Shown here: positions 1 through 64,000 of the stretch, piece after piece
How positions within the stretch are numbered: the stretch's first letter is position 1
Layout: the number at the start of each line of letters is the position of its first letter
Assembly (NCBI GenBank): GCA_964635195.1
Contig: CAZWNC010000001.1
Location: 1,312-65,311, forward strand
Source of the DNA: an uncultured Candidatus Saccharibacteria bacterium
GTDB lineage: Bacteria > Patescibacteriota > Minisyncoccia > Phycocordibacterales > UBA12088
Direction: 5' to 3'
Length of the DNA stretch: 64,000 nt
The notes under the pieces: generated by a model
The model's database searches: none
Told to the model about the DNA's origin: nothing
The model's input: only the letters and a program-made list of their open reading frames with translations
Program-made: the position numbers and the translations under genes

Positions 1-65
1 TCTGTCGTCATGCATCGCGTGGTACTCCTTTTGGTGTGGTAGTCTGCCAAGATTCTTTCACATTG

Positions 66-854
66 CTACCGTTTGTCAACATTCGCGATTCGTATAGCCT
101 CGAGGGTATAGCGACGGAGCGTGGTGACTTCTCTTTGTGAGATGACTTCACACGGGATGTCCCAGTGCATCGTGACGAGGTGACCGGGGGCGAGCATCTC
201 GATATCGTAGTCGGCCTCGAGACGACGAATAATCTTTTTTTCAATCGGAGCGCCGAGCATGAGCAGGTCGCCTGTGCGTATGAGTGGTTCGTAGGTGAGT
301 GTGATGTGTGGGCCGGAAACGGCGGTGACGGTGCCCCACGATACGCGACAAGAATCCATAAAGTTGACGTCGGTTTCGCCACTTATGCCACCCATCGCAT
401 GCGGAACATTGAGTACATGGTAGTTGTGGTTGGGGAGAAGGCCGGTACCGATACGCTTTTCAAGCAAGCGGTATGTTGCACGTGGGAACTTATCCTTCAT
501 GCGGAATGTGTCGGTAAGGTGACGATGTAGGGCAGCTTTTTCGATGTGTCCCAAGAGTTCATTGCCAAGCCAGTATGCTTCAACCACTCTCGGGTCGAAG
601 GGGTCTTCGATATGGTTTTCGCGCGCAATGTGTTGGAGGTAGGGGTACAATGCTTCAAATCCCTTGAGGAGCTTCTGAAGTCCAAAGTCGGTATAGCCAT
701 CGTTCACGTAGTCCCATATCTCGCGGTTCGCATCCGGACCGCAAAAATGCAGGCGGTTTGGTCCAAATGCGTAGCGGCTGCAGCGAAGTACCCCGTCCAT
801 ACTAGGTAGGGTAACGTGCGCGGGTGTGCGGAAGAATATTGACAAGTTTTCCAC
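66..854 (-). CDS. Conserved hypothetical protein (262 aa), no recognisable motif
   Basis: Long intact ORF from track. Divergent from the downstream + gene. No overlapping better ORF. Confidence 0.5.
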   Translation of the reverse strand: MENLSIFFRTPAHVTLPSMDGVLRCSRYAFGPNRLHFCGPDANREIWDYVNDGYTDFGLQKLLKGFEALYPYLQHIARENHIEDPFDPRVVEAYWLGNELLGHIEKAALHRHLTDTFRMKDKFPRATYRLLEKRIGTGLLPNHNYHVLNVPHAMGGISGETDVNFMDSCRVSWGTVTAVSGPHITLTYEPLIRTGDLLMLGAPIEKKIIRRLEADYDIEMLAPGHLVTMHWDIPCEVISQREVTTLRRYTLEAIRIANVDKR

Positions 855-895
855 ACATGGTATTACTCATGTCGGGTTTCCACTGTTGACATGAG

Positions 896-1216
896 GTGAG
901 TATGACCACAACCGCAATCAATGAAGAAATTTTGGATACGCAGTATCTGCTCGAGGAAAAAGACGGTAGCATGGTACGCATCACTCTCGATGTAGATGGT
1001 ACAGAAAAGACCATCTCTCTGGGGCAGCGCATTGCTGCAGGGCGCACTGTCATGGGTATTGTGAAAATAAGCGAAGAGGGTGTGGTCACTCGACTGCATG
1101 ATCCTCGCAAGACGCAGTTTCCCGTACGTGTCGTGTGGGGTCTGACAGAACAGGAAGGAGAGCGAAACATGACGCACCGCGAAGGTGATATGATGTTTGG
1201 CGAGCTCATGTTCTAA
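896..1216 (+). CDS. Small hypothetical protein (about 104 aa; likely true start ATG 902 after GAGGTGAG SD)
   Basis: ORF track. SD-like gaggtgagt immediately upstream. Followed by an intrinsic terminator. Confidence 0.4.
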   Translation: MSMTTTAINEEILDTQYLLEEKDGSMVRITLDVDGTEKTISLGQRIAAGRTVMGIVKISEEGVVTRLHDPRKTQFPVRVVWGLTEQEGERNMTHREGDMMFGELMF

Positions 1217-1230
1217 ACAGGTGTACATAA

Positions 1231-1256
1231 AAAAAGCCGCGTTCGCGCGGCTTTTG
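1231..1256 (+). terminator. Rho-independent terminator (GCCGCG-ttcg-CGCGGC + TTTT)
   Basis: Perfect GC hairpin followed by T-run right after the stop of 896..1216. Confidence 0.7.
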
Positions 1257-1288
1257 CATACCTTGGCACAAACGCTATACTTAACTCC

Positions 1289-2653
1289 ATGCAGACCGAT
1301 GATACATCAGTTCGATGTCAACCTAAATCTCTGAAGCCTCAGCGCGGCCTTTCTCGCAGTCTTGTTGCGAGCATCTCGGAGCGTAAGGGTGAGCCGGAGT
1401 GGATGCTCGAAAAACGTTTGCAGGCCTTCGACCGCATGCAGGCGATGTCCTTGCCTGCGTGGGGCCCGTCACTTGCCGGGCTCGATCTGGAGAGTCTTGT
1501 GTACTATCTCGATCCTGAAGTTGCCGAGACGACCGTGTGGGATGAGTTGCCGACTGAAATCATCGAAACGTTTGATAAGCTTGGTATACCCAAGGCTGAG
1601 CAGGAGTACCTCGGTGGTGTGGGTGCACAGTATGACAGTGGTATGGTGTACCATAAGCTCAAAGAGGGTTTGGCCACACAGGGAGTTATTTTTGAAAATA
1701 TGGATGTGGCGGTACGCAAGTATCCGGAACTCGTGCAAACGTATTTCATGACCCGCTGCGTGCCTGTCGATGATCACTACTTTGCAGCTATGCATGCTGC
1801 AAGTTGGAGCGGTGGGACGTTCATCTACGTGCCCAAGGGCGTCAAAGTGGAGCAACCCCTGCAGGCATACTTTCGTATGAACCGCATGGCGAGCGGACAG
1901 TTTGAGCACACGCTCATCATTGCCGACGAAGGTGCGGAAGTTACGTATATTGAAGGATGCAGTGCGCCGCGGTACAACGCCAGCTCACTCCATGCGGGCT
2001 GCGTTGAGCTTTTTGTGGGAGAGGGCGCACACATGAAATACATCAGTGTTGAAAATTGGTCGCATAACACGTACAACCTGAATACTAAACGAGCAATCGT
2101 GAGCGCGCGCGGCACCATCAACTGGGTGAGTGGTAATATGGGTAGTGGCGTGACGATGCTCTATCCAAGCTCGATCCTCGTGGGGGAGGGTGCACGGAGT
2201 GACAACCTCGGACTTGTGTTTGCCGGCAAGGGGCAGGTGCAGGACACGGGGGCTAAATCAATACACCTTGCGCCACACACTGTGAGTACGATTCGGAGTA
2301 AGTCCATTTCGAAAGATGGCGGCGTGGCCAATTATCGTGGATTGATTAAAGTGTCGCGTGCGGCAAAGGGTGCAAGTGCATCTTTGGTGTGCGAGTCGCT
2401 CTTGCTCGATAGTGACAGTGAGGCGAACACTTACCCGCAGGTCATGAACGCGCAGGACGATGTGACTATCAGCCATGAAGCAACCATCGGCAAGATAGGT
2501 GAAGAGGAGCTTTTTTACCTGCAAACACGAGGCCTTACCAGAGATGAAGGGGTGCGTATGGTGATTGGTGGCTTCGTAGAGCCAATCACAAGAGCTTTGC
2601 CCCTTGAGTATGCGGTGGAGTTCAACAAGCTGGTCGAGCTTGAAATGACCTAG
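1289..2653 (+). CDS. sufB: Fe-S cluster assembly protein SufB (SufB/SufD family)
   Basis: 454-aa ORF with SufB-like C-terminal region. Located directly upstream of sufS/sufU/sufC. Confidence 0.8.
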   Translation: MQTDDTSVRCQPKSLKPQRGLSRSLVASISERKGEPEWMLEKRLQAFDRMQAMSLPAWGPSLAGLDLESLVYYLDPEVAETTVWDELPTEIIETFDKLGIPKAEQEYLGGVGAQYDSGMVYHKLKEGLATQGVIFENMDVAVRKYPELVQTYFMTRCVPVDDHYFAAMHAASWSGGTFIYVPKGVKVEQPLQAYFRMNRMASGQFEHTLIIADEGAEVTYIEGCSAPRYNASSLHAGCVELFVGEGAHMKYISVENWSHNTYNLNTKRAIVSARGTINWVSGNMGSGVTMLYPSSILVGEGARSDNLGLVFAGKGQVQDTGAKSIHLAPHTVSTIRSKSISKDGGVANYRGLIKVSRAAKGASASLVCESLLLDSDSEANTYPQVMNAQDDVTISHEATIGKIGEEELFYLQTRGLTRDEGVRMVIGGFVEPITRALPLEYAVEFNKLVELEMT

Positions 2654-2681
2654 TCGAAACGAGTGATTCTACAGACTACTT

Positions 2682-3902
2682 ATGAGAACGAACATAAAAA
2701 AATTGCGTGACGACTTCCCGATATTTCATACGAAGCCGGACTGGGCGTACCTTGACACTGCGGCAACCGCGCAGGTGCCGCAAGTGGTCATTGATGCGGT
2801 GGCGGAGTTTCAGTGTGCATACCGTTCATCGATACATCGCGGCTTGTACCGCGAGGCGTTACGTGCGACCGAGGTGTATGAACAAGCGCGTGGCACTGTG
2901 GCGAGCTTTCTCAATGCTGAAAGTGCTGAAGAGGTGGTGTTCACATACGGCGCAACATCTTCCTCGAACATGCTCATTGCCATGCTTGAGCATAGTGGGC
3001 TTTTTACAGAAGGGGACGAACTGGTGACAACGGTCACTGAGCATCATTCGTCACTTGTGCCGCAAAGTATGCTGGCGCAACGTCTCGGACTTACCATGTC
3101 GTGTATACCCATGAAGCATTCTCTCCTCCTCGATTATGAATACGCGCGATCCGTTATCACACAAAGGACTAAACTGGTCTCAGTCATGCTCGCGAGCAAC
3201 GTGACCGGTACTATTCACAACGTTCGTCGCATCGCTCGTATGGCACATGCGGTGGGTGCGCTTGTCGCGTGTGATGCGACTGCGGCAGCCGGACACTTGT
3301 CCATTGATGTGCGTGCGCTCGAAGTGGACTTTCTGTACTTTTCAGGACATAAAATGGGTAGCCCGATGGGAATCGGTGCACTGTATGGTAAGCGTGAACT
3401 GTTGCGCGACCTTGAGCCGGGTTGGTATGGGGGCGGTATGGTGGAAGAGGTGGCCTGTACCGGCGCTCGGTGGACGGATGGGCCACAGCGTTTTGAGGCG
3501 GGTACGCCCAATATAGCGGGTGCGATAGGCCTTGCGACCGCCGTGCGATATCTTGCCGAACACAACATGGTTGCCATACGTCAGTACATCGAAGCGTTGC
3601 TTGCGCGCGCGGTAGAAGAGCTCCGAGGGATTGACGGGGTGCAGTTGTTTACGGCGGCACCACATCTGAACGTTGGGATTGTGTCTTTTGTGGTGGAGGG
3701 TGTGCATGCGCACGATCTTGCCGAGATTGCCGCTCGTGAAGGGGTTGCCCTACGGGCTGGGCATCATTGCGCAATGCCGCTCCATGAAGCCTTGGGGGTG
3801 TCGGCGACGGTTCGCGCAAGCTTCTTTCTGTACAACACGAAGCACGACGTCGATGCGCTGGTGGCCGCGGTGAAAAAAGCGAAGCGTATCTTTGAAGCAT
3901 GA
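2682..3902 (+). CDS. sufS: Cysteine desulfurase SufS (class V aminotransferase)
   Basis: 406 aa. N-terminus ...DFPIF...AYLDTAATAQVPQ..., SGHKMGSPMGIGALYGKRELL PLP-lysine region, C-terminal HHCAMPL motif. suf context. Confidence 0.85.
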   Translation: MRTNIKKLRDDFPIFHTKPDWAYLDTAATAQVPQVVIDAVAEFQCAYRSSIHRGLYREALRATEVYEQARGTVASFLNAESAEEVVFTYGATSSSNMLIAMLEHSGLFTEGDELVTTVTEHHSSLVPQSMLAQRLGLTMSCIPMKHSLLLDYEYARSVITQRTKLVSVMLASNVTGTIHNVRRIARMAHAVGALVACDATAAAGHLSIDVRALEVDFLYFSGHKMGSPMGIGALYGKRELLRDLEPGWYGGGMVEEVACTGARWTDGPQRFEAGTPNIAGAIGLATAVRYLAEHNMVAIRQYIEALLARAVEELRGIDGVQLFTAAPHLNVGIVSFVVEGVHAHDLAEIAAREGVALRAGHHCAMPLHEALGVSATVRASFFLYNTKHDVDALVAAVKKAKRIFEA

Positions 3903-3908
3903 ACACTT

Positions 3909-4313
3909 GTGAGTATGCATGATGCACTGTACCAAGCCCGCATACTTGACCATGCCAAGAATCCGCGGAACAAACGAAAGCTTTTACACGCAGACGCGAC
4001 AATCAAGGGCTCCAATCCTTCATGTGGTGATACACTCGTGCTGTACCTCCGTTTCAATGGTGATACGATAGCGGAAGCGGCTTTTGAGGGCGATGGGTGT
4101 GCCATTTCCCAAGCCACTGCGTCCTTGCTCACCGAAAAGCTCGTCGGCCTGTCAAAAAAACAAGCACAGTCGCTCGGAGAGCCTGACATCTACGCACTGC
4201 TTGGCGTCGAGGTGTCGATCGGACGGCAAAAGTGTGCACTCCTTGCATGGCGAGCGTTGCAAGATGTTTTGAAAAAAAACGCAATAGTCGGTACTGCTAT
4301 GTACTACCAGTAG
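3909..4313 (+). CDS. sufU: SufU/IscU-like Fe-S scaffold (true start probably ATG 3915)
   Basis: About 130 aa with three conserved Cys (SNPSCGD, DGCAISQA, RQKCALLAW), typical of the SufU/NifU-like N-domain. Directly downstream of sufS. Confidence 0.7.
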   Translation: MSMHDALYQARILDHAKNPRNKRKLLHADATIKGSNPSCGDTLVLYLRFNGDTIAEAAFEGDGCAISQATASLLTEKLVGLSKKQAQSLGEPDIYALLGVEVSIGRQKCALLAWRALQDVLKKNAIVGTAMYYQ

Positions 4314-4612
4314 TTATGTAACTACTACTAGTATTTTTTTCACAATACATCGTACCTATTCTCGCCGTAGGTCTTGTTTCGCGCTATAGTGTAGCCATTC
4401 CACACCATCTGTGATTATTGAGACTTATATTGGGAACTTGCTGACCGAGCTAAAAAAGAGAATAAAATCAGGGTGCAATTCGGCAGGACTTCAAATGTTG
4501 TGTAGGAGTTGGTTAATAAAAACTTGCTTGATCGTTTTTATAATAAGGGCTAGAAATAGAGATACAATCAGTTTTTGTTATTTCAAGTTGTCCCAAACGT
4601 AACTATTTATTC

Positions 4613-5389
4613 ATGTCCGAACTTACGATCAATCACCTTTTCGTCACTGCGGGGGAAAAACAGGTTGTGTTCGACGTGTCGCTTTCGCTCCTGGCTGGCG
4701 AAGTGGCGATACTTATGGGTCCGAACGGTTCGGGTAAAAGCACGCTCGTGAATGCGCTCATGGGCCACCCGCACTATACCGTGACGCAAGGGGAGGTGCT
4801 CCTGGACGGTGAGAGCATACTCACTCTTGCGCCCCACGAGAGGGCTCGAAAAGGCATGTTTCTTTCATTGCAGCATACTCCCAAGGTGGGTGGTGTGACG
4901 CTCGCGACTTTTTTACACGCGGTGCATACCGCACGTACTGGTGAGCAGGTCGATGTACTCGAGTATTACCTGCGTATGCGAGACCTTGCGGATGAATACG
5001 GTATTCGCAAGGACCTTCTGGATCGCCCCCTTACCGAAGGGCTCTCCGGCGGTGAACGAAAACTTTCTGAGACGCTCCAGCTCATTGCGTTCAAGCCGCA
5101 GGTCGCGTGCCTTGACGAGATAGATTCAGGTGTGGACGTGGATGCGTTACGTGTGGTGTGCGGTGCAGTGTCACGTCTTGCGCACGAGGGCACCGCGTTT
5201 TTGCTCATCAGTCACCACCCTTCGTTACTCGAACACCTCTCCCCGCAGCGGGTGCACCTCATGGCGAATGGACGCTTGGTGCGCAGTGCGGGCAGGGAAC
5301 TTGCCGACTTGGTGCATCGTGAAGGTTTTTGCCAGGCAATTGCATGTCCGATGGTGGAAGGCTGCGAGGCGGCAGGCAGGGCTGACTAG
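4613..5389 (+). CDS. sufC: Fe-S cluster assembly ATPase SufC
   Basis: Walker A GPNGSGKST, ABC signature LSGGERK, Walker B CLDEIDSGVD, H-loop. SufC-like N-terminus. Confidence 0.85.
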   Translation: MSELTINHLFVTAGEKQVVFDVSLSLLAGEVAILMGPNGSGKSTLVNALMGHPHYTVTQGEVLLDGESILTLAPHERARKGMFLSLQHTPKVGGVTLATFLHAVHTARTGEQVDVLEYYLRMRDLADEYGIRKDLLDRPLTEGLSGGERKLSETLQLIAFKPQVACLDEIDSGVDVDALRVVCGAVSRLAHEGTAFLLISHHPSLLEHLSPQRVHLMANGRLVRSAGRELADLVHREGFCQAIACPMVEGCEAAGRAD

Positions 5390-5404
5390 TGACTTTGAGT
5401 CGTC

Positions 5405-5430
5405 TTGACTATTCCTTCGCTTGCTATACT
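5405..5430 (+). promoter_or_regulatory. Putative sigma70-type promoter (TTGACT ... extended -10 TGcTATACT) upstream of tuf leader
   Basis: TTGACT at 5405-5410 and TGCTATACT at 5422-5430. The spacer is only 14 nt, so weak support. About 340-nt leader before tuf. Confidence 0.3.
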
Positions 5431-5769
5431 ATAAGCTGTACCGCATCTGGGCGTATTTTTTTCTGTGTAGGATATGCGGAGCACCTTTTTAGTGACTCCC
5501 AATAACTGACCCCGAAAAGAGCTACGAGCAGGTGAGGGCTTTATCAAAAGCGCACCTTTCGGGGTTGAGGCCATGTTCTCGCGCCTTCATCTCCGCAAGG
5601 TCGCATGCGAAAAGTACGGAGTTTCGGAGCACGTTTTGCCTGCAGAGCACTGTCAGGGATGCGTGTCACACAAGGTTTTGAGTGAGCGGGTTCGACACGT
5701 TCACTTGAAAGTTTGCAAGGCGTCTTGCGACGCACCGGCTCGTACCTTTCGATAATCAAGGAACATACT

Positions 5770-6978
5770 ATGGCAACAGAAGTATTCAATCGGTCCAAGC
5801 CACACGTCAACGTGGGTACGATCGGTCACGTTGACCACGGCAAGACCACCACAACCGCGGCCATCCTGCATGTTCTCGGCAATCTTGCCAAGGACAAGGG
5901 TTACAACGCTCGCGTTGAAGCCGTGGACGGTATTGACAATGCACCGGAAGAGAAGGCACGAGGTATCACCATCGCCCTTCACCACAGTGAGTACGAGAGT
6001 CCTATTCGTCACTATGCGCACGTGGACGCACCGGGTCACGCCGACTATATCAAGAACATGATCACCGGTGCCGCTCAGATGGACGGCGCGGTACTTGTCG
6101 TTGCGGCAACCGACGGCGCGATGCCACAGACTCGCGAGCACGTCCTTTTGGCTCGCCAGGTCGGTGTACCCCGTATCGTGGTCTTTATGAACAAGTGTGA
6201 CATGGTCGATGACCCTGACATGCTTGACCTTGTTGAGGAAGAGCTTCGCGAACTTCTTGACGCAAACGGTTTTGATGGCAAGAACGCACCGGTTATTCGT
6301 GGCTCCGGCTTGAAGGCGCTCAGCGCCACATCGGCGGACGACGAGTACGCAAAGAAAATCATTGAGCTCATTGACACGCTCGACACCTACATTGAACAGC
6401 CTGTACGTGAGACCGAAAAGCCATTCTTGATGCCGATCGAAGATATCTTCTCGATTGAAGGTCGCGGCACCGTGGTAACGGGTCGTATCGAACGCGGTAT
6501 CGTCAAGGTTGGTGAAGAGGTCGAGATCGTTGGTATCAAGCCGACCACCAAGACAACCGTTACCGGTATCGAAATGTTCAACAAGCAGCTTGACCAGGGT
6601 ATGGCCGGCGATAACGCAGGTATTCTCTTGCGCGGTACCAAGAAAGACGACGTACATCGTGGTCAGGTGCTCGCAAAGACCGGTTCTGTGACCCCGCACA
6701 CCGACTTCGAATCCGAGGTGTACATCCTCAAGAAGGAGGAAGGAGGCCGCCACACGCCGTTCTTTACCGGTTACAAGCCACAGTTCTATATCCGCACCAC
6801 TGACGTGACAGGCGAAGTGACGCTTGCTGAAGGTGTGGAAATGGTCATGCCGGGTGACACAGTGACATTCAAAGTCAAACTGGTTGCTCCGGTTGCACTT
6901 GAGGAACAGCAGCGCTTTGCTATCCGCGAGGGTGGCCGTACGGTTGGCGCCGGTGTCGTTACTAAGATCAACGCGTAA
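5770..6978 (+). CDS. tuf: Elongation factor Tu
   Basis: [27 protein letters not shown]..., [12 protein letters not shown] motifs. The track ORF begins at 5713 but the canonical EF-Tu N-terminus starts at ATG 5770. Confidence 0.95.
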
Positions 6979-7001
6979 GCGATCCACTAATCACGACTCC
7001 T

Positions 7002-7361
7002 ATGGCAACAACCACCGCAGCACGACAAAAGACGAAGACCGCACCCGCGATCGAAGGTGGAAAACTCCGCATTCGTATTCGCGCGTACGAGCACAAGATT
7101 CTTGATGCGAGCATCAAGCAAATCATGGATACCGCGCTTCGCTATGATGCGAAGGTGGTGGGTCCGGTGCCGTTGCCCACGGAGATCAAGAAATATACGG
7201 TCAACCGCGCGGCATTCGTGCACAAGGACGCGCGAGAACAGTTCGAAATGCGGGTCCATAAACGGCTGATCGACATTCTCAACCCGAGCGGGAAGGTGAT
7301 CGAGGCTCTTACGAACCTCTCTCTTCCAAGTGGAGTGAACATTGACGTGAAGATGGGTTGA
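7002..7361 (+). CDS. rpsJ: 30S ribosomal protein S10
   Basis: LRIRIRAYEHKILDASIKQI...HKDAREQFEMRVHKRLIDI matches S10 over its full length. Confidence 0.9.
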   Translation: MATTTAARQKTKTAPAIEGGKLRIRIRAYEHKILDASIKQIMDTALRYDAKVVGPVPLPTEIKKYTVNRAAFVHKDAREQFEMRVHKRLIDILNPSGKVIEALTNLSLPSGVNIDVKMG

Positions 7362-7370
7362 TATTCACCT

Positions 7371-7418
7371 CCCATACACCAAAACGCCCTCATACCCGAG
7401 GGCGTTTTGGTGTATGGG
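7371..7418. repeat. Perfect 21-bp-stem inverted repeat (possible terminator/attenuator) after rpsJ
   Basis: cccatacaccaaaacgccctc / gagggcgttttggtgtatggg with 6-nt loop. No flanking T-run on either strand. Confidence 0.5.
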
Positions 7419-7794
7419 AGAGACCGCAAAAATAAAGCATACCTGGTTACTGTCTACCGTCGGTCGCTTGACGAAACTGGTGTCAACAATGAAATCATAA
7501 CAACCAACCTATCATTGCATACTAAAAAAGACCCTCAGTTCCTTTTTCTATCTTTCTAGCAACATTTCGGCAGTACCGGCACTTTGGATTTAGACTAGTT
7601 TTTCTAGCGAGCTTGTAATTTGGAAACAAAAGTGCCCTCGTGATAAAAATGGAGTGCTTTTGTCTTGGGGTGTCCATATGCGTCTTGCATATAATATACT
7701 GATATGCTGTGAAGTGCGGGTACCGTTTTGGTACCATGCCGTTTAAGGGAATGAGTAGCGTACGGTGTCATATTAGGTGAGTTGATGCGAAGAT

Positions 7795-7822
7795 TTGCAT
7801 ATTCATCCAAATGTGCTATAAT
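7795..7822 (+). promoter_or_regulatory. Strong sigma70-like promoter (TTGCAT-16nt-TGcTATAAT)
   Basis: -35 TTGCAT 7795-7800, extended -10 TGCTATAAT 7814-7822, 16-nt spacer. Located in a 600-bp non-coding AT-rich region. Confidence 0.5.
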
Positions 7823-7828
7823 ACAGAG

Positions 7829-7921
7829 GTGAGTGCTAGAGTGCAAAACTCTGCATAACGAAGAACTGCGTAAATCCCCCCTTGTGGGGGCTTTACGTAT
7901 TCACCTTACGCATACTTTTTG
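7829..7921 (+). ncRNA. Candidate small RNA (about 90 nt) with two hairpins and terminal T-run
   Basis: Downstream of the promoter above. Hairpins agagtgcaaaactct and cgtaaa-tcccccc-ttgt-gggggg-c-tttacg. TTTTT at 7916-7920. No ORF. Confidence 0.3.
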
Positions 7922-8043
7922 CCACCAGTGCTTACTGTGATATACTTTACTTGCTTGCTCCTCGAGTGGAGCGCCGCGGCACTCACAAATTAGTTTTTCG
8001 TGGAGCTCGCACCGGCGTTCCATTCGAGGTACAAACGTGACTC

Positions 8044-9108
8044 ATGCGCTTACTCGAAAACGTTTCCCTCGCGGAACTCACAACGCTACGCCTTGGAGGT
8101 GTGGCGCGTTTTTATGTGTCTGTGTACTCGATAGCCGATTTGCGAGAAGCGGTTCATTTTGCACAGCTGAAGCATTTGCCAGTGTGGATACTTGGAGGTG
8201 GCTCCAACACACTCTTTACCGAAGAGGGTTGGCCTGGCCTCGTCATTCGTATTGCGATCTTAGGCACGGAATACAAAGAGGATACAAAGGGTGATGCCCG
8301 GGTTGTGGCGGGTGCGGGCGAGCGGTGGGATACGCTCGTGCAAGATACTGTTTCGCAAGGATTCTGGGGATTGGAGAATCTATCATATGTGCCGGGAAGC
8401 GTGGGTGCGACACCCGTTCAAAATGTTGGATGCTACGGAGTATCGGTTAGTGACTGTATTGACTGGGTTGAGGTGTACGATTGTCGTGATGATGCGCTGC
8501 ACATATTATCTCCAAATTCTTGTGCGTTTGGGTATCGTGACAGTATTTTTAAACATCCGGAAGGTGCTTCCTACATAGTCACTCGCGTTGCATATCGCAT
8601 GAAAACTCGCAGAGCCCCTGTTCTCGAGTACAAAGAACTGGCTGAGCGTTTTGTGGCAAAACCTCCTGAGAGTCCTGCAGAAGTTCGCGACGCTCTTCGC
8701 GAGATACGTGGGAGAAAATTTCCAGATTTGACACGAGTCGGTACCGCCGGTTCATTTTTCAAGAACCCAATCGTACGCAAATCGTCTGTGAAGGATATCG
8801 AGCAGTGGCTTAAATGTTCGGTGCCACAGTATCCTGTTGATGATGAACGTGTCAAGATACCGCTCGCATGGTTACTTGAGGTCTTGGGTTGGAAGGGAAA
8901 GCGGGTCGGATCTGTCGGTACATGGGATGCACATGCATTGGTGTTGGTGCATTACGGCGGGGGAACTGCGTCAGATCTTTTGGCGTTCATTGAGAGTATT
9001 GCAGGTGATGTAAAACGTCGCACGACGATTCGTATCGAGCCGGAAGTGTGTATAGCACGCGTTTCTGAAGTGCAGAGCCGCCTTGAATCGACGTCGAATC
9101 ATGCGTAA
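8044..9108 (+). CDS. murB: UDP-N-acetylenolpyruvoylglucosamine reductase MurB
   Basis: FAD-binding N-domain (LRLGG..., LGGGSNTLF). 354 aa, typical MurB length. Confidence 0.85.
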   Translation: MRLLENVSLAELTTLRLGGVARFYVSVYSIADLREAVHFAQLKHLPVWILGGGSNTLFTEEGWPGLVIRIAILGTEYKEDTKGDARVVAGAGERWDTLVQDTVSQGFWGLENLSYVPGSVGATPVQNVGCYGVSVSDCIDWVEVYDCRDDALHILSPNSCAFGYRDSIFKHPEGASYIVTRVAYRMKTRRAPVLEYKELAERFVAKPPESPAEVRDALREIRGRKFPDLTRVGTAGSFFKNPIVRKSSVKDIEQWLKCSVPQYPVDDERVKIPLAWLLEVLGWKGKRVGSVGTWDAHALVLVHYGGGTASDLLAFIESIAGDVKRRTTIRIEPEVCIARVSEVQSRLESTSNHA

Positions 9109-9271
9109 TGCTGAGTGATGTATCGACGTCGAAACGTAAGATGGATAAAAAAATAAAGTATCGACGTCGATACGACTTATCCACACTCGATATACCCTCC
9201 ACACATTGTATCGAGTGTATGTTTGCATGATAATGATAGTACGTTAACGACGAAATCTTGGTCGACGTCGT
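9088..9271. promoter_or_regulatory. Cluster of four copies of palindromic motif (A)TCGACGTCGA(T) spanning murB 3' end to histone-like gene start
   Basis: Perfect 10-mers at 9088-9097, 9123-9132 and 9161-9170. A 9/10 copy at 9262-9271. Spacings about 35-40 bp. Confidence 0.5.
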
Positions 9272-9300
9272 TCATTACTTCGCACATAACCACCACTTCC

Positions 9301-9435
9301 ATGCCAGCAAAGAAAAAGGCGGTAAAGAAGGTTGCAGCTAAGAAGCCTGTAGCAAAAAAGGTTGCAAAGAAAGTAGTAAAGAAGGTTGCAGCCAAGAAGC
9401 CCGCAGCAAAAAAAGTTGCAGCTAAGAAGAAGTAG
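9301..9435 (+). CDS. Lysine-rich histone H1/Hc1-like DNA-binding protein (AKK/KKV repeats)
   Basis: MPAKKKAVKKVAAKKPVAKKVAKKVVKKVAAKKPAAKKVAAKKK. The track ORF starts at 9223 but the basic repeat region starts at ATG 9301. Terminator follows. Confidence 0.6.
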   Translation: MPAKKKAVKKVAAKKPVAKKVAKKVVKKVAAKKPAAKKVAAKKK

Positions 9436-9451
9436 TCTTCTCTCGTGACCA

Positions 9452-9484
9452 CAAAACAAGCCGCATGTTGCGGCTTGTTTTGTG
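9452..9484 (+). terminator. Rho-independent terminator (caagccgca-tgt-tgcggcttg + TTTT)
   Basis: Hairpin then T-run immediately after the histone-like gene stop. Confidence 0.7.
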
Positions 9485-9593
9485 CTACCCATCATGCAGT
9501 ACCGAGTGCAGAGGAAACAGGTGAGCGTCTTTGCATGCGGGTGAATATCCTGTCAACTGGCATCAATACCGATGCGTGGTACAATCGAGTGTA

Positions 9594-12131
9594 ATGTTCT
9601 CATTGAAACAGTTATTTCGAGAAAACACCAACAAACGTACATTGCGTGAGCTTGATAGTGTGGTGCGAAGCGTGAATGCGCAAGAGGAGCGGTTTGCGTT
9701 GTTGGACGATGCGCTGTTACGTGCGCAGACTCAAATTTTTATTGACCGATTGCAGAGTGGGGAAACGTTCGACAATATACTCCCCGAGGCGTTTGCGGTG
9801 GTGCGAGAGGCTGCGCGACGTGTGTTGGGGGAGCGACACTATGATGTGCAGATTATGGGTGGTGTTGTGCTGCATCGACATGCAATCGCCGAGATGCGTA
9901 CCGGTGAAGGTAAGACACTTGTTGCAACTCTGCCTGCGTATCTTAATGCGCTCGCACGAAAGGGTGTCCATGTTGTTACGGTAAACGATTATCTTTCTCG
10001 TCGCGATGCCGTGTGGATGGGACAGGTCTATGCATTCTTAGGCCTCTCGGTTGGGGTAGTAAATACGCAAGCCTCATACCTATACGATCCAACTCATAAG
10101 GAGGACTCTTCCGAAGACACGAAACGTGATGAAACGGGTTCATTCAAGGTTGCTTATGAATTCTTGCGACCGTGCACGCGCAGAGAAGCATATGAAGCGG
10201 ATATCACGTATGGTACAAACAGTGAGTTTGGATTTGATTATTTGCGCGACAATATTGAATACGAAGCGAACAATCTCCGTCAGCGCGGGCACCACTACGC
10301 GATTATTGACGAGGTAGACTCGATACTTATTGACGAAGCGCGTACGCCGCTTATCATCAGTGCACCTGCCGATGCAAGCGGTGCACTCTATGCTACGTTT
10401 GCTGAAATCGTACGATCGTTTGTTGAGGGTGAAGATTACACGAAAGATGAAAAACTCCGTGCCATTCAGCTTACTGATAGTGGTATCGAAAAAGCACAAC
10501 GCGCGTTGGGAGTAGAGAATATATACACGGATGCCGGTATCAAGTATGTTCACCATTTGGAGAGTTCTGTGCGCGCGAAGGCGCTCTTTGAGCGAGATAG
10601 ACACTATGTCGTACGCGACGATCAAATTGTAATCGTTGATGAATTCACGGGTCGATTGCAGCCGGGTAGGCGATGGAGTGAAGGTCTGCACCAGGCAGTG
10701 GAAGCGAAGGAGGGTGTCACTGTGCAGCGTGAGAGTCGCACATACGCGTCTGTTACGTATCAAAACTTCTTTCGCATGTACGAAAAGATAGCCGGTATGA
10801 CGGGAACCGCCGAGACGAGTGCGGAAGAATTTTATAGCGTATACAAACTTGACGTTGTCCAGATTCCTACCAACAAAAAGGTTGCGCGCATTGATCGGAA
10901 CGATCTCATTTTTCGCAACGAGGCAGGTAAGCTTTCCGCGGTCGTGCGTAAGGTGCGCGAGGTGCATGAAAAGGGTCAGCCGATTCTTATCGGTACGGCA
11001 TCTATTGACAAGAATGAGCAACTTTCCGAAAGTCTTGCTCGAGCAGGTGTTCCGCATGAAATGCTTAATGCAAAAAATCATGAACGAGAAGGTGAAATTA
11101 TTGCACAAGCGGGTCGTAAGGGTGCAGTAACGATAGCGACCAATATGGCAGGCAGGGGTGTTGACATTAAGCTTGGGGGAAGTCCGGCACTTCCTGGTAC
11201 TGCGGACGAAGTACGTGCGCTCGGGGGTTTGTTTGTGCTTGGAACAGAGCGTCACGAAGCGAGACGCATTGACAATCAGTTACGTGGTCGAGCGGGACGT
11301 CAAGGCGACCCGGGCGAGACGCTTTTTTGTGTTTCGCTTGATGATCACCTGATGCGAGTGTTCGGGAATCACGAGACCATCAAGAATCTCATGCAACGTG
11401 CGACTGAGGCGGATGATGTGCCGATAGAGTTTGGACTTATCTCACGACAGATTGAGAGTGCGCAAAAGCGTATCGAAGGTTTTCATTTTGATTCGCGCAA
11501 GCGAGTGCTGGCGTATGATGACGTATTGAATCACCAGCGTATGACGGTATATGCAAGACGTCGTAAGTATCTTGAAGGTAACAGAGAGGCGATGGGCGTG
11601 TTTCTTGCACAGCTATCCGCAGCACATGATACATACGAGGAATTGGTTCGAGTAAAGCGGGTCGAAATGGGTGATGACGAATTCTATTTGGCGCTCCGTC
11701 GTTTATTGATGCAGACTATCGATCTGTTCTGGCTCGAACATTTGGAGACTATGGAGTATTTGCGCAGCTCGGTAAATTTACGCGCCTATGGTCAGCGAGA
11801 TCCGCTTATCGAGTACCGTAAGGAAGGACTCCGTATGTTCCGTTCATTTGAAACGAGCATAGCTGATCGCGTTATGGAGTTTTTGCCCCAAATGGGTGCG
11901 GGGGCATTCGCAAGCGAAGAAGAGCGCATGAAGCGGGAAAGTGAGAAAGCGCAGCAAGTGTCTTCAAGTGTTACGACAGGTATTTCCGGCCCTGTGATGC
12001 GTTCTCAGACACTGGCACGGAGTCATGGCCGCAATGATCAAGTGCGGATAGAAAAAGACGGAGTAATTCGTGAGATGAAGTATAAAAAAGCCGAGCAATT
12101 TTTAACACAAGGATGGAAGGTGGTTGAATAG
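9594..12131 (+). CDS. secA: Preprotein translocase ATPase SecA
   Basis: About 846 aa with SecA DEAD motor motifs (MRTGEGKT, DEVDSILIDEARTPLIIS, TNMAGRGVDI). Canonical start MFSLKQLF at 9594 (track ORF 9531). Confidence 0.95.
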   Translation: MFSLKQLFRENTNKRTLRELDSVVRSVNAQEERFALLDDALLRAQTQIFIDRLQSGETFDNILPEAFAVVREAARRVLGERHYDVQIMGGVVLHRHAIAEMRTGEGKTLVATLPAYLNALARKGVHVVTVNDYLSRRDAVWMGQVYAFLGLSVGVVNTQASYLYDPTHKEDSSEDTKRDETGSFKVAYEFLRPCTRREAYEADITYGTNSEFGFDYLRDNIEYEANNLRQRGHHYAIIDEVDSILIDEARTPLIISAPADASGALYATFAEIVRSFVEGEDYTKDEKLRAIQLTDSGIEKAQRALGVENIYTDAGIKYVHHLESSVRAKALFERDRHYVVRDDQIVIVDEFTGRLQPGRRWSEGLHQAVEAKEGVTVQRESRTYASVTYQNFFRMYEKIAGMTGTAETSAEEFYSVYKLDVVQIPTNKKVARIDRNDLIFRNEAGKLSAVVRKVREVHEKGQPILIGTASIDKNEQLSESLARAGVPHEMLNAKNHEREGEIIAQAGRKGAVTIATNMAGRGVDIKLGGSPALPGTADEVRALGGLFVLGTERHEARRIDNQLRGRAGRQGDPGETLFCVSLDDHLMRVFGNHETIKNLMQRATEADDVPIEFGLISRQIESAQKRIEGFHFDSRKRVLAYDDVLNHQRMTVYARRRKYLEGNREAMGVFLAQLSAAHDTYEELVRVKRVEMGDDEFYLALRRLLMQTIDLFWLEHLETMEYLRSSVNLRAYGQRDPLIEYRKEGLRMFRSFETSIADRVMEFLPQMGAGAFASEEERMKRESEKAQQVSSSVTTGISGPVMRSQTLARSHGRNDQVRIEKDGVIREMKYKKAEQFLTQGWKVVE

Positions 12132-12147
12132 TAAAGAGTTACTGAAT

Positions 12148-12186
12148 CGTGCATACCAAAAAAAAACGACGTAGCGAGACCACGTC
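12148..12186. terminator. Bidirectional rho-independent terminator (A9-ACGACGT...ACGTCGT-T9) between secA and the convergent minus gene
   Basis: Hairpin flanked by A-run and T-run. Embedded in a larger palindrome ggtatg...catacc. Confidence 0.75.
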
Positions 12187-12221
12187 GTTTTTTTTTGGTA
12201 TGATTGAGTGTGTACGTTGTA

Positions 12222-12656
12222 CTACTTACCACCATTGCCATGCATGCCACCTCTTCCTGCACCCATACCACCGTGCATCATCCCTCCGCGGGCACCCTGA
12301 TTGTTGTTGGGTGAGAATGTCAAACCGAGTTCTTCGCGAAGTTCACTTGCTTTCTCGGTGTCACCATTCTCCATTGCTTCATGCATTTCGACGAACGTAT
12401 CGAAGTTGTCTTGGGTAACAACGCTCGTTATGCGTCCACGATCGCCGTGAAGCTCTTTCCATGCCGCGTAATCACCTTCTTCCATCGCTTTCTCCATTGC
12501 TTCGTGTCGTTCGGGGTCGCATGAACCACGCTGTGCACCAAATCCTGTCATGGGTTCTGCGGCGGATGCGCTCACTGCCATTGCAAACCCTGCACCGAGA
12601 AGTGCCGCAACAGTGCTGAAGGTGATAAGTTTTGTGTTAATCGCTTTTGTTTCCAT
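12222..12656 (-). CDS. Secreted protein with internal HEAMExxxD repeats and Met/His/Gly-rich C-terminus (possible metal-binding periplasmic protein)
   Basis: N-terminal signal peptide (LITFSTVAALLGAGFAMAVSASAAEP). Repeats HEAMEKAMEEGDY / HEAMENGDTEKA. C-terminus GGMMHGGMGAGRGGMHGNGG. Confidence 0.5.
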   Translation of the reverse strand: METKAINTKLITFSTVAALLGAGFAMAVSASAAEPMTGFGAQRGSCDPERHEAMEKAMEEGDYAAWKELHGDRGRITSVVTQDNFDTFVEMHEAMENGDTEKASELREELGLTFSPNNNQGARGGMMHGGMGAGRGGMHGNGGK

Positions 12657-12969
12657 ATATTTTGTTCTATTTATTGTGTAATGTAGGATTAGCCTGATCA
12701 GCCTGCTTTCTTATACGCCTCTTCGTGTCATTTTCTTTCATGCAGAAATGGGTCACATACTGTTGAGGTGTTATATTTTTAACAACATTGTGTGGGTTAT
12801 GGAGCTGTGATTGTGCGTCATGGAGTCGGACACAAGTAAGATTGTAAGTATATGGTGAAAATATTCCAGGTTATACACAGTTTTGCGAGTGTTACCTATG
12901 CGCATGGTGTATACTAAAGTGCAATGCAGGACGCGTATGCCGTAACGCGCGGCCAGCATTTTCCATACA

Positions 12970-14196
12970 ATGCGTGTACTTATGTACGGCTGGGAGTATC
13001 CCCCACACAACAGTGGTGGTCTTGGTGTTGCATGTCACGGCCTCGCTCGCGGACTGGTGGCTGAGGGTGCCGATGTACGTTTCGTGCTTCCACGCAAGTA
13101 TCCCGTAGTCGGCAGTGGAGCGCGTATGGTTTTTGCTGACGAAGCGAATCCGCTTACTTCGGTGCAGGCGGACTCTTTTGCAAATGGGTACATGACCGAG
13201 GATCGGTTGCGTTTTTTACGTGGCCGCTACCCTGAACTTCAGTACGGCCCAAGCTTGTTTGATGAGGTGTTGCGGTACGCCGCACTGTCTCCTATGGTGG
13301 CACTTGCGCATCAGCCGGACGTGATACATATGCATGACTGGCTCTGTTATCCTGCGGGTATGGCGGCAAAGCGGGCGACAGGTGCCCCGCTCGTGGCGCA
13401 CGTGCACGCTACGGAATTTGACCGTACAGGGTTCGGCAAAGTCAATCAAGCCATTTATGAGATAGAGCGTCGGGGTATGTACGAGGCTGATGTGGTGGTG
13501 ACCGTCTCTGACTACACGAAACGCATTGTTGTAGACCGGTATGGTATTGATCCGAATAAGGTTGAAGTGGTACATAACGGTATCGATGTCGACGACGTAG
13601 CCGTCGCAAGTACCATGGAGTCTGATATGCGCAGATTCAAGGGGCTGGGTTGGGGAGTGGTGCTTTTTGTTGGTCGCCTCACCTTGCAAAAGGGTCCGGA
13701 CTATTTCCTCGAAGCGGCAAAAAAGGTTCTCTCACGTCGCACGAATACGATATTCGTTGTATCCGGCTCAGGGGATATGGCACAGACAATCATTGATCGT
13801 GCCGCCTATCTTGGTATTGGGGACAGAGTCCTCTTTACCGGTTTCTTGCGTGAAAAACAGCTCGCACGACTGTACGGACTGGCAGACCTTGTTGTCATGC
13901 CCTCTGTCTCAGAACCTTTCGGGATTGTTCCACTCGAGTCACTTTTAAATGGCACGCCCGTTCTCATCTCAAAACAATCGGGCGTTTCCGAAGTGCTTCG
14001 CAATGCGCTCAAGGTCGACTTTTGGGACACTGATGATATGGCAAGTAAAATAACGGCAGTACTTGATTACCCGTCTCTACGCGAAACGCTTTCCTCCGAA
14101 GGGCGTCGTGAAGCGAGTGTACAGACTTGGAGAAAAGTGGCAGGGCGCTGTATGATGATATATAGGTCTCTTGTAAAGACCGTTCTTCGAGTATGA
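12970..14196 (+). CDS. GT-B fold glycosyltransferase (GT4/GT5-like; probable glycogen/alpha-glucan synthase)
   Basis: N-terminal ...EYPPHNSGGLGVACHGLARGL... glycogen-synthase-like motif. C-terminal E-x7-E. Adjacent to GH57 and GH15 genes. Confidence 0.6.
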   Translation: MRVLMYGWEYPPHNSGGLGVACHGLARGLVAEGADVRFVLPRKYPVVGSGARMVFADEANPLTSVQADSFANGYMTEDRLRFLRGRYPELQYGPSLFDEVLRYAALSPMVALAHQPDVIHMHDWLCYPAGMAAKRATGAPLVAHVHATEFDRTGFGKVNQAIYEIERRGMYEADVVVTVSDYTKRIVVDRYGIDPNKVEVVHNGIDVDDVAVASTMESDMRRFKGLGWGVVLFVGRLTLQKGPDYFLEAAKKVLSRRTNTIFVVSGSGDMAQTIIDRAAYLGIGDRVLFTGFLREKQLARLYGLADLVVMPSVSEPFGIVPLESLLNGTPVLISKQSGVSEVLRNALKVDFWDTDDMASKITAVLDYPSLRETLSSEGRREASVQTWRKVAGRCMMIYRSLVKTVLRV

Positions 14197-15470
14197 GTGC
14201 TGTGTGCATGTATTTTCAAGTGCATCAACCAAGACGTATCAAACGGTACGGTTTTTTCGACATCGGTGCCGATCACACGTATTTCAACGATGACACAGAG
14301 CGTGATACGAACAACGCACGTATTGTTCGTAAGGTCGCAGAAAAGTGTTATCTTCCCGCAAACGCAACACTTCTTGAGAACTTGCGCGCGCATCCGGAAT
14401 TCAAAGTTGCTTTCTCCTTTTCCGGCATAGCACTCGAGCAGTTTGAGGAGTACTCACCTGAAGTCATAGACTCTTTCAAACGTCTCATTGACACAGGGCG
14501 TGTTGAAGTGCTTTCAGAAACATACTACCACTCACTTGCATTTTTGGAATCTCCTGATGAGTTTCGAGAACAAGTCCGCATGCATGCACGAAAAGTTCGC
14601 GACCTCTTCGGTGTGCGCCCGTATGTATTTCGGAATACAGAACTCATCTATCGAAATGATATCGCCGCCATGGTCGCTGACATGGGATATTTGGGTATGT
14701 TGGCCGAGGGTGCCGATCATGTACTTGACTGGCGCAAGCCGACCTATGTGTATCACGCAAAGAATGATCCAAGTTTTAAGCTTCTACTGAAACACTATAA
14801 ACTTTCCGATGACATTGCGTTTCGTTTTTCCAATAAAGGTTGGGAAGAGTGGCCGCTGACCGCGCCAAAATTTGCACGCTGGGTGGATGCGCACAATGGC
14901 GATGGCCACGTGATCAATCTTTTTATGGATTACGAGACGTTTGGTGAGCACCAGTGGGAGGATACCGGCATTTTTGATTTCCTCCGAGCGCTTCCACGGG
15001 AAGTGTTGCGTCACCCTGACAACACCTTTGTGACTCCGACCGAAGCGCTTACGCAGTATCCATCGGTTGGTGAGATTGATGTACCACACTATGTGTCATG
15101 GGCTGATGTTGAGCGCGATCTTTCCGCATGGCGCAGTAATCCGATACAACACGATGCACTTCGAGCACTCTATGCGCTTGAGGGTGAGGTGAAGAAAAAC
15201 AACGATCCAGAACTCCTTCGTGACTGGCGTCGTCTCACCACGTCCGATCATTTTTACTACATGTGTACCAAATGGTGGGAAGATGGCGACGTGCATAAGT
15301 ACTTCAGTCCGTACGATTCGCCGTATGAAGCGTATATAGCATATATGAACGTGCTTAACGATCTCACGTTGCGAGTGCATGCCTCTCCTGAGAATCTTCG
15401 CTCAAAACGTTCATTCTGGGAAGCTCTTACACATAAATCACGTTCCGTATTACAAGCCATTAAGTCATAA
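14193..15470 (+). CDS. Glycoside hydrolase family 57 protein (alpha-amylase/4-alpha-glucanotransferase/branching-enzyme-like)
   Basis: N-terminal YFQVHQPRR motif, FMDYETFGEHQWE catalytic region. 4-nt overlap with upstream GT gene. Confidence 0.7.
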   Translation: MSAVCMYFQVHQPRRIKRYGFFDIGADHTYFNDDTERDTNNARIVRKVAEKCYLPANATLLENLRAHPEFKVAFSFSGIALEQFEEYSPEVIDSFKRLIDTGRVEVLSETYYHSLAFLESPDEFREQVRMHARKVRDLFGVRPYVFRNTELIYRNDIAAMVADMGYLGMLAEGADHVLDWRKPTYVYHAKNDPSFKLLLKHYKLSDDIAFRFSNKGWEEWPLTAPKFARWVDAHNGDGHVINLFMDYETFGEHQWEDTGIFDFLRALPREVLRHPDNTFVTPTEALTQYPSVGEIDVPHYVSWADVERDLSAWRSNPIQHDALRALYALEGEVKKNNDPELLRDWRRLTTSDHFYYMCTKWWEDGDVHKYFSPYDSPYEAYIAYMNVLNDLTLRVHASPENLRSKRSFWEALTHKSRSVLQAIKS

Positions 15471-15474
15471 GCAT

Positions 15475-15900
15475 ATGCCAACAAAGACTATCGCGACAAA
15501 AAAAACAGAAGAGCGGCCGGCTCCAAAGACCAAAAAAACAGCACCAGCACCACGCTCTGTGGCAGTAAAAGGCAAACAAGCTCCGGTTGCGAGCAAGCAG
15601 ACTATTGTCACTAAGAAAGTATCGACAAAAACCAGCGTATGCAAATGTCGCACTGTTTGCAAACCAGAGGAAGCGTTTTGGATACATCATGGCCCGGTGG
15701 TTGTGTCTATCGCAGAGCTCATGTCCGCACTCGCTGATATGAGTGACGAGCAATTTGCCTACCATACAGAGCGAAATGGTAATGACTTTTCAGCATGGCT
15801 CCGAGATTGCTTGGATGAGAAGACGCTTGCAGCTCGTATTGAGCATGCTTCGACTCGCACACATGCATTACAGGCACTCAAGGCGCCTTGCTGTAAATAG
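15475..15900 (+). CDS. Hypothetical protein with Lys/Pro/Ala-rich basic N-terminal region and conserved C-terminal domain
   Basis: MPTKTIATKKTEERPAPKTKKTAPAP... then EEAFWIHHGPVVVSIAELMSALADMSDEQFAYH.... Sits inside the glucan cluster. Confidence 0.45.
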   Translation: MPTKTIATKKTEERPAPKTKKTAPAPRSVAVKGKQAPVASKQTIVTKKVSTKTSVCKCRTVCKPEEAFWIHHGPVVVSIAELMSALADMSDEQFAYHTERNGNDFSAWLRDCLDEKTLAARIEHASTRTHALQALKAPCCK

Positions 15901-15928
15901 CATACCGATAGTATATGTATTTTTGAAC

Positions 15929-17890
15929 ATGGCTCGCTCGCTCGTACTTGGTAACGGGAATGTGCTCATTGTGTATGATGAGTGGGGTCAAGTGCGTGAC
16001 TTCTATTTTCCACAAGTCGGTCTTGAAAATCATGTGGGCGAGCGTCTGATGCATCGAATTGGTGTTTTTGTGGATGGAGCGATGCATTGGCTCTCAGGTG
16101 GCGGCTTTGAGGTAGAGGTCACCTACTGGAGCGACACGCTCGTAGGTAAAGTGCATGCGGTGCATCGTGAGGCAGGTATTGCACTTACTTTTTCCGATAT
16201 TGTGTACAATGAGCACGATATTTACGTGCGCTCTCTCGTTGTTGAAAATCTTTTCCCGCGCGATAGAACAGTCAAATTGTTTTTCAATCAGCAATTTCAT
16301 ATCAGTGAGGCGGAGCGAGGTGATACAGCGTACTATTCACCCGAACTCCAGGCGCTTGTGCACTACAAGGGGCGCAGGGTCATTTTGGTATCAGCACATA
16401 GTGACGGGGATTTTTTTGATGACTATGGTGTCGGCTTGCTTGGTATTGAGGGGAAGGAGGGTACCTGGCGTGATGCGGAAGACGGTGTCCTTTCGAAGAG
16501 TGGTATAGAACACGGAAGCGTTGATTCGGTACTTGGCCTTACCTTGCAGATGCGAAGCAATGCAGCTCGGTCGGTTTCGTATTGGATTGCGGTCGGTCAA
16601 TCGTATCGCGTTGTGGAGCGACACCATCGTGATATTCTGACTCGCGGTCCGGCGCATTTACTACGGACTACGTCTGATTACTGGAAGGCGTGGGTCGATC
16701 GTCCCGGAAAAATCCCCGAAGGTATTGATGTTGAGCTTGCGGCACTGTGTCGTCGATCATTACTTGTCATGCGGACACATGCAGACAATGGCGGGGCGGT
16801 GATTGCGTCGGGAGACTCAAGTATACTGCAGAGTGGGCGGGACACGTATAGTTACTGTTGGCCGCGAGATTCTGCCTACGTCGTGCTCGCATTCCTCGAA
16901 ATGGGTCACATCAACATTTCGCATTCGTTCCACAAGTTTGTCCAAGAGATACTTACCGATGATGGGTATTTGTTACATAAATATCGTACAGACCGTTCGC
17001 TTGGAAGCTCGTGGCATCCCTGGGTGCGCGAGGGTCGTGCTCAGCCCCCAATCCAAGAAGATGAGACTGCAATTACACTAATCACTCTTGGTAGACACTA
17101 CGAGCTCACGCATGACGTTGAGTTCATCGAAGAAATGTACAATCCGTACATTCGACGCGTGGCGGATTTTCTCGCTCGTTACCGTGATAAGAAGACAAAA
17201 CTACCCCTTCCAAGCCACGATCTGTGGGAGGAGCATGTAGGCACCTTTACCTATACATCATGCGTTGTGTACTCTGCACTTTCCACGGCCGCTTCGTTTG
17301 CGAAGCTACTTGGGAAGGAGGTCTCGCGCAAGCGGTGGGCAAGTGCAGCGGAAGAAATGCGTGAGGGTATATTGCGTGTACTTATCTCGGAAAATGGTCG
17401 TGCTGCAAAGCGGGTCGCATGTACGCACGGAGAATCGACCCTCGATGAGACGATTGATGTTTCAAGCTTCTATGGCCTCTTTCGCTTCGGTGTCCTCTCT
17501 TATGACGATCCGATACTTGAGAGGATATATGAACGGACGTGTGCGGCACTGACGACCGACGCGGAGGGTATTGGAGTTGCGCGGTATGACGGAGACCGAT
17601 ATTTTGCACATCATGATGCTGCGAGCAATCCGTGGGTGGTGACCACTTGTTGGATTGCGGAGTACGAAATAGCGCGGGCGAAGAGTGCGCAAGATCTTGA
17701 AATGCCGCGACGACGCCTTGAGTGGATAAAACAGCGGGCAAATATGGCAGGATTGTTTGCGGAACAGTATCACCCACGTACCCATGCACCAACATCGGTC
17801 ACGCCATTGATTTGGAGTCATGCACAGTACATTTTGACATTCCTTGCATATTCAAAAAAATATGCTGAATTCCGAAAGAAACAGGCGTGA
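15929..17890 (+). CDS. GH15-family glucoamylase/glucodextranase-like protein
   Basis: MARSLVLGNGNVLIVYDEWGQVRDFYFPQVG N-domain. (alpha/alpha)6 catalytic region with SGRDTYSYCWPRDSAYV. Track ORF 15743 has an N-terminal extension. Confidence 0.7.
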   Translation: MARSLVLGNGNVLIVYDEWGQVRDFYFPQVGLENHVGERLMHRIGVFVDGAMHWLSGGGFEVEVTYWSDTLVGKVHAVHREAGIALTFSDIVYNEHDIYVRSLVVENLFPRDRTVKLFFNQQFHISEAERGDTAYYSPELQALVHYKGRRVILVSAHSDGDFFDDYGVGLLGIEGKEGTWRDAEDGVLSKSGIEHGSVDSVLGLTLQMRSNAARSVSYWIAVGQSYRVVERHHRDILTRGPAHLLRTTSDYWKAWVDRPGKIPEGIDVELAALCRRSLLVMRTHADNGGAVIASGDSSILQSGRDTYSYCWPRDSAYVVLAFLEMGHINISHSFHKFVQEILTDDGYLLHKYRTDRSLGSSWHPWVREGRAQPPIQEDETAITLITLGRHYELTHDVEFIEEMYNPYIRRVADFLARYRDKKTKLPLPSHDLWEEHVGTFTYTSCVVYSALSTAASFAKLLGKEVSRKRWASAAEEMREGILRVLISENGRAAKRVACTHGESTLDETIDVSSFYGLFRFGVLSYDDPILERIYERTCAALTTDAEGIGVARYDGDRYFAHHDAASNPWVVTTCWIAEYEIARAKSAQDLEMPRRRLEWIKQRANMAGLFAEQYHPRTHAPTSVTPLIWSHAQYILTFLAYSKKYAEFRKKQA

Positions 17891-18244
17891 GAACGTCACG
17901 CGTATCAAGATGTACACTGTTGTCACAAAAATATCCCCACGACTTCCGTGTCGTGGGGATGCGTGAGTCTATGCATACCGTAGCGCCCACAGTTTGTTGA
18001 TGAGCGATCGCCAACATCTCCTGCAAAGGTCGTGGTGATAGTCGGGAGGTGGCCTGATTTTGCCGCGCACGAGTATTCCCGAGATGTGTCGTCCACACTC
18101 GCAACGATTTCGTTCCTGCATGATATACCTCCGTTTCGATGCTTGCTTCTGGGAAGATACTACAACATATACAATTGCATGTAAATAGGTGGTTGGTAGT
18201 CAGGTGGAAGCGTCCGCCGTATTTCACATCCTGTCTACTTCCAT

Positions 18245-19540
18245 TTGTACAGAAAGTTCGCTATGCTGACACGTATGCGTAACCTAGAAAAACCGGAAAT
18301 ACTTTCACCAATACAAGATCTTACCTCACTGCGCGCCGCAATAGACGCGGGAGCGGATGCGGTCTTTTTTGGTGTCCAGGGGTACAACATGCGTGTCTCG
18401 GCAAAAAACTTTACCCTGGAGGACATAGCCACCGTCACCACAATCGCCCACGAAGCGGGTGTGAAAGCATACCTTGCACTAAACACCATCATCTACCAGG
18501 AAGAGCTTGCGGGTATGGAGGCGGTCTTAAAGAGCGCTAAAAGTGCACAGGTCGACGCGGTCATCTGTTGGGATCTTGCCGTTGTGGAAAAAGCTCGTGA
18601 GATCGGACTCACGGTGCATGTCAGTACCCAGGCCAGCGTTGCCAATGCGGAGTCGGCGCTGTTCTACAAGCGCTTGGGTGCTACGCGTGTCGTACTGGCG
18701 CGTGAGTGCAATCTGGAGCAAATTGTTGCAATTAAAGAAAAAGCAGGCATTGAGGTTGAGACATTTATCCATGGAGCAATGTGTGTCTCTGTGTCCGGAC
18801 GTTGTTTCTTGTCACAGTTCGCAACGTGCCACTCCGCAAACCGTGGGGCATGTTTGCAGCCTTGTAGACGCAGGTACCTCATCAAAGACGCGGACAGTGA
18901 CCTTGAGTATGAGCTCGGGCCAGAGTATCTGTTGAGCCCCAAAGACCTCTGCGCGCTTCCTTTTATCGAGAAGCTCGTGCTTGCCGGTATCGATTGTTTC
19001 AAAATAGAGGGAAGGAATAAAAGTCCCGAGTATGTGCATGATGTCACATCAGTCTATCGTGAAGCGGTCGATTTTGTCTGGGACAATAAAGAACACCTGC
19101 ATGAAAAGGAGTGTATGGAGCAACTTACTCAACTGAAAGAGCGACTCTTGCCGAAACTCGAACGCGTATTTAATCGTGGTTTCTCATCCGGTTTTTACTT
19201 AGGTAAGCCGATCGATGAGTGGTCACGTGCAGCTGACAGTCAAGCAACGGAGCGAAAGGTTCATGTAGGTGAGGTGGTGCATTATTATGCCAAGCCGGGC
19301 GTTGCGGAGGTTATGATCCTCACGGATGAGACACTCTCGATCGGTGATGCTATCTTGGTGCAAGGTCCGACAACCGGAAGTGTGCGGGCCACCATTGAAT
19401 CAATGGAGGTTGAACATGTGCAGGTTGATTGTGCCACAAAAGGACGTACCGTTGCCATTAAAATCGCCACACGGGTGCGCCCTCACGATGCGGTGCGAAA
19501 GGTCGTATTGCGCGACACGGAGACACGACACGGAGCGTGA
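18245..19540 (+). CDS. Peptidase U32 family protein
   Basis: N-terminal PEILSPIQDLTSLRAAIDAGADAVFFG, Cys-rich CVSVSGRCFLSQFATCHSANRGACLQPCRR typical of U32. Confidence 0.8.
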   Translation: MYRKFAMLTRMRNLEKPEILSPIQDLTSLRAAIDAGADAVFFGVQGYNMRVSAKNFTLEDIATVTTIAHEAGVKAYLALNTIIYQEELAGMEAVLKSAKSAQVDAVICWDLAVVEKAREIGLTVHVSTQASVANAESALFYKRLGATRVVLARECNLEQIVAIKEKAGIEVETFIHGAMCVSVSGRCFLSQFATCHSANRGACLQPCRRRYLIKDADSDLEYELGPEYLLSPKDLCALPFIEKLVLAGIDCFKIEGRNKSPEYVHDVTSVYREAVDFVWDNKEHLHEKECMEQLTQLKERLLPKLERVFNRGFSSGFYLGKPIDEWSRAADSQATERKVHVGEVVHYYAKPGVAEVMILTDETLSIGDAILVQGPTTGSVRATIESMEVEHVQVDCATKGRTVAIKIATRVRPHDAVRKVVLRDTETRHGA

Positions 19541-19585
19541 TGTTCGGGCACCATGAGGGCTTGGGTAAGGGCTTGACCAGAGTAT

Positions 19586-20995
19586 TCAAATTTCCTTGCG
19601 TGCCTGGGTGCGGGGAAGCGTGTACACAGGTGGTTTTCCATGTATGAAATCCTGTGCAAGTGAGTAGGTAAGCGCACCCTGATTTGGCACAACGATCAAG
19701 TCTCCAATTTCTAATCTTGATGCAAAACAGGAGTAGCCCCATCTATCTTGCATCATGCAGAGTGAACCGTAGATCATGGTATCAATTTCCTTGGTGCTCG
19801 GGTGTGTAATGTTTATGATAGGGAAATACTCATCTTCGAAACGTTCATACCCTATCATGTTCATCCCCCCATCGACTATCACGAGCCCGTCTTTACGGTC
19901 TGCGATACGAAGAAGCACGTGCATTGCGCTGTCTGCAATGATGCGACCCGGTTCTGTCAGGTATGTCGCGTTAGGGAGTAGTGGTCGGAGGTGCGTGTCA
20001 ATACCCAGAGCGATACCTTGTGCATAGTCGTGTAATGATGTGGAACGAAACGTGTGATGCTTGTACGGGAAAGGTGCCGGTGTATCGAAGTACTCGTATA
20101 TGGCTTGCACCACCTTTCCTTGAGGTGGATACCATGGGTACTCACCCTCTGTTGCGTCGGGAACGAACCCACCCCCAAAATCATAGAAAAGAATACCGGC
20201 AAGCTCTTCTTGGGAAAAATTTGCTTGGAGGTATTCCGCGACACTATGCATAGTCTCCACGTATGGTTGCGCGTCCGTATTCCAACTTTGATGTACCTGT
20301 ATGCCACAAAGATTGATGTGTTTGTGTGCCCGTGCAATGTCATAGAAACGTCTAAGCTCATTGAGCGGTATCCCGAACTTGTTCCATTTTTTTGCAGAAG
20401 TTATCCTGATACCTGTGTTGATGGTTCGATGGTGTGTTGCTGCAACTTCGGCCAAAAGTTCGAGCTCACGGAAACTGTCCATGTGAATGATCACTCGTGA
20501 GGCATGTTTACATGCGAGGGTTAGTCCTTGATGCGTTTTTGCGGGACCGGTGTATATAATGCGTTTCGCTTTCGCGTTAAGTGCAAGACGTAGCTCGCGT
20601 TCACTCGAGACATCAAGCCCGTATCCGTGTTTGACGATGGTGCGTAACACGTGTGGGTGGTCATTTACTTTCACCGCAAAATACGCGCTTATGTCAGGTA
20701 TGGCGCGTGAGAACTCTTTGGTGAAAGAGGTGAGGGCGTGTTCCAGCGCTTCGTCGTCGAGCACGAAGCACGGTGTGTCATGTTCGTGTGCAATGGTAAG
20801 GAAGCGATCCCGTTTTCGGTGAATAGCACGGACAACCGGTAGCATGCTTTGTGCAGATTCGGTATGGACCTCTTGAAGAATATGTGAAAATTTCTTTCGC
20901 AGGTCTGCCTTCATGGTGTCGGTGACAAGCGGGACGGTTCTTTGTTCTTTCTTTTGCATGAGAGAGATATTACATGAATAGTGCGGAAACTGCAC
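19586..20995 (-). CDS. PLP-dependent fold-III decarboxylase (Orn/DAP/Arg decarboxylase family) with about 60-aa N-terminal extension
   Basis: YFAVKVN PLP-lysine motif, FYDFGGGF glycine loop, EPGR, and C-terminal GSLCMMQDRW active-site Cys region. Confidence 0.75.
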   Translation of the reverse strand: MQFPHYSCNISLMQKKEQRTVPLVTDTMKADLRKKFSHILQEVHTESAQSMLPVVRAIHRKRDRFLTIAHEHDTPCFVLDDEALEHALTSFTKEFSRAIPDISAYFAVKVNDHPHVLRTIVKHGYGLDVSSERELRLALNAKAKRIIYTGPAKTHQGLTLACKHASRVIIHMDSFRELELLAEVAATHHRTINTGIRITSAKKWNKFGIPLNELRRFYDIARAHKHINLCGIQVHQSWNTDAQPYVETMHSVAEYLQANFSQEELAGILFYDFGGGFVPDATEGEYPWYPPQGKVVQAIYEYFDTPAPFPYKHHTFRSTSLHDYAQGIALGIDTHLRPLLPNATYLTEPGRIIADSAMHVLLRIADRKDGLVIVDGGMNMIGYERFEDEYFPIINITHPSTKEIDTMIYGSLCMMQDRWGYSCFASRLEIGDLIVVPNQGALTYSLAQDFIHGKPPVYTLPRTQARKEI

Positions 20996-22259
20996 TGCGG
21001 ATACTCAATCCTCGCGCATTGAGCGACCCTGTGATGGGGTCGTAGAGGGGACTGTCGCTGAAAATGGTTGCAAGTGTAAATTCTTCTTCGATGCGAGCAT
21101 GTGGCACTGAGAGGTCATGAAAGAGAAAAAAAGTATCTAATCCTGAAGGAATGTGTTGTTCGTCTGCAATGTGGCTAATGCCACGCGCAGTCAGCTGGTA
21201 TGTCCCCACCATAGGTATTTTTGAGACATCGGTGTATGCCGGTACGTCGATATCGAGAGTTGCACCCTCATAGTGACTGCTCGGAATATGCGCTTCTTCC
21301 TTTTGAGTCGTTCCGAGTGTGTCACGTACACACGCTCGTGTATACAGCCTCCATGGTTCTTTGTGTGGGGTAAGACCATTTGTGGAAAAAAGCTGTGGTG
21401 TCGCCGCTGAGAGTCGTGGGTTGCATTCAAGCACGTATGCCCTCTCGTTAGACACAATAAAGTCAATGTTCGCCATGCCGGCAAACTTTGTCGCATGCAG
21501 TAGAGCGCTTGTTTTCAGGAGCTCTCCTTGCAGTGAACGAAGTGCCTCGTCTGAGAAATAATTCGTCGGTAACCATTGTATACCCAAGAATATATTTGGA
21601 AAATCATTCTCGTATAGAAAACATTGGCGTCGTATTGCAGAAAATACCGCATGGCCTGCATGGTCTATGATGATGCTTACGCCGATCGGTGTTCCCGGTA
21701 CGTACTCACGCACAAGCACGGACTTCGTAAGCGATGCAGGTGGCACGCTGCCCGCTTGCAGAAATACTGTGCCTTGCATGCCGGATCCGGTACTTTCCTG
21801 AATAACGTACGTCTTAGTGGGTAGCATGTGTGCGGGAGTACTCAATGTTGGCGGTGTGTGCACCGCGTGCTTTCTGAGAAGACGTTGGAATACGCGCTTG
21901 TTTTCGAGGCGAGTTTGTATGCGTGCCGGAGGAGTTATCAGTGTAATTTTGTTCTTACGAGCCCACTCCCGGTACTCCTTTTTTGTTCGATACGGGACTG
22001 CAAGATGAGTGATAGATCGTTCGTGGAGTTTTTCTGCAAGATCGGTCTCAAAGAGTAGTTGATCAAAGGTTGGATAGGGAAGTTCTCGAACGCTTGAGAC
22101 CATGATGAGTTCGCTCTCGTGAAAGTGAGTGTGTGCGTAGGTGGCGACGGGTGTACCTGCAAGTACGATGATGAAGAGTCCGGCGCGATCATGTTCACGG
22201 AAAAACAATGGCTCCATCATGCTAAGCCAGACAGCCAGGGTGTTCGGAGTGTGTTGCAT
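20970..22259 (-). CDS. ATP-grasp family ligase (CPSase/biotin-carboxylase-like ATP-binding domain)
   Basis: Glycine-rich loop ESTGSGMQG. ANIDFIVSNERAYVLECNPR Mg/ATP motif. 26-nt overlap with downstream decarboxylase gene. Confidence 0.65.
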   Translation of the reverse strand: MQHTPNTLAVWLSMMEPLFFREHDRAGLFIIVLAGTPVATYAHTHFHESELIMVSSVRELPYPTFDQLLFETDLAEKLHERSITHLAVPYRTKKEYREWARKNKITLITPPARIQTRLENKRVFQRLLRKHAVHTPPTLSTPAHMLPTKTYVIQESTGSGMQGTVFLQAGSVPPASLTKSVLVREYVPGTPIGVSIIIDHAGHAVFSAIRRQCFLYENDFPNIFLGIQWLPTNYFSDEALRSLQGELLKTSALLHATKFAGMANIDFIVSNERAYVLECNPRLSAATPQLFSTNGLTPHKEPWRLYTRACVRDTLGTTQKEEAHIPSSHYEGATLDIDVPAYTDVSKIPMVGTYQLTARGISHIADEQHIPSGLDTFFLFHDLSVPHARIEEEFTLATIFSDSPLYDPITGSLNARGLSIRSAVSALFM

Positions 22260-22291
22260 GCTCGTGTCACTAGGCTTGTAACTCTGAAGAG

Positions 22292-23698
22292 TTATCGTTT
22301 TGATGTGTTCCTTTTTGTTGGCGATGATGGTGCAAGTTCTTCCTTGTAAATCGTGATGATCTTTTCAGCTACTTCTGCCGGTATGTTTTGAAAACGGTGA
22401 ATGCCAAGGTATAGCTGTGCGAGCTCTCTTTTGCGTGCCTCAAAATCGGCAAGCATTTTTTTCTTGAAAAGATCAATGCTGTAACCGGTGCGACCTCGTT
22501 CTGTTGCCAGTAAGAACGCAAGACCGAGCTCATCCTTGGTGCCATACTCAAGATTACTGACGGTCCGTTTAAAGAAGTCAGCGTACAGGTGGGCATGTTC
22601 TCGATCGAAAAGGTTTTCGGTGAAGCCCATGCCATACAGATCGATATCCGAGGCCGCTGAGAGCGCATACACGTATGCGCATTTTGAGCAGTTTTGGCAC
22701 CATCGAACCTGCTTCGCTTGTTCGTTATTTGCAAAACAGGACATCTGAAATGTACCGTACTCTGAGTACCTGGTGTGCAACACCTTCAGGATTGCGAGCT
22801 CGTAGAGTGGTTCCATTAGACTCACGACTTTGACATCCCTTCCGAGGAGTAGAGACCCAAGAAGGCCTTGTTGGGTTGTCCAGTCAGTGTGTTGGTCATA
22901 TGCGGCAGAGTAGGTGAGAACACCTTCTTTGTCAAAGAATGAGTCGTTACAAGACTGCTCGTTTCCGAGGATGATGTAGTCTGCGTTGAAGTGGTGTGCA
23001 AAGGGAAGCGCAAGTACCGCACACTCAGTCGTATGCAGTCCCCAACCCAGCTCAGTTGAAAATCCCCAGTATTTGCCATATCGAAATATACCGGGAGTGT
23101 TTTGTAAGACGTGTATCTTTACATCGAATTTCTTTTCAAAAGCGGCGGTCATTTTTTGTTTGTGGGCATGTTCAAAATCGTGAGATGGTTCTACGAACAT
23201 CACCAGTATTGGTCGTATCCCGAGCTCTTTGCAAAGTGCAAGCGTGAGCATGCTCTCTTTTCCAAACGAGAACGGTATGACCGCTGTCGGTGCATCTGAC
23301 GGGGGGCGATTGGTGTGGACGGTCTGAATCTCGTTAGTGCCAAAATACGAACGGACATTGAAAAAATCCTTCATGTATGAAACAGAGGATTTTTTGTCGG
23401 AGTGTGCGGTGCAGGGCATGTCGTATATACCGTTTTTGAAAAAAAATGTTTCCGCGAGCGATCGCGCCGTTTTGTAGTGTATGTCCGGAAGGGAAAGAAT
23501 TTGCGGAAGAAACATCGTCGAGCTCACGGTTACCGCGTCTCGCAGCGCCTCTTTTGCTTCTTGCGGGTAGCTCGTCCACACATCCTTTGGGTAACGAATC
23601 GGAAAGTGTTCTTTGTTTACCACGACCGAGACTCCGTCTTTCGTGATTTTGCCATCGACGATCAATTCGTTTGGTAATGGTGCGTGTGGTGTGTTCAT
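22292..23698 (-). CDS. Hypothetical protein with degenerate PP-loop (SFGKES ~ SGGKDS) and C-terminal CxxC zinc-ribbon; possible adenylating ATP-pyrophosphatase
   Basis: VIPFSFGKESMLTLAL resembles PP-loop of Dph6/MJ0570-like ATPases. CQNCSKCAYVYAL Cys pair. Weak assignment. Confidence 0.4.
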   Translation of the reverse strand: MNTPHAPLPNELIVDGKITKDGVSVVVNKEHFPIRYPKDVWTSYPQEAKEALRDAVTVSSTMFLPQILSLPDIHYKTARSLAETFFFKNGIYDMPCTAHSDKKSSVSYMKDFFNVRSYFGTNEIQTVHTNRPPSDAPTAVIPFSFGKESMLTLALCKELGIRPILVMFVEPSHDFEHAHKQKMTAAFEKKFDVKIHVLQNTPGIFRYGKYWGFSTELGWGLHTTECAVLALPFAHHFNADYIILGNEQSCNDSFFDKEGVLTYSAAYDQHTDWTTQQGLLGSLLLGRDVKVVSLMEPLYELAILKVLHTRYSEYGTFQMSCFANNEQAKQVRWCQNCSKCAYVYALSAASDIDLYGMGFTENLFDREHAHLYADFFKRTVSNLEYGTKDELGLAFLLATERGRTGYSIDLFKKKMLADFEARKRELAQLYLGIHRFQNIPAEVAEKIITIYKEELAPSSPTKRNTSKR

Positions 23699-23731
23699 AT
23701 TGCTTTGAGAGTTCGTGCGAATAAATGTATC

Positions 23732-26167
23732 CTACATGGAGTCGGTTTGGAGATGATAGTACTGGGGTCGATTCTCGTACCGTTTGATGGCGACACGTAA
23801 TACCTCCTCCACAAGGTCTGCGTAACTCATTTTTACCAGGCGTGCCGCGCGGGGAAGTATGTCATGCGTGTCCATGTGCTGGTTTGGATTAAGCTCAAGA
23901 ACGTACGGATTGCTATTCTTGTCGACCTTTATCTCTACGATACCATAGTCATGGCAATCGAGTATATTGTATGTGTCGAGGGCGATTTCGGTTATGAGTG
24001 ACTCAAGTTTTTTATTCATGTTCATAGAGGGCTCCTCGATGGATATTTTTTCGTAGAGTGATTTGTCAACCCATTTCGCTTCGTACGGGTAAATGTGCCA
24101 AAGCCCTTCGGGGAGTGCGTCGAATGTTGAGCGTGAGAGAGGAAGAACTCGAAGGTCGTCCTCTTCGCTACCGATAATCGGCACCGCATACTCGTCTCCA
24201 TCAATGTATTCTTCTACGAGCGCCGGACTTCCGAGTTCGTGTATGACGTAAGCAAGTCGTTTTTGGAGCTGTGTCTTGTCGGTAACGACCGACTCATTGG
24301 TGATTCCAATCGAATTATCGGTGTTCGAGGGTTTAACGATAAGTGGATACTTGAGTGTCTGATCGATATCGTCTTCGGTGGTGTACGCATAGTCCCAACG
24401 CGGAGTTGGGATTCCGTGGAAAGAAAGTAGTTTTTTGATACGGATCTTGTCATTACAGAGTCCAAGGGTAAATGGATTTGATCCGGTGTAGGGTATTTGC
24501 AACATGTCCAGAAGTGCGGCCGAATGCGGTTTGAGCATGCTTGAATTATTTATTCTTCCGCAAGCATTAAATACAATATCAACATTACTATTTCGAAGTT
24601 CGTTTATGCAACGCACCGGTTCGTTCATGTCGAAAACGGTTGTCGCATATCCTCGTTCGGCAAGGGCTTCTTCAATGTGTGTGCCAACCGCCGAAAGGGC
24701 GGCCTCAATCACACCATCCTCTTCTTGAAACATGTTGTAGAGAATTCCCACGTGCAAATTGCGTTGGCTTTTGATCGAAGTGCGTCGCATGCGTTCGATT
24801 TTTGCGGCTCCCTCAAGGAGTTCTTTGTTGGTGGAAGCCATGGAAAATCGGTTGCGTCGGAGTGTCTTTCCTATCGAGGATGACGAATGGAACTTCGCAA
24901 CGTCGTACTTGATGTACTTCAAGGCTTCGTTGAAATTGTGTTCGGTATCGAGGGGGTTTTCTCCTGAAACCACAATCCAACCAAGGTACTCGTACCCTTC
25001 GGGCGGAACCAGTACCGCATCACCCGCCTGCTTAAAGAGGCAGAGCTCCTCAACCCCCGGAACTTTTTTGATGCGTTCGTCCATTTCAAGTTTAACGAGA
25101 AGCCCGGACTGTTTCGGAGTGAATGTGTTGCTCATCAAATACTTATGGGGCGTGTCCGGTTTCCGAACTTTTTGGAGGTAGATTCCGAGGGCGATTTTCA
25201 CAGCACCCTCGATGAGATCGACCCCCCATGCCTCTTTGCTAAAGGTATACGTCTCATCGCCCCCCATGCGAAGATTGATTTCAATCGGCACAGGACCTTT
25301 TCGCGTTGTTTTGGCTTCAAAATGAATACATCCGTTCTGTATTCCCAGTTTTTCAAGCACGGTCTCCGCCATTTCCACGAGCGCCTCCTGATCTTTTGCG
25401 GGAAGTTCCGAAGGGATTGCCTGCTGTGTCTCTATGAAAAAAGGTTCCTCGGTTCGGTAATTGTCGACGACGGCGAAATACTTAATTTTTCCGTTTTGAA
25501 GCAGTATGTCGACGTCGACCTCGTCACCATCGATGTAGCTTTCGACGAGAATGTCGAGTCCTTCGTTGAGTGACGATTCGATGTTCGGGGATATGTTACG
25601 TTCAATGTACTCGTAGGTATTGTAAAACTCCTCTTTGTCTTGTGCCTTGATGACAAACGCACTCCCCGAGCCGTAGGTCGGCTTGAGGACAACGGGAAAG
25701 GTGAAAGAGGTGACGACCTGTTCCAAATCCTCCTCGTCTTTGATAAGCATATGTTCCGGGGTGCGAATCCCGTTCTCGGTACAAAATTTTCGAAAGAGAA
25801 ACTTATCACGCACTTGTTTTGCAATAGCGATTGGAACGCCTATCAGGTCGAGTGCGTCTGCTATTTTTGAGGTCAGAAGCACATCGTCTTCCCAGAACGT
25901 TACCACACCATCCACTGACACGCTTGGGTTCGCGCTGAGGAATGTCTCAATATCCTCAATCACTTTTGCGTGGTTCTTGTTGTCGGTAAGTATCCATCGG
26001 TCGATGAAGGGAGCGGCCCAATTCTTTTCATGATGGATAGCAATAATGTGAAGACCGAGCTGTTTCAGTCGCTGTACGATAAACTTCTTCTTTACCGAGC
26101 CGGTATTGACCAACAAGATGGTCTTGCCGACCAGTTCAGAGCGCTCAACATCCTGTTTCTTTTTCAC
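23732..26167 (-). CDS. Two-domain ATP-grasp ligase (N-terminal carnosine-synthase/L-amino-acid-ligase-like + C-terminal D-Ala-D-Ala-ligase-like)
   Basis: N-half has PVVLKPTYGSGSAFV and IEINLRMGGDE. C-half has Ddl-like layout (HVGILYNMF..., IVFNACGRINNSSM..., YPLIVKPSNTDNSIGI, YVLELNPNQ). 811 aa. Confidence 0.7.
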   Translation of the reverse strand: MKKKQDVERSELVGKTILLVNTGSVKKKFIVQRLKQLGLHIIAIHHEKNWAAPFIDRWILTDNKNHAKVIEDIETFLSANPSVSVDGVVTFWEDDVLLTSKIADALDLIGVPIAIAKQVRDKFLFRKFCTENGIRTPEHMLIKDEEDLEQVVTSFTFPVVLKPTYGSGSAFVIKAQDKEEFYNTYEYIERNISPNIESSLNEGLDILVESYIDGDEVDVDILLQNGKIKYFAVVDNYRTEEPFFIETQQAIPSELPAKDQEALVEMAETVLEKLGIQNGCIHFEAKTTRKGPVPIEINLRMGGDETYTFSKEAWGVDLIEGAVKIALGIYLQKVRKPDTPHKYLMSNTFTPKQSGLLVKLEMDERIKKVPGVEELCLFKQAGDAVLVPPEGYEYLGWIVVSGENPLDTEHNFNEALKYIKYDVAKFHSSSSIGKTLRRNRFSMASTNKELLEGAAKIERMRRTSIKSQRNLHVGILYNMFQEEDGVIEAALSAVGTHIEEALAERGYATTVFDMNEPVRCINELRNSNVDIVFNACGRINNSSMLKPHSAALLDMLQIPYTGSNPFTLGLCNDKIRIKKLLSFHGIPTPRWDYAYTTEDDIDQTLKYPLIVKPSNTDNSIGITNESVVTDKTQLQKRLAYVIHELGSPALVEEYIDGDEYAVPIIGSEEDDLRVLPLSRSTFDALPEGLWHIYPYEAKWVDKSLYEKISIEEPSMNMNKKLESLITEIALDTYNILDCHDYGIVEIKVDKNSNPYVLELNPNQHMDTHDILPRAARLVKMSYADLVEEVLRVAIKRYENRPQYYHLQTDSM

Positions 26168-26300
26168 GGTTGTTTTGGAGGGTATAAGATTCGGTATGTT
26201 CTATTTGCATGTCGATTACATGCAGGTGTGGACATGTGGTTGCACGCATAAATATAGCGGTATTACACAATATGTCAATCAATATTGCGCAGGTGTGGTG

Positions 26301-26328
26301 TTGTGTTCTTGTGACTTGGTGCTATTAT
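26301..26328 (+). promoter_or_regulatory. Putative promoter (TTGTGT-16nt-TGcTATTAT) for 26367 gene
   Basis: Sequence motifs. Strong SD GGAGGTG 6 nt before ATG 26367. Confidence 0.35.
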
Positions 26329-26366
26329 CCACCCTAGATTAAGCATTAGCGAGGAGGTGAACCTAC

Positions 26367-26780
26367 ATGAAAGACGATCTCGGCAGGCATCTGATTGCTG
26401 AAATGGTCGTATTTCTCTGTCTGCTGTATCGGGAAGGTGCCACAGCGAAAGAATTGGAGACGCACATGAGTGTCTTCAATAACATGAAGCCCGTGACGCA
26501 GTGTGCGGTCGGGAGGTGGCTCGAAGGTCGTACCCACCCTGATGTGTCCATGGATGTCGGGGATGAATTACTCGAGACACAAGAGCATGTGGCGGTCCTA
26601 TGGTGTTCATTGGAGCATTATCTTGACATACGTACAGACTTCGGTCATCTGGAACGTGACACTCGATCCGGACGGTACTTGGTCACACCCAAAGGGAAGG
26701 TCTATTTCGATGCGAGACGTAAGGCGTTGGAGATCCATCGACTGGTGACCCAAAAAAATGTACACAAACAACCTGCGTGA
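26367..26780 (+). CDS. Hypothetical protein (137 aa), divergent from the ATP-grasp operon; possible regulator
   Basis: Strong RBS. No recognisable motif. Position suggests an operon-associated regulator but this is unproven. Confidence 0.5.
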   Translation: MKDDLGRHLIAEMVVFLCLLYREGATAKELETHMSVFNNMKPVTQCAVGRWLEGRTHPDVSMDVGDELLETQEHVAVLWCSLEHYLDIRTDFGHLERDTRSGRYLVTPKGKVYFDARRKALEIHRLVTQKNVHKQPA

Positions 26781-26932
26781 GGATGGAGAGAGACATGCTG
26801 GTTGCTACACATGTCTCTTTTTGTTGTATACATGCATGTGTTGGTAGTTTTAAAATGCACATACGAAGTTCGAGAGCGGTTCGTTTCTGGGCCCGATTGC
26901 GTACAGCGTGTGAGCGTCGTATTGCGCAGCAT

Positions 26933-26960
26933 AAAAAAGGCCGGTACTTGGACCGGCCTT
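26933..26960 (-). terminator. Rho-independent terminator on minus strand (GGCCGGT hairpin + U6)
   Basis: Minus-strand reading aaggccggtccaagtaccggccTTTTTT, 77 nt downstream of the stop of the 27037..27237 minus ORF. Confidence 0.65.
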
Positions 26961-27036
26961 GTGTGCGTCTGTGTGGTTTGAACTGTGTGCAGACCTGTCG
27001 CGTTGAGTATCAAATACGTCTGCGCGGTTTACCCCA

Positions 27037-27237
27037 CTACGTAGGTATCGTTTCGCGAAGGGAAGTACCTTTTGACACACAAACATCAGATTTCCAGCGA
27101 GAAATGCAGTGACCGGTGTCTGATGGGCAGGTGGACTTTTGGATTTTTCGTGCGCAGCGTCCTGATTCGGGTAAGCGGTTACACTCCTTCAGTTGTGCTC
27201 CAAGCGGAGTCTCAAGTTCAGTGCTGTAAGAAATCAT
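27037..27237 (-). CDS. Small Cys-rich protein (66 aa, 5-6 Cys, no signal peptide)
   Basis: SD GAGGA 9 nt upstream of ATG. Own terminator. Cys spacing C-x8-C-x8-C-x6-C-x8-C. Could still be non-coding. Confidence 0.4.
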   Translation of the reverse strand: MISYSTELETPLGAQLKECNRLPESGRCARKIQKSTCPSDTGHCISRWKSDVCVSKGTSLRETIPT

Positions 27238-27288
27238 TGTCTAAATCCTCGTATTGTGTATTTGTAAAGAGCAGTTTGAAACAGAAAC

Positions 27289-27304
27289 CCTGACACGTGT
27301 CAGG
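27289..27304. promoter_or_regulatory. 16-bp perfect palindrome CCTGACACGTGTCAGG plus two further TGACAC/GTGTCA half-sites (27344-27349, 27385-27390) in divergent promoter region
   Basis: Seen directly. Lies between the small Cys-rich gene (-) and the helicase gene (+). Confidence 0.5.
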
Positions 27305-27419
27305 CGTGTGCGTTGTTTCTACGCGTTGGTAATGCCGACAACCTGACACCTGGTGCGTTTTAGATACAATCTGAACGATAACCGTGTCAGCACTGTGCTA
27401 GCATCAATATACGGAGGGG

Positions 27420-29174
27420 GTGCGGCAACGGCAAGGGAGACATTGTGGAAAAGTGTGTTCATGTGTGGAGTGTGCTAGTCTGTTAGGCATGACACAAGAT
27501 GAGGCCTTTGCGATACTGTGTATGGGTAAAAACGTGTTTTTGACCGGTGCGGCGGGGAGTGGCAAGACCTACGTCATCAACCGCTACGTACGATGGTTGC
27601 GTGAGCGCGGTATCGAGCCAGCTGTCACTGCGTCAACGGGGATTGCCGCTACACACATCGGGGGTCAAACGATCCACAGTTGGTCGGGAATCGGAGTAAA
27701 AGAGTACCTTGGTCCATACGAACTCGATCACATTGCGCAGAACGAACGCTTGGTCAAGCGCTTTCAAGGCACGCAGGTACTTATTATCGATGAAGTATCG
27801 ATGCTTGCCGGCAATACGCTTGGTCTTGTGGATCAGGCATTGCGCGCAGGCCTTTCCAAGGAAGAGCCGTTCGGAGGTCTGCAGGTGATACTGTGTGGTG
27901 ATTTTTTTCAGCTACCCCCGGTGGTACGAGGAAATGGCATGATGCAGTTTGCGTTTCAGAGTGATGCGTGGCATGCGCTTGGGCTCGTCGTATGCTATCT
28001 CCATGAACAATACCGCCAGGATGACGAAGCACTGCTTGCAATTTTGAACGGTATTCGAGCAGGTGATGTATCACACGCACTCCGTGCAATGCTCGAAATG
28101 CGTATCGGATGTGTTTCCCCAACCGAGGTTCCCCATCTCTACACACACAATGTCGACGTCGACCGTTTAAATACTGAGCGCCTCGCTCTTTTAGAGGGTC
28201 CTGCACGTTCGTACCATATGCGTACCAAGGGAAGCAAAAAACACCTTGAATTGCTCAAGCGCGGTACGATGGTGCCTGAAGTATTGCAAATCAAAGAAGG
28301 TGCGGTGGTGATGTGCATCAAGAACCATCCACAAGGTAAATATGTGAACGGAACATTGGGTACGGTCGTGCGTTTTGCCGGAATTGGAAACCCTGTAATA
28401 GTGACACGTGCCGGCGTTGAGCTCGAAATAGAAGAAGATAGTTGGAAGATGGAAGATGGTGACAAAGTAAAGGCGGAGCTTATACAAATCCCTCTTCGTC
28501 TCGCATGGGCGGTTACTGTGCACAAGAGCCAAGGGCTTACTCTTGATGCGGCACAAATTGACCTGCGTAAGACGTTTGTCGAGGGGCAGGGCTATGTGTC
28601 ACTCTCGCGGGTTCGCTCACTCACCGGTCTCTATCTTGAAGGAATATCCGAGCTTGCCTACGGGAGACACCCTGCGGTTGCCGAGGCAGATCAATTTTTT
28701 ATTGCAGCATCCGACATGAGTGTGCGACGACTCACAGTAACTTCGCAGGAACGAGTGTTAGAACTGACGAATGAGTTCATTCGCTCGTGTGGAGGCCACC
28801 TGCCGGATCCGAAACGGAGCGCGGTAAAGAGTAAAAAGGGGGCAAAAGAGGGGACATATGACAAAACGTTACGTATGGTCCGTGAGCACATGAGCATACA
28901 AGAAATTGCCGATGAGCGTGAGTACAGTGAAGATACAATCATGACACACATCGAACGCTTGATGCGTCAAGGTGTTTTGAGTACAAAAGATATAGCATAT
29001 CTTGCCCCAAACGATGATTCATTCGAAGCTGTTTTGAAGGAAGTCGCAGAGGCCTTTGAAACACTGGGGGTATGGAATCTTGCGCCGGTGCGTGCACACC
29101 TCGATGACCGTTTTAGTTACCCGGAACTCCGTTTCCTGCGTCTCTTCGTACAGAAGAGCGACGGCGTTGCGTGA
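27420..29174 (+). CDS. PIF1/RecD-like superfamily-1 helicase with C-terminal HTH-like domain
   Basis: Walker A GAAGSGKT, Walker B LIIDEVSM, C-terminal helicase motif VTVHKSQGLTLD, then a helix-turn-helix-like tail. True start may be M at 27489. Confidence 0.75.
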   Translation: MRQRQGRHCGKVCSCVECASLLGMTQDEAFAILCMGKNVFLTGAAGSGKTYVINRYVRWLRERGIEPAVTASTGIAATHIGGQTIHSWSGIGVKEYLGPYELDHIAQNERLVKRFQGTQVLIIDEVSMLAGNTLGLVDQALRAGLSKEEPFGGLQVILCGDFFQLPPVVRGNGMMQFAFQSDAWHALGLVVCYLHEQYRQDDEALLAILNGIRAGDVSHALRAMLEMRIGCVSPTEVPHLYTHNVDVDRLNTERLALLEGPARSYHMRTKGSKKHLELLKRGTMVPEVLQIKEGAVVMCIKNHPQGKYVNGTLGTVVRFAGIGNPVIVTRAGVELEIEEDSWKMEDGDKVKAELIQIPLRLAWAVTVHKSQGLTLDAAQIDLRKTFVEGQGYVSLSRVRSLTGLYLEGISELAYGRHPAVAEADQFFIAASDMSVRRLTVTSQERVLELTNEFIRSCGGHLPDPKRSAVKSKKGAKEGTYDKTLRMVREHMSIQEIADEREYSEDTIMTHIERLMRQGVLSTKDIAYLAPNDDSFEAVLKEVAEAFETLGVWNLAPVRAHLDDRFSYPELRFLRLFVQKSDGVA

Positions 29175-29209
29175 AGGGGACGCTCCGACGTCTTTTCCTA
29201 CGCGTCCCA

Positions 29210-30130
29210 TTAGTGGAGGAGTGAGCGGTATATATCTTCGAGCGCCTTTACGGCATCACCGACCGCGATGTTGTTTTGTGCGTAGAGGCAGTCTGTGCAG
29301 TCCCCTGCAGCCCACACACCCCCGCATGATGTTTGTTGTGTGCGAGGATCTACCTTTACGTGTCCGTAGGGATCACGTTCGGCGACGTCTTTAATCATGT
29401 CTGTATTTGGTATGGTTCCGATTTCCACAAAGACGCCCTGGACGGGGAGTGTATGCACTTCGTTTGACACAAGGTCTCGATAAGTGACACCGGTAACCAT
29501 GCGGTCACCCTGTATCTCAGTAATCTCCGCATTCACCAAACCTCGCATGTTTTCGTGCGCGAGCACTTTCTCTACGGTGATGGGTTCCGCACGGTAGCTT
29601 GGGTTTCGTTCAAGTAAGGTGACACTTTTTGCGTATGCGAGGAGTTGTGCAGCGGATTCAAACCCGGCGTTTCCGCCACCTACAACGACGACATCCATAC
29701 CTCCAAAAAGCGGACCATCACAGGTTGCACAGTAGGTGACCCCTTTGTGTTCAAATACGTCTGCCCCCGGTACGGTAAGTGTTCGTCTGCGTGCACCAGA
29801 CGCCACCAAGACCGCTCGTGCTGTGCAGGTGCTCGTGTCACTCAGGGTGACCGTGAACGCACCCTGAGATCCGGTTACTTTCTCGACGGTTACCCCCTCT
29901 TTCATGGTAACGTATGTTCCTGCATATGCGTACGCGTGCTGCTTTAGTTGTTGAGCGAGGGCTTCTCCCGGAATTTCGACCGTACCAATCCAATTTTGTA
30001 TCCCGGGCGACACAATGCTTTGTCCACCCCAGTCTTTGGTAACAAGAATCGTGCTTAGTTTTTTGCGCCCTGCGTACACGGCTGCCGCACAAGCTGCTGG
30101 TCCGCCACCTATGATGATGAGGTCGTGCAT
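29210..30130 (-). CDS. trxB: Thioredoxin-disulfide reductase
   Basis: LIIIGGGPAACAAAVYAGR FAD motif, redox CATCDG, second Rossmann VVVVGGGNAG. Track ORF has a 33-aa N-terminal extension. Confidence 0.85.
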   Translation of the reverse strand: MHDLIIIGGGPAACAAAVYAGRKKLSTILVTKDWGGQSIVSPGIQNWIGTVEIPGEALAQQLKQHAYAYAGTYVTMKEGVTVEKVTGSQGAFTVTLSDTSTCTARAVLVASGARRRTLTVPGADVFEHKGVTYCATCDGPLFGGMDVVVVGGGNAGFESAAQLLAYAKSVTLLERNPSYRAEPITVEKVLAHENMRGLVNAEITEIQGDRMVTGVTYRDLVSNEVHTLPVQGVFVEIGTIPNTDMIKDVAERDPYGHVKVDPRTQQTSCGGVWAAGDCTDCLYAQNNIAVGDAVKALEDIYRSLLH

Positions 30131-30392
30131 AGTGTGATGATAGTGTGGGTAATGGGTATTGAAGCAGTGTAAGCGAATACTGCGGTCAAACTGCGTGTAT
30201 TGAAGTACCGACAGTACATCGATTCTCACCTACTCGGGCAGTATGAGAACAGTAGGTACTATTGAGGCGGAATGTGTGTGTTTGGAAACACTTACTGACG
30301 TTGATGGAACACACCTTCCAAAGTATAGCACACACGCACGTCCTATACGTGTAGGTGCGAATCACACACAAAGTCACAGAACCAGCGTACCA

Positions 30393-31673
30393 CTACTTGA
30401 TCTTTGATCGACGAAGGAACGGTGGAATACCCCATTCCGAGTCGTCATCGTCCACCTCCGGTGCAGGTGCTGGAGTGGTAGGTGCCGTAGGTGTTTCTTG
30501 AGGAATTTGGTTGCGTGCCGCACGTTTTTCGTCACGTACCGGTTCATCGTTCGGCTCCTTATGTCGTCCGAATGTCGCAATCGGTCGTGGGGTTGTGGGA
30601 CGAATGTCGCGGTTATCGATAAACGTGTTATGGATTTGTCCCGTACGATCGTGGTCATCTCGCTTTTCAACTGATTTTGTGAGGCTGCTGAATGGGGCTT
30701 CGGCATCCGTATGAATGTCCTCAATAAAGCCGGTCGCGATAACGGTGACCTTGATCTCATCTTTTTTGAGCTTGTCGTCACGGAAGGCACCAAATATGAC
30801 ACGCGCATTCGGGTCGATGGTCTCGGTAATCATGCGTGCCGCGTCCTGTATCTCAAGCATACCCAAGTCATCGCCGCCGGCAATCGCAAAGAGAACACCA
30901 CGTGCACCTGAAATGGATACTTCAAGCAGTGGGGAATTGATTGCTCGTTGTGCAGCCTCCTCGGCACGTTTTTCGCCTGAAGCAAGGCCGATTCCCATAA
31001 GTGCTGAGCCTGCATTTTGCATGACAGTCTTGATGTCGGCAAAGTCAACGTTCACGATACCTGGAGTCGTGATGAGGTCGGAAATCCCTTCGACTGCTTG
31101 ACGTAAGACGTCATCGCAGAGAGCAAAGGCATTCAGGACGGACGTATCGCGATCAACAATCGCGAGTAATCGATCGTTCGGTATGGTAATGATGGCGTCC
31201 ACTTCGGCCTTGAGTGCCGCGATACCTTCTTCGGCAGAACGCATGCGCTGCTGTCCTTCAAACGTGAATGGTTTGGTCACCACGCCAACCGTTAAAGCAC
31301 CCGCTTCTTTCGCGAGTTTGGCAATCACCGGTGCCGCCCCGGTGCCGGTGCCGCCTCCCATGCCGCACGCTATAAATACCATGTCTGAGTCACGGAGTGC
31401 TTCCAAAACCTCCTCCTGAGTTTCTTCTGCCGCGCGACGGCCAAAATCAGGGTTACCACCCGCACCAAGACCGCGGGTAAGGTTTTTGCCGACATGGACT
31501 TTCTTTTTCGCTTTTGAATGTTGCAGATCTTGCGCATCGGTATTGATCGCAATGAATTCCACTCCTTTCACATCGGAGTTGATCATGTGGTTGATGGCAT
31601 TGCTTCCTGAACCACCGACCCCTACTACTCGAATGCGTGCGAAAGACTCTACCTCTGGTTGAACTTGCGGCAT
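30393..31673 (-). CDS. ftsZ: Cell division GTPase FtsZ
   Basis: GVGGSGSNAINHM and tubulin signature GGGTGTG. Proline-rich C-terminal linker and conserved C-terminal peptide. Confidence 0.95.
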   Translation of the reverse strand: MPQVQPEVESFARIRVVGVGGSGSNAINHMINSDVKGVEFIAINTDAQDLQHSKAKKKVHVGKNLTRGLGAGGNPDFGRRAAEETQEEVLEALRDSDMVFIACGMGGGTGTGAAPVIAKLAKEAGALTVGVVTKPFTFEGQQRMRSAEEGIAALKAEVDAIITIPNDRLLAIVDRDTSVLNAFALCDDVLRQAVEGISDLITTPGIVNVDFADIKTVMQNAGSALMGIGLASGEKRAEEAAQRAINSPLLEVSISGARGVLFAIAGGDDLGMLEIQDAARMITETIDPNARVIFGAFRDDKLKKDEIKVTVIATGFIEDIHTDAEAPFSSLTKSVEKRDDHDRTGQIHNTFIDNRDIRPTTPRPIATFGRHKEPNDEPVRDEKRAARNQIPQETPTAPTTPAPAPEVDDDDSEWGIPPFLRRSKIK

Positions 31674-31803
31674 ATATGTTGTGTTGCGTGAAGGTTACGT
31701 AGTATGCACTATAGCAAACATATGCAGCGCCGTAACTGTTGACAAAAGACCCTGATGTATCATGCAACATGGGAGAGAAATACCGTGACGGCGTTCGTTT
31801 TGA

Positions 31804-32964
31804 TCACGGGAGGAATTGTTTGAACCACTGGAACGCATCGGAGGCGTTTTCGCGCAAGCTGGAGAGTGTGCTTGTTTGCGCTTCGTTGCGCAGACCCCAA
31901 ATACAGAGGCCGTATGCCACAGCCCAACTTGAATCCTTGAGCTTGGTTGGTTGTGGAATGGTGAGTGTTGCGCGCTTGCTGGGAAGTTTCAGTGCAGCCT
32001 TGGCAATGTCCTCAATCGTTGTGACGCCGGAACCGCCACCTGATATCACAATACCGGCTGGTAGCAGGCCGTTCCTGCCGATTCGTTTCAGGTGAACGTC
32101 AATGAGTCGGAATATATCAGTGAGACGATTTGTAATGATCTCTTCCAGACGTTTTTGTGTACCGAGTGGCGCGCTCTGTGCACCGATTTTCGCGTCCTCA
32201 GCGTCTTCAAGTGATAGCTTAAGACCAAGCGCAATGTCATGTGTAATCGTGGTTGATCCCACAGGGAACACACGCACGCTGATAGGGGTCTCGTTCTCAA
32301 AGACCGCTATCGAAACGGTCTCAGCCCCGATGTTTACGAGGACGACGCCCGCAATTTTTTGTGCTTTTGTAAGTGTGACAAAACTGCCGGCCATGGGACT
32401 TGCCATGACGTCTGTTACCGATATGCCAAGTTCCTCCACCGCGGCGATAAGATCGTTCACGTGTTGCTCAAGACTTGATACGAAAAGAGTTTCCACTTCG
32501 AGTTTCGTACCTTTCATGCCTGCCGGTCTCCCGAGTACGCGGTCGCCATCCAATCGATACGCGAGCGGTATTGCATGGATTACTTTGCGGTTGGTAAGAC
32601 GAGTGGCAATTTTACGCTCACTTTCTTCGAGTACGTTTTTGACGTCCTGCTCACTCACTTCACCGTCTGCCCGTGACACAATAATCTCTGCACGGGAACG
32701 ATACTCCTCAAGACCGATGCCGCCTATTGAGAGAAAGGCACGACGAACAGCGACACCGGATTCTTTTTCCGCTTGTGAGATGGCAGTCTGTAGGGTGCGT
32801 ACCATATCGTCCTTATTGATGATGTATCCATGACGAATCCCGCGAGATTGTGCATGGCCGGTGCCGAGAATGACCGGTCGTTGATCTTTTTTTGAACTGG
32901 ACGCAATCACAACCTTGACCTGGTAGGTGCCTATATCGATGCCGACAGCGAAGGTTTGTGACAT
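31804..32964 (-). CDS. ftsA: Cell division protein FtsA
   Basis: Actin-fold ATPase. N-terminus VGIDIGTYQVKVV. Immediately upstream of ftsZ in the canonical order. Confidence 0.9.
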   Translation of the reverse strand: MSQTFAVGIDIGTYQVKVVIASSSKKDQRPVILGTGHAQSRGIRHGYIINKDDMVRTLQTAISQAEKESGVAVRRAFLSIGGIGLEEYRSRAEIIVSRADGEVSEQDVKNVLEESERKIATRLTNRKVIHAIPLAYRLDGDRVLGRPAGMKGTKLEVETLFVSSLEQHVNDLIAAVEELGISVTDVMASPMAGSFVTLTKAQKIAGVVLVNIGAETVSIAVFENETPISVRVFPVGSTTITHDIALGLKLSLEDAEDAKIGAQSAPLGTQKRLEEIITNRLTDIFRLIDVHLKRIGRNGLLPAGIVISGGGSGVTTIEDIAKAALKLPSKRATLTIPQPTKLKDSSWAVAYGLCIWGLRNEAQTSTLSSLRENASDAFQWFKQFLP

Positions 32965-33041
32965 GGTGGTGTATATAAAGAGCGATTGACGCGACGTCCA
33001 TCACCACTCATCTGAAGGTGACACAGTTTGGGAGAACGATT

Positions 33042-33437
33042 TTATGTAATACCAAATTGCTCAATGAGCTCTCGCTCCATACGCTCCATTGTACTCCCAT
33101 GATGGTTACCCTTCAAATGAAGACAACCGTGGATAAGCAAATAACGCAGGTGACCCTCGGGAGAAAGCTCAAACAATCGACACTCGCGAGTAATGCGTGC
33201 GATGTTCAAATATATTTCCCCGGAACGCTCATCAAGGGGAAAGGAAAGGACGTTCGGAGAGTAATCTTTGTTTCGGTAGGTTCGATTGAGCGTTCGTGCG
33301 CGCGTATCACCCACGATCACAATGGATAGGGTATAGGTTTCGCCAAGGATATGGCTCGCAATAGCACAAAGACCCGAAGTGTCCACATTCCTTCGTACGA
33401 CACTCGTGGTCACACAATGCGACGCGCAATCCGTCAT
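33042..33437 (-). CDS. ybeY: rRNA maturation endoribonuclease YbeY
   Basis: C-terminal HGCLHLKGNHH zinc-binding motif. About 131 aa from the internal Met. The track ORF 33042..33587 overlaps rpsU. Confidence 0.7.
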   Translation of the reverse strand: MTDCASHCVTTSVVRRNVDTSGLCAIASHILGETYTLSIVIVGDTRARTLNRTYRNKDYSPNVLSFPLDERSGEIYLNIARITRECRLFELSPEGHLRYLLIHGCLHLKGNHHGSTMERMERELIEQFGIT

Positions 33438-33441
33438 ACTT

Positions 33442-33687
33442 TTAACGGCGCTTCTTTTTTGTTTGTGGCTCACGGCCGAGTTTGTAGAGTGCGAGGTATT
33501 CTTCGGTGCGCTTGATGCGAGTAAGTGCGTCAAGCTTTTTTCGTGCTGCAGAAAGTGCTCTTCCGTGGTACCGCAAAGACCGGACACGCTTCACGACACC
33601 GCCTCCTTGTGCCTTGCGGGTAAAGCGACGCATCATGCCGAGTACGTTTTCATTACCGTGCCGTACGACTTCAGTGTGAACTATCAT
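33442..33687 (-). CDS. rpsU: 30S ribosomal protein S21
   Basis: MIVHTEVVRHGNENVLGMMRRFTRK... basic C-terminus, typical S21 pattern. Start chosen at internal Met. Confidence 0.65.
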   Translation of the reverse strand: MIVHTEVVRHGNENVLGMMRRFTRKAQGGGVVKRVRSLRYHGRALSAARKKLDALTRIKRTEEYLALYKLGREPQTKKKRR

Positions 33688-33796
33688 AGTGAGGGGATTG
33701 TACCATGGGTACATGCGACACGCAAGCGGAGCAAATACTCAAGGATAACACGTTTAAAATAGTTGGCGTATGTCCACTATTTGTTACCAAGTATAC

Positions 33797-34978
33797 TCAA
33801 ACTACCGCTCTTACGAAGTCCGTGAGCGTTGCGAGGGGGATTGTCTTTTGCGACCGGTCGCTTACATCTCGAATCACGACTACGTTGTCGTGAACCTCAC
33901 GTTGACCAAGTATGATAATATATCGAGCTCCTCGAGACTCCGCGTAGGCGACTTGCTCAGAAAAACGTTCAAACTGGAGACATTGTCCGATTGGGATTCG
34001 CGCACGTCGGAACGCTTCGATGATTGATATACTCTTGATACGTGCCTCGCGACCGATATGCACAAGGCACGTGGAAGGTTTTTTGACGCGCAGGCGTGCT
34101 ATCGGGTCGGTCGATTCCGTATGACCGGTTGGGAAAGCGATGACGACACCTGTCGCGGGAACCGCAGAGCGCGCATGTGAACGGGTGAGCGTATCGTATC
34201 GTCCACCGCGAGCAAGAATGGTCGGGCTTGTACCTGGCGCAGGAGCAGTACTAACGAATTCAAAGATCGTGTGGGCGTACATGTTCTGATTTCCGTAGAG
34301 CATGTCGTCGATTTCAAACGGTATACCCGTTTGTTCCAGGAGTTCGAGAATTTGTTTAAAATGGCGACGGCTGGGGGCGGTCAAAAATTCGATAGGGCGT
34401 GGCAACGTCTCCGTTATGGGATGTCGTTCCTCGTAGCATTGTGCTATCGCAGCACGGACGTCCTGTCGAAGTAGCTCTGAAAGTGGGGGCGGTAGATCCT
34501 TGGCGACCTGACGGAGTTTTGTGCCGACTTCACGTACAAAACGAGTTGCCGAATCGCTATCACCAAGACTGTTAATGCGTAACACGCTGTTTGCGTTGCC
34601 GAGTTCCTCAAGGATGGTTGCCGCGCTTTTCATGACGACAATCTCAGTAAGTGGGTCGGGCGAGCCGATGGCGTTCAAAGTGATTGCGGAGAGTGTTGAT
34701 CCGGGAGTACCGGCATGCCGCACGAGTGAGGGTGTATAGAAGAGTACAGCGTTTCGCTTGCGAAGTTCGATAGACTCGGTCAAGCGGGAGAGTGCGTACT
34801 CAATGACATGCGAGTCTATTTTGCCATGTCCGGCAAGTGGTGTTTCAACTGTGTATGGGCTTTCGCATGGAGGGCGTTCGTGAAGCGCAAGGTCGTCCAC
34901 GTTGCAAAACCCATAATGTTCCGCGACCGCCATGGCGCGTTTAAAGAAAGTCTGTGTTGCGAGTGGTGTTGACCTCAT
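33797..34978 (-). CDS. hisS: Histidyl-tRNA synthetase (class II; compact)
   Basis: HisRS motif 3 GGRYD, class II core, C-terminal anticodon-binding-like region. 393 aa (HisZ-like paralog not fully excluded). Confidence 0.75.
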   Translation of the reverse strand: MRSTPLATQTFFKRAMAVAEHYGFCNVDDLALHERPPCESPYTVETPLAGHGKIDSHVIEYALSRLTESIELRKRNAVLFYTPSLVRHAGTPGSTLSAITLNAIGSPDPLTEIVVMKSAATILEELGNANSVLRINSLGDSDSATRFVREVGTKLRQVAKDLPPPLSELLRQDVRAAIAQCYEERHPITETLPRPIEFLTAPSRRHFKQILELLEQTGIPFEIDDMLYGNQNMYAHTIFEFVSTAPAPGTSPTILARGGRYDTLTRSHARSAVPATGVVIAFPTGHTESTDPIARLRVKKPSTCLVHIGREARIKSISIIEAFRRARIPIGQCLQFERFSEQVAYAESRGARYIIILGQREVHDNVVVIRDVSDRSQKTIPLATLTDFVRAVV

Positions 34979-34987
34979 GAGACACGG

Positions 34988-35656
34988 TTAGGAAGTGGGT
35001 GTTTCAGTGGAGTATATGTAGCTGCCCGGAAATATCCCGAAGTGTGTTGGAGGAAGAAGGCGCATGAATGCTCTCCCTATGATGTTTTCACGAGGTACCG
35101 GCCCCCAGTTCCTCGAATCCGAGCTCGCCCCGCGATTGTCGCCCATCACGAAATATTCATCTGAAGAAAGTCGTATAGTGATGTGCTCGTCCGTTCGATC
35201 GGTCTTTAAGTAGGGCTCGTCAAGAGTTGTGCGTGCTCCGTCAGATGTGTCGATTATTGTGGTGATGCCATTCGCAAGCTCAACCGTTTCGCCGGGAAGA
35301 CCGATGACACGTTTTATAAAGAATTTTGACGGTTCGTTAGGGTATCGAAAGATGATCACATCTCCTCGCTGCGGTTGCTCAATGTGATAGGTCGCTCGAT
35401 CCACGATAAGGTACTCGCCAGTTTCAAAAGTGGGTGCCATTGACGCACCGCTCACGATGAATGGCTGTGCGACATACATACGAAACGGAATGACAATTGC
35501 GAGCGCAAGTATGGAGAACTTGAACACCTCCGTGATGATGTTTCCTTGTTTTTGTTCGGGTTCTTCCCATGTTGGCACATCAGCGGAGTCGTCTGATAAT
35601 CTTGCGTGGACGGATGCCTGGTACGCGGTACGCGGTTGTATGTTGAGTGGATCCAT
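34988..35656 (-). CDS. lepB: Signal peptidase I
   Basis: VSGASMAPTF Ser box, GDNRGASSDSRNWGPVP box, N-terminal TM helix. Confidence 0.85.
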   Translation of the reverse strand: MDPLNIQPRTAYQASVHARLSDDSADVPTWEEPEQKQGNIITEVFKFSILALAIVIPFRMYVAQPFIVSGASMAPTFETGEYLIVDRATYHIEQPQRGDVIIFRYPNEPSKFFIKRVIGLPGETVELANGITTIIDTSDGARTTLDEPYLKTDRTDEHITIRLSSDEYFVMGDNRGASSDSRNWGPVPRENIIGRAFMRLLPPTHFGIFPGSYIYSTETPTS

Positions 35657-35828
35657 AAGAACAAGGAGAAAAGATTGCGACGTGCTCAGTATACCACAAA
35701 AAACGCGTGTGCAAGGTTACTTCCCGTAAGACAGTAGTTGCATTGCATGCAGGGATCATGTCCGTGTCCGTTTCTAAGTCGATGACCATCTTTCTCCTTT
35801 TTGATTTCTCTCGTATACTTCGTAGTGT

Positions 35829-36452
35829 ATGGAGTATCTTTTGATCGGCCTCGGTAACCCCGGTGAAGCGTACGCAACGAGTCGACATAACCTCGGGAGG
35901 GTTGCGCTCGAGCGAATGTATGACAGGTGTGCGGGTGTGTCGTGGCGTACTGATACCCACGCGCATGCACGAGTGGCACGAGGGGTCACCCCGGCCGGTA
36001 CGAGCGTTACATTTTTACTGCCCGATACCTTCATGAACCGTTCGGGCGTGGCGGTGCGGCCATTCGTCGAGCGTGTTGAAGATCTTGAGCATGTCATTGT
36101 CCTGCATGACGATATCGACTTGCCGGAGGGAACAGTCAAAATCGCGTTTGATCGAGGATCAGGTGGACACAACGGCGTTCGTTCTATTGAGAGGATGTTT
36201 GCAAGTAAGGCCTTTGTTCGCGTGCGTATCGGTATAGCACCTGTGGCAACGGACGGTACAATCTCCAAGCCTGCAAAAGGAAACGAGCTTGACGACTTCG
36301 TGCTTCGTGCGCTTCGGGGTGCTGCATGGGACAACCTTCTTTCTGTTGCAGACATAGCGGCGAGTGCGACAATCGCGATTATTGATGAGGGGAGAGAAGC
36401 GGCGATGTTACGTTTTCATAGTACCGCAGTAGCGTCTCGTCCTGCAGCATAA
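35829..36452 (+). CDS. pth: Peptidyl-tRNA hydrolase
   Basis: LLIGLGNPGEAYATSRHNLG N-terminal signature. Confidence 0.9.
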   Translation: MEYLLIGLGNPGEAYATSRHNLGRVALERMYDRCAGVSWRTDTHAHARVARGVTPAGTSVTFLLPDTFMNRSGVAVRPFVERVEDLEHVIVLHDDIDLPEGTVKIAFDRGSGGHNGVRSIERMFASKAFVRVRIGIAPVATDGTISKPAKGNELDDFVLRALRGAAWDNLLSVADIAASATIAIIDEGREAAMLRFHSTAVASRPAA

Positions 36453-36579
36453 AGGATGTGTGACATTTTGCTTTGGGACACTTTGCACGTATTATGTTTG
36501 CTAGTGATACGCCCTTGCGATCTATGGCGGTACTGGAGTGTCTCGGTATAGAATACAAAGAATCCTAATTATAATACAT

Positions 36580-36987
36580 ATGAAACAGTATAAATCGCTC
36601 GTGTTTACATTTATCGCAACTGCAATCATAGTCGGTGCGTTTGTTGGTGTGTTCTACGTCATGGGTGAACGTTCTGACGTGTCTTCAAAGGATACCGAAG
36701 GATTGGCTGCGCTCGCGACATGCCTTACTGAACGTGGGGCAAAGTTTTATGGATCGTTCACGTGTCCACACTGCCAAGAGCAGAAGAAAGATTTTGGAGA
36801 TGCGGTAGGTATGGTTCCGTATATCGAGTGCAGCACTCCTGACGGTCGAGAGCAAATGCAGGTGTGTGCCGACGCGGGGATTACCGCCTATCCCACTTGG
36901 GTCTTTGCGAACGGTGAGCAAGTGATGGGCAGAGTCACGCTTTCCAGTTTGGCGGAGGCAACAGGGTGTCCTGTTCCTGTGCAGTAA
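36580..36987 (+). CDS. Membrane-anchored thioredoxin-fold protein (CxxC, DsbA/Trx-like)
   Basis: N-terminal TM helix, FTCPHCQEQK redox motif. Immediately upstream of the VKOR gene. Confidence 0.6.
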   Translation: MKQYKSLVFTFIATAIIVGAFVGVFYVMGERSDVSSKDTEGLAALATCLTERGAKFYGSFTCPHCQEQKKDFGDAVGMVPYIECSTPDGREQMQVCADAGITAYPTWVFANGEQVMGRVTLSSLAEATGCPVPVQ

Positions 36988-36993
36988 ACACGT

Positions 36994-37530
36994 ATGGAAC
37001 CTTACGCAGCCTCGCTCACCTACCTTTTCTCGGTGATTATCGTGTGTCTCGACGTGGTCGTCGTGTTCTTGGCGGTATCGCGTGGTGTCATGCGGATGTG
37101 GTTGCCGCCCGCATTCGATCGCGTCTTGTTGCGGTACATTTTGCCCTTCGCGAGCGTGAGTGCACTTATGGGAGTGCTTTTGTCACTTTTCTATTCGGAA
37201 ATTGTCGGTTTTTCGGTCTGCGTCTTGTGCTGGTTGTCGCGAGCGATGCTTTTCCCGTATGCTCTCATAGCGAGTGTTGCGTGGGTGCGTAGGGATGTTC
37301 AAGTGTGGCCTTATCTCTTGTCACTAGCGGTAGTGGGTATGATGATTACGTTGTACCATCACCTGTACCAGATGGGTGTGACGGCGGGGACGCTCTGTAC
37401 CACCTTTGCCAACGGGGGTGATTGTGCGGCGCGGTATGTCTTTGAGTTTGGGTTTGTCACTATGCCCTGGATGGGCTTCACGCTTTTCACTGTACTCGCA
37501 TTCCTTGCGTGGCGGATGCGGGAGCGGTAG
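36994..37530 (+). CDS. Vitamin K epoxide reductase (VKOR)-family membrane protein
   Basis: Multi-TM protein with CVLC active-site-like CxxC and additional Cys pair. Classic pairing with a Trx-like partner. Confidence 0.55.
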   Translation: MEPYAASLTYLFSVIIVCLDVVVVFLAVSRGVMRMWLPPAFDRVLLRYILPFASVSALMGVLLSLFYSEIVGFSVCVLCWLSRAMLFPYALIASVAWVRRDVQVWPYLLSLAVVGMMITLYHHLYQMGVTAGTLCTTFANGGDCAARYVFEFGFVTMPWMGFTLFTVLAFLAWRMRER

Positions 37531-37596
37531 GATGCGGTGTGGCATGCTACGCGCGCTCGCGCGCGACTCCGCGTACTGTTCGCACTTGTGCACCCT

Positions 37597-38775
37597 ATGT
37601 CACCGATTACCTTTGAAATTCTCGCGCGCTCAAAGCATTCAAAAGCGCGTGCGGGCAGTATTCACACTCCGCACGGTAGCATCAAAACGCCTGCTTTTGT
37701 GGCGGTTGGCACCAAAGCTACGGTCAAAGGCGTGACCGTAGACCTGCTCCGTGGTACGGGAGTGCAAACACTCATCGCGAACACGTATCATCTACACCTG
37801 CAACCGGGAAGCCCGCTCGTGCGCGACATCGGCGGTGTGCACGCATTTATGGGTTGGGATGGGCCCATTCTTACCGATTCGGGTGGTTTTCAGGTATTCT
37901 CACTCGGGGCTGCATACGGCAAAACGGTATCCAAGGTGTCGCGCGAGGACTTGGATGCGAACACTCGAACCACGAGTGTGTATGATCCGGACATTGCGTC
38001 TTCACATGGCAAGCTCGCACAAATTGACGAAGAAGGGGTGAGCTTCACGTCGCACATAGATGGTTCGTTGCACCGCTTCACTCCCGAGCGGAGTGTTGAG
38101 ATACAGCACGAGCTTGGCGCGGATATATTTTTTGCGTTCGACGAATGTACCGGCGCTGAGGCGGATCATGCCTACCAAAAGGAAGCGATGGAGCGCACAC
38201 ATCGGTGGGCGGAACGTTCCTTGCGCGCACATCGTCAGAATATTGAAGCCGGCACTCGACAAGGTATCTTTGGTATTGTGCAAGGTGGTAGGTTTGAAGA
38301 TTTGCGTCGTGAGAGTGCGCGAACACTCGCGCACATGGATTTCGATGGGTACGGTATCGGGGGGAGTTATCAAAAACTCGATCTCGATACGGCGGTAGGG
38401 TGGGTGACGGATGAACTGCCCTACGAGAAACCGCGACACTTATTGGGAATCGGTGAGCCGGAAGATCTGCTGCGCGGGGTCGAGCAGGGTATTGACCTGT
38501 TTGACTGTGTACAACCCACTCGTCTCGCTCGTACAGGTACGGTGTACGGGCCAAACGGTGTGAAGATGTCACTGACGAACGAACAGTACACGAGGGACTT
38601 CTCGCCCATTGCTAGTGATTGTGAGTGTATGACATGTGCGGTCTACACTCGTGCGTACCTGCGGCATCTATTCATCGCACACGAGATGCTTGGTGCCACA
38701 CTCGCGAGTGTGCACAATCTGCACTTTCTTGCGAGACTGGTGGAACGAGAACGAGAACGGATTTTGAACGAGTAG
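37597..38775 (+). CDS. tgt: Queuine tRNA-ribosyltransferase
   Basis: TPAFVAVGTKATVKG, LTDSGGFQV, zinc site CxCxxC...H (CECMTCAVYTRAYLRHL). Confidence 0.85.
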   Translation: MSPITFEILARSKHSKARAGSIHTPHGSIKTPAFVAVGTKATVKGVTVDLLRGTGVQTLIANTYHLHLQPGSPLVRDIGGVHAFMGWDGPILTDSGGFQVFSLGAAYGKTVSKVSREDLDANTRTTSVYDPDIASSHGKLAQIDEEGVSFTSHIDGSLHRFTPERSVEIQHELGADIFFAFDECTGAEADHAYQKEAMERTHRWAERSLRAHRQNIEAGTRQGIFGIVQGGRFEDLRRESARTLAHMDFDGYGIGGSYQKLDLDTAVGWVTDELPYEKPRHLLGIGEPEDLLRGVEQGIDLFDCVQPTRLARTGTVYGPNGVKMSLTNEQYTRDFSPIASDCECMTCAVYTRAYLRHLFIAHEMLGATLASVHNLHFLARLVERERERILNE

Positions 38776-38849
38776 AGTGGCTTTGATACGTATCAAAGTT
38801 CCGCCACGAAACTACCATTCTTATGAAAAATGTGGTATAATATTACCTT

Positions 38850-40904
38850 ATGTCACGCACACCAACGAAAGGTTCATTTGACCTGCATGCTCCGTTTACG
38901 CCCGCCGGTGACCAACCGGAAGCGATACACGCGCTTGTGGAAGGTGTGCGAGCAGGTCTTCGTCACCAGACCCTTTTTGGAGCGACCGGTACCGGCAAGA
39001 CCTATACGGTGGCGAATGTGATAGCACAGGTACAGCAGCCCACCTTAGTAATCGCACACAATAAAACCCTCGCAGCACAGCTTGCGCAGGAGTATCGCGA
39101 GTTTTTTCCAAATAATGCGGTACACTACTTCGTTTCCTACTATGATTTTTACCAACCGGAAGCCTACATGCCGGTATCGGACACGTATATAGAAAAGGAG
39201 GCGATGGTGAACGCGGAAATCGAACGATTGCGACATGCGTCGACTCAGGCGCTCCTGACGCGACGCGACGTGATCGTTGTTGCTTCGGTGTCTTGCATTT
39301 ACGGTCTCGGGAGTCCCAAGGAATACGAGAAGGTGCACCTACGGTTGGAACGTGGTGCCACACTCGACCGCACGACGTTCATTCGTGAACTTGTCCGCAT
39401 TCATTTCTCGCGCACGAGTGCAGATCTTGAGCCCGGCCTGTTTCGCGCGCGCGGTAATCAGGTTGAGGTCATGCCAACGAACGAGCGTGTAATCTATCGG
39501 TTCGGGTTTACGGGTGACTCACTCGGGGTCATCGAAGAGATTGATGCGATATCGCGAGTCATTCGATGTGAGCATGATACGTTATTCCTTTTTCCCGCAA
39601 AACATTTCGTTACTTCACCGGAAGATGCGAAACGAGCGTTTCTCGACATACGGAAGGAGCTTACTGTGCGATTGAAAGAATTTAAAGCTCGTGGCAAAGT
39701 GCTCGAGCACGAGCGGTTAAAGCGACGCGCAGAACATGATCTCGCACTCATCCGTGAGATCGGGTACTGTAACGGTATCGAAAATTACTCACGTCACTTC
39801 GACGGACGTAAAGCAGGCGAGCCGTCACACACATTGCTTTCGTATTTTCCGCACCTATCCGATGGTACTCCCGACTTTCTTACCGTAATCGATGAATCAC
39901 ACGTGACCGTACCGCAGCTCTCAGGTATGTATGCGGGAGATCGAGCTCGAAAGGAAACACTGGTTGAACACGGTTTCCGACTTCCTTCAGCGCTCGACAA
40001 CCGACCTCTCATGTTCGATGAGTTTTGTGAACGGGTGGGGCAAGTGGTGTATACAAGTGCGACACCGGCTGCGTATGAACGCACTCTTTCCACTCCACCT
40101 GCAGGTAAGACGGTCGAACAGATCATCCGTCCGACCGGACTTTTAGACCCGGAAATCATTATTCGTCCTATTGTGGGTCATGCAAGGTACAAGGGGCAGG
40201 TCTATGATTTTATCATGGAGGCGCAACGTGTGGCGAAGGTTGGAGAGCGTGCGCTCGTCACCACGCTTACAAAGAAAATGGCGGAGGATCTCTCCGGCTT
40301 TCTACGTGACAAGGGTTTGGCGGCGGAATACTTACACAGTGACGTTAAGACGATCGATCGTATCGAGATACTGACGAAGTTTCGTAAGGGTGATTTTGAT
40401 GTGTTGGTGGGAGTCAACTTGTTGCGAGAGGGATTGGATCTCCCGGAGGTGTCGTTAGTGGGGATTTTGGATGCTGATAAAGAAGGATTTTTGCGCTCAG
40501 AGACAGCGCTCATTCAGACTATAGGGAGGGCTGCACGAAATGTAAACGGTAAAGTGTTGCTGTATGCAGACGCCATTACCGACTCGATGCGACGTGCAAT
40601 CGACGAAACGGAGCGTCGTCGGGTCGTACAACAATCGTACAACACAAAGCATAACATTACTCCAACCACGATACGTAAGGCCATCAAGGATATTACCGAA
40701 TCATTACGCAATGAGCATCAAAAGGCGGTGCACACACTTCTCGCAGTCGATCGTGCGCGGTACGAAAAAGCTCCCGACGCTCTTATAAAAGAGAAGCGAA
40801 TACACATGCAGAATGCCGTTAAACGTCTCGACTTTGAGACTGCTGCCATCTTGCGAGATGAAATACGGGCGCTCGAATCAATGCAACGTGAGTCTACTAC
40901 TTGA
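38850..40904 (+). CDS. uvrB: Excinuclease ABC subunit B
   Basis: GATGTGKTYT Walker A, helicase motifs, C-terminal UVR domain (FETAAILRDEIRAL). Confidence 0.95.
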   Translation: MSRTPTKGSFDLHAPFTPAGDQPEAIHALVEGVRAGLRHQTLFGATGTGKTYTVANVIAQVQQPTLVIAHNKTLAAQLAQEYREFFPNNAVHYFVSYYDFYQPEAYMPVSDTYIEKEAMVNAEIERLRHASTQALLTRRDVIVVASVSCIYGLGSPKEYEKVHLRLERGATLDRTTFIRELVRIHFSRTSADLEPGLFRARGNQVEVMPTNERVIYRFGFTGDSLGVIEEIDAISRVIRCEHDTLFLFPAKHFVTSPEDAKRAFLDIRKELTVRLKEFKARGKVLEHERLKRRAEHDLALIREIGYCNGIENYSRHFDGRKAGEPSHTLLSYFPHLSDGTPDFLTVIDESHVTVPQLSGMYAGDRARKETLVEHGFRLPSALDNRPLMFDEFCERVGQVVYTSATPAAYERTLSTPPAGKTVEQIIRPTGLLDPEIIIRPIVGHARYKGQVYDFIMEAQRVAKVGERALVTTLTKKMAEDLSGFLRDKGLAAEYLHSDVKTIDRIEILTKFRKGDFDVLVGVNLLREGLDLPEVSLVGILDADKEGFLRSETALIQTIGRAARNVNGKVLLYADAITDSMRRAIDETERRRVVQQSYNTKHNITPTTIRKAIKDITESLRNEHQKAVHTLLAVDRARYEKAPDALIKEKRIHMQNAVKRLDFETAAILRDEIRALESMQRESTT

Positions 40905-41100
40905 ACTTAAGGTGTACGAGCGAAAAGTAGGCCATGATGAACGAAAGTCCGCAGAATGCCCACAATGCGAAGTTTGGAACGGTGGTTCCCGAGAGAATGA
41001 CCGAATCGGTTTGTGTGGCGAGTGTTCCGAGTCCAATCGCACACAGCATGTAAATAATCGCGGAGGCAATCGAGAAGAACGGTTGGCGCATGCGGATCAT
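40897..41100 (-). CDS. Possible small 2-TM membrane protein (67 aa)
   Basis: Two hydrophobic helices. Sits in the uvrB-uvrA intergenic gap. Weak. Confidence 0.25.
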   Translation of the reverse strand: MIRMRQPFFSIASAIIYMLCAIGLGTLATQTDSVILSGTTVPNFALWAFCGLSFIMAYFSLVHLKFK

Positions 41101-41282
41101 AGTGTATGTGTTTATAGTAAGGCTACCGTTTTTGTGACGTGTAGCACAGTCGAGCTTATTTCTTATTTCTGTATCGTATCGTATTCACCCCCGTGCGGGT
41201 ATGGTTGGAGTGTGGATAAGAGAATGGTACACTCGTCCGTGCGGATTATAGTTATATCGAGCACGCTTCCGCCCAGTAACGT

Positions 41283-43871
41283 ATGCAAGACACTATTATC
41301 GTAAAGGGTGCACGCACGCACAATCTTCGAAACGTGACCGTTGAGCTACCACGCAACGCGATGGTGGTGTTTACTGGTTTGTCCGGGTCTGGCAAATCGT
41401 CCCTCGCGTTCGATACCATTTTTGCAGAAGGGCAGCGACGCTATGTTGAATCACTTTCTGCGTATGCACGACAGTTTCTGAACCAAATGCAAAAGCCGGA
41501 TGTTGACGAAATAACGGGACTTTCTCCGGCCATATCGATTGATCAAAAGTCACGTTCGAATAATCCTCGTTCGACGGTCGCGACCATTACCGAGATATAC
41601 GATTATCTTCGCATCTTGTACGCACGTGTGGGGACCGCATACTGTGTCGGATGCAGTAAGCCGGTTCGGAAACTTTCTCGGGAGGAGATGCAACGAGTGG
41701 TATTTGATGCGGTGCAGAGCGGAACGGCAAAGAATAAAAAAGAGGTGCTTGGAGTTTCCTACGATGATGGCAAGGTTCGACTCTGGTCACCTGTTGTTGT
41801 GGGGCGAAAGGGAGAGTACTACCAGCTGCTTTACGATCTCTTGGGAAAGGGGTATGAGCGTGTAAAGATTGACGGAGTTGAGTACCCGCTCCGGGAGAAG
41901 ATCGTACTTGCGAAACATGTGCGTCACGCGATCAGCGTACTCGTTGATGAGATTCACGCAAGCGCGTTACGTTCGGGAGAGCGTGATGCACGCGAGCGAC
42001 TCACGGAGGCGATTGAGCTTGCGTTACATGAATCCGACGGCTTGATCGAAATCGAATCACCGGATGGTATCGTACAGACACTTTCCTCGAAGTTCGTGTG
42101 CGCGGCGTGTGGGCTTGCCTTTCCTGAGGTGGAGCCACGTCTTTTTTCATTCAATTCCCCCTATGGGGCATGTGAGGGGTGCAATGGTCTCGGGACAACC
42201 GGTTTTCTGCATGAGGAGGTGTGTACCGTGTGTCACGGTGCTCGTTTGCGTCCTGAAGCACTTCATGTGCTTGTGGGAGGAGGGGTTGGTACGGGAAGGA
42301 ATATCGTAGATTTGACCGCACGATCGATAGATGATGCGCAGTCATTCATCCAAGATCTTGCACTCACGGAAAAAGAACGCGAGATAGCCAAAGTGGTCTT
42401 GAAGGAAATTGAAGCGCGTCTCAGTTTTATGCAAAATGTCGGTATCGAGTACCTCACGTTAGACCGTCGTGCGAATACGCTTTCGGGTGGGGAAGCGCAG
42501 CGTATTCGACTTGCAAGCCAGCTTGGGAGCGGTCTCGTGGGAGCACTCTATGTCCTGGACGAGCCGACGATAGGTCTACATCAACGTGACAATGAACGAC
42601 TCATTCGAACACTTACCGCACTTCGTGATCTTGGTAACACCATCATCGTGGTCGAGCATGACGAAGACACTATATTCGCGTCAGACTATCTGGTGGATAT
42701 CGGTCCGGGTGCGGGGATACATGGTGGCAATGTGGTGGTGTCGGGTCGTCTGGATGACCTGATTACGGCGGAAACAAACGCGAGTGGTTCTCGTACGCTC
42801 GCATATCTTCGCGGAGAAGAGGTAATACCTGTTCCTGACAAGCGGCGCGATGAAGATCGTGGGTGGCTTCGAATACGCGGAGGTACCGCCTACAACATTG
42901 CAGAGCTCAATGCCGACATTCCGCTGGGACGTCTCGTGTGTGTCACGGGGGTTTCCGGTTCCGGAAAATCGACCTTCATGTACGAGCTCCTCTTTAAGAA
43001 TCTGCGTGCGCGGCTTGAAAAAGAGCACCGTTCGGTTGAACTTTTCAATATTACCAGCATGACCGGCACCGAGTATCTTTCGCGGGTCGTTTTGATCGAT
43101 CAGTCGCCCATCGGTCGCACCCCAAGAAGTAACCCGGCAACGTACACCGGCGCGTGGTCTTACATTCGTGAACTTTTTGCCGCAGCTGAGGAGTCGCGTG
43201 CGCGCGGATGGAAACCGTCACGGTTCTCTTTCAATGTGGCGCAAAATCGGGGAAGTGGTCGGTGTGAGGCGTGCCAGGGAAATGGAACTATCGCCGTTGA
43301 GATGCATTTCCTACCGACAGTCTACGTGACGTGTGATGTGTGTGATGGCAAACGGTTCACGAAGGATACCCTTGAGGTGCGATACAAAAAGAAGAACGTG
43401 CACGACGTACTGCACCTGTCGGTTGATGCCGCGCTCGACTTTTTCAACGATATCCCGCAGATTTATGATCGACTGAAAACGCTCAGGGATGTCGGCCTCG
43501 GATACTTGGAACTGGGTCAAAGTGCAAACACACTCTCTGGCGGAGAAGCGCAGAGGGTGAAGATTTCAAGCGAACTGTACCGGCCGTATACGCAAAAGAC
43601 CATTTATTTGCTCGATGAGCCGACCATTGGTTTGCACTATGATGATGTTCGACGCTTGATCGATATTCTTCAGGAATTGGTGAAGCGTGGTAACACGGTG
43701 GTCTTGATCGAACACAACATGGATGTTGTCAAGTCATGCGATTGGCTCATTGATATCGGTCCCGATGGAGGAAGTGGAGGGGGTAAAATTGTTGCGAAAG
43801 GTACCCCTGAGCATGTGGCAAAACGTAAGGGCTCGTATACCGGAACCTACTTGAAGAAAGTACTTGGATAG
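41283..43871 (+). CDS. uvrA: Excinuclease ABC subunit A (compact, 862 aa)
   Basis: Tandem ABC ATPase modules (GLSGSGKSS / GVSGSGKST), zinc-finger Cys pairs, canonical N-terminus. Confidence 0.95.
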   Translation: MQDTIIVKGARTHNLRNVTVELPRNAMVVFTGLSGSGKSSLAFDTIFAEGQRRYVESLSAYARQFLNQMQKPDVDEITGLSPAISIDQKSRSNNPRSTVATITEIYDYLRILYARVGTAYCVGCSKPVRKLSREEMQRVVFDAVQSGTAKNKKEVLGVSYDDGKVRLWSPVVVGRKGEYYQLLYDLLGKGYERVKIDGVEYPLREKIVLAKHVRHAISVLVDEIHASALRSGERDARERLTEAIELALHESDGLIEIESPDGIVQTLSSKFVCAACGLAFPEVEPRLFSFNSPYGACEGCNGLGTTGFLHEEVCTVCHGARLRPEALHVLVGGGVGTGRNIVDLTARSIDDAQSFIQDLALTEKEREIAKVVLKEIEARLSFMQNVGIEYLTLDRRANTLSGGEAQRIRLASQLGSGLVGALYVLDEPTIGLHQRDNERLIRTLTALRDLGNTIIVVEHDEDTIFASDYLVDIGPGAGIHGGNVVVSGRLDDLITAETNASGSRTLAYLRGEEVIPVPDKRRDEDRGWLRIRGGTAYNIAELNADIPLGRLVCVTGVSGSGKSTFMYELLFKNLRARLEKEHRSVELFNITSMTGTEYLSRVVLIDQSPIGRTPRSNPATYTGAWSYIRELFAAAEESRARGWKPSRFSFNVAQNRGSGRCEACQGNGTIAVEMHFLPTVYVTCDVCDGKRFTKDTLEVRYKKKNVHDVLHLSVDAALDFFNDIPQIYDRLKTLRDVGLGYLELGQSANTLSGGEAQRVKISSELYRPYTQKTIYLLDEPTIGLHYDDVRRLIDILQELVKRGNTVVLIEHNMDVVKSCDWLIDIGPDGGSGGGKIVAKGTPEHVAKRKGSYTGTYLKKVLG

Positions 43872-44000
43872 ACTTGTGTGTTTTGAGCATGGCAGTGAAG
43901 CCCGCTCGGTTGAGTCGGGGTAATTCTGATCGGCATAACCGTTTATTCGACGTCGAAACATGTCCTTGCGGACGTTACATATCTTGGTATCATCATCTCC

Positions 44001-45293
44001 ATGACACGCGATCACTCAAGCATGCGGTCTTTGCCCGACACTCCGGGCGTGTATTTTTTTATCGGCGCACGCCGTGAAGTGCTCTACGTGGGCAAGGCGA
44101 CGTCGCTTTTGGGTCGCGTGCGGAGCTATTTTGCGACAGATCTCGCAACCACTCGTGGCCAGCACATTGTGCATATGGTGGAAGAAGCATTGCGGGTTGA
44201 ATTTCGTGAGACCGACAGTGTGCTTGAGGCACTCATACTCGAGGCGAAATGTATCAAGGAGCTGAAGCCTCGGTATAATACACGTGATAAGGATGACAAG
44301 AGTTGGAACTACGTCGTTATTACCATGCAGGAGTCGTTTCCGAGAGTGCTTTTGGTGCGTGGAAAAGATCTGGAGGCAAAACTTCGTGAATTCGGATCTT
44401 TACTGCAAGGTGGAGCGTTAGATATTCCCTGTTATGGTCCGTTCGTTCATGCGGCGCAACTGAAAGAAGCCCTGAAACTGGTCCGGAAAATCTTTCCGTT
44501 TTACGACTCTGCAGTACCGGTGCAGACACTGCGTGTACGCGATGACAGGAAACTGAGGTTCAATGAATCCATCGGCATATATCCTCGCGAAGGTACGAAT
44601 GAAAAGCAGTACGCTCGAACGATACAACACATACGACTGTTGTTTGATGGGAAGAAGCAACATATTTTACGCTCGCTCGAACGCGATATGCGAACGTACG
44701 CACTCAAGGAGGAGTTTGAAGAAGCTGCGTATTGTAAGCGACAGATATTTGCTCTTCGTCACGTGAACGACGTGTCACTTTTGCGTCGGGATACCGAGGG
44801 AGTTTCGCGAGCGCAACAGGGTGTACGAATCGAGGGGTACGACGTAGCACATTTGCAGGGTGCCGGTATGGTCGGAGTTATGACGGTCGTTGTGGGCGGA
44901 GAAGTACGTACGCGTGAGTACCGCACGTTCAGCATTCGTTCCGTAGAGAAAAGTAATGACACTGCCGCGTTGCGTGAAGTGCTGTTGCGTCGTTTCGGAC
45001 ACCCTGAGTGGGAGTACCCGCGCGCTCTTGTTGTTGATGGGGGCAAAGCGCAGTTGAATACGGCGCGTGCGGTTGTACGTGAGCTCGGTATGGAGATACC
45101 CGTTGTTGCGGTGACCAAAGACGACCATCATCGTCCAAAAGCCCTCTTGGGGCCACTCCCGTGGCGCACGACGTACGCGCATGAGGTGCTTTTGGTGAAT
45201 GCAGAAGCACACCGTTTTTCACTCGCACAACATCGGTCTGCCACTCGACGTGCGCTGGTGAAAGGGAGCACTCGAAAGGGGGTCGATAGGTAA
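44001..45293 (+). CDS. uvrC: Excinuclease ABC subunit C, short form (GIY-YIG + UvrBC-interacting + EndoV-like; lacks C-terminal (HhH)2)
   Basis: GVYFFIGARREVLYVGKATSL...YNTRDKDD GIY-YIG. 430 aa versus about 600 typical. Confidence 0.8.
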   Translation: MTRDHSSMRSLPDTPGVYFFIGARREVLYVGKATSLLGRVRSYFATDLATTRGQHIVHMVEEALRVEFRETDSVLEALILEAKCIKELKPRYNTRDKDDKSWNYVVITMQESFPRVLLVRGKDLEAKLREFGSLLQGGALDIPCYGPFVHAAQLKEALKLVRKIFPFYDSAVPVQTLRVRDDRKLRFNESIGIYPREGTNEKQYARTIQHIRLLFDGKKQHILRSLERDMRTYALKEEFEEAAYCKRQIFALRHVNDVSLLRRDTEGVSRAQQGVRIEGYDVAHLQGAGMVGVMTVVVGGEVRTREYRTFSIRSVEKSNDTAALREVLLRRFGHPEWEYPRALVVDGGKAQLNTARAVVRELGMEIPVVAVTKDDHHRPKALLGPLPWRTTYAHEVLLVNAEAHRFSLAQHRSATRRALVKGSTRKGVDR

Positions 45294-45416
45294 AAGCGGA
45301 CATATATTTTTTTGCGCATCTGGGTTGCGTCTTTCAAAGGACGTTTGCCCCGTTATGCACGTTGTGCAATACGGGCGCGATGGTGTCGTGTCGTCCGTTG
45401 CTGGTATACTATAGGT

Positions 45417-46484
45417 ATGATTAAGCCACGTGTGGGAGTAATGCGCGGCGGTCCATCACCTGAATATGAGGTTTCGCTTAAGACGGGGCGAGCTGTTTTG
45501 CAGCATGTCTCGCGCGAGCGGTACGAGGTACTCGACCTCTTTATCGACCGAATGGGTGTCTGGCACGTGCGGGGCAAACCTGTCGAGCCAGCACGTGCAT
45601 TGAGTCAAGTCGACGTCGTATTCAACGCACTGCATGGCAAGTATGGAGAAGATGGCGCGCTCCAGCGATACATGGACATGCATCGCGTGCGATACACCGG
45701 TTCTGATGCATTAGGGTCGGGTGTCGCGATGCACAAGGGGCTCACCAAGCGTGAGCTTTTCCGACGATTGTTTGATGATGAGAGTCCTGTGCCGACGGCG
45801 GGGTATCGACCGGTGTACGTTCCCCTACCTGCGCGCCCGCATCGTGAGGCAGGTGTGCGTGGGGGTGAGCGAGCACGATTGCTTTTTCCAGCTGACATTG
45901 TCCTTTCGGCGCCTGCCGATGCAGGTGAGCTTGCCGGGGTGTTCGAACGTCTTTCTCCTCCACTCATGGTGAAGCCGATGAACGGTGGCTCGTCATTAGG
46001 TATGAGTGTCGTGCGTTCGCGAGATGAGTTTTTGTACGCAGTGCTCTTTGCGTTTGAAAATGCGGAACAAGTGCTGGTGGAACAGTACGTGCGGGGTAGA
46101 GAAGTGACCGTCGCGGTTTTGGAAGATTTTCGTGGGGAGGAGCAGTATGCTTTCCCACCCGTAGAGGTGGTACCTACCAAAAACTCGTGGTTTGACTATG
46201 AAGAAAAGTATGCAGGTCATGCACGGGAACTGTGTCCGGCGCCAGTGCGACCTGAAACGACTCGGGCACTTCTTGAGCTTGCACGTCACATACACCGGAC
46301 GCTCGGCTTGCGAGACTACTCACGGAGTGACTTCATCCTGGGGCGTGATGGTATCTATTTCCTAGAGGTGAACACACTTCCGGGGCTTACCAACACGTCA
46401 CTCTTGCCGAGGGCGGTCGAATCCGTTGGCGCTACATTGCCCCAATTTGTAGACCACGTGCTGACTCGTGCACTTGCACGATAA
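45417..46484 (+). CDS. ddl: D-alanine--D-alanine ligase
   Basis: ATP-grasp with Ddl layout (VFNALHGKYGEDGALQ, LMVKPMNGGSSLGMSVV, YFLEVNTLPGLT). Start MIKPRVGVMRGG. Confidence 0.85.
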   Translation: MIKPRVGVMRGGPSPEYEVSLKTGRAVLQHVSRERYEVLDLFIDRMGVWHVRGKPVEPARALSQVDVVFNALHGKYGEDGALQRYMDMHRVRYTGSDALGSGVAMHKGLTKRELFRRLFDDESPVPTAGYRPVYVPLPARPHREAGVRGGERARLLFPADIVLSAPADAGELAGVFERLSPPLMVKPMNGGSSLGMSVVRSRDEFLYAVLFAFENAEQVLVEQYVRGREVTVAVLEDFRGEEQYAFPPVEVVPTKNSWFDYEEKYAGHARELCPAPVRPETTRALLELARHIHRTLGLRDYSRSDFILGRDGIYFLEVNTLPGLTNTSLLPRAVESVGATLPQFVDHVLTRALAR

Positions 46485-46486
46485 AT

Positions 46487-46521
46487 AAAAAACCGCCGTA
46501 CACCATGTTGGTGTACGGCGG
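46487..46521. terminator. Hairpin terminator (12-bp GC-rich stem) serving the convergent minus-strand secreted-protein genes; possibly also ddl
   Basis: ccgccgtacacc-atgt-ggtgtacggcgg. Flanking A-run on + gives a U-run for minus-strand transcripts. Confidence 0.65.
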
Positions 46522-46535
46522 CGCGTTACGCATGA

Positions 46536-46955
46536 CTAGAGGTCGCAGTCTCCTTTGCATCCTCCATTTTGGTCGACGTCGACACGGGTGCCGACGTTAA
46601 CAAAAACGGGATTTCCACCACTGGAAGACTCAGACATGGCCTGCGCCTTCATGTGGTCTCCGATGACGCTCGCTGTCGCAACAGGCACAGAGCTCGCCAG
46701 ATTTTGAAGCATGCCCTGTGCAGTGCCGACGTTTGCAGCGCCACCGATATGCTTCACCTGCGTTGAAGCCCCCTCCATTATGATCGCGTAGCGGTCAATA
46801 ACAACTGGCCCGCCGTGTCCCCGTACGCCGTTGTCGACGTAGCAGTGTGTAAGGCGAGTACTTCCCTGCGGGCCGACATCAACGCATTCCGATGTCGGTT
46901 TGATTGCACAACCCACAAGTGCGAGAAGTGCGATGCTGATCAACAATATTTTCAT
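46536..46955 (-). CDS. Small lipoprotein (signal peptide with LVGC lipobox)
   Basis: MKILLISIALLALVGCAIKP. Several Cys in the mature part. Contains an internal GTCGACGTCGAC motif. Confidence 0.5.
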   Translation of the reverse strand: MKILLISIALLALVGCAIKPTSECVDVGPQGSTRLTHCYVDNGVRGHGGPVVIDRYAIIMEGASTQVKHIGGAANVGTAQGMLQNLASSVPVATASVIGDHMKAQAMSESSSGGNPVFVNVGTRVDVDQNGGCKGDCDL

Positions 46956-47512
46956 TTCTTTCCTCCGGTGGTGAATTGGCACTCAAAAAGGTTGCTGTCA
47001 AAGGTTGTTGTCGTTGCGGTACCGCCGACAAACGTCGACCCCACTCCCGCACCTGCACCGCCTACGGTACTGGACCCTTGTTCTTTACCCGTGTCACGGC
47101 AGATCATGCGAGGGTCGCCACCTTTGGCGCGCACAGCGTTTCCGCATGTGCCACTGAAGATTGGGCTACCGTTGATACATGCGAAGCGCTCGTCCGGGTA
47201 TGCTTGTCGGTAGATAGTACCGACACTCCATGTGCCGTCCGCAAAACGAAGTCCGTCGCTCCAGAACCATCCCTGATATGAACAGGTAGCATAGCTTTTT
47301 GTTGCGAGCACTTCACTTGCGTGTGCTCTTGTCCATCCTTGATGGTGGGCGAGGCCTTCGGTAAACGCTTGCGCATACGGTGTATGTTGCAACGTTTGCC
47401 ATGCTTCGTGAGGTGCTCGTCCGTGAGCGTGTTCGAGAAAGGGCTTCAGCTCTCCTCCGGGCGCGTTAGTTGCTCCTCCCGCGAGTAGCACGAGGATGAG
47501 TAAGACATACAT
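46952..47512 (-). CDS. Secreted Cys-containing protein (about 187 aa)
   Basis: Signal peptide MYVLLILVLLAGGATNA. The mature region has 6 Cys and Trp-rich segments. Start chosen at internal Met of track ORF 46952..47608. Confidence 0.45.
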   Translation of the reverse strand: MYVLLILVLLAGGATNAPGGELKPFLEHAHGRAPHEAWQTLQHTPYAQAFTEGLAHHQGWTRAHASEVLATKSYATCSYQGWFWSDGLRFADGTWSVGTIYRQAYPDERFACINGSPIFSGTCGNAVRAKGGDPRMICRDTGKEQGSSTVGGAGAGVGSTFVGGTATTTTFDSNLFECQFTTGGKK

Positions 47513-47696
47513 AGTAGTGTCGCCTCCGTGGGTTGTGAATGAATCTCTAAATAGTATAGCACATTTCCCAAAAAAAGCAAATAGCGACATGCTACACATG
47601 CTTGACACATAACCGATACTATGCTAATATCGCATGTGGTGAAGGGCTTGTCGTGTCGACAATCCTTTTGTACTTCCAAAAAAGACGGAGATAGAG

Positions 47697-48029
47697 ATGA
47701 AAAAAATCATTGGTTGCATGCTGTTTGCCATCGCCTTCGCGTTTTTCGCAGGGACTGCGTTCGCCTGTGAGGGCGAGTGTGGTGGAAAGCAGTTCACCAA
47801 ACTGAGCGTCAAGTCGGTCGCATTGGCTGAGTCGCTGAATGGCGGGTATGCCGCCGTGAACGTCTATGGAGTTGGCGATTTGCACGTCGACCTGCCCAAC
47901 GGACATGGAACAGCGGGGGGTCACATCGAGGGCGAAGCCTGGGACGAGGGTCTCGGCAAAGCCGGCGCTGGCTTCGGCGGCGCAATCGAGATCGATTTTG
48001 GTAGTTGCCTCTCGGGTTGTGACGAGTAG
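47697..48029 (+). CDS. Small secreted Gly-rich protein with N- and C-terminal Cys pairs (110 aa)
   Basis: Signal peptide MKKIIGCMLFAIAFAFFAGTAFA. CEGECGG near N-terminus and GSCLSGCDE at C-terminus. Confidence 0.5.
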   Translation: MKKIIGCMLFAIAFAFFAGTAFACEGECGGKQFTKLSVKSVALAESLNGGYAAVNVYGVGDLHVDLPNGHGTAGGHIEGEAWDEGLGKAGAGFGGAIEIDFGSCLSGCDE

Positions 48030-48159
48030 TTCCCGAGTGACAGTCACACGTCACGGATGATGTGTGTTTAAAACAGTGAAAAGAGAGACAGGACGTCTCT
48101 CTTTTTTGTATTCGACTAGTACTGATCAGACGATCCACCTTTGTGATACTATTATCAGT

Positions 48160-49413
48160 ATGAACAAGGGTGTGGGTGTTTCAAGCAAATTCCTTTGGGG
48201 CGCAGCTACTGCATCTTTCCAGGTGGAGGGTGGGATAGAAAACAATGATTGGGCGCAGGCGGCTCGTGAGGGGAAGGTGCCACCCTGTGGTCGTGCGTGT
48301 GACCATTACCATCGTTTTCGTGAGGATTTCGATATTGCTAAAACACTTGGACATACGGCGCATCGCTTTTCGATTGAGTGGTCTCGTATCGAGCCATGCG
48401 AGGGTGAGTTTGACGAGAGCGCCATAGTCCACTACCGTGAAGTGATTGTTGCGTTGCACGAGCGCGGTATTGAACCCGTCGTAACCTTGTGGCATTGGAC
48501 ACTTCCCGAATGGCTTTCGAACACGGGAGGTATTGAGCGTAGTGACTTTCCGGAACGCTTCGCACGGTATTGCGCGTACGTGGTCGAGTGTCTCGCCGAG
48601 CACGCACACTATTTCACCACACTCAACGAGCCCTACAGTACGATCGTAAACGGTTGGGTGCGTGGCACCTTTCCGCCATTTCATCGATTTCCACCAATCG
48701 GCGTAGCACGTATTCCAAGTGATCGAACGCTTGCAGAGAATTCCGTACCCGACTGGTTTGGGTTCGTGAAGTTTTTTACACTCGCAAATACGCTTGCACG
48801 CGCGCACGTGTATGCCTACCGCGCCATAAAGGCCAAGGTGTCCACGGTCGATGTCGGCATTACTTTCCAGGTACACGTATTCACCGGGCGCACCTGGTGG
48901 GGCAAGCTCAAGGCGCGCTTCATGATGTGGAACAACAATCACCGTTTCCTCAAGCGGGTTATACGTCAATGTGACACACTTGGTCTGAATTATTACTTTT
49001 ACACCGACTTCGACGATCATACTGTGCATCCCAAAACAGACATGGGGTGGGACGCACGCCCGGAGAAAATATACGACGCGCTTATGGCAGTGAAGCGCTA
49101 TCGTAAGCCGGTCATTGTCGAGGAGTGCGGGTGCGCGGATGCCCACGATAGGTTTCGTACGGAGTACATTCGGCGGACGGTGGAGGGTATTGAGTGTGCG
49201 ATCCGTGACGGTGTCGATGTGCGTGGCTTCATGTATTGGTCGCTGCTAGATAACTATGAGTGGGCGCATGGCTTCGACAAGCGCTTTGGCCTCGTTGAGG
49301 TAGACTACGACACGCTCGAACGCACCATTCGTCCCTCGGCGTATGCCTATCGTGACCTCATTGCCTCCCGCGTGATTGAAGTCAACCTCCAAGTAGCCCG
49401 GAATTGTACATAA
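48160..49413 (+). CDS. Glycoside hydrolase family 1 beta-glycosidase
   Basis: FLWGAATASFQVEGG N-terminal signature, TLNEP acid/base region, nucleophile region VIVEECGCAD (non-canonical for GH1 I-T-E-N-G). Track ORF from 48064 is an extension. Confidence 0.8.
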   Translation: MNKGVGVSSKFLWGAATASFQVEGGIENNDWAQAAREGKVPPCGRACDHYHRFREDFDIAKTLGHTAHRFSIEWSRIEPCEGEFDESAIVHYREVIVALHERGIEPVVTLWHWTLPEWLSNTGGIERSDFPERFARYCAYVVECLAEHAHYFTTLNEPYSTIVNGWVRGTFPPFHRFPPIGVARIPSDRTLAENSVPDWFGFVKFFTLANTLARAHVYAYRAIKAKVSTVDVGITFQVHVFTGRTWWGKLKARFMMWNNNHRFLKRVIRQCDTLGLNYYFYTDFDDHTVHPKTDMGWDARPEKIYDALMAVKRYRKPVIVEECGCADAHDRFRTEYIRRTVEGIECAIRDGVDVRGFMYWSLLDNYEWAHGFDKRFGLVEVDYDTLERTIRPSAYAYRDLIASRVIEVNLQVARNCT

Positions 49414-49476
49414 GATACTCACACGTTTCAAAAAAAAGCATGGAAAGCAAGTGTCGTGATGTGGTAGACTGCGAAC

Positions 49477-50847
49477 ATGTTTTCGAATGATGGACGTACT
49501 AATGGTCAAGACATACAGAGTACACGTAACGGAGGTGATGTTCCCACCGTATGGGAGTCAGCCATTCCTCACCCATCTTCAGAGGTTGAGCGAGGTGCGC
49601 CACAACCCTTACGTCCAGATGCCGTAGCGCAAGTGGCCAATCACGCAGTTGTTGGTGAGATGCCACACGGTGGACATCGTGATGCCGAGCTTTTTATCCA
49701 GGGGGTTTTAAACGAAGCGATAGCACGCAGAGCTTCTGACGTGCATTTTGAGCCTCGCACCGATCAATATCGTGTTCGGCTTCGCATAGACGGTGTATTG
49801 CATGTATACCTTGAACGTCCGCTTGAGGAGTACGCATCGGTATTGAATACGGTCAAAGTGCTTGCTGATGTCGATATCGCCGAGCACAGTCTTCCGCAGG
49901 ATGGCCACATCGAAATAGCGGTTGCAGGGCGCGGATCATCACCCGCAAGCGAACAGCATGTCTACGATGTTCGGGTGTCCACATTTCCTTCGGTAAACGG
50001 TGAAGTGATTGTTATGCGTGTACTGAACCGTTCCGACGCGCTTTTAAGTGTTGATGCGCTCGGCATGGATGAATCATCGTTCAAGATGCTTCGCACCATG
50101 CTTCTTTCATCGTTTGGTATGATATTGGTGACCGGTCCGACCGGTTCCGGTAAGACAACCACGTTGTACTCCATGATGCGTGAATTGAAGAGTTCTGAAA
50201 AGAATATGATTACTCTCGAAGACCCGATCGAGTTCCACTTGGACTGGATGCGACAGTGTGAGATACGTGAAGAACGTGGTTTCACTTACGAGCGGGCAAT
50301 GTCTGCGGTACTGAGACAAGACCCCGACGTGCTCATGGTAGGTGAGGTGCGTGACGCAAAGACGGCGGAGTATGCGGTACGCAGTGCTCTCGTGGGACAC
50401 TTGGTTGGGTGTACCATCCATGCAAATACAACGACCGGCACCATAGCGCGCCTTCTTGACCTGGGAGTACCGAGGAGCAGTCTCGCACATGCATTGAACG
50501 GCGTTATCGCGCAACGTCTTGTGCGCATGGTGTGTGCAAGCTGTAGAGAATCGTACATGCCGGAACAATTTCATCTTGAACATTTCGGGTTACGCTCGGA
50601 TTCCGGAACATACTATCGTGGGCGGGGGTGTGCTGTATGCAGTAACACCGGCTATGCTGGCAGAGTTGCCATTTATTCCGTTATGCTTGTTACCGATGGT
50701 CTGCGCAGTATGATATTTGGACAGCATTCTTTGGTCGATATTCAGCAATTCGCCATGCAAGAGGGTATGCGTACACTCAAGATGGACGCGGTTGCGAAAA
50801 TTCTTGCGGGAATCACTACGGTCGAGGAAGCGGCGAGGGTTATTTAG
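49477..50847 (+). CDS. Type II/IV secretion system ATPase (PilB/GspE family, short N-terminus)
   Basis: Walker A GPTGSGKTTT, Asp/His boxes, tetracysteine CASC...CAVC zinc motif. 456 aa. Confidence 0.8.
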   Translation: MFSNDGRTNGQDIQSTRNGGDVPTVWESAIPHPSSEVERGAPQPLRPDAVAQVANHAVVGEMPHGGHRDAELFIQGVLNEAIARRASDVHFEPRTDQYRVRLRIDGVLHVYLERPLEEYASVLNTVKVLADVDIAEHSLPQDGHIEIAVAGRGSSPASEQHVYDVRVSTFPSVNGEVIVMRVLNRSDALLSVDALGMDESSFKMLRTMLLSSFGMILVTGPTGSGKTTTLYSMMRELKSSEKNMITLEDPIEFHLDWMRQCEIREERGFTYERAMSAVLRQDPDVLMVGEVRDAKTAEYAVRSALVGHLVGCTIHANTTTGTIARLLDLGVPRSSLAHALNGVIAQRLVRMVCASCRESYMPEQFHLEHFGLRSDSGTYYRGRGCAVCSNTGYAGRVAIYSVMLVTDGLRSMIFGQHSLVDIQQFAMQEGMRTLKMDAVAKILAGITTVEEAARVI

Positions 50848-50939
50848 GGTTATTCACGCTTCCTACCGCACATTGCTTGTCATATGCGTGTCGGCGCGGT
50901 ACCATACTCGGTATTGATGTATGACGAAACTGTTTCCAT

Positions 50940-51323
50940 ATGAAATTATTTGATTTGTTTAAAAAAGAACGAAAAGTCCTTGTGGTCGAGGATGACGTGC
51001 GCCTTCGGGAATCGTTACGTGATGTCTTTGAAGCAAAAGGGTATGTGGTTACCGAAGCGGGCGACGCAACCACCGTACTTGCTTCAATAGGAAAAAGCGT
51101 TCCCGACGTAATGGTGCTCGACCTTATTCTTCCTGCAAAAGACGGTATTACGTTGCTTGAAGAGATGCGAAACGAAGGTTACTCGTTTCCCGTCGTTATT
51201 TTGTCAAACCTACTTGGTTCCGATTCATTGCGTGAAGATGCCGAACGTCTCGGTGCCGTATTTTACAACAAGTCATCGACGTCGCTTGAGGACATTGCGG
51301 GTGCGGTGTCGAAGGTGATTTAA
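50940..51323 (+). CDS. Stand-alone response regulator receiver (CheY-like)
   Basis: VLVVEDDVRLRESL...VMVLDLILPAKDG receiver motifs (DD, D, K). Confidence 0.8.
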   Translation: MKLFDLFKKERKVLVVEDDVRLRESLRDVFEAKGYVVTEAGDATTVLASIGKSVPDVMVLDLILPAKDGITLLEEMRNEGYSFPVVILSNLLGSDSLREDAERLGAVFYNKSSTSLEDIAGAVSKVI

Positions 51324-51326
51324 TCA

Positions 51327-51731
51327 ATGTCGTGCATGGGTTTCTTTCGTTCAATCTTTTCACAAGAAAAAAATACGGTACTACTTGTCGAGGACGATGT
51401 TCCTTTGCGTCAATTTATGGCGGAGCAGCTGACAGGACGCGGTTTGCACGTCATTGAAACAGGTGATGGTTCCGCAGCATCTCAGATTATCGCCGAGAAG
51501 CAACCCGATTGCGTCGTGCTGGACGTTATGTTGCCGGGGAAGAACGGTATGCAGATTCTCGCTGAACTCCGCGCGGTTGATACTCGAACGCCTGTTGTGG
51601 TGCTCACTACGCTTTCCGGAGAGGGTGGCCTGCGTCTTGAAGCAGAAAAACACAATGCAACATTTTTGAATAAGGCCGATACCTCCCTCGAGGCGGTTAT
51701 TGAGACCGTCGTCAAAAAGCTTGATCGTTAG
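51327..51731 (+). CDS. Stand-alone response regulator receiver (CheY-like), second copy
   Basis: VLLVEDDVPLRQFM...CVVLDVMLPGKNG. Confidence 0.8.
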   Translation: MSCMGFFRSIFSQEKNTVLLVEDDVPLRQFMAEQLTGRGLHVIETGDGSAASQIIAEKQPDCVVLDVMLPGKNGMQILAELRAVDTRTPVVVLTTLSGEGGLRLEAEKHNATFLNKADTSLEAVIETVVKKLDR

Positions 51732-51739
51732 TTTGACCT

Positions 51740-52444
51740 ATGGCACCTGAAGTTCATACCCATGCGATGTTGCTGCGTGTCATCGCGCATGACCTATTGT
51801 CACCACTTACCGCAATAAAGTGGCAAACGGAGCTCATGGAGCGTCCGGACATCTCGCGTGAAAAACGGGAAGGCTATTTTGCGACAATACGTTCAACGAC
51901 CGAGCTTGGTATTACCATCACCAAACATGCTCACGTTGCGGGGAGCGTGCTCACCAACACCTACACAGGAGAACCTTCCATGCTTGCACCGTCGAACGCG
52001 GTTGATTCCGCATGCGCATCGCTCAAGCCACAATTCGAGCGGCATGGTATTGCGCTTGTGTGGGACGTCGGAACTTCTGAAGAGCAAATGCTCGATTCTT
52101 CGCTTACCGGACTCCTGATGTGGTCGATTGCAAAGTTTTTTCTTGCCTGTGTACCCATGAACGGTACAGTCCGTGTCACAGCCGGTTCCAATATCGGTAA
52201 AGATGATGATGGTGTTTCCGTATACGAAGTGGTGTGCAGTTCTCCGAATACGATTGAGTCTGATGCGCTTGTTAAGGTCTTCACTACACTTACTCCACGC
52301 ACCTCGCTCGACCAAGAGTATGTGTTTGCATTTCTCATACACGAGGTCGCACGTTCGCTGAAAAATGTATCCGTTTCCGCATCGATGGAACAGGGGAGTC
52401 TTACACTACGTGCACGTTTTGCGCCTGATCCCACAACCTCTTAA
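51740..52444 (+). CDS. Short cytoplasmic histidine-kinase-like protein (HisKA H-box present; ATPase motifs degenerate)
   Basis: IAHDLLSPLTAI H-box. No convincing N/G1/G2 boxes found by eye. Confidence 0.5.
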   Translation: MAPEVHTHAMLLRVIAHDLLSPLTAIKWQTELMERPDISREKREGYFATIRSTTELGITITKHAHVAGSVLTNTYTGEPSMLAPSNAVDSACASLKPQFERHGIALVWDVGTSEEQMLDSSLTGLLMWSIAKFFLACVPMNGTVRVTAGSNIGKDDDGVSVYEVVCSSPNTIESDALVKVFTTLTPRTSLDQEYVFAFLIHEVARSLKNVSVSASMEQGSLTLRARFAPDPTTS

Positions 52445-52608
52445 TACACAGGGTTTACATCATTTGGATGAAGTTCGCGAAGTCAAGGAGCAACACCGGC
52501 GAGTAGTATCGAGATATAGTGTGAGTCGGTTTGCGACGTGGGAGACAAAGAAATTCGCCGCATGCGTAAGCCCTATAAACTTGTATTGGCCGGCCGTCTA
52601 GGTGTAGC

Positions 52609-54195
52609 ATGGAAGGTATGCGCATCTCTTATTGGTACATACTCGGACTCCTTGCTCTTGTTGGTGTTGTAGGTGTCGCGTGGTTTGAGATGCGGCAGGT
52701 TGGTACTGTGCCCGCGTTTGAAGTTGCGCGTGTCGAACAGAGTGATCTCGAATATATTGTCAGTGTCACAGGTCGGGCAGAGCCGCTACAGCGCCTGTCA
52801 CTTGCGTTTCCGGTTGGAGGCAGGATTGAGCGTATAGCGGTTAAGGAGGGTGACCTGATCACACAAGGCGCACTTGTGGCTCGACTTGAAGGCTCATACA
52901 TGGAAGCGCAGTTGCTCGAGTCGGAAGCGCGTGTTGCGCGTGAGCGCACGTTTTATGAAGAACTTATTGCTCCGATACGAAGTGAGTCGGTTCGACTTGA
53001 AGATGTGAAGGTTGTTCAGGCCAGGGAAGCGCTTGCCCGTGCCGAAGACACTGCCCGTACCGCTCTCGCACGAGCGTACGTCCAAGTTGAAGATGCACTT
53101 CATAGACAAATAGATACGTTGTTTGAGCAAGCACCGGAGAACGGATTTTTCGGCATTGAATACACCACAGCTAATGCGACGTACCGTATTCGGGGTGACT
53201 ATCGTGAGACCATGCTGTTGAATGATTTGCGTGCCGATGCGGAACGGGCGATTGTCGGCATGCGTGACCGTATGGACGATTCCATACCGGTGTCCAAACT
53301 CCTTGTGCTCTCCAGTACCGATCTCCTTGCTGTTGAGCGCCTAAGTACGGAACTCGCTCGAGTGGTCAACGGTTATAGTGCAGATGATATTTACGAAGAA
53401 GCTGCGTACGCGCCTTTTCAGAACGCAGTTCAGCAAGCGCGTACCACCATAGCACAAGTGCGGGGCGACATTGATTCTGTTGCAAGTGCGTATGACGGAC
53501 ATACGCACGCACTCAATCGCGTCATACAAGAGCGCGATCTTGCGTTTGCGGGCGTACGGAGCGAAACGGTGCGCACGCAGCAGGCGGCGATTGCACTTGC
53601 CGAACGCGGGTACGCAAGTGCGCGGGCTAAGCTTGAGGAAAACAATCTTGTGTCTCCGGTCTCCGGTCGTGTCGTTCGGATTGAGCCTTTGGAGGGTGAA
53701 ACAGTACATGCGTACGATGAAGTGCTTGCGGTTGAGGTCGATGCCGGTTCATACGAGGTGCAGGTGTATATGCCCGAAGTAGATATAGCGCGCGTGAGTC
53801 TGGGCGATCGGGCGTCCATCACGTTCGATGCGTTTGGTCGCGAGTATGTTTTTGGTGGTAAGGTCGTACGTATCGCGCTTGCGGAGACCGTTCGTGAAGG
53901 GGTGCCGACTTACAAAACAACAATCGCCGTTACCGATACGCCGGATGCAACATTGCTCGTGCGCCCGGGTATGACCGCAGATGTCGATATCACTACGGAC
54001 GAACGTCCGCACGTCCTCACAGTTCCGACGCGCAGCATTCTTGCACGGGGTGAGCAAAAGTACGTCCGCCTCGTTGAGGGCGCGCAATTCACAGAGCGCC
54101 CTGTGACAGTTGGTTTACGTGGTTCACAAGGCACGACCGAAATCGTCGAAGGTCTTGCAGAAGGTGATGAAGTTGTGGTGTATATGAAAGAATAG
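52609..54195 (+). CDS. HlyD/MacA-family periplasmic adaptor (membrane fusion protein)
   Basis: N-terminal TM anchor, long coiled-coil, C-terminal beta-barrel/lipoyl-like region. Upstream of ABC ATPase and permease. Confidence 0.7.
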   Translation: MEGMRISYWYILGLLALVGVVGVAWFEMRQVGTVPAFEVARVEQSDLEYIVSVTGRAEPLQRLSLAFPVGGRIERIAVKEGDLITQGALVARLEGSYMEAQLLESEARVARERTFYEELIAPIRSESVRLEDVKVVQAREALARAEDTARTALARAYVQVEDALHRQIDTLFEQAPENGFFGIEYTTANATYRIRGDYRETMLLNDLRADAERAIVGMRDRMDDSIPVSKLLVLSSTDLLAVERLSTELARVVNGYSADDIYEEAAYAPFQNAVQQARTTIAQVRGDIDSVASAYDGHTHALNRVIQERDLAFAGVRSETVRTQQAAIALAERGYASARAKLEENNLVSPVSGRVVRIEPLEGETVHAYDEVLAVEVDAGSYEVQVYMPEVDIARVSLGDRASITFDAFGREYVFGGKVVRIALAETVREGVPTYKTTIAVTDTPDATLLVRPGMTADVDITTDERPHVLTVPTRSILARGEQKYVRLVEGAQFTERPVTVGLRGSQGTTEIVEGLAEGDEVVVYMKE

Positions 54196-54208
54196 CGTTT
54201 AGTCATAT

Positions 54209-54889
54209 ATGACCTCATCGTCGCTTATAGAGGCGATTAATCTTACAAAGACGTATTCCGACGGGACGAGCGCTTTGCGCAATGCCACCTTCACAATTGA
54301 TTCAGGAGAATTTGTGGCGATTATGGGCCCGTCAGGGTCGGGTAAGTCGACTCTACTGCATATCCTTGGCTTTCTTGATCCACAGACGACCGGGGAATAC
54401 CTTTTTCGAGGAAAATCCGCACTTACCATACCGCCACATGAAATAGCACGAATACGCAATGAAGAGATTGGTTTTGTTTTCCAGCAGTTTAATCTTCTTC
54501 CTCGAGAGACAGTGCTCGAAAATGTCTACTTACCGCTCTACTACAGTATGGTGCCAAAGCGTGAGTGGCTTGCTCGTGCGACACGAGCGGTGGAGGAGGT
54601 GGGGCTGACTCAGCGTATACAACACGAAGCGTACATGCTCTCGGGAGGAGAGAAGCAACGTGTTGCGATTGCGCGTGCGCTCATACAAGACCCAAAAGTG
54701 ATCTTTGCGGATGAGCCGACCGGTAATCTCGACACTGTTGCAGGAAATACGGTGCTCGCATTGGTAGAGCGTTTGCATCAAAAGGGACACACGGTCATTT
54801 TGATAACTCACGACTCTGACGTGGCAGCGAGAGCCAAGCGTATGCTAATTGTTCGTGATGGGGTACTGGAAGGAGGGTGTCCTGCTTGA
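54209..54889 (+). CDS. ABC transporter ATP-binding protein (MacB/LolD-like)
   Basis: [34 protein letters not shown]. Confidence 0.9.
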
Positions 54890-54892
54890 CCT

Positions 54893-56137
54893 ATGAGGAT
54901 TCTTGCCACCACAGAGATCGCAGTGCATGGCTTGGGTACTAAGCCCTCGCGTACGTTCTTGACACTCCTTGGTATTGCCATCGGAGTTGCTGCGGTTATC
55001 ACTATTGCATCCCTTGGAGCAGGGACACAGCTACTTATTACAGACGAAATCAGTGGACTCGGTGCTGATGTGATAGCTGTACAGCCGGGAAGAAATACGA
55101 CAGGAATCGCGGATATCGCTTCGCGTCTGTATGCGAAGTCGCTCGACGGTGCCGATGTTGAGGCGTTGCGTCGCACTGAAAACGTACCCCACGCTGTTTC
55201 CGTGGAGCCGGTTGTTATGGTGCCCGGCTCGGTGAGTTTTGAAAGCGAAACGTATTACCCGCAAATAGTGGGAGGGAGCGCAGAGCTCTATCAGCAGATG
55301 TTCGACATCTATCCTGCGGAAGGGGACATGTTCGGCGATACGGAGATACGTGAAAAGGCGAGCATTGCAGTTATTGGTTATAAAGTTAATCTTGAGCTCT
55401 TTTCCGGTCGTTCAGGGTATGGTGAAAAGATTACCATAGGCGGAAAGAAGTTTCGTGTGACGGGTGTATTGCCACAACTTGGCCAGGTTGCTTTTGCACA
55501 GGTGGATGACATGGTACTTATTCCGCACACAACCGCACAAACTTACTTGTTGGGGCAGAAACATTACAACGAGTTCATTGTACAAGTTGATGACCCTGTG
55601 CACGTGGCTCGCACCGAGGAGGACATCAAGCGGACACTTCGCGAGACACACAAACTGGACAATGGGGAGGAAAGTGATTTCGTGGTACAGACTCCGAGTG
55701 CGCTCATTGAACAGGTCGGTACCATCCTAGATACGCTCACACTCTTTCTCACCGCCGTTGTTGCTATTGCACTTGTGGTTGGTGGTATCGGTATTATGAA
55801 TATTATGCTTGTTTCGGTTACCGAGCGTACTCGCGAGATAGGGTTACGCAAGGCGCTTGGCGCAACAGACATGAACATTCTCACACAGTTTCTACTTGAA
55901 GCGATGTTGCTGACCATGCTGGGCGGAGCTGTGGGCATCTTTTTTGGTGCGGGAGCCGCATATGGAGCAAGTGTGGCTATTCGTACTTTTTCAACACTCG
56001 ACTGGACGTTTGTGTTTCCCCTGGAAGCGGCAAGTGTCGCACTCATCTTTTCAGCATGCATCGGACTCGTATTCGGACTGTATCCGGCGAGGAAGGCTTC
56101 AAAGAAGAGTCCGATGGAGGCATTGCGATACGAATGA
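54893..56137 (+). CDS. ABC transporter permease (MacB/FtsX-like)
   Basis: N-terminal TM, large periplasmic domain, C-terminal FtsX-type 3-TM bundle. Confidence 0.85.
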   Translation: MRILATTEIAVHGLGTKPSRTFLTLLGIAIGVAAVITIASLGAGTQLLITDEISGLGADVIAVQPGRNTTGIADIASRLYAKSLDGADVEALRRTENVPHAVSVEPVVMVPGSVSFESETYYPQIVGGSAELYQQMFDIYPAEGDMFGDTEIREKASIAVIGYKVNLELFSGRSGYGEKITIGGKKFRVTGVLPQLGQVAFAQVDDMVLIPHTTAQTYLLGQKHYNEFIVQVDDPVHVARTEEDIKRTLRETHKLDNGEESDFVVQTPSALIEQVGTILDTLTLFLTAVVAIALVVGGIGIMNIMLVSVTERTREIGLRKALGATDMNILTQFLLEAMLLTMLGGAVGIFFGAGAAYGASVAIRTFSTLDWTFVFPLEAASVALIFSACIGLVFGLYPARKASKKSPMEALRYE

Positions 56138-56197
56138 GTGTGCTATTTGAGCATCGGCACAAGATGTAGTAAGATACTGTGGTACCCGTAGAAGGGT

Positions 56198-56273
56198 GCC
56201 GAGATAGCTCAGTCGGTAGAGCACCCCCATGGTAAGGGGGAGGTCCCGAGTTCGATCCTCGGTCTCGGCTCCA
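56198..56273 (+). tRNA. tRNA-Thr (anticodon GGU), CCA encoded
   Basis: Cloverleaf GCCGAGA/TCTCGGC acceptor, D-arm GCTC-AGTCGGTA-GAGC, anticodon loop aTGGTaa, T-arm CCGAG-TTCGATC-CTCGG. Confidence 0.8.
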
Positions 56274-56430
56274 AGAGCGAGAGAGCAGCGTGCCTGCGCA
56301 CGCTGTGTCGAGGATAGAAAGGCGCAACCATCGACTTGCTATACGCGAGGAGAGGCGAGCCGGGGTCGAGAGCACTTGGTTATTGAGGAACCGCCTCAGG
56401 CGGAGATGAAATAACCTAGTGACTCGTGAC

Positions 56431-56453
56431 CGATCCTCGGTCTCGGCTCCAAG
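56431..56453 (+). repeat. 23-bp exact direct repeat of tRNA-Thr 3' end (CGATCCTCGGTCTCGGCTCCAAG), 178 bp downstream of first copy (56253-56275)
   Basis: Direct sequence comparison. att-core-like partial tRNA duplication. Confidence 0.8.
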
Positions 56454-56522
56454 GAGACGCGCGTGCGTCTAGGATGTACAGTATAAATACTTGTAGGTAT
56501 ACTGTAATACGTGTGTGACCGT

Positions 56523-56595
56523 GCCGCCTTAGCTCAGTCGGTAGAGCAATGCATTCGTAACGCATAGGTCCCCAGTTCGATCCTGGGAGGCGGCT
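56523..56595 (+). tRNA. tRNA-Thr (anticodon CGU), no encoded CCA
   Basis: GCCGCCT/AGGCGGC acceptor, identical D-arm, anticodon loop tTCGTaa (A-C mismatch at stem base), T-arm CCCAG-TTCGATC-CTGGG. Confidence 0.7.
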
Positions 56596-56672
56596 CACAA
56601 ACAGGGTGCGTGAAAAAGTCGCGAGAGTGGCGGTAGTCATTAATGATTCGCTGTTGAATCAAGAAACGTTTT

Positions 56673-57047
56673 TTGTACAAGGACGTACTTTTTTTGTATC
56701 CACAAAGTCCGACAGCGCATCATGTAAAGCGATACTTTGGACAAAGGCCACGTCTTGCGAATATGGTCGTGTGTGCTAACGTATCTCATGGGTTCAAGAT
56801 CTTTCACGCTTTCTCTGTCAGAGGAGTCACTCGCATGCTTGCTACAATTCCCGCAAAAGGGGTTGTGAATGAGAATTGCCCATTGTGCATTTCAGCCGGT
56901 GGCAAACTTACACATCTGACGTATTGCATCAATGGTCCCGTTTTGAAATGTGACACCTGCCACTGTCGTTTTTTCCCGAAAAAGAAATTCTTTGGACTTA
57001 TACATTTCTACGAAATGGGCATCCATTTTTCTGACCTCAGGTCTTAG
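56673..57047 (+). CDS. Possible small Zn-ribbon protein (CPLC...CDTCHC); true start uncertain
   Basis: ORF in the tRNA-proximal gap. Competes with a minus ORF 56892..57473. Weak. Confidence 0.25.
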   Translation: MYKDVLFLYPQSPTAHHVKRYFGQRPRLANMVVCANVSHGFKIFHAFSVRGVTRMLATIPAKGVVNENCPLCISAGGKLTHLTYCINGPVLKCDTCHCRFFPKKKFFGLIHFYEMGIHFSDLRS

Positions 57048-57158
57048 TGTTCCCGCGAATACAGAAGTTCCTAACCGCCCACTCGCATTTGGTTGTGAGG
57101 GGCGGTTTTTCATAGCATCTGGATTAACGTATGGTATGACATAGGCATTGAAGGTTTC

Positions 57159-58055
57159 TTGCGGTATAGTATTTGCATGGCCGACCCGGACGCTACACAA
57201 CGCATTGCTGACATCGAGGCCTCGATGTGTTTGCCCGATTTTTGGAAAGACCCAAAACGGGCGCAAGAATTGATCGCGGAACTGCAAGATCTGAAGACTG
57301 TGGCGGAAGGTGGTACTCCATACGATAAATGCCGTGCAATCGTCGCGATTTATGCGGGCGCTGGCGGTGATGATGCGGAGGACTTTGCCGGCATGCTTTT
57401 TCGCATGTACCAAAAACTGTGCGAACGCAAGGGTTGGGCATGGCACCTGCTCCATGATCACGAGAATGACCATGGAGGGTTTCGCAATCTGGCGTTTGAG
57501 ATCGAGGCCAAAGGGTCATACGGTGCTGTGCGGGGTGAGTATGGAGTACATCGACTGGTACGCATTTCTCCCTTTAATGCGAATGCCAAACGTCAAACAT
57601 CCTTCGTGCTCGTGGAGGTCTTGCCGGTCATTGAAAAACACAAACTTGATATTCCGGAGAGTGATCTCGAGATTTCGTTTGCGCGGTCGTCCGGCCCGGG
57701 TGGGCAAAACGTCAATAAGCGCGAGACTGCGGTCCGCATGACTCATCGTCCGACGGGTGTTTCCGTCCACTGTCACGGTGAGCGCACGCAGGAGGCGAAC
57801 AGGGAGAAAGCGCTTGCATTCATTGAAGCGAAGTTGCTGCATCGCATGGAAGAAGAACATAAGGGAACCCTCGCGGAATTAACGATAGATCCGGGTAAAA
57901 TAGAGTGGGGAAGCCAGATGCGTTCGTACGTTCTTCACCCCTATCAGATGGTCAAAGACCACCGCACTGGGGTGGAGACAAGTAACACCGAAGGCGTGCT
58001 CGAGAAAGGTGAATTGGATGAGTTTCTTGAAACAGGGACATCACTTTCACAGTAA
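57159..58055 (+). CDS. prfB: Peptide chain release factor 2 (short N-terminal domain; likely start ATG 57177)
   Basis: SPF tripeptide (RISPFNANAKRQTSF), GGQ (SSGPGGQNVNK). No in-frame upstream extension or CTT-TGA frameshift site. Confidence 0.85.
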   Translation: MRYSICMADPDATQRIADIEASMCLPDFWKDPKRAQELIAELQDLKTVAEGGTPYDKCRAIVAIYAGAGGDDAEDFAGMLFRMYQKLCERKGWAWHLLHDHENDHGGFRNLAFEIEAKGSYGAVRGEYGVHRLVRISPFNANAKRQTSFVLVEVLPVIEKHKLDIPESDLEISFARSSGPGGQNVNKRETAVRMTHRPTGVSVHCHGERTQEANREKALAFIEAKLLHRMEEEHKGTLAELTIDPGKIEWGSQMRSYVLHPYQMVKDHRTGVETSNTEGVLEKGELDEFLETGTSLSQ

Positions 58056-58183
58056 TGGTGTGTGGAACGTTACGGACAGGGCGCTTTTTCTCGCCAGCCA
58101 TCCCGTGGTATACTTTTGAGTGACGCGGTTTGTTTCGGTCGGCATCCCACGGTTTGTTTGCCGGTCACAAGAACCACCTCGAT

Positions 58184-58864
58184 ATGATTTATTTCGACAA
58201 TGTTTCAAAGGAGTATGCTGATCGTTCTCGCGCACTTCATGAAGTGACGCTTTCCATAAATCCCGGAGAGTTTGTTTCGATAGTGGGGCATTCGGGAGCC
58301 GGCAAGACGACGCTTCTCAAGCTCTTGCTGGTAGAGGACAACCCAACAGAGGGTGCAGTGTACTACCACTCGACCGACATCCACAACTTGCGACGTAGTC
58401 ATTTGACACAGTACCGTCAAAAAATCGGCACTGTTTTTCAAGATTTTCGTTTACTCCCCAACCGTACCGCGTATGAGAATATTGCATTCGCTATGGAGGC
58501 TGCGGGGCGTGATGACGAAGAGATTGAGACCGACGTGCCGTATGTGCTCGAGCTTGTTGGTTTGCGAGAAAAAATGTGGAGCTTTCCACGTGAGCTTTCC
58601 GGTGGTGAGCGGCAACGGGTTGCTATTGCACGCGCAATTGTCAATCAGCCCGACGTCATTATTGCTGATGAGCCGACCGGTAATCTCGATCCCATCAACA
58701 CCTACGAAATAGTGCAAATACTCAAAAAGATCAACGATCTTGGTACGACGGTCTTACTTACGACGCACAACAAGGGAGTCATCGACAATCTCGGACGGCG
58801 TGTTATCACCATGGATTCCGGTAAAGTAGTGCGCGATGATGCGAGCGGACGATATGTATTGTAG
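58184..58864 (+). CDS. ftsE: Cell division ABC ATPase FtsE
   Basis: MIYFDNVSKEY..., [23 protein letters not shown]. Upstream of ftsX. Confidence 0.85.
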   Translation: MIYFDNVSKEYADRSRALHEVTLSINPGEFVSIVGHSGAGKTTLLKLLLVEDNPTEGAVYYHSTDIHNLRRSHLTQYRQKIGTVFQDFRLLPNRTAYENIAFAMEAAGRDDEEIETDVPYVLELVGLREKMWSFPRELSGGERQRVAIARAIVNQPDVIIADEPTGNLDPINTYEIVQILKKINDLGTTVLLTTHNKGVIDNLGRRVITMDSGKVVRDDASGRYVL

Positions 58865-58923
58865 TGCGACACATTGCATGCAGTCATTTCGATAATCAAC
58901 GATTACAAGGATAGCAACTCACC

Positions 58924-59850
58924 ATGTTCTTATCATTTCGACGCATCGTCAAGACAGGTTTCGTAAATTTCTGGCGCAATGGTTTTGTCTCCACCTCCTC
59001 TATTGTGGTCATGACGATTACCCTTTTTGTACTCGGTTCATTGTTCTTTTTAAATGCTCTCTTGGATACGTCGCTCGGTTCGCTTAAAGAAAAAGTGGAC
59101 ATAAATGTCTACTTTGCGCTCGATGCATCGGACGAAGAAGTTGCTAAAGTCCGCGACAGTGTTGCCGCTCTTCCCGAAGTGCGTGAGGTGGAACTTACCA
59201 CACGTGAGCAAGCCCGCGATCGCTTCAAAGAACGACATGCAAATGACGAGCTCGAACTTCAGGCACTCGAGGAGCTTCCGGATAACCCGTTTCCGGCATC
59301 ACTTGCGATACGTGCCGTCGATCCTTCGCAGTACACAAGCATCAGCACCTTCCTTACTGAAGATACTGCGACACTTTCATCTGATGGTTCGCGTATTGTT
59401 TCAAAGGTGAACTATAAAGACAACAAAGCGGCCATTGAGCGCTTGCGCGATATCATTCGCGGAGTGGAACTTTTTGGGCTCGCACTTTCGACGGTACTCA
59501 TCACGTCCTCGATCATCATCGTATTTAATACCATTCGCATGGCGATTTACATTTCCCGTGAGGAAATAGCAGTCATGCGTTTAGTGGGGGCGAGTGACAT
59601 GTACATTCGCGGTCCGTTCGTGATCGAGGGTATGATGTATGGGGTGATAGCGGCCATCATTGCACTCGTGTCGTTCTACCCGCTCGTGCTATGGCTCGGT
59701 CCGTCGACACAGCAATTTTTCGGTACCATCAACTTGTTTAGCTACTACACCGGCAATTTTGGCCAGATATTCCTTACCATCATGGGTACCGGGATGTTTC
59801 TGGGGGCACTCTCAAGTTTCCTTGCGGTAAAAAAGTACTTGCGGGTGTAA
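58924..59850 (+). CDS. ftsX: Cell division permease-like protein FtsX
   Basis: TM1, periplasmic domain, C-terminal 3-TM FtsX domain. Pairs with ftsE. Confidence 0.8.
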   Translation: MFLSFRRIVKTGFVNFWRNGFVSTSSIVVMTITLFVLGSLFFLNALLDTSLGSLKEKVDINVYFALDASDEEVAKVRDSVAALPEVREVELTTREQARDRFKERHANDELELQALEELPDNPFPASLAIRAVDPSQYTSISTFLTEDTATLSSDGSRIVSKVNYKDNKAAIERLRDIIRGVELFGLALSTVLITSSIIIVFNTIRMAIYISREEIAVMRLVGASDMYIRGPFVIEGMMYGVIAAIIALVSFYPLVLWLGPSTQQFFGTINLFSYYTGNFGQIFLTIMGTGMFLGALSSFLAVKKYLRV

Positions 59851-59854
59851 GGGA

Positions 59855-61609
59855 TTGGGCCACGACTCTGGACATATGAAACAGAAGATACACGAAGAGC
59901 GATACACAAAAGAAAGTGAAAGTACGGACTCAGTTTCACCTCGTAATGCTCGGACAGGCAGTAAAAAGGGTTCGACGAAGTATATTTTTGTCGTTGGAGG
60001 CGTCATGTCCGGCGTCGGTAAGGGAGTGGCGACGAGCTCCATCGGCACTATTCTCAAAGCGCGCGGACTCACGGTGACCGCCCTTAAGATCGACCCGTAC
60101 ATCAATGTAGATGCCGGCACCATGAACCCCACGGAGCATGGAGAAGTTGCAGTGCTTGTCGATGGTGATGAGTGTGACCAGGACATGTGCAACTACGAAC
60201 GTTTCCTCGATGTGTCACTCACGAGCGACAATTACATGACGACCGGCCGTGTATACCAAACGGTCATAGCCCGCGAACGCAACTTGGAATACAAAGGTAA
60301 ATGCGTCCAAGTTGTACCACATATCCCCGAAGAGGTCATTCGTCGTATTAAGCGCGCGGCTGAGAACACTAAGGCTGATGTGGCTGTCATTGAGATAGGG
60401 GGTACTGTAGGTGAGTATGAGAACATTCTTTTCATTGAAGCGGTACGTATGCTCAAGCTCAAACAACCCGACGACGTAGCGGTTGTGATGGTAAGTTATT
60501 TGCCGGTACCGAACAAGATCGGAGAAATGAAAACCAAGCCAACCCAACATGCAGTGCGCACCCTGAACAGTAACGGGGTGCATCCTGACTTCATCATTGC
60601 ACGCAGTGATTGCGCGCTTGATAAGAAACGGAAAGAGAAAATGGCACTTTTTTGCAACGTCGCAGAGGAACGCATCGTGAGTGCCCCTGATGTGGAGAGT
60701 ATCTATGACGTACCTATCAATTTTGAAAAAGACAACCTTTCTGATCGTTTGCTCGAACGCTTACACGTCACTCCTCGACAGCCTTCTGATTTGCGTGCGT
60801 GGAAAACGTTCGTGCGCAAATCAAAAGATTCAAAAGACTCGGTGACGATTGCGGTGGTGGGTAAGTATTTTGACACGGGTGATTTCGTGCTTTCTGATGC
60901 ATATTTATCCGTACTGGAGGCCATAAAGTTTTCCGCATACAAACTGGGTGCACGGCCGGACATTCGGTGGGTGAATGCAAAGGATTTCGAGGCGGGCGAA
61001 GACCCGAGTGTGCTTGCGTGGGCGGACGGAATACTGGTGCCCGGGGGCTTCGGTGGCTCAGGAGTAGAGGGTATGATTAAGGTCATTGAGTACGCGCGGA
61101 CACACGCAGTCCCTTATTTTGGTATCTGCTATGGTATGCAGCTTATGGTTATTGAGTATGCGCGACACGTGCTGATGCGCTCACGCGCGCATACTATCGA
61201 AATAAATCCTGACACTCCCGATCCTGTGATTGATATCATGCCGGAACAAAAAAAGATTCTCACACTTGGTAAGTATGGCGGTACTATGCGCCTCGGTGCG
61301 TACCCGGCGCATTTAAAACGGAGTACACTCGCTCGTGCACTGTATGGTGCGGATGTGGTCGAAGAGCGTCATCGTCACCGATATGAGGTGAATCCTGAAT
61401 ATGTCGCGGCTCTGGAAGCCGAAGGTCTCGTATTCTCAGGCACAAGTCCCGATGGTTCACTCATGGAGATAGCTGAGTTGCCTCGCAGTACGCACCCGTT
61501 CTTTTTGGGTACACAATTTCATCCGGAGTTTACGGCGCGTCCACTTCATCCGCAGCCACTCTTCACGGGCTTTGTGAAGGCCGCTCTCGCTCGAAGGTCG
61601 GAGAGGTAG
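59855..61609 (+). CDS. pyrG: CTP synthase (about 40-aa non-canonical N-terminal extension; true start uncertain)
   Basis: KYIFVVGGVMSGVGKG P-loop-like synthase domain, C-terminal GATase (GICYGMQ, HRHRYEVN). Confidence 0.9.
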   Translation: MGHDSGHMKQKIHEERYTKESESTDSVSPRNARTGSKKGSTKYIFVVGGVMSGVGKGVATSSIGTILKARGLTVTALKIDPYINVDAGTMNPTEHGEVAVLVDGDECDQDMCNYERFLDVSLTSDNYMTTGRVYQTVIARERNLEYKGKCVQVVPHIPEEVIRRIKRAAENTKADVAVIEIGGTVGEYENILFIEAVRMLKLKQPDDVAVVMVSYLPVPNKIGEMKTKPTQHAVRTLNSNGVHPDFIIARSDCALDKKRKEKMALFCNVAEERIVSAPDVESIYDVPINFEKDNLSDRLLERLHVTPRQPSDLRAWKTFVRKSKDSKDSVTIAVVGKYFDTGDFVLSDAYLSVLEAIKFSAYKLGARPDIRWVNAKDFEAGEDPSVLAWADGILVPGGFGGSGVEGMIKVIEYARTHAVPYFGICYGMQLMVIEYARHVLMRSRAHTIEINPDTPDPVIDIMPEQKKILTLGKYGGTMRLGAYPAHLKRSTLARALYGADVVEERHRHRYEVNPEYVAALEAEGLVFSGTSPDGSLMEIAELPRSTHPFFLGTQFHPEFTARPLHPQPLFTGFVKAALARRSER

Positions 61610-61695
61610 TTTGTAGGTTGTATGAGAATGCAACATCGCATCTTGTTGTGCGTAGTACTCCACGTATCGCTCCAAATGTAGTACGATAGGGTAGT

Positions 61696-62997
61696 ATGAA
61701 TGTTCGTGATGCGTCTTTAATATCTGATCTTGCGCCGCTTGCGGTACAAGACTATGAGTACCTTCGATACGGCAACGATCGTAGTATCAAGGATGCTTTT
61801 TTTGCGGGTGATGTGCTCGAGCCTTGGTTCTATTACCACGACATCGACGTTGAGCGTATCGATGAACAGCTTGGGGATGTGTCCGCTTTAACGGCAGTTG
61901 TTGAGCTTTTTGAGGATACGTTGGTGCGTGCACCGTATGTTGAGAAATTACGTAAAATACGAGAGAAGTTTGAACTCATCCGTGCCGCTCGTATGGGCGA
62001 TGATCCCGCAGTACTCGATGCATCACTTCGACTCTATGGTGATCCTCAAGAGGATATGTTTCAGTATGCACTCGACCATGTGCGGAGCTGTCTCTCCAGT
62101 GCTGTACAAGTGTACGGGGAGCACCCGCTTATTCGACCTCTCATCGAAGCACTCAAGCCTGTTGTCACCGGTGAAGGGGAGGGTGTGTACCCGTGGAGTG
62201 GTATAGAACTTCCCACTCCTCGCACGTACGCAACTGAGGAGTCGCTCACGTCACACGAGATACTTCGCCGAGTCTACGCCGCCTACGAGCAGTATGGCAT
62301 CACAGGATGGAGTGCGGTTGTTGATGCGCCCGGGGAGCGCATGACCTTCAACACAAACCACGAGCTTGCGACGATATTCATTCCCAGTGATGAAGATCTT
62401 TCTGTGCGTCGCTACGCGCTTTCGCACGAACGGGTCGAAGCGATTATTGCTCATGAGGTCGGTGTGCACGTGCGTCGCCGTGTCGAGGGAGAAAAGAGCC
62501 CATTACGCCTTCTTGGTTTTGGCCTTGCGGGGTACTTGCGGGCGGAAGAAGGTATCGCAACCTATGCGGAGCAAGTACGTGACGGCGCACGACATTTCGC
62601 GGGAATACTCGGGTATCTTTCTGTCGGGTGGGCACGGGGCATCGACGGTACGCCGCGTACCTTTCGAGGTCTTTTCGACATGGTCTATCCGTACCTGGTG
62701 CTTGCATCACTTGAACATGCGCTTGTGTATGATACAAAAGTGGTCGATGTGGCAAAGCTCTGTGAAAAAAACAGGAGGCGTGCGTGGGCACGCTGTGTAC
62801 GGACTTTTCGTGGCACAACCGGCGCGACTCCCGGGGCGTGCTTCACAAAAGACATTGTGTACCTTGAGGGCAATATCGCCATTTGGCAGCTCGTCCAAAA
62901 AGACCCAAAGCGAGTCGATACATTCCATCTGGGTAAGTACGATCCCGCAAACGAGGAACATGTGCGACTCTTGCGCGAGCTTGAGATGTTGAAGTGA
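61696..62997 (+). CDS. DUF1704/QEGLA-motif family putative zinc metallopeptidase
   Basis: HEVGVH zinc-binding HExxH followed by EEGIATYAEQ (QEGLA-like). 433 aa. Confidence 0.45.
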   Translation: MNVRDASLISDLAPLAVQDYEYLRYGNDRSIKDAFFAGDVLEPWFYYHDIDVERIDEQLGDVSALTAVVELFEDTLVRAPYVEKLRKIREKFELIRAARMGDDPAVLDASLRLYGDPQEDMFQYALDHVRSCLSSAVQVYGEHPLIRPLIEALKPVVTGEGEGVYPWSGIELPTPRTYATEESLTSHEILRRVYAAYEQYGITGWSAVVDAPGERMTFNTNHELATIFIPSDEDLSVRRYALSHERVEAIIAHEVGVHVRRRVEGEKSPLRLLGFGLAGYLRAEEGIATYAEQVRDGARHFAGILGYLSVGWARGIDGTPRTFRGLFDMVYPYLVLASLEHALVYDTKVVDVAKLCEKNRRRAWARCVRTFRGTTGATPGACFTKDIVYLEGNIAIWQLVQKDPKRVDTFHLGKYDPANEEHVRLLRELEMLK

Positions 62998-63128
62998 TGT
63001 CATGCACATATGCCTTCAGATAGATATCGTGCACTCCTTGCTACTTAAGGAGCAAGAGATCATGCAGCATTAATAAAGGTGCATATAGCTCCGCTATCTT
63101 TTTCCGCTCAGTATGGTATAATATCGAT

Positions 63129-64000
63129 ATGTATAAGTCATATACGTTCGGGCTGTTAGCCCTCTTTTTTGTATGTGATGGGGTATTTTCTCACGCTTCG
63201 TTTGCAGTCGCGCAGTCAACCTCCTTGGTGGCGAGTACAACCGCAACCACCTCCACTTCATCCGAGCAAAAGTACGCATCGACATCAGAATTGATGCAGG
63301 GTGGGAGTATCCTGGAGGTGCTTACGACTCCGCGTCAAGACCTCACGAAGCCCGAAGAGCAACCGGTCAAGGATGAAATACAGATCCTGCTCGAACGTCG
63401 CCCTGCGCCTGAACTTGGCCTGTTCAATATCATTGCCTACTGGGTACAGCGAGCGATAGAGCTTGGTATACCTGCGAACACCATCGTGCTCATCATGCTC
63501 ATTCCAGTCATCGCCACGCTCGTGACATTCGTGCGAGTGGTGGTGGGACTGCCCGCGCTTGAAATGCTCGTGCCTATCGTACTCGCCTTTGCGTTTGTTG
63601 CGGTCGGCATCACTGCGGGCCTGATTATTTTGGGTGCCGTGATACTCGCATCGTTTGTGTCACGCACGCTCTTGCGTAAGGTGCCTATTATGTTCTTTCC
63701 GAAACGCTCTATTTCGCATCTCCTCCTTGCGTTTTTCGTATTTGCCGCGTTGACACTTTCCATTACACTCGACATTGGTTCCATTCACGAACTGTCGATT
63801 TTTCCGATACTCATTCTTACCCTTCTTGGCGATTCGATCGTTTCGGTTCAGTTGCACAAGACGATTCGTGAGACCGCAATCATTACCCTTGTCACACTCG
63901 GTATCGCGTTAGCTGGTTACTTGCTTGCGACCAGCATTGCCGTGCGTGATATCATCATTCTTTGGCCGGAGCTCGTGCTACTTACCGTGCCGGTGAATTT
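63129..64000 (+). CDS. Polytopic membrane protein (partial, continues past window end)
   Basis: Open frame not in track because it has no in-window stop. Signal/TM at N-terminus then at least 6 hydrophobic helices. Confidence 0.5.
   Translation, partial: MYKSYTFGLLALFFVCDGVFSHASFAVAQSTSLVASTTATTSTSSEQKYASTSELMQGGSILEVLTTPRQDLTKPEEQPVKDEIQILLERRPAPELGLFNIIAYWVQRAIELGIPANTIVLIMLIPVIATLVTFVRVVVGLPALEMLVPIVLAFAFVAVGITAGLIILGAVILASFVSRTLLRKVPIMFFPKRSISHLLLAFFVFAALTLSITLDIGSIHELSIFPILILTLLGDSIVSVQLHKTIRETAIITLVTLGIALAGYLLATSIAVRDIIILWPELVLLTVPVN

Follow-up and report, generated by a model that had tools for sequence, protein, structure and literature searches.

A 66-codon ORF on the minus strand of the window (the whole 64-kb stretch of DNA that was analysed) is, on the evidence of five compared loci, a real, conserved and unannotated gene for a Cys-rich microprotein in a narrow group of Paceibacterota. 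This gene probably belongs to an autonomous unit, in which a lineage-restricted microprotein gene lies behind an attenuator-type leader that contains an internal terminator. The original prediction for this region had proposed a self-contained gene for a small Cys-rich peptide, governed by a 16-bp palindromic operator with additional half-sites. The ORF, the Shine-Dalgarno (SD) sequence, the 3' terminator, the palindrome, and the TGACAC/GTGTCA half-sites were all found at the positions given there. The gene withstood comparison with its relatives, and a leader RNA is proposed here in place of the operator.

Host and genomic context

The host of the window is a CPR bacterium of the Paceibacterota. 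The helicase adjoining the peptide unit has an identical protein at NCBI, in a cluster with 'Candidatus Pacebacteria/Paceibacterota' entries, and shares 45% identity with Wolfebacteria helicases. The protein MBP9749624.1 (P0125) is a helicase that is at least 90% identical to that of the window.

Among the stretches of the window that contain no long ORF, the one that holds the peptide unit (26781-27488, 708 bp) is the third largest. Closer relatives were located via the helicase and their contigs were then compared, which gave L036 and L037; L043 was reached through a protein match to the window peptide, and a fourth locus, L042, was found through the leader. The helicases of L036 and L037 are 74% and 72% identical to that of the window, and the L037 contig ends 470 bp upstream of its helicase. 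Gene order is alike in the window and L036: an ATP-grasp gene, a 137-aa ORF (a 125-aa homologue in L036), the gap, and the helicase. The ATP-grasp gene encodes an 811-aa double ATP-grasp protein and lies two genes from the peptide unit in both. No DNA-binding domain was detected in the 137-aa neighbor, which is conserved in L036 and, like the double ATP-grasp gene, is absent from L043 and L042. When genome and metagenome contigs were scanned with the helicase, all the relatives recovered had about 50% identity or less and no synteny. In the contigs of helicase homologues at 57-67% identity (P0004, P0005, P0007, P0011, P0013), the peptide/leader module is not present. An N-terminal extension of the helicase through a conserved box at 27439-27460 was considered and rejected because a 1-nt indel sets the window and L036 in different frames.

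A conserved gene for a Cys-rich microprotein

The predicted peptide has Cys residues at positions 19, 28, 37, 44, and 53, with spacings of x8, x8, x6, and x8. Homologous ORFs of 62-78 codons are found at the same position in four related Paceibacterota contigs (L037, L036, L043, and L042), and those of L037, L036, and L043 adjoin a Pif1-type helicase. The L037 homologue is a minus-strand ORF of 64-66 aa with 61% identity to the window peptide, and the L036 homologue is a minus-strand ORF of 67 aa with 28-40% identity. The L043 ORF, which is divergent from the N-terminus of the Pif1-type helicase, encodes the 62-aa protein P0121. This protein is an independent phmmer match to the window peptide, with an E-value of 1.2e-7 in an exhaustive search of 1.84 billion representative proteins. 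The L042 member is a divergent 78-aa ORF assigned by its scaffold and context, and it keeps C-x8-C-x8-C plus a further C-x6-C. Purine-rich SD equivalents (AGGAG, GAAGG, GAGG, and GAGGG) are found in the four relatives.

Residues C19, C28, and C37 are invariant in all five sequences. Among the window, L037, L036, and L043, the invariant residues are M1, P11, C19, N20, R21, R27, C28, C37, P38, S46, and R47. The pattern of substitution is of the coding type and indicates purifying selection, with pairwise pN of 0.34-0.50 vs pS of 0.65-0.83; since synonymous sites are saturated, a precise pN/pS ratio is not given. For the window and L037, pN is 0.34 and pS is 0.76, with 23 differences at first, 20 at second, and 39 at third codon positions. 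Third positions are the most changed in most, though not all, of the pairwise comparisons.

Taken alone, the window ORF would have been easy to dismiss. Its codon usage scores -0.088 per codon, in the range of spurious ORFs (the mean for real genes is 0.27 and their 5th percentile is 0.095), and gene callers reported the ORF only in L043 and L042, missing it in the other three contigs. A word-indexed search of 5.8 billion proteins did not find the window peptide, and a three-sequence alignment used as the query likewise returned no matches. A four-peptide profile HMM run on six-frame translations of 44 loci recovered no further members and also missed the divergent L042 protein. No member has a significant profile match in Pfam, NCBIfam, PHROGs, PADLOC, or the PDB sequences; the best family match, zf-CCCH to P0121 (E 0.045), is below its cut-off. 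The doubt raised by codon usage and by the absent database matches is reversed by the comparative data, that is, by the frame, the length, the Cys scaffold, and the substitutions. The small Cys-rich peptide gene of the original prediction is thus borne out: the homologous regions were examined for loss of the frame, and frame, length, and Cys scaffold are kept in the four other loci. A tblastn search, which had been suggested for the Cys pattern, gave the L037 match at 5e-17, and C-x8-C-x8-C is common to the five loci.

The microprotein is basic and about 65 aa long. Every member has four or more Cys residues, an N-terminus that is acidic, and a Cys-rich core that is basic, and none has a hydrophobic core. 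The N-terminus of the window peptide, MISYSTELETPLGAQLKE, is polar and acidic, and from reading it no signal peptide is evident. A chain without a hydrophobic core would need bound metal or disulfides to fold; the microprotein therefore most likely folds with a metal bound by four thiolates or with disulfides. Between these, a four-Cys tetrathiolate metal site is our guess because a signal peptide is not evident. The AlphaFold model, made from a two-sequence alignment, is unreliable (pLDDT 48) and thus supports neither a fold nor a metal site. The metal-binding, redox, or toxin-like roles named in the original prediction are likewise conjecture.

Predicted promoter, leader and 3' end of the unit

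The features of the unit are collected in Table 1. The predicted promoter of the window is sigma-70-like and reads TTGCCG-17-TATATT (27434..27406, minus strand), and the spacer is 16-17 nt across the five loci. The consensus scan reports the promoters of the window and L036; in L037 and L043, the -35 hexamer scores below its threshold. Transcription is predicted to start near 27399 on the minus strand, and it would proceed through the leader, the SD sequence, and the 66-codon ORF to end at 26960-26931.

Table 1. Predicted elements of the microprotein unit in the window and upstream ORF peptides of the related loci.
Feature	Position in window	Strand	Basis
-35 element, TTGCCG	27429..27434	minus	consensus scan; TTG invariant in five loci
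-10 element, TATATT	27406..27411	minus	consensus scan; T-A-n-A-n-T invariant in five loci
5' leader RNA, ~160 nt, predicted, attenuator architecture	27238..27399	minus	covariance model, five loci
Segment A, CUGACAC on RNA (third 'half-site')	27384..27390	minus	complementary to B
Segment B, GGUGUCAGG on RNA (second 'half-site'), putative antiterminator 5' strand	27342..27350	minus	B:C pairing
Segments C and D, hairpin CCUGAC-ACGU-GUCAGG ('palindrome')	27289..27304	minus	terminator-like in scan
U-rich tail after hairpin, GUUUCUGUUUC, degenerate in window	27278..27288	minus	scan
GCUCUUU / GUUCUUU motif between leader terminator and SD	27266..27272	minus	TCTTT invariant in five loci
Shine-Dalgarno sequence, GAGGA	27246..27250	minus	read from sequence; 8 nt 5' of ATG
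CDS of Cys-rich microprotein, 66 aa	27037..27237	minus	ORF listing and homologues
3' untranslated region, ~76 nt	26961..27036	minus	stop codon-to-terminator distance
Intrinsic terminator of unit, stem GGCCGGU/ACCGGCC then U-run	26931..26960	minus	scan
Upstream ORF peptide, L036: MHKSNAVVVLLFVGTHHASGLCA			
Upstream ORF peptide, L037: MHGVNAVVLRFIETHHASGSCA			
Upstream ORF peptide, L043: MYTRGVIAVLVIIEKRFASGCCA			
Upstream ORF peptide, L042: MQKSMASVILLVVEKRTASGF			

With the covariance model of the leader (R1), the window scores 95 bits and the relatives 54-134 bits; in 367 kb of related sequence, the model has no matches beyond these five loci. Rfam 15 gave no meaningful match at E-values up to 10 for window positions 26700-27560 and none at E-values up to 5 for L043 and L037. 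As a whole, the 476-nt minus-strand transcript is not unusually structured (z = -0.3). RNAalifold pairs the TCTTT motif, located between the leader terminator and the SD sequence, with the SD region, and the motif is possibly an anti-SD element.

At the 3' end, the terminator stem (26960..26937, minus strand) comprises 9 pairs (6 G-C) and leads into a T-run, as in an intrinsic terminator. A hairpin is found at the equivalent 3' position in L036 (4547-4575), at the end of the L037 contig, and in L043 (748-770). The 3' untranslated regions of L036 and L043 are 70-90 nt.

In L042, the leader lies directly upstream of the 78-aa ORF, and a membrane-protein gene separates the module from the helicase. 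Since the module is intact there although another gene parts it from the helicase, the comparison indicates that the peptide unit is an autonomous minus-strand transcription unit and that its link to the helicase is not obligatory. The self-contained unit of the original prediction is upheld in this respect, with its own predicted promoter and leader, SD sequence, ORF, and terminator.

The palindrome as a predicted leader hairpin

The palindrome, CCTGACACGTGTCAGG, is located at 27289-27304, and its core, TGACACGTGTCA, occurs once in the window. Perfect 16-bp palindromes number five in the window vs approximately one expected, and one alone is therefore unremarkable. In the relatives, the same position carries a stem that is conserved in a different way from a DNA site. 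The window has CCUGAC-ACGU-GUCAGG, L036 and L037 have CCUGAC-GCAA-GUC(A/G)GG, L043 has CCUGAC-GAGA-GUCAGG, and L042 has CCUGGC-GCAA-GCCGGG. The conserved part is the six outer pairs; the center of the palindrome varies (ACGT, GCAA, GAGA). Read on the peptide strand, the stem is 100% paired at every one of the five loci. One A-U pair has been exchanged for G-C by compensatory change, and two cells are U-G, which on the opposite strand would become C-A mismatches.

In the window, L036, L037, and L043, the scan flags the hairpin on the peptide strand as terminator-like. The window hairpin is flagged despite an interrupted tail, GTTTCTGTTT; the relatives have a clean UUUUUU(U). In the window, the hairpin is ~95 nt downstream of the conserved promoter and ~50 nt upstream of the start codon. 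Because the conserved promoter consensus lies ~160 nt upstream of the ATG, the hairpin would be part of the predicted 5' leader. The U-run of L037 and L036 is followed by the start codon after only about 32-37 nt, an interval into which an independent promoter is unlikely to fit. The five-locus alignment has no conserved promoter-like hexamers between the hairpin and the ATG.

Based on the conserved stem, the U-run of the relatives, and the position downstream of the promoter, the palindrome is most likely a putative intrinsic terminator hairpin within the 5' leader and not a protein-binding site. The half-sites and the spacing of their center are not kept as a DNA motif overlapping the promoter. 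The operator of the original prediction is accordingly judged unlikely: the stem alone is conserved, it shows compensatory change and strand-specific G-U pairs, the relatives add a U-run, and the site lies within the predicted transcript instead of over the promoter. The same elements were also considered as a plus-strand 5' leader of the helicase. This was rejected because the G-U pairs of the terminator and antiterminator fit the minus strand only.

Predicted pairing partners of the hairpin in the leader

The sequence CTGACAC/GTGTCAG has 7 copies in the 64 kb, and 4 of these fall within 102 bp (27290-27391); in 300 shuffles, the largest cluster was 2, so the clustering is not due to chance. 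Apart from those in the palindrome, the TGACAC/GTGTCA copies are at 27344 and 27384. These extra half-sites had been taken as parts of the operator; by their complementarity, they behave instead as RNA pairing partners (A:B and B:C).

The core of segment B (27349..27342) is GUGUCAGG, and segments C (27304..27297) and D (27296..27289) are the two halves of the hairpin. Segment B is complementary to segment C, the 5' half of the terminator hairpin. The B:C helix is 94% paired across the five sequences, with 2 compensatory pairs and 4 G-U cells, and slid controls reach 14-36%. In shuffle controls, 48-100 of 500 reach the observed pairing values, with only five sequences to compare, and the covariation statistics for the terminator and antiterminator are weak for that reason. 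For A:B, pairing in four sequences reaches 86%, with 2 compensatory pairs, which weakly suggests a sequestering helix; two cells that pair on the opposite strand only count against it. In the relatives, a longer 5' helix encloses B. In L042, one A of segment C has become G; D carries the compensating base, and B can still pair at this position as U-G, a pattern expected if C must pair with both B and D.

Constrained folding gives the relative stability of the two states. The terminator vs antiterminator states have -37.8 vs -36.3 kcal/mol in L037, -38.4 vs -31.4 kcal/mol in L036, -38.6 vs -28.8 kcal/mol in L043, and -33.2 vs -37.0 kcal/mol in the window. The lowest-energy fold is thus the terminator state in L037, L036, and L043 and the antiterminator (B:C) in the window.

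The leader would therefore contain three mutually exclusive helices, for sequestering, antitermination, and termination, which is the anatomy of an attenuator. In the proposed mechanism, pairing of segment B with C would form the antiterminator and exclude the C:D terminator. Sequestering of B by segment A, or by the 5' domain of the leader, would lead to the terminator fold. The leader would thus switch between terminating and read-through folds, resulting in transcription attenuation. This model appears well supported by anatomy and modestly by statistics.

A putative upstream ORF and its decayed copy in the window

In L036, L037, L043, and L042, an ATG is found exactly 6 nt after the -10 hexamer, at the expected start of transcription. 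The upstream ORF that begins there in these four relatives is leaderless, 21-23 codons long, and rich in Val, Ile, and Leu; it covers segments A and B and ends just after B (peptides in Table 1). Among the relatives, it differs by one in-frame 3-nt indel and by conservative V/I/L exchanges, which hint that it is translated. The codon-position counts are flat with no clear bias, and the same bases are constrained by RNA pairing; for these two reasons, a role as a translated sensor is graded as plausible.

A Val/Ile/Leu-rich upstream ORF that overlies A and B suggests a ribosome-mediated switch of the trp/ilv or antibiotic-leader kind. A ribosome stalled early on the upstream ORF would leave B free, and the antiterminator could form. 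A ribosome that reaches the stop codon would mask B. Without translation of the upstream ORF, B would stay sequestered.

In the window, the start of the upstream ORF is lost through a 1-nt deletion (ATG to A-G), and the stop is also lost; the frame still reads HSADTVIVQIVSKTHQVSGC. No short translated ORF overlaps the first leader segments of the window. Because the upstream ORF is lost, the U-run is degenerate, and the antiterminator fold is favored, the window copy is probably largely read through, and it may be constitutively on or regulated otherwise. A more far-reaching proposal, which we put forward tentatively and hold to be possible rather than probable, is that a ribosome-sensing attenuator of CPR bacteria, with a leaderless hydrophobic upstream ORF of 21-23 codons, governs a hitherto unseen family of metal-binding C-x8-C-x8-C-x6-C microproteins, and that in the window the sensor has decayed and the switch has been rebuilt from four perfect TGACAC repeats.

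Alternative explanations

The palindrome and the two TGACAC half-sites could instead be bound by a dimeric transcription factor, with the peptide gene, the divergent helicase gene, or both under its control. Four CTGACAC copies in 102 bp are far above chance and are placed between divergent genes, and the repeat of the relatives shifts in concert, from GACAC to GACGC at three sites, as with the specificity of a co-evolving factor. The adjoining conserved 137-aa protein is also without an assigned function. However, this protein has no detected DNA-binding domain and is missing from L043 and L042, where the repeats persist, and the site lies ~95 nt downstream of the conserved promoter rather than over it. 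The varying center of the palindrome with its retained six-pair stem, the compensatory exchange of A-U for G-C and the G-U pairs, features that are relevant to an RNA but not to a DNA site, and the U-runs and A-runs that flank the stem in the relatives make control by such a factor decidedly unlikely. It is also unlikely that the hairpin acts as a bidirectional terminator between the helicase and peptide units, with a peptide promoter that overlaps or follows the hairpin and upstream complementarity that has no function. The L036 hairpin is terminator-like on both strands, with an A-run before and a T-run after, the L043 hairpin is also flagged on the opposite strand with a weak tail, and the covariation statistics of the antiterminator, from five sequences, are weak. 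Against this, the hairpin-to-ATG interval offers only about 32-51 nt and no conserved promoter-like hexamers; the conserved TTG / TAnAnT promoter is instead ~160 nt upstream. Moreover, the L037 hairpin is terminator-like on the peptide strand only, and L042 still keeps the whole leader with its module away from the helicase.

Other alternatives concern the ORF rather than the leader. The region could be a small RNA or a decaying remnant in which the 66-codon frame is open by chance, as its spurious-like codon usage, the lack of a family match, and the failure of most gene callers to report it would allow. This explanation is already disfavored and is given very little weight, since all five loci keep an open frame of 62-78 codons although synonymous divergence is saturated, there are invariant Cys, Asn, Arg, and Pro residues, the phmmer match to P0121 was obtained among 1.84 billion proteins, and the SD is conserved. 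If the frame is a gene, its product could still be an exported peptide, either bacteriocin-like or the precursor of a RiPP, with an acidic N-terminal leader and a disulfide-bonded Cys-rich core that is possibly processed with the help of the nearby double ATP-grasp enzyme. By eye, ELETPLGA in the window resembles the end of a double-glycine-type leader. The core motif of microviridins is TxKxPSD, and KSTCPSD loosely recalls it. The 811-aa enzyme is encoded two genes away in both the window and L036, and P0123, which by eye has a signal-peptide-like N-terminus, contains repeats of a similar C-x-R-x-P-x3-R-C loop. The match to P0123 is perhaps inflated by those repeats, however, and neither the GA motif nor PSD is conserved (PRNI and CPAR in L043; CPLE in L036). 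The ATP-grasp gene belongs to a different transcription unit and is missing in L043 and L042, and no transporter or protease gene is linked. Export of the peptide is therefore considered quite improbable. In its specific form, as a double-glycine-leader or graspetide (microviridin-like) precursor, the reading was rejected because the candidate motifs and the ATP-grasp neighbor are not conserved among the members. A Cys-rich microprotein encoded behind an attenuator-type leader remains the preferred explanation.

Relation to known systems and significance

Leader-peptide attenuators control the trp, ilv, and leu operons, and antibiotic-responsive leaders of resistance genes have been found by Term-seq. 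The unit described here resembles them in its layout, where a promoter is followed by a leader of ~150 nt and an intrinsic terminator just before the structural gene. The putative antiterminator shares one strand of the terminator, an upstream segment can sequester the antiterminator, and a short Val/Ile/Leu-rich ORF spans the first two segments in four of the five loci. It differs in that the putative upstream ORF is leaderless, with its AUG at the predicted transcription start, and is missing in the window. The gene that would be regulated is a single orphan microprotein gene instead of an operon for biosynthesis or resistance, and the unit is found in a CPR bacterium. No report of leader-peptide attenuation in CPR lineages was found in the literature searched.

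The individual elements can be compared in the same manner. Like intrinsic terminators, 26937-26960 and 27289-27304 have G+C-rich stems, loops of 4-6 nt, and U-rich minus-strand tails; unlike them, the window leader hairpin has an interrupted tail and a stem extended to a perfect 16-nt palindrome that is without counterpart in the relatives. The microproteins are similar to small prokaryotic Cys-coordinated zinc proteins, such as zinc ribbons and C4 microproteins, in being ~65 aa and basic, with at least four Cys residues and no hydrophobic core. In contrast to these proteins, they have no CxxC knuckles, their spacing is C-x8-C-x8-C-x6-C, and they match nothing in Pfam, NCBIfam, or the PDB. 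The operators of dimeric repressors share with this locus a perfect inverted repeat and extra half-site-like copies between divergent genes. Here, however, conservation follows base pairing and not sequence identity, the repeat is inside a leader transcript, and no cognate DNA-binding protein was identified. What appears to be new is a narrowly distributed microprotein family behind an attenuator-like leader; attenuation and intrinsic termination are already known.

Small proteins and regulatory leaders are routinely missed in the genomes of uncultivated bacteria; here, gene calls for the ORF were lacking in three of the five contigs. A further lesson of the locus is that a perfect palindrome accompanied by 'half-sites' may be an RNA switch and not an operator, and that comparison with even a few relatives can distinguish the two. 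If the model is true, the unit would provide a compact, testable case of attenuation in a CPR lineage. It would also define a new family of Cys-scaffold microproteins, and the tight gating of their expression would hint at a role in stress or host interaction.

Intergenic box between the peptide gene and the helicase

In the space between the peptide gene and the divergent Pif1-type helicase gene is a 22-nt box that is near-invariant across the window and three related Paceibacterota contigs, L036, L037 and L043 (see table). The box is flanked by the minus-strand -35 element of the peptide promoter on one side and the helicase ATG on the other. A coding role is ruled out because a 1-nt indel places the window and L036 copies in different frames. 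In L043, the box overlaps a good promoter in the helicase direction (GTGACA-17-CATAAT), and no copy is present beside the helicase of a fourth relative, L042. The box may serve the helicase gene as a promoter or 5'-UTR element; alternatively, it may be an upstream element for the peptide promoter.

Features around the peptide module and elsewhere in the window
Feature	Contig	Position	Strand	Remarks
22-nt box GACAYTGTGGAAAAGTGTGTTC	window	27439-27460	+	near-invariant in window, L036, L037, L043
Hypothetical 137-aa ORF	window	26367-26780	+	
Separate terminator-like hairpin AGAGACATG...CATGTCTCT, then TTTTGTTG	window	26790-26825	+	directly after 137-aa gene
811-aa protein, two ATP-grasp modules	window	23732-26167	-	ATP-grasp_4 with LAL_C2, and Dala_Dala_lig_C
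Leaderless upstream ORF	L036	4935-5006	-	21-23 codons in the four relatives
Leaderless upstream ORF	L037	357-425	-	as above
Leaderless upstream ORF	L043	311-382	+	as above
Leaderless upstream ORF	L042	494-559	-	as above
Other four perfect 16-bp palindromes	window	9158, 38697, 38782, 57212		the one at 9158 preceded by an A-run

Neighboring genes

The 137-aa ORF is a real gene. A 125-aa homologue with 45% identity occupies the equivalent position in L036, and a Logan contig from SRR12762304 holds an identical copy. The ORF has no family match in Pfam, PHROG or PADLOC. It has no counterpart in L043 or L042, so the peptide module does not require it as a partner. Its window copy is followed by a separate hairpin; in L036, the two convergent genes apparently share one bidirectional hairpin (4547-4575). 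The 811-aa ATP-grasp gene is conserved in L036, where it adjoins the 125-aa gene. In the window it comes with a strong promoter-like site of its own, TTGACA-16-TATATT (26278..26251).

Palindromes and a protein with repeats resembling the peptide's loop

The 64 kb contain five perfect 16-bp palindromes, against about one expected, and the TGACAC motif is found in none of the four tabulated. The N-terminus of P0123, a 267-aa protein on a 90-kb ENA contig, is signal-peptide-like, and the protein contains repeats, NEIRECLRTPSTARCQGVLN, that resemble the peptide's loop KECNRLPESGRCARKI (C-x-R-x-P-x3-R-C). Its phmmer E-value of 3.7e-7 is possibly inflated by these repeats.

Leader and translation signals

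In all four relatives, the peptide leader carries an upstream ORF that starts 6 nt past the -10 hexamer and is rich in Val, Ile and Leu. The window copy (about 27320-27399) is decayed, having lost both start and stop. Across the whole window, GGAG, GAGG or AGGA lies 4-20 nt upstream of 6/49 long ORFs, taken crudely from the first ATG. Shine-Dalgarno use seems low in this genome, and the conserved Shine-Dalgarno sequence of the peptide gene therefore stands out.

Follow-up and report, generated by a model that had tools for sequence, protein, structure and literature searches.

The stretch of DNA analysed here, in full a window of 64 kb, derives from a Candidatus Paceibacterota (CPR) bacterium, consistent with the small-genome organism supposed in the first-pass annotation. 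Between the Ddl and GH1 genes it contains three small genes, named A, B and C, and the open reading frames called for them in that annotation do exist, with the same boundaries. Gene A (46536-46955, minus strand) encodes a lipoprotein precursor of 139 aa, counted from the ATG following GGAGGAAAGAA, gene B (46952-47512, minus strand) a secreted protein of 186 aa, counted from the ATG following GGAGG, and gene C (47697-48029, plus strand) a secreted protein of 110 aa transcribed divergently from B and A. The earlier description of B as secreted stands, as it has an N-terminal signal, whereas the length of 187 aa and the six cysteines given for it have to be corrected to 186 aa and five cysteines.

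The TGA stopcodon of B and the ATG startcodon of A overlap in an ATGA sequence (46952-46955, minus strand, as read from the sequence), and the Shine-Dalgarno sequence of A (GGAGGAAAGAA) lies within the 3' end of B. The same 4-nt overlap is present in three related lineages (L005, L011 and L012), and suggests that B and A are translationally coupled. The strong flanking terminator reported previously is real: it is located between A and the convergent Ddl gene (46492-46522, minus strand), has a 14-bp GC-rich stem followed by UUUUUUAUUU, and is predicted to fold with a dG of -28.8 kcal/mol (z -5.7, with 0/200 shuffled sequences as stable). Upstream of B there is a putative promoter (47553-47581, minus strand) consisting of a TTTGCT -35 box, a 17-nt spacer and an extended -10 box (TGcTATACT), a block which L005, L001 and the 59%-identity lineage L002 have retained. 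The putative promoter of C (47602-47630, plus strand; TTGACA, 17-nt spacer and TAATAT with an upstream TG, 10/12 matches) is conserved in L002 as TTGACA-17-TAAGAT. Folding of positions 48030-48125 identified a hairpin with a 12-bp stem followed by a U-run (48078-48106, plus strand), which makes C monocistronic and separates it from the GH1 gene; its stem was also picked up in another scan. B and A form an operon, while C is a separate divergent unit, and each of the two is served by a putative near-consensus promoter and a strong terminator.

Conservation and exchange of the three genes

The same arrangement, i.e. a C-like gene divergent from a B-like gene which is followed by an A-like lipoprotein gene, was found in seven diverged Paceibacterota lineages, with B identities down to 28%, and the export signals and Cys patterns were kept across orthologues which are otherwise only 18-40% identical; the three genes are a conserved unit. 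All seven lineages fall within a single clade in which synteny is broadly conserved (UvrA-UvrC-Ddl ... GH1), and adjacency in such a clade provides only modest evidence for functional linkage. Ddl adjoins the trio in most of the lineages, and the position of the trio is fixed even where Ddl is only 47-53% identical. In L010 the trio was kept while Ddl and UvrC are gone, with the GH1 gene 4 kb away and unrelated genes in between.

Pfam searches of the window flanks identified GH1, a T2SSE/PilB ATPase, two Response_reg proteins, a HisKA kinase, HlyD, ABC and MacB/FtsX, in agreement with the GH1 enzyme, PilB-type ATPase, two receivers, kinase and MacAB-like exporter annotated earlier. The implied tie of the trio to the PilB, two-component and MacAB genes was rejected on synteny, since in all relatives with enough flanking sequence on that side different genes come after GH1, most often those for Y1_Tnp-like, EamA, GH42-like and pyruvate kinase proteins, and the HlyD/MacB exporter is not conserved with the trio.

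No paralogues of A, B or C were present elsewhere in the 64-kb window, and hhalign comparisons gave no relationship of C with either A or B. Two scans of JGI metagenome contigs, one starting from B and one from C, gave no relatives, nor did two scans of viral contigs, while a scan of GTDB genomes gave only one species representative, and neither the C protein of the window nor P0004 was on record in an exact-sequence look-up. None of the three proteins matched a family in Pfam, NCBIfam, PADLOC or PHROGs, nor did A and C match PDB sequence profiles, and no consistent match emerged when all family members were scanned against Pfam. The sole library matches were ExtJ (E 0.1) and Cor lipoprotein (E 0.095), both rejected as matches at the level of the signal peptide only. 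No ordinary housekeeping family was matched by A, B or C in these searches.

Comparison with the relative L009 (JAYRSE010000007.1) revealed a tract with a sliding-window DNA identity of 87-99% (46350-48240), with about 70-78% identity in its flanks. This 1.9-kb tract runs from the 3' end of Ddl through A, B, the intergenic region and C into the 5' end of GH1, and dS values versus L009 were 0.29-0.36 in A, B and C compared to 1.4-2.1 in UvrC, Ddl and GH1. The contrast in identity between tract and flanks points to recent recombination at the cassette. The dN/dS values versus the L009 orthologues range from 0.055 to 0.10 (A 0.10, B 0.09, C 0.055) and, as judged from sequence comparison, A, B and C are real genes under purifying selection. 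Versus the L002/L007 lineage, dN was 0.22-0.30 for the cassette and 0.12-0.17 for the housekeeping neighbours, with the identity of C dropping to about 26%. The rapid evolution which the first-pass annotation had suggested looking for in relatives was thus apparent for C, together with exchange of the cassette between lineages; both fit, but do not prove, a role at the surface or in interactions. Across the genomes compared, the trio has been inherited, rearranged and recombined as a unit.

Sequence features and predicted structures of the proteins

Signal peptides were judged by inspection of the n-, h- and c-regions, hydropathy and conservation across orthologues, with lipoproteins recognised by a positive n-region, a hydrophobic h-region and a [LVI][ASTVI][GAS]C motif within about 25 residues of the N-terminus. 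The N-terminus of A (MKILLISIALLALVGC) contains a charged n-region, a hydrophobic h-region and the L-V-G-C lipobox (MK-ILLISIALLA-LVGC), in accordance with the earlier assignment as a lipoprotein with this lipobox, while its C-terminus is GGCKGDCDL and its mature cysteines are at positions 24, 38, 133 and 137. A lipobox and a C-terminal Cys pair (CxnC) were present in all lineage versions of A examined (8/8), with IVGC, VGGC, TMGC, LAAC, LAGC and FSGC as lipoboxes of the orthologues, and an N-terminal KD15 hydropathy of 2.1-2.9 in the family. Neither Lgt nor LspA was among the annotated ORFs of the 64-kb window. The most conserved part of A is a central Gly/Ala/Val-rich helix-Pro-helix segment, which reads GGAANVGTAQGxLQNLASSVPVAxAxVxGD across the window clade; the L011 version, GAIAGTVVG, has a KD15 hydropathy of up to 1.77. 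With this segment and a size of roughly 14 kDa, A resembles the small glycine-zipper lipoproteins, which include SlyB/Pcp and the Rickettsia 17-kDa antigen and for which there are Pfam Gly-zipper families; however, none of seven A-family versions matched the Gly-zipper Pfam models at E up to 5, and A differs in its conserved C-terminal Cys pair, its coupled partner gene and its host, a CPR bacterium without outer membrane.

The B protein consists of an N-terminal hydrophobic signal, a three-helix region and a beta-rich domain, and has a conserved FSGTCGN motif. Its signal was classed on inspection as a Sec (SPase I) signal, with a hydrophobic core and predicted cleavage between TNA and P; the n-region has no basic residue in the window clade, while P0009, P0012-P0020 and others have K/R there, and the hydrophobic signal itself was found in 15/15 family members. 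The families of the trio are very rare (13 clusters among 1.84 billion representatives), and the mature Cys count of the B family is always odd (3, 5 or 7), made up of one covarying pair and three universal cysteines. In the window the five cysteines of B are at positions 77, 112, 123, 138 and 178, of which C77 and C112 are both present in ten members and both absent in five, and never occur singly. The helical region is His-rich, with seven His in residues 28-64 which are not conserved across the family.

An AF2 model of B based on 15 sequences had an overall pLDDT of 75.8, with 87-97 for residues 21-130 (an earlier model from four sequences had a pLDDT of 44.7 and was unusable), and its high-confidence core brings together the invariant residues R102, E108, S120, C123 and C178 with the near-invariant N125. 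Strands 136-150 and 167-180 are modelled as a hairpin in a low-confidence part (pLDDT about 50). The covarying C77 and C112 would form one disulfide and C138 and C178, at the base of the predicted long hairpin, probably a second, going by the predicted secondary structure and this same part of the model (pLDDT about 50), and with both pairs formed the invariant C123 of the FSGTCGN motif would be left unpaired.

Foldseek searches with the B model identified no structural neighbour in PDB or BFVD. The top PDB matches were cystine-knot growth factors (PDGF, VEGF, Norrin), which share with the model the long two-stranded beta hairpins stapled by disulfides, and which have an intermolecular disulfide in the dimer, but these matches lacked significance (E 0.83-4, TM 0.12-0.30, probability no higher than 0.38), and B has no six-Cys knot (3-5 mature Cys in another pattern) and has an extra helical domain. 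Vasohibins recurred low in the list, while CPR-C4 itself was absent from the Foldseek matches. The latter is a CPR-restricted family with a catalytic Cys which was recognised by structure alone and which shares a Cys-His-Leu triad with the vasohibins (PMC9108980). These transglutaminase-like cysteine proteases, which carry a Cys-His(-Leu/Asp) triad in a mixed alpha/beta core, were rejected for B, as the Foldseek matches had E values above 2 and TM 0.12-0.17, and B has no invariant His. A PDB profile match of B to TAL effector (E 2.5e-7) was likewise rejected because it is a repeat-summed short motif: the score is the sum of at least seven repeats of 2-6 bits each (i-E above 100), whereas a TAL effector needs tandem 33-35-aa repeats and B carries a single copy of an LxPfLxhxHGrtP motif. 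B also did not show the combination of beta-sandwich, conserved His and SxGC[IV][RN] motif of the YkuD L,D-transpeptidases.

The divergent C protein has 110 aa and CEGECGG...GSCLSGCDE termini, exactly as annotated. It is acidic (pI about 4.5) with 24% Gly, and its signal peptide (...GTAFA) is followed directly at the predicted cleavage site by the CxxxC of CEGECGG, with the second CxxxC at the C-terminus (GSCLSGCDE). On inspection (MKK, hydrophobic core, and AFA before the first C) this was also classed as a Sec (SPase I) signal; a relaxed PROSITE-type lipobox (A-x-A-C) fits C in three lineages as well, while in L016 the Cys is at +2 and in L012 and L014 there is none. Similarity within the C family is weak across lineages (BLASTP E 1e-15 to 0.02), and homology to the C-position proteins of L010, L002, L014 and L016 is transitive. 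Mature C is acidic in all lineages (pI 4.1-4.5), the C-position proteins of L012 and L014 have 190-207 aa, those of L002 and L012 are without some or all of the Cys pairs, and the L010 and L016 versions contain YAYGGGN-type turns.

A small secreted Gly-rich beta protein encoded divergently from a lipoprotein-containing operon resembles the curli system, where csgBA is divergent from csgDEFG, CsgA and CsgB are secreted Gly/Asn-rich beta-solenoid subunits and CsgG is a lipoprotein. However, none of six C-family members matched Curlin_rpt (PF07012) in Pfam at E up to 5, no internal repeats stood out in C by eye, C is acidic with terminal Cys pairs, the 139-aa A is dissimilar to the 277-aa CsgG channel, and there is no outer membrane to cross. 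As a small beta-rich subunit with Cys motifs at its termini that could lock neighbouring subunits, C is also reminiscent of the Bacillus endospore appendage (Ena) proteins, which are DUF3992 jellyrolls without signal peptides forming disulfide cross-linked fibres, but C has a signal peptide and no Pfam match to Ena (DUF3992).

Possible roles of the trio and their significance

We tentatively propose, with slightly less than even confidence, that A, B and C are one functionally linked extracytoplasmic module in the cell envelope of monoderm-type ultra-small Paceibacterota, putatively stabilised by disulfides. After export, A would be fixed by its lipid to the outer face of the cytoplasmic membrane, where it would hold B, which would be made in amounts coupled to A. 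Both may be stabilised by disulfides introduced by the genome's own DsbB/thioredoxin-like pair, located 10 kb from the trio (36.6-37.5 kb), where a DsbB homologue above the Pfam cut-off adjoins a membrane-anchored CPHC thioredoxin-like protein. If left unpaired, C123 of B could engage in thiol chemistry or in an intermolecular bond (e.g. in a B-B dimer). C would be an abundantly made, acidic, Gly-rich beta protein clasped or cross-linked by its terminal Cys pairs, and may associate with, or be laid down around, the A-B complex. The fast divergence of C and the exchange of whole-cassette alleles among lineages would follow from exposure of such a module, which could act as a structural layer, in attachment or as a receptor. 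Counting against this proposal, CPR bacteria are often anaerobes, in which extracytoplasmic disulfides are less expected, the similarity within the C family is weak, and Cys pairs are partly or wholly missing from the L002 and L012 versions of C.

The invariant C123 also allows B to be seen as an extracytoplasmic enzyme with this unpaired Cys as nucleophile, i.e. a thiol hydrolase or transferase with the cell wall or host/surface polymers as its target, with A as anchor or regulator and C as substrate or product scaffold. The clustering of the invariant residues in the high-confidence core, the odd Cys count leaving one free thiol, and the adjacency of Ddl in most lineages agree with this, and we consider it unlikely.

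A locus for antagonism, with C as a Sec-exported, Gly-rich, disulfide-bonded bacteriocin-like toxin, A as immunity protein and B as accessory or maturation factor, appears distinctly improbable. Small lipoproteins confer immunity to some bacteriocins, and the class IIa microcins (MccV, MccL) are Gly-rich with disulfides. Like these and the Sec-dependent class II bacteriocins, C has a Gly-rich mature peptide of about 85-90 aa, with disulfide-type Cys pairs close to its termini, and a small locus dedicated to it. C is also monocistronic behind a strong putative promoter and diverges fast, and toxin and immunity genes would have been exchanged together as the whole cassette. However, mature C is acidic in all lineages and neither cationic nor amphipathic, it has a Sec signal and no double-glycine leader, none of the C-family matched the bacteriocin/microcin Pfam models at E up to 5, and its orthologues reach 190-207 aa. 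In addition, the window exporter is not conserved with the cassette, leaving no conserved dedicated exporter, and the syntenic position is fixed over deep divergence and not patchy as in accessory toxin loci.

It is very unlikely that the trio merely represents functionally unrelated lineage-specific hypothetical genes which are neighbours by shared ancestry in a narrow clade. The restriction to seven lineages of one clade with conserved synteny, the rarity of the families and the lack of profile similarity among A, B and C are as would be expected from this, but the trio is intact in L010 despite the changed flanks, the B-A ATGA coupling and the back-to-back divergent promoters are conserved, an export signal and a C-terminal Cys motif are common to all three proteins, and the recombination tract carries all three genes. 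Least credible are metal-handling or redox envelope proteins in which CxxxC/CxnC pairs and His would transfer electrons or coordinate Cu, Zn, Ni or Fe, as the terminal CxxxC pairs of A and C, the seven His of B and the nearby thiol-oxidoreductase pair might indicate, because the Cys-pair spacing varies from x2 to x5 among orthologues and pairs are partly or wholly missing from two C versions, which is atypical for a metal site, while the His of B are not conserved and there was no match to Sco, CopZ, thioredoxin or other metal/redox families.

Within the proposal of a linked extracytoplasmic module, it is conceivable, albeit a long shot, that the trio is a previously undescribed disulfide-locked surface assembly, in which a new-fold B is dimerised or tethered via Cys123 on A, C forms a polymer or lattice via its terminal Cys pairs, and the whole is a determinant of host attachment or phage recognition. 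Such a role, if true, would account for the fast divergence of C and for cassette alleles sweeping across species through homologous recombination. That C polymerises is pure conjecture, and a role of the trio in adhesion or host interaction is likewise conjectural.

CPR/Patescibacteria make up a large share of bacterial diversity and live attached to other cells, while to our knowledge their envelopes are almost wholly uncharacterised. If the trio is merely another lineage-specific set of envelope proteins, little changes, as orphan families of that sort are common in CPR genomes. The trio proteins match no known protein family and are kept together by a small clade of ultra-small Paceibacterota, and the confident part of the predicted B domain is without structural neighbour. 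Gene-specific exchange between CPR lineages that are diverged and uncultured is rarely as directly visible as in the sharp 1.9-kb tract, which marks the locus out as one under unusual selection. As a compact, conserved and apparently strongly expressed unit with export signals and a disulfide logic, the cassette would be a small and concrete target for structural and biochemical work on how CPR cells build or decorate their surface.

Genes and signals of the cassette

Three ORFs, each with a good ribosome-binding site, were read from the sequence in the region 46536-48029. Gene A (46536-46955, minus strand) encodes a lipoprotein precursor of 139 aa which starts with MKILLISIALLALVGC, a canonical lipobox by inspection, and ends in GGCKGDCDL. 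Gene B (46952-47512, minus) encodes 186 aa with an N-terminal hydrophobic signal and cysteines at 77, 112, 123, 138 and 178, while the divergent gene C (47697-48029, plus) encodes 110 aa with a classical signal peptide on inspection (MKK, hydrophobic core, AFA-C), one CxxxC directly after the cleavage site and another at the C-terminus. Comparison with the closest informative relative, a Candidatus Paceibacterota MAG (contigs L009/L005, JAYRSE010000007.1), gave dN/dS values of 0.10, 0.09 and 0.055 for A, B and C, respectively, and hence all three are real genes.

The TGA of B shares bases with the ATG of A in an ATGA overlap (46952-46955, minus) and the Shine-Dalgarno sequence of A lies inside the end of B, which suggests that B and A form one translationally coupled operon. 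A putative promoter with a conserved extended -10 precedes B (47553-47581, minus; TTTGCT-17-TGcTATACT), and the operon ends at a terminator with a 14-bp stem (46492-46522, minus; dG -28.8 kcal/mol, z -5.7). Gene C has its own putative promoter (47602-47630, plus; TTGACA-17-TAATAT) and, from folding of the downstream DNA, its own terminator hairpin (48078-48106, plus), and is therefore not predicted to be co-transcribed with GH1; these strong predicted expression signals mark it as a separate transcription unit. The 5' untranslated region of C contains a perfect palindrome (47648-47662, plus; TTGTCG-TGT-CGACAA) between promoter and ribosome-binding site, which is identical in L005 but only partly conserved in the L002 contig, and which may act as an operator or fold into an RNA hairpin.

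Pfam searches identified UvrC, Ddl, GH1, a PilB-type ATPase, two receiver proteins, a HisKA kinase, HlyD, ABC and MacB/FtsX proteins as neighbours, in agreement with the GH1, PilB-type, receiver, kinase and MacAB-like genes listed in the first-pass annotation, which had also correctly read the three small ORFs with a divergent C, the LVGC lipobox of A and the strong flanking terminator, and was slightly off in giving B 187 aa and six cysteines. Downstream of the MacB-like permease are two tRNA genes (56198-56270 and 56523-56595, plus), and a 433-aa protein (61696-62997, plus) matches the MATCAP family at its C-terminal end (microtubule-associated tyrosine carboxypeptidase; Pfam, E 8e-22), which is unexpected for a CPR bacterium.

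Family, fold and cysteines of B

A homology search of 5.8 billion proteins returned only three close relatives of B, four of A and one of C, all in the same genomic setting as in the window. The B profile, run in full with HMMER against 1.84 billion cluster representatives, picked up just 13 clusters, of which P0018 is a repeat protein that does not belong to the family; the others are signal-peptide proteins of 164-253 aa with 25-41% identity to B. Pfam, NCBIfam, PADLOC and PHROGs gave only signal-peptide-level noise for A, B, C and all family members, and there was no match for A or C among PDB sequence profiles. The B profile did match TAL effectors in the latter (E 2.5e-7), but this was rejected as an artefact of repeat summation, as each repeat contributes only 2-6 bits, all onto one LxPfLxhxHGrtP motif. 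Residues 22-48 at the start of mature B (~47370-47450, minus) read L-x-P-F-L-x-H-x-H-G-R-x-P-x-E-A, mimicking the boundary of TAL-effector repeats (LLPVLCQAHGLTPEQV) and so giving rise to the spurious summed match.

AlphaFold2 models of B reached a pLDDT of 44.7 with a 4-sequence alignment and 75.8 with the 15-sequence family alignment (87-97 for residues 21-130). In the 15-sequence model, three helices lead into a beta domain that has long hairpins. Foldseek searches with this model found nothing significant in the PDB (best E 0.83, cystine-knot growth factors) or BFVD (best E 0.62). Vasohibins were present among the noise-level matches, and a CPR-C4/vasohibin protease identity (PMC9108980) was rejected because B lacks an invariant His and TM-scores were 0.12-0.17. 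The HMM or structural match to housekeeping families that had been proposed as grounds for dropping the first reading was thus found for none of the three proteins in Pfam, NCBIfam, PADLOC, PHROGs and PDB sequence profiles, nor for the B model among PDB and BFVD structures.

All 15 B-family sequences have an odd number of cysteines (3, 5 or 7) beyond the signal peptide, and mature A and C have an even number. C77 and C112 are both present in ten of the 15 and both absent in five, never singly, and such gain or loss only as a pair reads as the covariation signature of a disulfide; one member (P0020) has one further pair. Universal are C123, C138 (or a shifted equivalent) and C178. A low-confidence part of the model pairs strands 136-150 and 167-180 into a hairpin in which 138 faces 178, and this would leave C123 unpaired. 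C123 is invariant and lies within FSGTCGN, the most conserved motif (pLDDT above 90). That B is a thiol enzyme acting through this residue is unlikely, given the lack of both an invariant His and a fold match.

About 10 kb from the cassette is a DsbB homologue (36994-37530, plus; PF02600, 26 bits vs cut-off 22.1; CVLC pair), directly preceded by a gene for a thioredoxin-like protein that has a membrane anchor and a CPHC motif (36577-36987, plus; Pfam Thioredoxin E 0.0046, below cut-off). Together they are predicted to form disulfides outside the cytoplasm of this CPR bacterium, making it plausible that the organism can oxidise exported cysteines.

Conservation and exchange of the trio

Every contig of sufficient length has the same order of a divergent C-like gene, a B-like gene and a lipoprotein gene, in seven lineages: those of the B-family proteins P0009 (L010/L011), P0015 (L012/L013), P0019 (L014/L015) and P0011 (L016), and three close ones. 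The A-position proteins of the relatives (140-218 aa) all have a lipobox (in the whole set LVGC, IVGC, VGGC, TMGC, LAAC, LAGC or FSGC) and, in their last 4-14 residues, two cysteines paired at x2 to x5 spacing. The C-position proteins are small (110-207 aa), acidic, Gly-rich and have a signal peptide, mostly with N-terminal and C-terminal Cys pairs, and are linked transitively by BLASTP (L002-L010 1e-15, L010-L014 1e-6, L010-window 2e-4). A bacteriocin/immunity locus is a quite improbable reading of such a cassette, given that C is acidic, carries a Sec leader and has large orthologues, and that the syntenic position is fixed.

L010 retains the intact trio without Ddl and UvrC, and with GH1 4 kb away behind unrelated genes, and therefore the trio itself is the conserved unit rather than its neighbours. 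The link to PilB, two-component and MacAB genes implied by the first-pass annotation did not hold, as these follow GH1 in the window alone; relatives usually have Y1_Tnp-like, EamA, GH42-like and pyruvate kinase genes there, none of which is found within the 64-kb window. Synteny breaks at 49413-49477, the junction after GH1, beyond which all relatives differ.

Synonymous divergence between the window and L009 is saturated for UvrC, Ddl and GH1 (dS 2.1, 1.5 and 1.4; amino-acid identity 75-84%), against dS values of 0.29-0.36 and 91-97% identity for A, B and C. In a 100-bp sliding comparison, DNA identity is about 70-78% in the flanks and 87-99% across ~46350-48240, a 1.9-kb island with sharp edges inside the 3' end of Ddl and the 5' end of GH1, intergenic DNA included. 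Since conserved synonymous and intergenic sites are beyond the reach of purifying selection, the simplest explanation is that two diverged Paceibacterota lineages recently exchanged the whole cassette by homologous recombination, and the boundaries within Ddl and GH1 indicate gene-specific exchange. A weaker version of the signal was seen with L001 (dS 0.67-0.88 against 1.8-2.0). In two independent assemblies, B and A are also separated by a chimeric ORF of 87 aa (L001 771-1034, L006 796-1059), an allele-type mosaic of A's first codons (MKIL) fused to B residues 104-186; its DNA is 90% identical to its own genome's B, one patch matches the window-type allele exactly and the tail resembles that of L002, and it is probably a recombination scar. 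That A, B and C are mere neighbours is very unlikely in view of the intact trio in L010, the ATGA coupling and the single recombination tract common to all three, and the comparisons support three predicted exported proteins from a co-inherited, co-recombined cassette.

Against L002/L007, a comparison lineage without sign of exchange, dN was 0.22-0.30 for the trio and 0.12-0.17 for the housekeeping neighbours, and C is only about 26% identical to its positional counterpart; both conservation and rapid evolution, suggested earlier as points to check, are thus seen in the trio.

Possible role of the cassette

We tentatively favour a disulfide-stabilised envelope or surface module. Its anchor would be lipoprotein A, tethering B to the outer side of the single membrane, and A-B would have C as a partner, made in abundance as a beta protein of acidic, glycine-rich composition; as a whole, including anchoring and the role of C, this reading is possible rather than probable. 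Surface exposure would account for how fast C has diverged and for the allele exchange. Metal or redox functions for A, B and C are highly improbable, with variable Cys spacing and His residues that are not conserved.

The cassette resembles glycine-zipper lipoproteins, curli divergent operons, Gly-rich disulfide microcins and disulfide-locked fibre subunits in outline, but it failed every membership test run against known systems, and by these searches its three protein families are very rare and have no classification. Exported proteins that are restricted to one lineage and lack a known role are common among CPR bacteria, whose protein-family content is surveyed in PMC6744442. The cassette demonstrates no new mechanism, and its design is a familiar one, in which a small operon encodes envelope proteins that are exported by Sec or as lipoproteins and predicted to be disulfide-bonded; what is notable is the combination of a confident B model without structural neighbour, the odd-cysteine rule and a recombination tract with sharp edges.

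What the first reader, a model, noticed from the sequence alone, without database searches (positions are those of the whole stretch)
56198..56595. Tandem tRNA-Thr genes with a 23-bp exact duplication of the first tRNA's 3' end (att-like scar)
tRNA-Thr(GGU) at 56198-56273 is followed 178 bp later by a perfect 23-bp copy of its T-arm/acceptor/CCA segment (56431-56453), then by tRNA-Thr(CGU). Partial 3' tRNA duplications are the footprint of site-specific integration at tRNA genes (attL/attR cores), but here the intervening DNA is only about 160 bp and contains GC-rich hairpins. This may be a remnant of an excised or degraded integrative element, or a structured RNA inserted at an att site. The downstream region (56600-57160) contains only poorly supported small ORFs, consistent with a decayed island.
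Basis: partly seen in the sequence, partly recalled or inferred. Interest (0 to 1): 0.55.

Follow-up and report, generated by a model that had tools for sequence, protein, structure and literature searches.

The report
Tiny hairpin element inserted in tRNA-Thr
The 23-base repeat marks the two ends of a 178-base, gene-less, hairpin-rich insertion that sits inside the tail of a tRNA gene while keeping the tRNA intact. It belongs to a large, apparently undescribed family of such mini-elements found behind tRNA genes of nearly every type in Patescibacteria.

Summary
In detail: tRNA-Thr(GGU), an exact 23-nt copy of its 3' end 178 nt downstream, then tRNA-Thr(CGU).

The DNA between the repeats is not a scar of a decayed island. 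It is an intact member (covariance model 100.8 bits) of a conserved family. A 21-nt core motif hit more than 120 metagenome contigs.

Copies lie just downstream of tRNAs of 18 amino-acid identities, of tmRNA genes, and once inside a protein gene's 3' end. They often form tandem pile-ups.

Each unit has four parts:
- a replacement copy of tRNA positions 56-73;
- usually a terminator-like hairpin;
- an inverted copy of that tRNA end;
- an invariant three-way-junction core, supported by covariation.

The displaced original 3' end forms the second repeat. Two relatives have the same Thr-Thr locus empty.

No protein gene is linked to the element, no Rfam family matches it, and four literature searches found no description.

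Best reading: a cargo-less, site-specific integrative mini-element mobilised in trans. It possibly acts as folded single-stranded DNA, because its loops are GNA triloops rather than GNRA tetraloops. The enzyme and the RNA-versus-DNA question remain open.

The parts
56198..56273 (+). tRNA-Thr(GGU), intact, with encoded CCA. Its last 21 nt are the left repeat.
   Evidence: ARAGORN; Rfam tRNA 67.1 bits.
56253..56430 (+). The 178-bp inserted unit. It can equally be placed at 56276-56453, because the repeat makes the frame ambiguous. It is absent from the orthologous Thr(GGU)-Thr(CGU) locus of two relatives.
   Evidence: Alignment A2 with L083 and L002; tRNA spacing 100 nt and 43 nt there against 249 nt here.
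56253..56275 (+). Copy A (H'): tRNA positions 56-76 plus 2 nt, the functional 3' end of the tRNA. Under the model it is supplied by the element.
   Evidence: Exact repeat. In related loci the inverted arm matches copy A, not copy B, whenever the two differ.
56276..56285 (+). Anti-acceptor segment (AGCGAGAGAG), an imperfect complement of the acceptor 3' strand TCTCGGCT.
   Evidence: Read from the sequence; paired in the MFE fold. The same layout is seen in L120 and in L161 unit b.
56286..56305 (+). P0 hairpin CAGCGTGC-CTGC-GCACGCTG. Its CTGC loop is the commonest loop of this hairpin across the family.
   Evidence: the CTGC loop is the commonest of the hairpins found upstream of the core (17 of 102 contexts).
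56308..56317 (+). arm5 (anti-T segment TCGAGGATAG), the inverted copy of tRNA positions 56-65, with one mismatch and one G-T pair.
   Evidence: helix 1 of the family structure is 71% paired with 11 of 13 pairs changing on both sides.
56318..56363 (+). AAA linker, the P2 arm (GGC...GCC base with a conserved G-S-A / G-A internal loop and a variable tip) and a GG linker.
   Evidence: Alignment A1 invariant columns; RNAalifold and pair counts show P2 pairs with 7-26 double-sided changes.
56364..56430 (+). P3 arm: invariant GGTCGAGAG.ACTT ... TAGT.ACTCGTGAC with an invariant G-T pair, and a variable tip (here CCGCC-TCA-GGCGG). The element's right end is GTGAC followed by C.
   Evidence: 98% of cells paired; ACTTAG/CTTAGT covaries with the window's ACTTGG/CCTAGT; CM hit 56296-56452, 100.8 bits, E = 9e-30.
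56431..56453 (+). Copy B: the displaced, non-functional original 3' end of the tRNA gene (right repeat).
   Evidence: Exact repeat. In some related loci copy B differs from the live tRNA end by substitutions, small insertions or truncation.
56456..56469 (+). GC hairpin GACGC-GCGT-GCGTC after copy B, probably the original trailer hairpin of the tRNA gene.
   Evidence: Its role is inferred.
56523..56596 (+). tRNA-Thr(CGU), a neighbour that is not part of the element. It has its own promoter-like box at 56475-56503.

Best explanation
The repeat brackets one copy of a cargo-less, non-coding, site-specific mini-element of about 180 nt.

SHOWN
- The unit is inserted between T55 and C56 of the T-loop of tRNA-Thr(GGU).
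- From left to right it holds: (i) a replacement copy of tRNA 56-76, so the tRNA stays intact; (ii) an anti-acceptor segment, a hairpin with a CTGC loop, and an inverted copy of the T-arm 3' part; (iii) an invariant core with two hairpin arms (P2, P3) that ends in GTGAC.
- The original 3' end of the gene is pushed downstream and remains as the second repeat.
- The same architecture recurs behind tRNAs of 18 amino-acid identities and behind tmRNA genes in Patescibacteria, often stacked in tandem.
- A sister subtype inserts at the very 3' end of tRNAs. It is 95-96% identical over its core at different tRNAs, and in the printed sequences the match runs on through its left module, which indicates recent movement.
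- No protein gene travels with the element.

INFERRED
- The unit moves as an excised, probably circular and probably single-stranded form.
- In that form the replacement 3' end pairs with its inverted copy, so the molecule folds into a three-armed structure.
- An enzyme encoded elsewhere joins the GTGAC|C junction of this form to GGTT|C of a naive tRNA gene. The candidate I favour is a tyrosine recombinase acting on folded single-stranded DNA, as with CTX-phage attP or integron attC. A rolling-circle (HUH) enzyme is the main alternative.
- Repeated insertion at the live tRNA gives the tandem arrays.
For: Insertion and empty sites
- The Thr(GGU)-Thr(CGU)-RF2 arrangement is conserved. The spacer is 43 nt in L002 and 100 nt in L083, against 249 nt in the window.

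Family
- nhmmer found two relatives in L012 behind tRNA-Thr(UGU) and tRNA-Leu(CAA).
- In 73 of 123 contexts a same-strand tRNA ends 67-160 nt upstream of the motif.
- In most of these an exact 15-25-nt copy of the tRNA end, starting at C56, follows the core.
- tmRNA and protein-gene targets were also seen.

Structure
- On alignment A1, 86.5% of cells pair against about 35% when partners are slid.
- There are 176 double-sided changes against 70 in shuffles, with 0 of 500 shuffles reaching the observed value.

Covariance model
- Window: one hit of 100.8 bits.
- Patescibacterial loci chosen without reference to the element: 4 hits among 31 tRNA genes.
- 633 kb of non-Patescibacteria loci: 0 hits.
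- 100 motif-selected loci: 134 hits, up to 4 per 10 kb.

Composition of the unit
- The inverted arm pairs better with the live tRNA end than with the displaced copy in 9 of 11 informative cases, and never the reverse.

Mobility
- L141 (Arg-CCG) against L185 (Lys-CTT), and L164 against L178, are 95-96% identical over the core. In the printed sequences the identity runs on through the left module, with unrelated flanks.
- Tandem arrays of distinct units each begin with the tRNA end.

No cargo
- No protein family is enriched within about 3 kb of the elements.

Leaning towards single-stranded DNA
- 46 of 95 hairpin loops are triloops, mostly C(GNA)G, and none is GNRA or UUCG.
- G-U pairs are only 3.7% of pairs, with no strand bias in the variable stems.
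- Canonical terminators separate the tRNA from the core in many copies, with no room for a promoter.
Against: - No recombinase, transposase or Rep gene is linked to any copy. None resembling XerD, lambda Int or IS608 TnpA is in the window. The enzyme is therefore pure inference.
- No excised or circular form has been observed.
- T-loop-type units carry an 18-nt tRNA-specific end plus its inverted copy. Yet cores 85-88% identical sit at different tRNAs. How both arms are re-made on a change of target is unexplained. Gene conversion between resident copies could mimic mobility for this subtype.
- The invariant G-T pair and conserved mismatches in P3 show that one strand matters. An RNA would satisfy this equally well.
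- In the window no terminator separates the tRNA from the core, so this copy could be co-transcribed with the tRNA.
- The loop and G-U statistics are suggestive only.
Confidence: 0.6

Rival explanations
1. The element is primarily an RNA gene. On this reading the core plus the tRNA-end copy is transcribed by read-through from the tRNA promoter. It folds into a tRNA-like acceptor/T minihelix (inverted arm paired with copy B) carrying P0, P2 and P3. It is trimmed by tRNA-processing enzymes and then acts as an RNA: a new ribozyme, a guide or antisense to the tRNA 3' end, or a protein scaffold. Any mobility would be secondary or RNA-mediated.
For: - The fold is strong and strand-specific, with covariation and an invariant G-U pair.
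- The anti-acceptor / hairpin / anti-T order places the side hairpin where the tRNA body leaves the acceptor-T stack.
- In the window there is no terminator between the tRNA and the core.
- The core is invariant across very distant hosts.
Against: - Many copies have a canonical terminator with a T-run between the tRNA and the core, and no space for a promoter.
- Where the two copies differ, the inverted arm follows copy A rather than copy B. The proposed minihelix with copy B therefore does not look like the maintained pairing.
- Loops are GNA triloops with no GNRA or UUCG, and G-U pairs are rare.
- No Rfam family, including every known self-cleaving ribozyme and group I intron, matches at E <= 10.
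Confidence: 0.25
2. The element is a non-autonomous derivative of a single-strand, rolling-circle or 'peel-and-paste' transposon of the IS91/Helitron or IS200/IS605 kind. An HUH enzyme acting in trans nicks after G-N-N-C (GTTC in the T-loop, GACC at the element's right end) next to hairpins.
For: - If the shared C is assigned to the left side, insertion sites read GTTC| (T-loop), GTGC| or GCGC| (3'-end subtype), and the right end reads GACC|. From my own knowledge, IS91 inserts 3' of GTTC or CTTG.
- The element has a subterminal hairpin at its right end, DNA-type loops, no inverted terminal repeats and no fixed-length target duplication.
Against: - No HUH or TnpA-like gene was found in the loci by tblastn with IS608 TnpA or by neighbour clustering.
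- These transposon families are not known to carry a replacement copy of the target gene's end.
- The G-N-N-C reading depends on an arbitrary assignment of one base.
Confidence: 0.15
3. The insert is a scar of a once large prophage or genomic island that has been almost wholly deleted.
For: Direct repeats of a tRNA 3' end are the classical footprint of islands, and tyrosine recombinase genes occur near tRNAs in some related loci.
Against: - The insert is a full-length, high-scoring member of a family of constant size and architecture at dozens of different tRNAs.
- No copy examined has cargo between the repeats.
- Independent deletions would not converge on the same 150-nt conserved core.
Confidence: 0.03
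4. The second repeat is a tRNA fragment pseudogene left by tandem duplication of tRNA-Thr.
For: The two tRNA-Thr genes are adjacent and 72% identical over 98 nt, including their promoter boxes.
Against: - The fragment matches tRNA-Thr(GGU) exactly but tRNA-Thr(CGU) at only 70%.
- It starts precisely at C56, as in more than 40 other loci.
- It is preceded by the conserved core.
Confidence: 0.02

Closest known systems
Integrative elements at tRNA/tmRNA genes (temperate phages, ICEs, genomic islands using tyrosine integrases). From my own knowledge, Williams (2002) described sublocation classes at the anticodon loop, the T-loop and the extreme 3' end.
   Same: Insertion in the T-loop or at the extreme 3' end of tRNA and tmRNA genes. 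The element carries a replacement 3' end, the original end is displaced as a direct repeat, relatives have empty sites, and repeated use of one gene gives tandem arrays.
   Different: The element is only about 180 nt, with no integrase and no cargo in any copy examined. It has an inverted copy of the tRNA end and a covarying hairpin core, which are not features of lambda-type attP. One family covers nearly all tRNA identities.
Folded single-stranded DNA recombination sites: the CTX-phage attP(+) hairpin (XerCD) and integron attC sites (IntI)
   Same: Only an analogy. An inverted repeat folds one strand into a duplex copy of the chromosomal target. The order after integration (site, loop, inverted site, rest of the element, site) matches copy A, hairpin, arm5, core, copy B. 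The sequence is variable while the structure is conserved.
   Different: There is no dif-like or R/L-box sequence, and no IntI or phage genes. The crossover lies at the base of the hairpin next to a three-way junction. Not tested biochemically. The comparison rests on my knowledge of those systems.
MITEs and other non-autonomous mini-elements (IS200/IS605-derived PATEs, REPINs)
   Same: Short, non-coding, multi-copy and hairpin-rich, presumably mobilised in trans.
   Different: There are no terminal inverted repeats of fixed sequence and no fixed target duplication. Targeting of one position in tRNA genes is strict. The element rebuilds the target gene's end.
Group I introns in Patescibacteria tRNA genes (PMC13011429)
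   Same: Small, protein-less, structured insertions in tRNA genes of the same phylum.
   Different: Those introns interrupt the anticodon loop (position 35/36 in the newly found cases) and self-splice. Here the tRNA is uninterrupted, the insert lies after a complete 3' end, and Rfam's intron models do not match.
Tycheposons of Prochlorococcus (bioRxiv 10.1101/2020.12.28.424599; characterised from my own knowledge, the paper was listed but not read)
   Same: tRNA-gene-targeting elements that leave partial tRNA repeats and stack in arrays in streamlined genomes.
   Different: They are kilobases long and encode recombinases and cargo. No conserved hairpin core is known for them.

Membership tests
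tRNA-gene integrative element (integrase type) | Direct repeats of the tRNA 3' part flank the inserted DNA, and the tRNA remains intact | tested here: met
   Exact 23-nt repeat and intact tRNA.
tRNA-gene integrative element (integrase type) | Empty site in related genomes | tested here: met
   L002 and L083 have Thr(GGU)-Thr(CGU) without the insert.
tRNA-gene integrative element (integrase type) | The element encodes its own integrase next to one att site | tested here: not met
   The insert is 157 nt with no ORF. No recombinase is linked in about 120 related loci.
tRNA-gene integrative element (integrase type) | Crossover within a short identical overlap flanked by inverted recombinase-binding sites | tested here: inconclusive
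   Identity starts at C56. The first 4-5 nt of some copy B sequences follow the element subfamily (CTAG in L090 and L120) or carry 1-2-nt insertions. This fits a 5-7-nt overlap but does not prove one.
MITE / non-autonomous IS | Terminal inverted repeats of family-specific sequence and a fixed-length target duplication | tested here: not met
   The inverted arm varies with the target tRNA. The repeat length runs from 3-4 nt (3'-end subtype) through 19-25 nt to 60 nt or more in L138.
MITE / non-autonomous IS | Short, non-coding, and present in many copies per genome | tested here: met
   134 CM hits in 100 loci, up to 4 per 10 kb; 4 of 31 tRNA genes in unbiased loci.
IS200/IS605 or IS91 single-strand transposons | HUH transposase (TnpA or Rep) in the element or the genome | tested here: inconclusive
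   There was no tblastn hit to IS608 TnpA in the window or in about 200 loci. Whole genomes were not available.
Known RNA families (Rfam 15: group I/II introns, self-cleaving ribozymes, tmRNA, tRNA-like RNAs, riboswitches) | Covariance-model match | tested here: not met
   Only tRNA, tmRNA and chance-level matches at E <= 10 for the window region and E <= 1 for nine related loci.
Folded-ssDNA att sites (attC / CTX attP) | Recombination of one folded strand by a tyrosine recombinase | not testable with these tools
   Only indirect hints: DNA-type GNA triloops, few G-T pairs and the order of the parts.
tRNA pseudogene from tandem duplication | The fragment derives from the neighbouring paralogue, without foreign sequence | tested here: not met
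   The fragment is preceded by the conserved core and is only 70% identical to the tRNA-Thr(CGU) end.

The most novel reading that the evidence does not exclude
These units could be the smallest class of site-specific mobile elements yet seen. On this reading they are about 180 nt, protein-free, viroid-like circles of single-stranded DNA or RNA that fold into a three-armed structure. The structure displays a duplex copy of their own target, the tRNA T-arm/acceptor end. They would integrate into tRNA and tmRNA genes either by their own catalysis (a new ribozyme or DNAzyme-like core) or by hijacking a housekeeping enzyme such as Xer, a topoisomerase or tRNA-processing enzymes. They could spread between ultra-small bacteria through natural DNA uptake.
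Probability: 0.2. Interest if true: 0.92.

Novelty: new variant of a known kind. Interest (0 to 1): 0.75.

Why it matters
Patescibacteria have tiny genomes, yet in loci chosen without reference to the element roughly one tRNA gene in eight carries one of these units. Some tRNAs carry stacks of them.

If they are mobile, they form a cargo-less parasite of tRNA genes that solves the 'do not kill the host gene' problem in under 200 nt. They would then define a minimal substrate for a still unidentified recombination machinery, with possible use as a compact, programmable insertion module.

If they are RNA genes, they are a new, abundant, tRNA-linked structured RNA class in a phylum where most biology is unknown.

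There are practical consequences too. The units create repeats of tRNA ends and long palindromes. These could break assemblies, mislead island finders that rely on tRNA-fragment repeats, and produce false 'att scars'.

Tried and rejected
- Exact-protein look-ups of the flanking MacB permease, of P0001 (the database entry 100% identical to the window's RF2) and of the RF2 homologue P0011 found no contig.
- The genome-contig scan with RF2 returned mostly distant phyla, the closest at 66% identity. I used these as CM test sets and negative controls rather than as orthologues.
- Acceptor-stem idea: I paired GCCGGGG in the core with the repeat to make a tRNA-like acceptor stem. This was rejected because the pairing is not kept in L012.
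- Known ribozymes and introns: hammerhead, hairpin, HDV, twister, pistol, hatchet, and group I or II introns. No Rfam match was found, and my manual comparison of junction strands does not fit a hammerhead.
- Guide-RNA models (TnpB/IscB omega RNA, IS110 bridge RNA, CAST homing spacer) were rejected as stated. No linked effector is present. A nuclease guided by the tRNA end would also cut the occupied allele. The arms are helices, not internal-loop guides.
- Mature-tRNA (retro) origin of the repeat: copies do not carry CCA unless the gene encodes it, and they often extend 1-6 nt into the trailer.
- The anti-acceptor segment as a copy of the tRNA's 5' strand: in L120 it is the exact complement of the 3' strand, not the real 5' strand, which has a wobble.
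- Search for a helper gene: neighbour clustering found only housekeeping genes. XerD-like genes lie kilobases away in 5 loci and none is in the window. The recombinase in L092 sits behind a different, intron-bearing tRNA.
- Virus and phage links: one viral-contig scan and one phage BLAST found nothing.
- Four literature searches found no description. A fifth call (52) was rejected for a malformed search term.
- A second copy of the tRNA-Thr(CGU) end downstream of tRNA2 was sought and not found.

Full report
THE OBSERVATION

The window holds exactly two tRNA genes: tRNA-Thr(GGU) at 56198-56273 and tRNA-Thr(CGU) at 56523-56596 (Rfam tRNA 67 and 63 bits). The 23-mer CGATCCTCGGTCTCGGCTCCAAG occurs at 56253-56275 and again at 56431-56453 without a mismatch. 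It runs from C56 of the T-loop to the encoded CCA plus two bases. By my arithmetic a chance 23-mer repeat in 64 kb is expected about 3e-5 times. The DNA between the copies folds far better than shuffled controls (-93.4 against -71.1 +/- 4.4 kcal/mol, z = -5.1).

HOST AND EMPTY SITES

The flanking genes are a MacB-type efflux operon upstream and RF2, FtsE, FtsX and CTP synthase downstream. RF2 homologues place the window in Patescibacteria (Paceibacteria-like).

Two relatives were recovered through RF2. L002 has 87% RF2 identity and L083 has 81%. Both carry the same Thr(GGU)-Thr(CGU)-RF2 arrangement, with only 43 and 100 nt between the tRNAs and no second copy of the 3' end (alignment A2). More distant Patescibacteria also show the Thr-Thr pair 15-21 nt apart (L005, L009, L010). 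The window therefore carries a 178-bp insertion at this locus.

THE INSERT BELONGS TO A LARGE FAMILY

An nhmmer search of the loci already in hand found two related stretches in L012, a Paceibacterota MAG with 53% RF2 identity. One lies behind tRNA-Thr(UGU) and one behind tRNA-Leu(CAA). Each ends in a near copy of a tRNA 3' end.

A 21-nt motif shared by the window and L012, GAGCCGGGGTCGAGAGNACTT, was then scanned:
- It hit no viral contig.
- In 73 of 123 contexts a same-strand tRNA ends 67-160 nt upstream of the motif.
- In most of these an exact 15-25-nt copy of the tRNA end, beginning at C56, follows the core.

Targets cover 18 amino-acid identities. They also include tmRNA genes (L098 and L156; L163 and L181). 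One copy lies in the 3' end of a protein gene, with a duplication of at least 60 nt (L138).

A covariance model built from 49 copies gave these results:

| Search set | Result |
|---|---|
| Window | 1 hit, 56296-56452, 100.8 bits, E = 9e-30 |
| Patescibacterial loci chosen through RF2, not the element | 4 hits (L012 twice, L010, L006) among 31 tRNA genes |
| 633 kb of cyanobacterial, Chloroflexi and actinobacterial loci | 0 hits |
| 100 motif-selected loci | 134 hits, up to 4 per 10 kb |

ANATOMY

Alignment A1 shows three invariant blocks: GAAAGGCG[C/G]AG, GAGCCGGGGTCGAGAG.ACTT and TAGT.ACTCGTGAC. These are separated by two hairpin tips of free sequence and length.

RNAalifold and explicit pair counts support two arms, P2 and P3. 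P3 has an invariant G-T pair and conserved mismatches. They also support a third helix between the segment upstream of the core (arm5) and the tRNA-end copy. Overall, 86.5% of cells pair, against about 35% when partners are slid. There are 176 double-sided changes against 70 in shuffles, and 0 of 500 shuffles reach the observed value.

Upstream of arm5, most copies have a terminator-like hairpin. Many also have a hairpin with a CTGC loop flanked by an anti-acceptor and an anti-T segment. The window has this layout:
- anti-acceptor at 56276-56285;
- CTGC hairpin at 56286-56305;
- arm5 at 56308-56317;
- P2 at 56321-56361;
- P3 at 56364-56430.

WHAT BELONGS TO THE ELEMENT

Where the live tRNA end (copy A) and the downstream copy (copy B) differ, arm5 pairs better with copy A in 9 of 11 cases and never better with copy B.

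In the subtype that inserts between positions 71 and 72 of tRNAs (right flank 'CAC...'), the core is 95-96% identical at different tRNAs with unrelated flanks. The pairs are L141 Arg-CCG against L185 Lys-CTT, and L164 against L178. The printed sequences show that this identity runs on through the short tRNA end, the terminator and the inverted arm.

The unit is therefore [replacement tRNA end - hairpin(s) - inverted arm - core]. Copy B is the displaced original end.

Tandem arrays of two or three distinct units, each starting with the tRNA end, lie behind single tRNAs (L148, L152, L161 and others). This is what repeated insertion at the live gene would produce.

WHAT IT IS NOT

- It matches no Rfam family, including introns and all known self-cleaving ribozymes.
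- It is not the group I intron type recently described in Patescibacteria tRNAs, which sits in the anticodon loop (PMC13011429).
- It is not a decayed island. Size and architecture are constant, and no copy examined has cargo.
- It is not a fragment of the neighbouring tRNA-Thr(CGU), which is only 70% identical.

MECHANISM

Shown: site-specific insertion that preserves the tRNA, absence of any linked gene, recurrence at nearly all tRNA types, recent movement of the 3'-end subtype, and stacking.

Inferred: the moving form and the enzyme.

I favour a single-stranded DNA form for three reasons:
- The hairpin loops are mostly C(GNA)G triloops, with no GNRA or UUCG tetraloops. From my own knowledge, the former are hallmarks of stable DNA mini-hairpins and the latter of RNAs.
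- G-U pairs are rare (3.7%) and show no strand bias in the variable stems.
- Many copies have a canonical terminator between the tRNA and the core, with no room for a promoter.

If the unit were circularised, it would fold into a three-armed molecule whose long arm is a duplex copy of the target (tRNA 56-73). This resembles the logic of CTX-phage attP and integron attC. On that analogy a tyrosine recombinase supplied in trans is my first candidate. XerD-like genes exist in these genomes but are not linked to the element. An HUH rolling-circle enzyme is the second candidate.

The main gap concerns the T-loop subtype. I cannot explain how both the 18-nt tRNA-specific end and its inverted copy are renewed when the target changes. 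Cores 85-88% identical occur at different tRNAs. That could reflect retargeting or gene conversion among resident copies.

An RNA function remains a serious rival at about 0.25. In the window copy nothing terminates transcription between the tRNA and the core.

NOVELTY

The closest known things are integrase-borne tRNA and tmRNA islands. They share target sublocations, a replacement 3' end, a displaced repeat and arrays. A 180-nt, cargo-less, hairpin-core version that covers nearly all tRNA types was not found in Rfam or in four full-text searches. I rate it a new variant of a known kind, with about a one-in-five chance of being something more radical: a protein-free, viroid-like integrative element.

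Noticed in passing
window 56597-57176: About 580 nt separate tRNA-Thr(CGU) from RF2 here, against about 50 nt in L001 and L002. The extra DNA holds an ORF preceded by GAGGAG (56835-57047, 70 aa, CxxC...CxxC zinc-ribbon-like, no Pfam match) and a terminator-like hairpin ending in TTTTT near 57075-57110. No copy of the tRNA-Thr(CGU) end flanks it.
   Followed up: partly
window 56160-56197 and 56475-56522: Each tRNA-Thr gene has its own conserved upstream box (GATGTAGTAAGATACTGTGG and CTTGTAGGTATACTGTAATACG). The box is also conserved in L083 and L002 and looks like an extended -10 promoter typical of these genomes.
   Followed up: partly
L001 1-40: The contig of the closest relative (RF2 88%) begins with GAAAGGCGGAGCCATGCACC, which matches the 5' core block of the family. 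It then runs straight into the tRNA-Thr(CGU) promoter, and the CM does not score it. This may be a truncated or rearranged element at an assembly break.
   Followed up: no
L184 200-400, L196 910-1110; L122 6960-7100, L164 1080-1210 (oriented coordinates): At least two further core families have the same architecture but different sequence: CGAAGCTCCGGAGC...GGCCGCAATTCCGGGA|CGAGTCC, and GGATTCGAACCGAAGG...GACCGAAGGGAGAGG|CGAATCC. They are stacked with the main family behind the same tRNAs.
   Followed up: partly
L092 1230-1760 (minus strand): A tRNA with a long insertion after the anticodon loop (probably a group I intron) is preceded by a duplicated 5' half. A 310-aa tyrosine recombinase gene follows immediately, about 650 nt downstream of a mini-element at tRNA-Asp.
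   Followed up: partly
L008 3054-3990: In this relative the Thr(GGU) and Thr(CGU) genes are 935 nt apart, against 15-100 nt elsewhere. The CM gives no hit there, so a different insertion occupies the same spacer.
   Followed up: no
L138 120-400 (oriented): One family member sits in the 3' end of a protein-coding gene, at a CGAAGAC site that resembles a T-loop. It duplicates at least 60 nt up to the stop codon. Targeting is therefore not strictly limited to tRNA genes.
   Followed up: partly
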